16,806 nt of DNA from Chthoniobacteraceae bacterium (GTDB lineage: Bacteria; Verrucomicrobiota; Verrucomicrobiia; Chthoniobacterales; Chthoniobacteraceae): assembly GCA_031409335.1 (NCBI GenBank), contig JANNWY010000068.1, forward strand, positions 1 through 16,806. The letters run 5' to 3'. Below, in pieces: positions 1 through 16,806 of the stretch (its first letter is position 1; the number at the start of each line of letters is the position of its first letter). The translations under genes and the position numbers were made by a program. Under the pieces are notes generated by a model. It saw nothing but the letters and a program-made list of their open reading frames with translations, did no database searches and had not been told where the DNA came from.

Positions 1-3000
1 CGCAAATTGCACGTTGGCCGGCGGGGTTGCGTGCATCCGGCCCTGATTCTCCGCGACGATGCCATCGACGGGATAACCCACCAGCGTCTTGAGCGCGGAT
101 GAAAGCAAAAACTCGTTGTCCGTGGCATCGCTCGCCAGATATCCGCTGAAGCCCCCGCGCGCAGCCTCTCTGTCAAAATAGATCGCCGCCACATCGAGGT
201 GTTGCGATTGCGCTGACGATCTGCCGGGTGTCGCCTCCGCGATTCGCCGCGAGGCGTATCCGTCGAAGACATATGCACCCTTCGGAATGAGCGGTTCTGG
301 CTCGTAGGTCCCGCGATCCCGTTGGAAGAGCCATTGCAACCCCGCCGCATAACTTAGCGCGCCATCGTCAAAGACCACATGCCCCGCCGTCGCTACCACA
401 CGCGCCCCTCCCGTCCGCGCCAAATCAACCCGTACCGCAAAACCCGTCGCCACACCCACACTGCTGCGGAGCTGCCCCACGAAGGCATAGGGCAGATTCG
501 CGCTCCCCGAGACGGTCTCGAAAGAGAGTACGCCAGGCAGCAGTCCGGGCGGCGGAACGGGCGGCGTCAGATACGTCATCGTCGGCGCACTCGTCTGCCC
601 GTCCACCACCGGCACATTGAGCGGCGGCGGCGTGCTCCAGCCGGTCACCGGCTTGCATTCCACCAGATAATCGCCCGGCACCAGCCCCGTCACCGTGGTT
701 CCGCTATTCCGCCAGGTCGCGGACGTCGCGTCATTCGGATTGGCCGGATCGCCCTGCCCAAGGAAGCGCCACTGCGCGCGGGCGGGCTGCGCCACACCGG
801 GGTCCGCCAGCGCGGGCGGCGTCAAAGTCACCGTCAACCCGCCCAAACCGCCGGCGCCCGTCTCATAATACTCGCGGGTCAAAACCGTCGGCAGCCCGCC
901 GCTGATCACATTCACCGTCTCCGGCGGCGGCTGGATGAATCCCGGCACGGGCCGATACTCGACCGCGCGATCCCCCGTCTCCAGACCGCCCAGCGGCACT
1001 CCCGAAGCCCGCCAAACCTGCTCTCCGACAAAGCGCCAGCCCGGCACGATGAGCCCGCTTGGAATCAGGTTGATGATCACAAAGCCCTGCCGATCGGTTG
1101 ATGCCACTCCACCGGGAAAGGTCTGCGTGAACTGCGAAAGAACATCCAGCGTCAGCGTCGCCGCCGCACTGACTCCCACGCCCCCCGCGCTGGTCGCCTT
1201 CACCCGGTAAAAATAAGTCGCCTGGTGCGGCGGCAGCACACTGAACGTCACGCTCACCGGCACCGGCGAGTTCCCGGTCACCGTCAGCGGCGGCACTGGC
1301 GCGCTGGTAAAAAGAAGTGGGTTCGTAAAAGCCGCATCAGTCCCATACTCGAACACCACCGTCGTTGTCGCCCCCAGCGCATTCACCGTCCCGTGGAGCG
1401 TCGCACCATCCGAGGTCACCGCCGTCGCCGGCAACGCCACCGCCACCGGGTTTGTCAGAGTCGTGAAACTCTGCGCCCCACTGATCGTCGTCCCACCCGC
1501 ATTGGTGGCCACGATCCGGTAAAAATAAGTCGTCCCCGGAGGCAAACTCAGCACCGTAAAAAACACTGGCATCGGGCTGTTCCCCTGCACCATCTGGACG
1601 GGCGATGGTGTCTTAAACGTAAAATTTTCGTCCGTTGCATACTCGAAATACACGGTGGAGCCGTAGTTGCGCGCGTTCACCGTGCCATTCAGGGTCGCGC
1701 GGCCATCCTCGTTGTCATTCGGAATGCCGAAATTCCGCATGATCGCCGTGGCCGGTGTGGCCACGGCCTCTGGCCGCGCCAGCGTGGAAAAGCTCGCCAC
1801 CGGGCTCACTGTCGTCCCGTAGCTGCTCGTTGCGGTGAAGCGGTAGTAGTAGGTCGTGCCAGGACTCAGGCCGCTCAGCGTCCGGCCGAGCAACACGGAC
1901 TGGTATCCGTTCAGATTGACCGTGACGGGCACAATGGTTGAAAGATTGCCCGCGTCGGTCCCATGTTCGATTTGCACCGCAGTGATCGCGCCGCGCGCAT
2001 TGACCTTGGTGCTCACGAGGGCGTCTGTGCTGCCTGGCGCCGTAGTGGGCGGGTTGACCAGCGGCGCACCGGGGAAGAGCAGGCGGTAGATGGTTCCATC
2101 GGGTCCGGACGTGGTTCCGTAGAGGTTGCCATCGATCCCTTGGGTCAATGCGCCTATTGGATACCCGTCGGCGCTGGACGCGAACTCCACCAGCGTGGTG
2201 AGCACTCCCGCCGGCGTCATCTTGAACACTGTACCGTAGCCTGAGGCTGCTGTTCCGCCGATGAAAGCGATCCCGCCAAATTGGGTCGCGCCGTAGAAGT
2301 TGCCATCGCGGCCCTGCACCAAACGGGCGCCAGGAACGCTTCCCTTGTTGCTCGTCCCGTTGCCCGTGAACTCCACCAGCGTGGTCAACCCGGTATTTGG
2401 CGGCGCGTTCGGATCCACTTTGAAGACGGTGCCGTAGCCGTACGCACCGCCGATTCCGGTAATGCCGCCGAATCCGGTCATGCCGTACAAATTCCCGTCG
2501 TTGCCCTGCACCAAGCTTCCTAAAGTGGGATATTTTCCCTTGTTGATCACCCCGTTGACATTCACCCCGTCCGTGAAGTCCACCAGCGTCGTGAGCACCC
2601 CGTCTAGCGTCACCTTGAACACCGTACCGCTGCCTGAGAATACTGACCCATCGGAACCGGGCCCGCCCCAGGAGGTCGTGCCGTAGAAGTTGCCATCGCT
2701 ACCCTGCACCAAGCCGGCGTTAGGATGGAACCCCTTATTGCTGCCGCTGAACGGGAACGACACCAGCGTGGTCAGCTCCCCGGCGGGCGTCATTCTGAAC
2801 ACCGTGCCAAAGCCGTAGTCACCAGCATTCGACCGAAAAACCCCACCACTAGTCGTCGTGCCGTAGAAGTTGCCGTCGCTGCCCTGCACCAAGTCGCAGG
2901 TGGGACCATTTCCCTTGTTGCTGACCCCGTTGTCGGTGAACTCCACCAGCGTGGTGAGCATCCCCGCCGGCGTCATCTTGAATACCGTGCCGAGGTTGGT

Positions 3001-5325
3001 CGCACCGCCTTGGCCGGTCGTGCCGTAGAAATCCCCATAGCTTCCGTCCTGACGCCGCTCCTGCACCAAGCCGGCGTAGGGACCGATTCCCTTGTTGACG
3101 GGGGAAGTGCCGGTGAAGGCCACCAGCGTGGTCAGCGCCCCAGCGGGCGTCACCTTGAACACCGTGCCGAAGTTGTCGGTGCCGGCGCCTAGGTTGGACG
3201 TGCCACCTTGGTTGGTCATGCCATAGAAGTCCCCAAGGCTTCCGTCCTGACGCCGCTCCTGCACCAAACTGCCCAAAGGAAGGATTCCGTTGTTGCGGCC
3301 ATCGTTACCCTTGAACTCCACCAGCGTGGTCAACCCGGTATTTGGTGCCGCATTCGGATTGATCTTGAACACGGTGCCGTAGCCAAACAATCCCGTTTTG
3401 AATGTCGTGCCATAGAAATTGCCATCATTGCCCTGTACCAAGCCCTTGACGGGATAGCTTCCCCTGTTGCTGCCATCGCCGCCCGTGAATTCGACCAGCG
3501 TGGTCAACCCGGTATTTGGCGCCGCATTCGGATTCAACTTGAACACGGTGCCGTAACCATCATGGCCGGGGTATGAGTCATTCCCGAAGGAGCCGCCCTG
3601 CTCGGTCGTTCCGTAAAAGTCTCCGTCGCTGCCCTGCACCAAGCCGGCCTGAGGATTTCTTCCTTTGTTGGTTGCCCCGTTTTCCGTGAAGTCAACCAGC
3701 GTCGTCAGCACTCCGGCCGGCGTCATTTTGAACACCGTGCCGTAACCGTACGCGCCGCCCAGGACGGTCGTGCCGTAGAAGTTGCTGTCGCTTCCCTGCA
3801 CCAAGTCGGCGGCTGGATACTGCCCTCTGTTACTGGGTCCATTGCCGGTGAACTCGACCAGCGTCGTCAGCACCCCGGCTGGCGTCATTTTGAACACCGT
3901 GCCGAGGTTGTCAGCGCCGCCGGATTGGGTCGTGCCGTAGAAGCTGCCATCGCTGCGCTGCACCAAGACGGCGGAAGGATTGCTTCCCTTGTTACTGGGC
4001 ACGTTGCCGGAGAACTCCACCAGCGTGGTGAGCATCCCCGCCGGCGTCATCTTGAACACCGTGCCGTCGCCGGTCGCGCCGCCCTGGCCGGTCGTGCCGT
4101 AGAAGTTGCCATCGCTGCCCTGCACCAAGCCGACACCGGGCCATTTTCCCTTGTTGATCACCCCGTTGACATTCAACCCGTTCGTGAAGTCCACCAGCGT
4201 CGTGAGCACCCCGGCTGGCGTCATCTTAAACACCGTGCCGTTGCCTGAGAATGCTGACCCATCGGAACCGGGCCCGCCCCAGGTGGTCGTGCCGTAGAAG
4301 TTTCCATCGCTGCCCTGCACCAAGCCGGCGTTAGGATGGAACCCCTTATTGCTGCCGCTGAACGGGAACTTCAGCAGCGTGGTCAGCTTCCCGGCGGGCG
4401 TCATCCTATACACCGTGCCGAAGTCATTCGTCCCACCCGCGGTGGTCGTGCCGTAGAAGTTGCCATCGCTGCCCTGCACCAAGCGGGCGAAAGGTGCCCA
4501 CCCGTCCCGCACCTGCGTGAAGTCGAATATTTTTTCATACACGGGAGGCGTGTTCGGCGCCGGGCCGGCGGCGAAGCGGGCCTGAATCTCCGTCGCACTC
4601 ATCGCGTGGTCGTAGATGGCGCACTCGTCGTAGGTGCCGTCGGTGTTGGAGTTTGGGCTGAAGTTGCTGCGACCCAGCCAGTTGTTCACGTCGTCGATCT
4701 GGCTGAGGCTGCCGGCGAAGGAGCCGCTCTGGCCCGCGAATACACCATCGAGATACCAGCGCTGGACGGCAGTGCCACCGGTCTGGTCCCACACGTAGGT
4801 GAAGAGATGGTGGGCACCCAACGCGATGGGCACGGCGGTGTCCACCGTGCTCACAGAACCGCCGCCGCGCCAGAAAGTCATCACGTTGTCATTGATGTTG
4901 GTGGCCCTGCTGGGCAGTAGCGTGATAAAGCTTCTGCCGCTGAAGCTGCCGCCGGGGCCGGTGATTTCCCCGGAGAAGGTGGAACCAAAGTCGAAGACGC
5001 GCTGCCAGTCTTGCAGCGTATCAAGGGTGAGCCAGACCTCGATGGTGAGGTCGGTGAGCGGGGAGATGAGGCCATTGGGCAGGTCGATGTAAGCCTGCGT
5101 CGCCGGGGAACCGCCCGGCAGGCTGATGCCCGCGTTCGTGGAAATGGCACCGGCGCCGCGGATGGTGGCGACGAGGCCATTTTCGCCGGTGATCGTGGCA
5201 CCGTTGGCGGTGGAGGGCACATCGTTGAAAGTCCAGCGTTCCACCAAGGCAGCCCGGAGCGGGACGCAAGCACCGGAAAGGACGTGGAGGAGAACAGTGA
5301 GTGTGAAGAGCAGTCGGAGGTTCAT
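1..5325 (-). CDS. Large secreted multidomain protein (3' end outside window): signal peptide, LamG/concanavalin A-like domain, 14 Gloeo_Verruco (GloVer) repeats, three FN3-like domains, two PEGA-like modules, trypsin-like serine protease domain
   Basis: Manual translation from ATG at 5325 gives MNLRLLFTLTVLLHVLSGACVPLRAALVERWTFND... The frame stays open to base 1 (1775 codons) and is absent from the ORF track because no stop lies in the window. LamG-like motifs are TIEVW, WQRVFDFG, WYLDG and DECAIYDHAMSATEI (~4570-5250). Repeats read LVQGSDGNFYGTT...GTVFKMTPAGVLTTLV (~2080-4500). FN3-like motifs are ATLNGTVNA and PGTTYYYRF (~1150-2040). Protease motifs are VVATAGHVV (TAGH at 379-390), LDVAAIYF (Asp at 193-195) and LVGYP. 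Confidence 0.93.
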   Translation of the reverse strand, partial: MNLRLLFTLTVLLHVLSGACVPLRAALVERWTFNDVPSTANGATITGENGLVATIRGAGAISTNAGISLPGGSPATQAYIDLPNGLISPLTDLTIEVWLTLDTLQDWQRVFDFGSTFSGEITGPGGSFSGRSFITLLPSRATNINDNVMTFWRGGGSVSTVDTAVPIALGAHHLFTYVWDQTGGTAVQRWYLDGVFAGQSGSFAGSLSQIDDVNNWLGRSNFSPNSNTDGTYDECAIYDHAMSATEIQARFAAGPAPNTPPVYEKIFDFTQVRDGWAPFARLVQGSDGNFYGTTTAGGTNDFGTVYRMTPAGKLTTLLKFPFSGSNKGFHPNAGLVQGSDGNFYGTTTWGGPGSDGSAFSGNGTVFKMTPAGVLTTLVDFTNGLNVNGVINKGKWPGVGLVQGSDGNFYGTTGQGGATGDGTVFKMTPAGMLTTLVEFSGNVPSNKGSNPSAVLVQRSDGSFYGTTQSGGADNLGTVFKMTPAGVLTTLVEFTGNGPSNRGQYPAADLVQGSDSNFYGTTVLGGAYGYGTVFKMTPAGVLTTLVDFTENGATNKGRNPQAGLVQGSDGDFYGTTEQGGSFGNDSYPGHDGYGTVFKLNPNAAPNTGLTTLVEFTGGDGSNRGSYPVKGLVQGNDGNFYGTTFKTGLFGYGTVFKINPNAAPNTGLTTLVEFKGNDGRNNGILPLGSLVQERRQDGSLGDFYGMTNQGGTSNLGAGTDNFGTVFKVTPAGALTTLVAFTGTSPVNKGIGPYAGLVQERRQDGSYGDFYGTTGQGGATNLGTVFKMTPAGMLTTLVEFTDNGVSNKGNGPTCDLVQGSDGNFYGTTTSGGVFRSNAGDYGFGTVFRMTPAGELTTLVSFPFSGSNKGFHPNAGLVQGSDGNFYGTTSWGGPGSDGSVFSGSGTVFKVTLDGVLTTLVDFTDGVNVNGVINKGKYPTLGSLVQGNDGNLYGMTGFGGITGIGGAYGYGTVFKVDPNAPPNTGLTTLVEFTGNGTSNKGSVPGARLVQGRDGNFYGATQFGGIAFIGGTAASGYGTVFKMTPAGVLTTLVEFASSADGYPIGALTQGIDGNLYGTTSGPDGTIYRLLFPGAPLVNPPTTAPGSTDALVSTKVNARGAITAVQIEHGTDAGNLSTIVPVTVNLNGYQSVLLGRTLSGLSPGTTYYYRFTATSSYGTTVSPVASFSTLARPEAVATPATAIMRNFGIPNDNEDGRATLNGTVNARNYGSTVYFEYATDENFTFKTPSPVQMVQGNSPMPVFFTVLSLPPGTTYFYRIVATNAGGTTISGAQSFTTLTNPVAVALPATAVTSDGATLHGTVNALGATTTVVFEYGTDAAFTNPLLFTSAPVPPLTVTGNSPVPVSVTFSVLPPHQATYFYRVKATSAGGVGVSAAATLTLDVLSQFTQTFPGGVASTDRQGFVIINLIPSGLIVPGWRFVGEQVWRASGVPLGGLETGDRAVEYRPVPGFIQPPPETVNVISGGLPTVLTREYYETGAGGLGGLTVTLTPPALADPGVAQPARAQWRFLGQGDPANPNDATSATWRNSGTTVTGLVPGDYLVECKPVTGWSTPPPLNVPVVDGQTSAPTMTYLTPPVPPPGLLPGVLSFETVSGSANLPYAFVGQLRSSVGVATGFAVRVDLARTGGARVVATAGHVVFDDGALSYAAGLQWLFQRDRGTYEPEPLIPKGAYVFDGYASRRIAEATPGRSSAQSQHLDVAAIYFDREAARGGFSGYLASDATDNEFLLSSALKTLVGYPVDGIVAENQGRMHATPPANVQFA
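2080..4500 (-). repeat. 14 intragenic coding tandem repeats (~160-200 nt) of GloVer type, probable beta-propeller blades
   Basis: The LVQ/LTQ anchor (mostly ctgcaccaa on the + strand) recurs near 2140, 2313, 2505, 2702, 2882, 3061, 3259, 3432, 3632, 3794, 3958, 4118, 4313 and 4472. Confidence 0.9.
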
Positions 5326-5467
5326 ATCGTGAGCAATTCAGTGGTTGCGAGGCGTGCGAGAAATCTCAGCCTGCGGCGCCTGCTGGCCGTGCCGATCCCG
5401 GCCCAGCTCCTCGTGAGGCCCGCGCGGCGCGGCGCAGCAGATGCGGCGCAGCCGTGGGATCCCTTTG

Positions 5468-5722
5468 GCGTCCCGGAGGGATGCAGGAGATTAGCCGGGG
5501 GTGAAGCGCAGCGGAACCCCCGGATCACCGGAGAAAACGCGGCGCGCCCCGAAGGTGGCGCAACAAGCCTCGCGCGGGTTTCTCGCGCCGCCTTCGGGGC
5601 GCCTCGTGAACTCCTCAAGTTCCGGGGGTTTCGCCCTTCGGCAGGCTCAGGGCCTCGAGCCTGTCGAGACGGCTCGTTCCTCGCGCCACCCCCGGCTACT
5701 GTCTCTCGTCCCTGCGGGACGC
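5468..5722. repeat. ~255-bp nested inverted-repeat element (REPIN/MITE-like)
   Basis: There are four concentric arm pairs: 5468-5483/5707-5722 (14/16), 5492-5503/5687-5698 (12/12), 5515-5524/5621-5630 (10/10) and 5544-5561/5585-5602 (17/18). Confidence 0.85.
5634..5672. repeat. 39-bp mini-palindrome (copy 1), inserted in the right arm of the larger element
   Basis: The sequence is cccttcggcaggctcagggcctcgagcctgtcgagacgg, with stem tcggcaggctc/gagcctgtcga. It has no counterpart in the left arm and is 32/39 identical to the reconstituted copy at 15663-15740. Confidence 0.85.
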
Positions 5723-5974
5723 TGGCGACGAGGGTGCAGCCGATCAACAGACGCGCCGACGCGACGCGGCGGCCGAGCTGTCGGGTTTTCATGTGGACGT
5801 GTTTTTATTCGTGGGGCGCGACCAACGGAGGCAGTCCGGCCGGCCCAACGAATAACCTCCTTTTTACCACCTTTTCGCGCAATACCCACAGATATTCAGT
5901 ATTCTCCCAAGACTATCGCATCAAAAACACTGGCTGATGGGTTGGTCTGTCCAAGAGGCATCTGCCACCCAGCG

Positions 5975-6033
5975 GCGCAGCGTCCAAACCTGTCATTCTG
6001 AGGCACGAAGAATGACAGCGTGCTGCGCTGCGC
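5975..6033. repeat. Hairpin/palindromic repeat with a tgtcattct...agaatgaca core
   Basis: Perfect 10-bp inverted repeat at 5990-5999/6009-6018, with an outer gcgcagcg/cgctgcgc pair at 5975-5982/6026-6033. Confidence 0.7.
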
Positions 6034-6201
6034 GGCGGTGCGGCCATCTTCACTTTTGGTGCGTTTATTCTCCCGCCGACCGAAAATCGTCCACTGGCGC
6101 AAAAGCAAATGGAGGATCAGTAGGAAGCTTCGGATGGCGTGCGACTTTCGGTTTGCTGAATCCGGTGGGCGGCGTATGGACACTGCGGCTTCCCGTTTTC
6201 A

Positions 6202-9180
6202 ATGAAATCAACTTTCTTCCCCTGGCGCGGAGTGATGGCGCTTCTCGCGGTCTTCCAATTCGCGCACCCGGTCTTTGGGGCGCAATTGATCAGCAGTCGC
6301 TCCGATGGCTCGGCGCTCAATGGCGCGAGCAGCGAGCCTTCGATCAGCGGTGATGGGCGTTTCGTGGTCTTTTCCACTCACGCCAAGCTGAGTGCCTCGG
6401 ATGCCAACGGCAAATCCGACGTGTATCTGAAGGACCGGCAGGTGGGAACGCTGCGGCGGCTTTCAAACGAGATCGGCGGCGACCAGCCGATGATCAGTGC
6501 GAATGGGCGCTACGTAATTTTTCGGGCGCTCGAAACGTTTCCAAAAATCCGCTTCGTGGATCTGGAGAGCAGTGAGCCCGTGCGAACCGTTTCGTATCCG
6601 TTCAGTGGCAACACCCTGGCCTCGTTTCGCTATGCGGACTCCGCAACGATTTCGCCGGATGGCGCGTTCGTGGCATTTTCCTTCCGCCCAATTCCCGGCT
6701 TCAACAACGCGACCAATCCGTTGCTGTGCGTGAACCGCACGTTCGCCGCGGATCGCCTCAATGCCACCGACACGGCCCCACAGAGCTTTAACCTGACGAC
6801 GCTGGCGCGGTCTTCCATGACGCGGGATGGCGGCAGATTCTTTTTTGAAACGCGGGACGCGCTGCTCCCGGCGGACACCAATGGCGTGGTGGATATTTAC
6901 ATGGCGACGCCGAATGACGATTTCGTGGTGCGGCTGAGCGCGACGGAGAACGGCCTGCCAGAAACGGGGGCCGCCTACGATCCGGTGGCGACGCCGGATG
7001 GCAGCACGGTGTTCTTCATTTCAAACCGGCGGCTGCGCGTCGGCGACACGGATGGCCGGGCGACGATTTATCGCTCCGTTTCGGCGGATAATTTTGCCAC
7101 GCCGCAGCCACTCCCGATGTCGGTGCTGCCGGTCTCCATTTCCGCGCAGGCTACCTCGGACGGGCAATTTCTCGTCTTTCTCGGGCGCTCCGCGAGCGGT
7201 GTGCTGCGGCCGTATGTGTGGCGGGCGAGTGATGGTGCGATTCGCGAGATCGCTTCCGCGGCGACGGCGTCCACTGGCGAGCCGTCGATCTCGGCGGATA
7301 ATGGCAACATCGTTTTCGCCAGCAGCAATAGCTTTGCGGGCGGCGATCAGAATGGGACTTCGGATGTGTATCTCGTGCAAAATCCATTTGTCGGCGCGCG
7401 ACTCGCGAAGCCGGTGGTCACGCTGGCGGGAGTCGTGAATGGCGCGGTGATTACCGAAGGCAACGGTTTGAATCTCACGGGCAGCGCGTCTGGCGGCGGC
7501 GGCATTCTTTTTACCACGCTCGAAGTGGATGGAGTCGAGGTGCAGCGAACTGCTGGCGGATCGGCGAATCGGTTCACGGTCTTGAGCCGTGGCGTGCATA
7601 CGCTTCGTGCCAGCGCACTGAGCCTCGCGCACGTCCCCGGACAATCCGCGCAGGTGCAGGTGACGGTGGTGCCGGCGCCGAACACGCTCCGCATCACAGG
7701 TCCGCGCGGGCTCCAGCGTTTCCCGCAGACGGATGGCTCCACGGCATTCAGCGCGAGCGTGCGGATCGATAACACGTTCGGCACCGCCTCCGGCGCGTTG
7801 CAAATCGCCGTGGTCGAAATCCCGAATGCGGCCGCGTGGGAGATTTTTGGCGATCCCGACAGCGTGACGCCTGCGCCCGAGCAAGTGATCGGCCTGATTG
7901 ACATTCCGTCGCTGCCCGGCGGTGGCGCGAATGTGACTGCGTTGAGCGAACGGGTGACTCCCGCGGCAGTGAGCGGCGATGGTTTCCAAGGGAGCGGCAC
8001 GACGGTCGTGGCGCGGTTGCGGGAGTTGGTCGGGGGTGTCTGGTTGATTCGCGATCAAGTGGATCTGATCGCGATTCGTCCGGCTTTGAACGAAGAAACA
8101 CCGGGACCCAATGGCGGCATTCCCGTGCTCACCCCGAACACCGGCAACAACAACTTCACGCCCGCCGTGTATCAAGACGTCCAGATTCAAGCGTTGCCGG
8201 CCATCGTCGAGCGGAGCAGCATCGCCCTCAGTGCCATCGCCATTTACAGCAATGGCAACCAGCCGTGCCGGCCAGACTGGAGCATCGTCAGCGGCGGCGC
8301 GGGCGCGTCGATTTCACCGCTCGGTGTTCTCAGCGTGGGCGATGTGAGTGTGGCGACCAGGGTCGGAGTGCGCGCGAGTTTTGGTGGAAGGACGAATACG
8401 ATGTCCGTCACGGTCACGCCCCGATCACCGGTCATCTCCGTCACTCCCGTGCTCCCGCTTGCGACGGAAAGCGGCGCACCGGGCAGCTTCAAAATCCTGC
8501 GCACTCCGGTCGATAGTTCGCCGCTGACCGTGAGCTACCGCGTGGCAGGCAGCGCCACCTCCGGGCAGGATTTCACCGCGCTCAGCGGGACGGCGGTCAT
8601 TCCCGCCGGAGCGGCCTCGGTCCGCATCCAGGTCGTCCCGATCGACGATGCGAATTTTGAAGGCCGTGAGCGTGTGACGCTCGTGGTCCTGCCTTCCGCG
8701 CAATACCGGCGCAACGCATCGAGTTCCGCGACGCTGGTGATCGAGGACAATGAGCCGGGCCGCCCTGACGCGACCATCCGCGCCAGCGGCGGCGCGGAAA
8801 TTGGCGCGTTTCAGATCGAGTTCAATTTTCCCGGTTCTGAGCAGCGCGCCTTTCTGCGCGGCGTCGCCGGCACCCCGTCCGGCTTCGCCTGCCGCTTCAT
8901 CAATCGGAGCGCGGCGGCGGAGAATTTCACGATCAGCGGCGGAGCGGATATCCTCGGATGCAGCGTCCGGTATTTCTTTGGCAGCAGCGATGTCACCGTG
9001 CAGATCGTGGGCAGCACCTTTACGGTGAACAACGTGCCGCCGGGCGGACAAGTCGGGCTGCTGGTGCGCCTGACGACGAGCGCAGCCACGCCGCTCGGCG
9101 CGGTGATCCGCTGCCCGATCCGGCTCGATGGAAATACCGGCAGCGATACGGTGGAGGCGATGGTGCGGCGAATTCGGTGA
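6202..9180 (+). CDS. Secreted protein: TolB-like/PD40 beta-propeller, Ig-like domains, Calx-beta domain
   Basis: 992-aa ORF with a signal peptide (MKSTFFPWRGVMALLAVFQFAHPVFG). Propeller repeats are PSISGDGRFVVFS, DANGKSDVY, DTNGVVDIY and DQNGTSDVY. The Calx-beta motif is VSYRVAGSATSGQDF...PIDDANFEGRERVTL...IEDNE. Confidence 0.92.
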   Translation: MKSTFFPWRGVMALLAVFQFAHPVFGAQLISSRSDGSALNGASSEPSISGDGRFVVFSTHAKLSASDANGKSDVYLKDRQVGTLRRLSNEIGGDQPMISANGRYVIFRALETFPKIRFVDLESSEPVRTVSYPFSGNTLASFRYADSATISPDGAFVAFSFRPIPGFNNATNPLLCVNRTFAADRLNATDTAPQSFNLTTLARSSMTRDGGRFFFETRDALLPADTNGVVDIYMATPNDDFVVRLSATENGLPETGAAYDPVATPDGSTVFFISNRRLRVGDTDGRATIYRSVSADNFATPQPLPMSVLPVSISAQATSDGQFLVFLGRSASGVLRPYVWRASDGAIREIASAATASTGEPSISADNGNIVFASSNSFAGGDQNGTSDVYLVQNPFVGARLAKPVVTLAGVVNGAVITEGNGLNLTGSASGGGGILFTTLEVDGVEVQRTAGGSANRFTVLSRGVHTLRASALSLAHVPGQSAQVQVTVVPAPNTLRITGPRGLQRFPQTDGSTAFSASVRIDNTFGTASGALQIAVVEIPNAAAWEIFGDPDSVTPAPEQVIGLIDIPSLPGGGANVTALSERVTPAAVSGDGFQGSGTTVVARLRELVGGVWLIRDQVDLIAIRPALNEETPGPNGGIPVLTPNTGNNNFTPAVYQDVQIQALPAIVERSSIALSAIAIYSNGNQPCRPDWSIVSGGAGASISPLGVLSVGDVSVATRVGVRASFGGRTNTMSVTVTPRSPVISVTPVLPLATESGAPGSFKILRTPVDSSPLTVSYRVAGSATSGQDFTALSGTAVIPAGAASVRIQVVPIDDANFEGRERVTLVVLPSAQYRRNASSSATLVIEDNEPGRPDATIRASGGAEIGAFQIEFNFPGSEQRAFLRGVAGTPSGFACRFINRSAAAENFTISGGADILGCSVRYFFGSSDVTVQIVGSTFTVNNVPPGGQVGLLVRLTTSAATPLGAVIRCPIRLDGNTGSDTVEAMVRRIR

Positions 9181-9189
9181 GACAGACAA

Positions 9190-9296
9190 GGAGCGGTGAT
9201 TTCCGAATCGCCGAACCAAAACCGAACCGCAAAGCGCAATCCAATTGAGTGGCGCTTCGCGCGTGAACGCATCACCGGCTGGAAGCCCGCCGCTGC
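9190..9296. repeat. REP-like palindrome and degenerate inverted partner just downstream of the 992-aa gene (may also act as a terminator or mRNA stabiliser)
   Basis: ggagcggtgatttccgaatcgccg (9190-9213) forms the stem cggtgatt/aatcgccg. The weaker inverted partner is ccggctggaagcccgccgctgc (9275-9296). Confidence 0.6.
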
Positions 9297-9439
9297 TTCC
9301 GATTTGGCGCGTTGCTGCCAGACTGTCCGCGTTTTTTTGATCCACTCGCTCGGAAAGTTTTGTTGGCTGTTCAACCGGACGATCCATCCGGGACATCCGC
9401 CCGTGCCACCCCGCGTGCATTCCCTTCAAACTCCGCGCC

Positions 9440-10033
9440 ATGAAAACGCGGCTCCTCCCAGCGGTCCTCCTCGTCTCGCTCCTCCTGCCCGTGCAACATC
9501 TCCGCGCAGCCAGCGACGTCTCGGTTTCGAGCGCACTGACCAGCGGCAGAAGTTTTGGCGGCGGCAACCCCAATGTCTTCACCCCAACGGCGAATGCCGC
9601 AGTGGCGAACAACGGCACCATCCAAACCTCCCTCAACGCCGGCACCGGCGTGACCATCAACACCGCCAGCGCCGCCACTGGGAGCGGCGATTTCCAAATC
9701 GCCGTCGCGGTCTCCAAGACGCTCGGCCCCACCTCCACCCTCACGCTCAACGCCGTCCGCAACCTCGCCATCAGCGCCGCGATCAGTGCCAGCGGCAGCC
9801 CCCTGCCGCTTGTCTTCAATGCCGAAGGCACCATCTCCTCTTCCGCCTCCGTCGCCTCGAACGGCGGCAACATCACCATCAACACCGCCCAACCCTTCAC
9901 CCTCGGTAGTTCGCTTCATGCGGGAACGAGACAGGTCTTGTTGCAGTCCGGAATCCTCCGATCTGAGAGTTATTTTGCAAGTGTCACCGGCAATCCCGGC
10001 GACGCACTGAATCTCGACTCGCGCATTCCTTGA
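9440..10033 (+). pseudogene. N-terminal part of a secreted beta-helix/adhesin-like protein, probably truncated (197 aa)
   Basis: Signal peptide MKTRLLPAVLLVSLLLPVQHLRA is followed by G/S/T/N-rich filamentous-haemagglutinin-like sequence (TIQTSLNAGTGVTINT, TLTLNAVRNLAI, SNGGNITIN). The strong C/G third-position bias fades after ~9905 and there is no C-terminal domain. Confidence 0.65.
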
Positions 10034-10105
10034 AACGACCCGCTTTCCCACGCCCGGATTCACATTGCTTCTTGCCCGCGCCTTCGCTTCGCGCAAAGTG
10101 ACCGC

Positions 10106-10324
10106 ATGATTGCCGTTGAAACCACACCCGCAGGCATCCGCGTCACCATCCCCACCGGAGAAGTGGACCCCGGCCAGTTGGATGAAGTGCTGCGTTGGCT
10201 GCGGCTGGAATCGGCGACCCGGCGCAGCGCGATGAGCGAAGCGGAGGCTGACGCGATGGCTGAGACCGGCAAAGCGCAGTGGTGGGCGGAAAACAAAAGC
10301 CGCTTCATCAAAACGGGGTCGTGA
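10106..10324 (+). CDS. Putative antitoxin (72 aa)
   Basis: Small ORF whose TGA overlaps the GTG of the PIN gene (GTGA at 10321-10324). A promoter-like ttgccc-16-caaagt lies 6 nt before the ATG. Confidence 0.8.
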   Translation: MIAVETTPAGIRVTIPTGEVDPGQLDEVLRWLRLESATRRSAMSEAEADAMAETGKAQWWAENKSRFIKTGS

Positions 10325-10740
10325 ACGGACGGCGCGTCGTCGTCGATGCCAACATCGCCTTTCGCGCGCTCAGCCGGGGTCGCCACGATTTGGTGGCAAT
10401 GCTGCGCCCCGCGGGCCAACTCGCCGATGCCACTTTGCACGCGCCGCGATTCCTTTTCGTGGAGTTGTTCAAACACAAGGAGCGCATCGTGCGGGCCTCG
10501 CATCTCCCGGAAGCGGAAATCATCGAATCGCTGCACGCCCTGGTCGCGCGCATTGAGTTCCACAATGAATCGCTCATTGCGATTGGCGACTGGATGGAAG
10601 CCTGGCGCCTCTGCTCGCCGACCGATGAAAATGACACGGCCTACCTCGCGCTCGCACTGCATCTCGATGCGAAGTTTTGGACTGAAGACGAGGAATTGAA
10701 GACCGGCCTGCGGGCACGCGGATTCGACCGGTTTGTGTGA
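10321..10740 (+). CDS. PIN-domain ribonuclease, putative toxin (139 aa)
   Basis: Starts MNGRRVVVDANIAF and has the PIN acidic residues (VELFKH; TDENDTAYLALALHLDAKFWTEDEEL). The start was moved to GTG 10321 because of translational coupling. Confidence 0.9.
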   Translation: MNGRRVVVDANIAFRALSRGRHDLVAMLRPAGQLADATLHAPRFLFVELFKHKERIVRASHLPEAEIIESLHALVARIEFHNESLIAIGDWMEAWRLCSPTDENDTAYLALALHLDAKFWTEDEELKTGLRARGFDRFV

Positions 10741-10836
10741 GGGGCCGCGCTGAGCGGCTCGCTGCGCCGCGTGTTCGCGACTCTTCGCCGAGGTGGGCGT
10801 AACTGGCCGACGCCTGCCCCTGCGTACAGGCGACGA

Positions 10837-11028
10837 TCACCCGGAGAAACCTTCGATCCCGGGCAAGGCATTGCCGTCCGTGTAAACCCCGTCAATTGAT
10901 CGCGCGCTACAGCGAAATTCTGGATCCGACCCCTTTCGCACAGCCATCATCGCGCGCAAAATCGGCAGACAACTTCCCTTCGATCCGAGAAGACGCCGCA
11001 CCACGTTCGTATCCAGGCAGACCGTCAC
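10837..11028 (-). pseudogene. Truncated PIN-domain toxin
   Basis: Begins MTVCLDTNVV (first PIN strand and Asp) and is coupled by a GTGA overlap to the upstream small gene. It is only 63 aa and lacks the later PIN motifs. Confidence 0.75.
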
Positions 11029-11258
11029 GCCCGATACGGCCGGCGCACCCGAAACTCACGCACGATGGCGTTCACTTCCTCGAGATCGTCCGTGCCACCG
11101 GCAGCATCGGCCATCGCGTGCAGTTCGTTCGCCGCTTCGAGCATCTCCAATTTGACGATGATGCGATGCAGGCGGTCGAGATGCTCCGCGTCCATTTGCT
11201 GCACTTTCTCCACCAGCACCGGGCGCAGCTTCTCGGGTTCGACGACATTCGTTTTCAT
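11025..11258 (-). CDS. Putative antitoxin (77 aa)
   Basis: Helical acidic small protein upstream of and overlapping the PIN remnant. A promoter-like ttggct-18-tagcat lies 6 nt before the ATG. Confidence 0.78.
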   Translation of the reverse strand: MKTNVVEPEKLRPVLVEKVQQMDAEHLDRLHRIIVKLEMLEAANELHAMADAAGGTDDLEEVNAIVREFRVRRPYRA

Positions 11259-11351
11259 GCGCGAATGCTAACGCCACACCCCACGCCAAGCCAAGCCAAT
11301 TGGGATTTCCACGCTTGCCCTCGCGCCCTGATTCCCGCCACACTCCCCGCC

Positions 11352-11765
11352 ATGAAAACGCGGCTCCTCCCAGTGGCATTTCTCGTCTCGTTCCTCCTCC
11401 CCGTTGCACTTCTCCACGCCGCCAGCGACGTCTCGGTTTCGACCGCGCTGACCAGCGGCGGAAGTTTCAGCGGCGGTAGCCCCAATGTCTTCACCCCAAC
11501 GGCAAATTCCGCCGTGGCGAACAACGGCACGCCCGCGTGGAGCCTCTGGCTGAATGGCGACCCGCGCGAAGTCGCCGTGCGCAAGAACTTCGTCCAGTTC
11601 CTCACCTCCACGACTTACTACGACCGCAAACAATCCGGCCAGATGCTCGTCGTGCCCACCTACCTCGGCACCGCCGAAGCCGGCACGCAGGTCCTCACCA
11701 ACACCAGCACCCGCGCCGGACGCGAAATGTTGTCCATGCGATCCGCGGTTGTGCGGTTGATTTGA
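11352..11765 (+). pseudogene. Chimeric remnant: second copy of the MKTRLLP signal-peptide N-terminus fused in frame to a different protein segment (137 aa)
   Basis: 11352-11530 is about 87% identical (156/179 by hand count) to 9440-9618. Similarity stops after NNGT. The sequence continues PAWSLWLNGDPREVAVRKNFVQF...YYDRKQSGQMLVVPTYLG with coding-like codon bias to ~11720. Confidence 0.7.
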
Positions 11766-11794
11766 ACGCATGGCACGCTAGCCTCCAAATCGTC

Positions 11795-12070
11795 ATGAAT
11801 ATATTGTCCGATAAAAACTCCAGCACCGCGATCTGGCAACGGACCATCCAGCCTTCGCGCGGGACGCTTGATCCCGCCGCCGCCCGCGCGCTGCTCCGGC
11901 TTCGCTTGTCAGCGCGGGATTTGGATCGTGCCGATGCACTCGCGGACAAAGCCAGCCGGGGTGAATTGACGGAGGAGGATGCCCGCGAGTTGGAGAATTA
12001 CCGGGTCGTGGGAACATCCCTCGAATTTCTCAAATCCAAAGCGCGGCGTGCGTTGAAAACCGCTCAGTGA
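11795..12070 (+). CDS. Small helical protein, putative antitoxin or partner of the HNH nuclease (91 aa)
   Basis: MNILSDKNSSTAIWQRTI...LADKASRGELTEEDARELENY...LKSKARRAL ends 7 nt before the HNH gene. The ATG at 11795 is preceded by a tagcct box. Confidence 0.8.
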   Translation: MNILSDKNSSTAIWQRTIQPSRGTLDPAAARALLRLRLSARDLDRADALADKASRGELTEEDARELENYRVVGTSLEFLKSKARRALKTAQ

Positions 12071-12077
12071 CCGTCCG

Positions 12078-12476
12078 ATGACTCCGCGCTTGCGCGCCTT
12101 GGTCCGGGGGCGGGCGGGCTTCCGTTGCGAATACTGCCATTTCCCGGAACGGTTGGCGGAACTGCGCTTTCAGTTCGATCACATCATCGCCCGGCAGCAC
12201 CGTGGCGCGAGCGGCGCGGAAAATCTCGCGCTGGCGTGCTTTCGCTGCAACAGCCACAAAGGCCCGAATCTCTCCGGCATCGACCCGCGCACCGGCTCGA
12301 TCGCCCGCCTGTTTCATCCACGCTTGGACTCGTGGGACAATCACTTTCACTGGCGGGGTGCGACGTTGCTTGGGAGGACCGCAGTGGGCCGGGCCACGAT
12401 TGCTGTGCTCTGCATCAATCGCCCGGATGCCGTTGCCGTGCGCACAACATTGCTCGATGAAGCGGTGGAGTTATGA
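12078..12476 (+). CDS. Zn-binding HNH endonuclease (132 aa)
   Basis: Contains RCEYC...DHIIARQHRG...ENLALACFRCNSHKG, followed by LFHPR...W..HF. Confidence 0.93.
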   Translation: MTPRLRALVRGRAGFRCEYCHFPERLAELRFQFDHIIARQHRGASGAENLALACFRCNSHKGPNLSGIDPRTGSIARLFHPRLDSWDNHFHWRGATLLGRTAVGRATIAVLCINRPDAVAVRTTLLDEAVEL

Positions 12477-12632
12477 AAAGCGACACAAGCCCCGTCCCTT
12501 GTCGCGCTCAAAATCGGCCGTGGAGTTGCCGCGAAAGGACGCCGTCCCGTCGATCACTGCCGCGATGGCCGCATCGACCCCGGTTCGGGGCGTGCGATAC
12601 TGCGCTTTCAGGTCAACGACTGGGATGTGCAT
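12471..12632 (-). pseudogene. 5' fragment (53 aa) of a DegT/DnrJ/EryC1/StrS-family sugar aminotransferase
   Basis: MHIPVVDLKAQYRTPRTGVDAAIAAVIDGTASFRGNSTADFE fits the family N-terminal pattern IPxVDLKAQY...IDAAIxxVI...G..V..FE. It terminates at the HNH gene end. Confidence 0.8.
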
Positions 12633-12924
12633 TGGGAAAAGATCAGCGATTGGAAGGGTGAAAAAATGGTGCATCGCGGCGGGTGTGGCGCGGCAAGATC
12701 GCGGGGCGTGATAATCTGCTACGTGGTTTACCGCTCCAGCGGCGAGCGGGAAAAGCGGTGAGCCTCCGCCCCGGCCCGTGTGTCGCTGCAGCGGCAAGGC
12801 ACGCCGCGGGCCTCTTCCCTCCTTCGCGAACTTTCCTCGCGCGCCGCATCGGAGTTCGTTCACGTTTTCTGGATCGACGCGGCTGGGAAAACAGAGATGC
12901 CGCCCTGCGATCAAACCGGACCGT

Positions 12925-12954
12925 TGGTGGTTGCTACGATGGTGGTTGCTACGA
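12925..12954 (+). repeat. Perfect 15-bp tandem duplication (tggtggttgctacga x2) upstream of the propeller gene
   Basis: Units are at 12925-12939 and 12940-12954. Confidence 0.9.
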
Positions 12955-13002
12955 CTGACCGGAAACAGCACCATGCGCAAGATTCCGAACTCCTCCCAGA
13001 CC

Positions 13003-14769
13003 ATGCAATCCACGCCGCTCTTCACACTCCTCGTCGCCCTTGCCCTCGCGCCCACCTTGTGCGGCCAATCCGCCACGCAGGTCTGGGCCACGCTCTACAA
13101 CGGCCCGGCCAACAATTCGGACCTCGCCTTCGACGTGGCGGTGGACAATGCGGGGAATGTGGCCGTCACCGGGAAGTCCCAGAACCTTAACGGGAACTTC
13201 GACTGTTACACGGCAAAGTATGCCGCCACGACCGGGGCGCTCCTGTGGGAAAAACGCTACAACGGCCCGGCTGACCGCGATGACACCGGCAATCGCGTGG
13301 CGCTGGACAGCGCAGGCAATGTGTTCATAACCGGATCATCCTTCAACGCCAGCGGCACCGCTGACTACTACACCGCCAAGTATGCGGCAGCTGACGGCAC
13401 CTTACTTTGGGAGAGACGCTACGATGCGCCAACGAACGGCAACGACGAACCATACGGGTTAGCGGTGGACGCCCCCGGCAACGTGGCAGTCACAGGTCGC
13501 AGCAACAGCGCCAGCGGTGCTGGAGACTTCTTGGACGACATCTACACCGCCAAGTATGCGGGGACCGATGGGGCGCTGCTATGGGAAAAACGCTACAATG
13601 GCCCAATTAACTGGGATGACCGGGGACATCATGTAGCAGTGGACAGTGGCGGTAATGTGATCATCACTGGCTTCTCCCGCTACGATCACGGAAATGTTGC
13701 CCCTGATCCCGATTTCTACACTGCCAAGTATGCGGCGGCCGATGGCGCGTTGCTTTGGGAAAAGCGGTACAATGGCCCGGCCAACGATACGGACGCCGCC
13801 TACAACGTGGCGGTGGACACCGCGGGCAATGTGGCAGTTACAGGAGCGTCCTGGAACGGGTCTAACCAAGACTATTGTACCGTCAAGTATGCTGGCGCAG
13901 ACGGCGCGCTCTTATGGGAGAAGCGCTATAATGGACCAGGCAATGGCGACGACCTAGCCTACCGCATCGCGATGGATGGCGTCGGCAATGTCGTCGTCAC
14001 GGGCTACTCCGCGGGCATCGGCACCAAGACCGACTACTACACTGCCAAGTATGCGGCGGCAGATGGAGCGATACTCTGGGAGAAGCGCTACAATGGACCA
14101 GATAATGGGGATGATCTAGCGAACGACATGGCGATGGACGGCACCGGCAATGTCGTCGTCACCGGCCAATCTTTCATCGGCGGCTCGAATTCCGATTTTT
14201 ATACTGTGAAGTATGCGGCGGCCGATGGTGCCGTGCTCTTGGAGGCGCGCTATCACGGTCCTGCGGGTGGCACAAACGGCGCATCTAGTGTCGCCATTAC
14301 AGCGGATGGCGGTGCCGTGGTCACCGGGTGGTCCAGCGGCATTTCGTCCACCTACGATTACGCCACCATCCGCTACGCCCTGCCCGCCGGCGACACCGAT
14401 GGCGACGGCCTGCAGGATTGGTGGGAGCGGTTCTGGTGGGGTGTCACGGCAGGGCACTCCGCGCTGGATGACTTCGATCACGACGGCATCCCCGAACTGC
14501 TGGAGGAAGGCTTCGGCCTGAACCCCAAGCAGCCCGACGCCCTCCCGCCTGTGGTGAACGAAGGCGGCTACCTCACCATCACGATCACCAAACACCCCGG
14601 CGTCACCTACGAAGTGCAGACCGCCGCCACGCCCGACGCCCCCGCCTTTTCCCCCGCGACGACGACCGTGCTGGTGAACGACGCCACGACACTCAAGGTG
14701 CGCGACAACTTCCTCATCGGCACCCCGCCCGCGCGCTACCTCCGCGTGAAAGTCACCGCCGCCCCTTGA
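13003..14769 (+). CDS. Secreted 8-repeat beta-propeller protein (SBBP/PQQ-like) with DxDxDG calcium-binding motifs and a C-terminal beta domain (588 aa; alternative ATG at 12973)
   Basis: Signal peptide MQSTPLFTLLVALALAPTLCG is followed by eight repeats of WEKRYNGP..DD.A..VAVD..GNV.VTG...D.YTAKYAAADG. The protein ends DTDGDGLQDWWE...DDFDHDGIPELLE...RYLRVKVTAAP. Confidence 0.92.
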   Translation: MQSTPLFTLLVALALAPTLCGQSATQVWATLYNGPANNSDLAFDVAVDNAGNVAVTGKSQNLNGNFDCYTAKYAATTGALLWEKRYNGPADRDDTGNRVALDSAGNVFITGSSFNASGTADYYTAKYAAADGTLLWERRYDAPTNGNDEPYGLAVDAPGNVAVTGRSNSASGAGDFLDDIYTAKYAGTDGALLWEKRYNGPINWDDRGHHVAVDSGGNVIITGFSRYDHGNVAPDPDFYTAKYAAADGALLWEKRYNGPANDTDAAYNVAVDTAGNVAVTGASWNGSNQDYCTVKYAGADGALLWEKRYNGPGNGDDLAYRIAMDGVGNVVVTGYSAGIGTKTDYYTAKYAAADGAILWEKRYNGPDNGDDLANDMAMDGTGNVVVTGQSFIGGSNSDFYTVKYAAADGAVLLEARYHGPAGGTNGASSVAITADGGAVVTGWSSGISSTYDYATIRYALPAGDTDGDGLQDWWERFWWGVTAGHSALDDFDHDGIPELLEEGFGLNPKQPDALPPVVNEGGYLTITITKHPGVTYEVQTAATPDAPAFSPATTTVLVNDATTLKVRDNFLIGTPPARYLRVKVTAAP

Positions 14770-14847
14770 CCGCATCGGCAAGGCTATCGCCGGGTAACTT
14801 GCTGAGTTCGATGACTGTCGAGGTGCTGTTCACGACAACCCGCTACC

Positions 14848-15645
14848 ATGCTGTGGCTGGCCGGACAGGAATGTTGTCGCGTGTACAACAACGGCACGGT
14901 GACGACGAGCATCCCGGCCAGCAGTTCGGTGGTGTATCAAATCTCCGTGCCACCCGAGGCGACGCGCTTCAAGTATTCCTCGACCCACGCGAGCAGCGTG
15001 GTCGTGCGCCTGGAGCAGGGCACGCTGCCCGGCACGACGGGGACGCAGCACCTCATTTCTTCCGGCGCGAATAGCTCGCTGAATCAGCCGCTCTCGACCG
15101 CCGTGTGGCCGTGGCAGCCGAATCAGACCTGCTACGTGCGCTTCGTGAATAGCGCGGCCACGGCGCAAGCCATCACCTTCACCCTGAACGGCAAAAACGC
15201 GCCGACGGAGGACGAGGACAACGACCGCCTGCCCGATGCGTGGGAACTGCAATACTTCGGCACCACGGCCTACGGGCCGACTCAGGACAATGACAAGGAC
15301 GGCGCGAACAATCTGGCGGAATGGGCGTTCAACCTGAATCCCACGCGGCCCGACATCGCGGCGCTGACGCCGGGCACCGGCACCGCGGGCCTGCCGGTGG
15401 CGGGGCTGACCGGGAGCCCGGGGAATCAACACCTGACGATCGAGTTCATCCGCCGCAAGAACGTCGCGCTGACCTACACCGTGCAGTTCGCGAACTCGCC
15501 CGCTGGAGCCAGCTTCCTGTCCGCGGTGAACGCACCGACGGTCACACCCATCGACGCGAGTTGGGAGCGGGTGATCGTGGATGACAATGTGACGACCGGC
15601 GATCAGGCGATCCGCTTCGGACGGGTGCGCGTGACCGCACCATGA
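14848..15645 (+). pseudogene. Orphan C-terminal part of a large surface protein (no signal peptide); the ORF is open for 265 aa
   Basis: Coding-like bias starts at ~14881 (VYNNGTVTTSIP). There is no hydrophobic leader. It ends with DEDNDRLPDAWE...DNDKDG..NLAEWAFNLNP...RFGRVRVTAP, like the upstream gene. Confidence 0.7.
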
Positions 15646-15647
15646 AT

Positions 15648-15869
15648 TTGACACAGCCTTTCCCCCACGGCAGGCTCGGGTCCTTGCCGTTCGACAGGCT
15701 CAGGCCCTGAGCGGGGTCGAACGGGAGCTTGTCGAAACGGCAGGCTGTGATCCATCCCTGCCGACGAAGGCGCACTTGTCTCCCACGGTCGCGCAACCGA
15801 AGAGGGAGTCAGCACATCCTTGATCGGCTGTGGTTGTCGTTGGATCACGGGCAGGAAAGCCCGTGTTAC
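15648..15869. repeat. Inverted REP doublet (REPIN-like) whose left REP contains two nested 39-bp mini-palindromes
   Basis: The left REP, 15648-15662 plus 15741-15754, joins to ttgacacagcctttccaggctgtgatcca. The reverse complement of the right REP (15841-15869) is gtaacacgggctttcctgcccgtgatcca, 22/29 identical with two compensatory stem pairs. The insert spans 15663-15740 (2 x 39 bp). Confidence 0.85.
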
Positions 15870-15908
15870 TCTGCGCTCCGTCGCTTCGTCTCTGTGGCGA
15901 AGTGCGCG

Positions 15909-16358
15909 TCAAGGCGCCGCTGACGCCCGGGGTACGATGCAGGTAAAGCCGCCAAGCACTGCGAAGTCGTGCGGGTTGGTCGTCAGGATGGAGTCGATGT
16001 TCGCGATCCAATAAGTCGCGGCGAGGAGCGTATCGAGCAGTCGTTTGCGTCCGAGTCGATGCTGTTTCAACCAGGCGAGGAATTGCCGCACCGCCGCATC
16101 GTCAGGGTAAACCTGATCCACGTCGCGAGCGGTCCACCACTGGTCGGCAAGCCTGCGCGCTTCGCTCATTTCCAGCGGCTGAGTGAAGCGGCGCGGATCG
16201 GTAACCACATGGATGAACTCCGCGAGCACCTGCGGCGCAAGCGCCAGGCGATCGCCGGCGGCAAGCAAACGCGCGAGTTCGATACGCGCCGCTTCGTGAT
16301 CGGGGTGTTCGGCAAGTTCCGCGGCCACGAGAAAGCCGCAGTCAATGCCGTGCCTCAC
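15909..16358 (-). CDS. vapC: VapC-family PIN-domain toxin (149 aa)
   Basis: MRHGIDCGFLVAAE...QVLAEFIHVVT...RLLDTLLAATY...ILTTNPHDF carries the PIN acidic residues. It has a GTGA overlap with the upstream gene. Confidence 0.9.
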   Translation of the reverse strand: MRHGIDCGFLVAAELAEHPDHEAARIELARLLAAGDRLALAPQVLAEFIHVVTDPRRFTQPLEMSEARRLADQWWTARDVDQVYPDDAAVRQFLAWLKQHRLGRKRLLDTLLAATYWIANIDSILTTNPHDFAVLGGFTCIVPRASAAP

Positions 16359-16603
16359 ATCCTGCCCTCAAGCATCTCGCCAAGCAGATCGTCGTCCGCC
16401 GAAAACGGGTGCAGCACGCGGCCGACATGCGCCGGTGCAATATCGAGAACGCTATGTCCTGTGACGGCTGGCTCGTGCGACTCAGAAAGCGGTTGCGCCC
16501 TGCCGGTGCGGCCCAGCCGCGCGGCGAGGAAGGCAAAAAGCTCCTCCTGTGCAGGTGGCGGCAAGATTGACACCGCAGCTTCGATCTCGGCGAGCGTCTT
16601 CAT
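16355..16603 (-). CDS. Putative antitoxin (82 aa)
   Basis: MKTLAEIEAAVSILPPPAQEELFAFL... has an acidic C-terminus (DDDLLGEMLEG) and is coupled to the VapC gene. Confidence 0.82.
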   Translation of the reverse strand: MKTLAEIEAAVSILPPPAQEELFAFLAARLGRTGRAQPLSESHEPAVTGHSVLDIAPAHVGRVLHPFSADDDLLGEMLEGRM

Positions 16604-16640
16604 GGGTGGAGGCTAGCATGGGTTCGCGTGTGGCGGCAAG
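16604..16640 (-). promoter_or_regulatory. Putative sigma70-type promoter of a leaderless TA transcript
   Basis: The minus strand reads ttgccg-18 nt-tagcct-6 nt-ATG with no Shine-Dalgarno. The 11-mer gctagcctcca is shared with 11777-11787. Confidence 0.55.
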
Positions 16641-16660
16641 CAAAGGCACAACTCGCCAGC

Positions 16661-16806
16661 GGGGGCGGGTGTCATTAATTGTGGTGCATGCTTGGGATGG
16701 GTTGGTGAGGGGGCCAGAAGGCGTCCCAATGTTGGTTGGCGCGCAGGACGCGGAGTTGGGCGAGGGCGTCAGCGTTGGCCGGCAGCCAGGCGGTGCCGGC
16801 GCCTTT
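16661..16806 (-). mobile_element. 3' end of a probable ISKra4/ISLre2-type (Mutator-like DDE) insertion sequence; transposase tail at 16675-16806
   Basis: The minus strand reads KGAGTAWLPANADALAQLRVLRANQHWDAFW...*, resembling the K.AG..W....A..L..LR....N..W..FW C-terminus of these transposases. A candidate terminal repeat (gggcgggtgtcattaatt) overlaps the stop. Only 43 aa are visible. Confidence 0.65.

Follow-up and report, generated by a model that had tools for sequence, protein, structure and literature searches.

Nested 39-base hairpin elements in a REP-like repeat and a candidate GIY-YIG nuclease for their mobilisation

In the window, that is, the whole 16,806-nucleotide stretch of Chthoniobacteraceae DNA analysed here, a REP-like hairpin contains a 39-base element, which itself contains a second 39-base element. 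We interpret this nest as the product of two successive precise insertions, for which the elements may have been moved in trans by a tRNA-linked GIY-YIG nuclease whose gene carries the same hairpin arm; we assign this reading a probability of roughly 0.5. Each layer of the nest also exists alone, the insertions add exactly the element, and the arm matches that of the nuclease cassette. Mobility, precision and nesting are well supported, while the odds that the cassette nuclease is the mobiliser are about even and a new joining chemistry is tentative. The most general form of the proposal, in which a minimal UPF0213-like GIY-YIG protein mobilises cross-phylum elements of 24-40 bases, free of duplication and with subtype-specific targets, into repeats and into each other, is likewise rather doubtful. 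The 39-mers probably represent parts of a small nuclease cassette that lack its gene, and the element behaves as a non-autonomous REP/SRM-type repeat, a variant of the GIY-YIG-linked hairpin repeats. If the general form of the proposal is true, the elements of 24-40 bases would be among the smallest transposable units, using a transposition route other than that of DDE, HUH or tyrosine/serine recombinase enzymes. To our knowledge, the birth and spread of short bacterial palindromic repeats is largely an open question outside the RAYT-linked REPs. In genes, the family introduces frameshifts and short peptide inserts, and it is strewn through dead IS copies, affecting annotation across many genomes.

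The features of the nest are listed in Table 1. Excision of the inner insert leaves a 39-nt outer unit that is identical to copy 1, the un-nested element of the window, at 32 of 39 positions. Excision of this unit in turn restores a hairpin with a 7-bp stem, matching the inverted partner of the doublet with two compensatory changes in the stem and one change in the loop. The architecture described in the initial annotation is thereby reproduced at each step, including the compensatory changes; the loop change comes in addition. The inner element is located just inside the 3' arm of the outer element, beside the loop. It had been described as an inverted relative of copy 1; it is indeed inverted relative to the outer element, but an ungapped comparison to copy 1 gives only 14 of 39 matches, and its 3' 27 nt match free-standing copies found elsewhere. 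Judged by sequence, the inner element is a distinct subtype (type B) and the outer one is of type A, making these two subtypes of a larger family. Two successive precise insertions, as first proposed, are supported as far as precision and nesting go, but not as the work of one single element. The doublet is flanked by a convergent unnamed ORF (14848-15645) and a PIN-domain gene (15909-16358). No enzyme is encoded locally, in agreement with the suggestion that the mobilising enzyme is encoded elsewhere, and Rfam gave no matches over 15500-16000 at E values up to 1.

Table 1. Features of the nest and of the un-nested copy in the window
Feature	Position	Strand	Remarks
Host REP-like hairpin, left half (4-nt tag, 7-bp stem arm, loop start)	15648..15662	+	
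Outer type A element, 5' part	15663..15686	+	first 21 nt match 19/21 to the hairpin before GIY-YIG cassette genes in two same-family genomes
Inner type B element, 39 bp	15687..15725	-	inverted relative to outer element; single hairpin fold, z -5.8
Outer type A element, 3' part	15726..15740	+	
Host hairpin, right half	15741..15749	+	starts with the C seen at +1 of almost all insertion sites
REP doublet spacer	15750..15840	.	first 30 nt resemble empty-doublet spacers on C23, C71 and C115
Partner hairpin of doublet, inverted, empty	15841..15869	-	
Second type A 39-bp element (copy 1), un-nested	5634..5672	+	host is a different repeat family, inverted repeat 5468-5722

A genome-wide census, as called for in the initial annotation, reveals a dispersed ultra-short element. 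Ten positions in the genome match copy 1 at 31 or more of 39 bases, compared to none in the reversed genome, where the best match is 27; the matches are not due to chance. Type A is present in 14 copies (12, plus the copy at 5634 and a 55-bp derivative on contig C15). Besides the host REP (C23, C70), these occupy heptamer arrays, broken DDE transposase genes and palindromic repeats of other kinds. Its length in distinct contexts is 38-40 bp; the 39-mer folds end to end as a hairpin, and at least four of its six reading frames are open. Empty relatives of the repeat that hosts copy 1 are found on C1, C21, C44 and C137. This host is a multi-hairpin repeat, and similar ones precede Y1 transposase genes on C83, C229 and C188.

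All complete type B elements of this genome are part of nests (C68, C15). Scanning metagenomes for type B yielded 101 stretches in 82 distinct contexts, of which, on inspection by eye, eight are inside type A, about seven inside other arm-bearing repeats and the remainder free-standing. One-armed relatives of 24-27 nt with the common 5' arm are present in this genome and in at least 131 viral-contig stretches. In these (L254-L384) one-armed inserts of 24 and 26 nt that contain the 20-nt arm are frequent, in part tandem or nested, indicating that the element family is cross-phylum; no full type A was found in viral contigs. Within the taxonomic family of the window, 12 of 150 genomes contain type A. 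Its right end is found in 42 of 401 genomes of the phylum, many of these matches being single and at chance level, with 28-34 copies in G291, G459 and G503. At L156:270-380 (G207), a 24-nt unit with a type A-like end is present in four head-to-tail copies.

The precision of insertion can be read from a dead IS on C316. Aligned to its copies in G095 and G131, it differs by clean gaps of 26, 27 and 40 nt and contains one decayed insert; a 39-nt insertion with intact flanks was read by eye beside an unrelated deletion. These orthologous empty alleles show gains of exactly element length, confirming precise insertion without clear duplication. The target-site duplication is 0 nt, or one ambiguous C, an ambiguity that arises because the insert is followed by a host C in almost every case; the register is set by two sites in heptamer arrays that have T at +1. 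The same dead DDE-type IS (L239:330-1650) carries five inserts of the family in 1.3 kb, as well as two inserts of a different structured family of about 50-75 bp, one of which is found at the same position in the G131 copy.

For target preferences, 132 rows were reduced to 54 distinct contexts and, after dropping two complex nests and one site with short flanks, to 51. The base at +1 is C in 19 of 21 type A and in all 30 type B sites. At -1, G is found in 16/21 type A sites versus 1/30 type B sites (p=4e-8; the type B -1 base is uncertain where the element begins with a run of C). Type A prefers to insert between G and C, and type B between T and C. Both insertions in the window have C at +1; the -1 base is the usual T for the inner element and an atypical C for the outer one. 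The initial annotation had proposed an element that targets hairpins. When only Watson-Crick stems are considered, 12 of the 51 sites are in hairpin loops, compared to 18% of displaced controls (p=0.22), and general loop targeting is rejected. An excess appears for type A alone, and only if G-T pairs are allowed (11/21, versus 3/30 for type B and 17% for controls, the split by type being counted by hand). The firm target signal is the motif of one to two bases, together with a noticeable over-representation of dead IS genes and other repeats among the hosts.

Type B would have inserted into type A, and type A into the REP loop, each as a 39-base two-armed hairpin transferred as single-stranded DNA, with the nuclease acting in trans. 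On the opposite strand, both the element ends and the target break would fall just 3' of a G, as might be expected if a single enzyme cut the donor and the target at like positions. The released strand of 24-40 nt could be joined to exposed single-stranded DNA by the nuclease itself or by host ligation and repair. Retention of copies would be greatest in repeats and dead IS genes, and inserts of 24, 27 and 39 nt would leave the reading frame intact. Composites, once formed, may also spread with their host repeat, with halves lost or gained by slippage.

The host hairpin is REP-like by anatomy: it is a tagged imperfect palindrome of 20-40 bp, present in multiple copies and in inverted doublets. 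The search for empty REPs was successful, with 29 empty matches to the hairpin family elsewhere in the genome, two of them with the stem variant of the window and many in doublets with a similar spacer. Filled REPs have three stem variants, each of which also exists empty, favouring separate insertions. For the locus itself, the search gave no empty allele, a syntenic search among 150 genomes of the family included; a paralogous gene on C254, considered as such an allele, was rejected, as it diverges at its stop codon.

Nesting from parts that each exist alone is borne out by the intermediates: the 29 empty REPs, REP with type A on C23 and C70, free type B, and REP with both elements in the window and in L019. 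The two are combined outside this REP in L020, L021 and L023. The same B-in-A junction is found in three places among 185,579 species genomes, in Chthoniobacter and Verrucomicrobiota records, a search that selects the form in the window because its pattern was built from it; the junction is also present in G126, G090 and G041. Free of this selection, a 37-nt variant is found at the same inner site in L023, and five cases (L040, L059, L061, L115, L118) have type B at a second site and orientation, at the centre of type A and oriented like it; nests in other arms also occur in metagenome contexts. An A-like triple nest occupies the same inner site in G041, where nests are three deep. The different inner variants, the second type B site and the nests in other arms argue for repeated independent events.

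One alternative is that the locus inherited the nest ready-made instead of undergoing two events. A composite (REP+A+B, or A+B) would have formed a single time, after which repeat amplification or gene conversion of the host would have multiplied it as a fixed unit and slippage would have modified it. One host repeat and one composite are common to L020, L416 and L426 (L414 and L425, which repeat L019 and L021 letter for letter, entered the count only once), REP+A is amplified in G459 and G291, and 38 metagenome rows collapse to one REP+B context; from this it follows that composites also spread as fixed units. Halves are present in unequal numbers in C15, L069/L070 and L427, which points to later slippage. 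Harder to accommodate are the occurrence of composites in four or more types of host, with inner variants that differ, and the match of REP stem variants to empty ones; the first composite would still require precise insertion. We consider this explanation unlikely for the nest. A composite repeated as a fixed unit had been named in the initial annotation as a finding that would speak against it; the composite does recur, with a shared host repeat in three genomes, but independent events are seen as well.

For the preferred reading, two insertions mobilised in trans, a candidate enzyme is suggested by GIY-YIG genes. Inspection of their flanks in element-rich genomes revealed one gene with the arm directly before its start. 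The 20-nt arm is present within 600 nt upstream of eight of 24 GIY-YIG matches, all from one sub-group that is mostly located beside tRNA or tmRNA genes; a second conserved arm is present in 13. The arms are kept, with varying loops, across 38-75% protein identity, and must therefore be part of the cassette. The closest solved structures to the cassette protein, a single-domain GIY-YIG, are UPF0213 proteins. Copy 1 matches the cassette arm at 19-20 of 20 positions, and the outer element matches the arm variants of five family cassettes at 19/21, 19/21 (L432 and L433), 17/21, 18/21 and 15/21; the best of 150 random genome stretches reaches 17/21. The cassette is present in five of the 150 family genomes, in four of these within tRNA clusters. 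In L432-L436, clusters containing the cassettes comprise up to seven tRNA genes, several apparently degenerate. Three genomes contain both type A (12/150) and the cassette (5/150; p=0.004); among the 26 genomes of 6 Mb or more, p=0.03, related genomes not being independent samples. Three of the four genomes with at least four type A copies have the cassette (10, 9 and 4 copies), and in two cassette genomes no match to type A was obtained.

This genome, 98% complete, yielded no cassette gene; its only single-domain GIY-YIG has a different flanking hairpin, and inspection 3' of its tRNA genes revealed no cassette arm. No GIY-YIG gene is near the arm in the 131 viral loci (80 with wide flanks) or nearby in loci L003-L172, and no viral relatives of the cassette protein were confirmed. 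In the loci examined, no GIY-YIG gene is flanked by a whole 39-mer, nor was a cassette found with one half of the 39-mer at each end. In G291 and G459, 39-mers occur in pairs spaced by about 700-770 bp; these were considered as nuclease-cassette ends and rejected, being direct copies in repeats. We know of no integration activity for such GIY-YIG enzymes; for this reason, and given that the gene was not found in this genome, the mobiliser is one we infer. In G260 (C8; L224 / L385-L399), the two cassette arms form four gene-less tandem copies with a 107-bp period upstream of a GIY-YIG gene; the array adjoins tRNA-Ser, and one more copy lies downstream.

Another GIY-YIG group has to be weighed. 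The Ssn nucleases (SsnA, cd10448) are GIY-YIG single-strand nucleases with NTS/SRM hairpin repeats, for which the available text reports binding and cutting, not joining, of DNA, and the authors note an IS-like architecture (Chenal et al. 2025, PMC11893778). Precise insertion and self-nesting are not reported in the available part of that paper, and neither "tRNA" nor "cd10456" occurs in its main text. The elements could be tag-less SRM/CGTC variants spread by an Ssn-type (cd10448-like) nuclease such as that on C129 (L001:560-1085, G000), a single-domain GIY-YIG located between inverted TGTC-tagged hairpins. Both systems have dispersed short DNA hairpins, tied in the Ssn case and apparently also here to a single-domain GIY-YIG gene, and the hairpin core is shared with the flanks of family Ssn-type genes, on both sides in L437-L443, and with solo TGTC-tagged repeats on C108 and C224. 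The arm precedes UPF0213-like genes in relatives and the hairpin core flanks Ssn-type genes, so the arm does not single out one nuclease. In addition, the cut reported for SsnA is a few bases to the 5' side of the enzyme's hairpin (PMC11893778), which is also the position of one end of the element. However, the 39-mer has no CGTC/TGTC tag 5' of its hairpin, fuses two arms into one unit, and has as its best-matching partner the UPF0213-like group, which is tRNA-linked and has the two arms upstream of its gene; its 5' 20-21 nt match Ssn-type loci at 13-16 positions at best (chance level), compared to 17-20 in most cassette loci. The degenerate SRM search sequence has no match in 15600-15900 or 5450-5730, a narrow test since the strict pattern also misses the C129 flanks. 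An Ssn-type mobiliser appears improbable, to about the same degree as the fixed composite. As far as the published account extends, Ssn nucleases are shown only to cut; here, a candidate enzyme is named and the element ends, the target preferences and both filled and empty alleles are defined, which brings the question within reach of 40-base oligonucleotides.

Insertion without target duplication and with a one-sided target motif is the known signature of Y1 HUH chemistry, and both properties are observed for the elements. A Y1 enzyme (RAYT or IS200/IS605 TnpA) could thus move the hairpins by peel-and-paste; the genome contains 11 Y1_Tnp matches, and REP loops often receive type A. Against this, the 160 nt upstream of the 11 matches contain no element arm and show no shared ends, the host REP is absent from the 2.5 kb around each of them (several are near contig ends) and so is not RAYT-flanking, the target motif spans one to two rather than 4-5 nt, and the arm is tied to GIY-YIG genes instead. 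We judge a Y1 mobiliser less probable than the alternatives above.

Other known repeats differ further. REP/REPIN repeats, including GTAG and CGTC repeats, are associated with RAYT and, in the text available, have been reported inserted in other palindromes and ORFs (Di Nocera et al. 2013, PMC3733652); the host is REP-like, but the 39-mer is tag-less, has a wide range of unrelated hosts and has no Y1 gene next to it. The CGTC family is set apart here by its description in the text, not by consensus figures, and may overlap. The REP-targeting IS1397 and IS621 and the MITEs are described, in the part available, as having inverted ends, insertion into REP, and empty and filled sites (Delihas 2011, PMC3184786). 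The 39-mer has terminal inverted repeats as well, but at 38-40 bp it is below the 70-300 bp of MITEs, is gene-less, makes no target duplication and shares its ends with no transposase in the loci examined. Rickettsia palindromic elements are also palindromic inserts readable in frame, but are about 105-146 bp long, as described in the same two sources (PMC3733652, PMC3184786), and the verified coding insertions of the 39-mer are in a dead IS, not functional ORFs; this comparison is by description. The T4 bypass element, considered as a relative, is unrelated as far as its available text shows (10.1101/2022.08.31.505936). A literature search, with most subscription papers and figures outside its scope, found no published description of the 39-base elements.

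The assembly is supported by contigs, which tile the nest with zero differences at 15591-15711 (run X1) and 15684-16200 (runs X1 and X2); runs X4, X5 and X9 gave no support for the locus. Three of the four nest junctions are bridged by at least 31 nt on each side, the inner-left junction by 25 nt on one side. Although these contigs are from short reads of one study, possibly the source of the assembly, and no single piece spans the whole nest, an artefact of assembly from palindromic repeats is very improbable, given the zero-difference tiling and other genomes with the same architecture in different bases.

Elsewhere in the window, two PIN-domain genes and an HNH gene (10279-10740, 12078-12476, 15909-16603) are located between large repeat-rich proteins; one of the PIN-domain genes has a small upstream partner. 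The stretches 9390-9618 and 11302-11530 are a duplication, 83% identical. A short pyrimidine-rich stretch at 15870-15900 abuts the partner hairpin and may represent a third repeat family.
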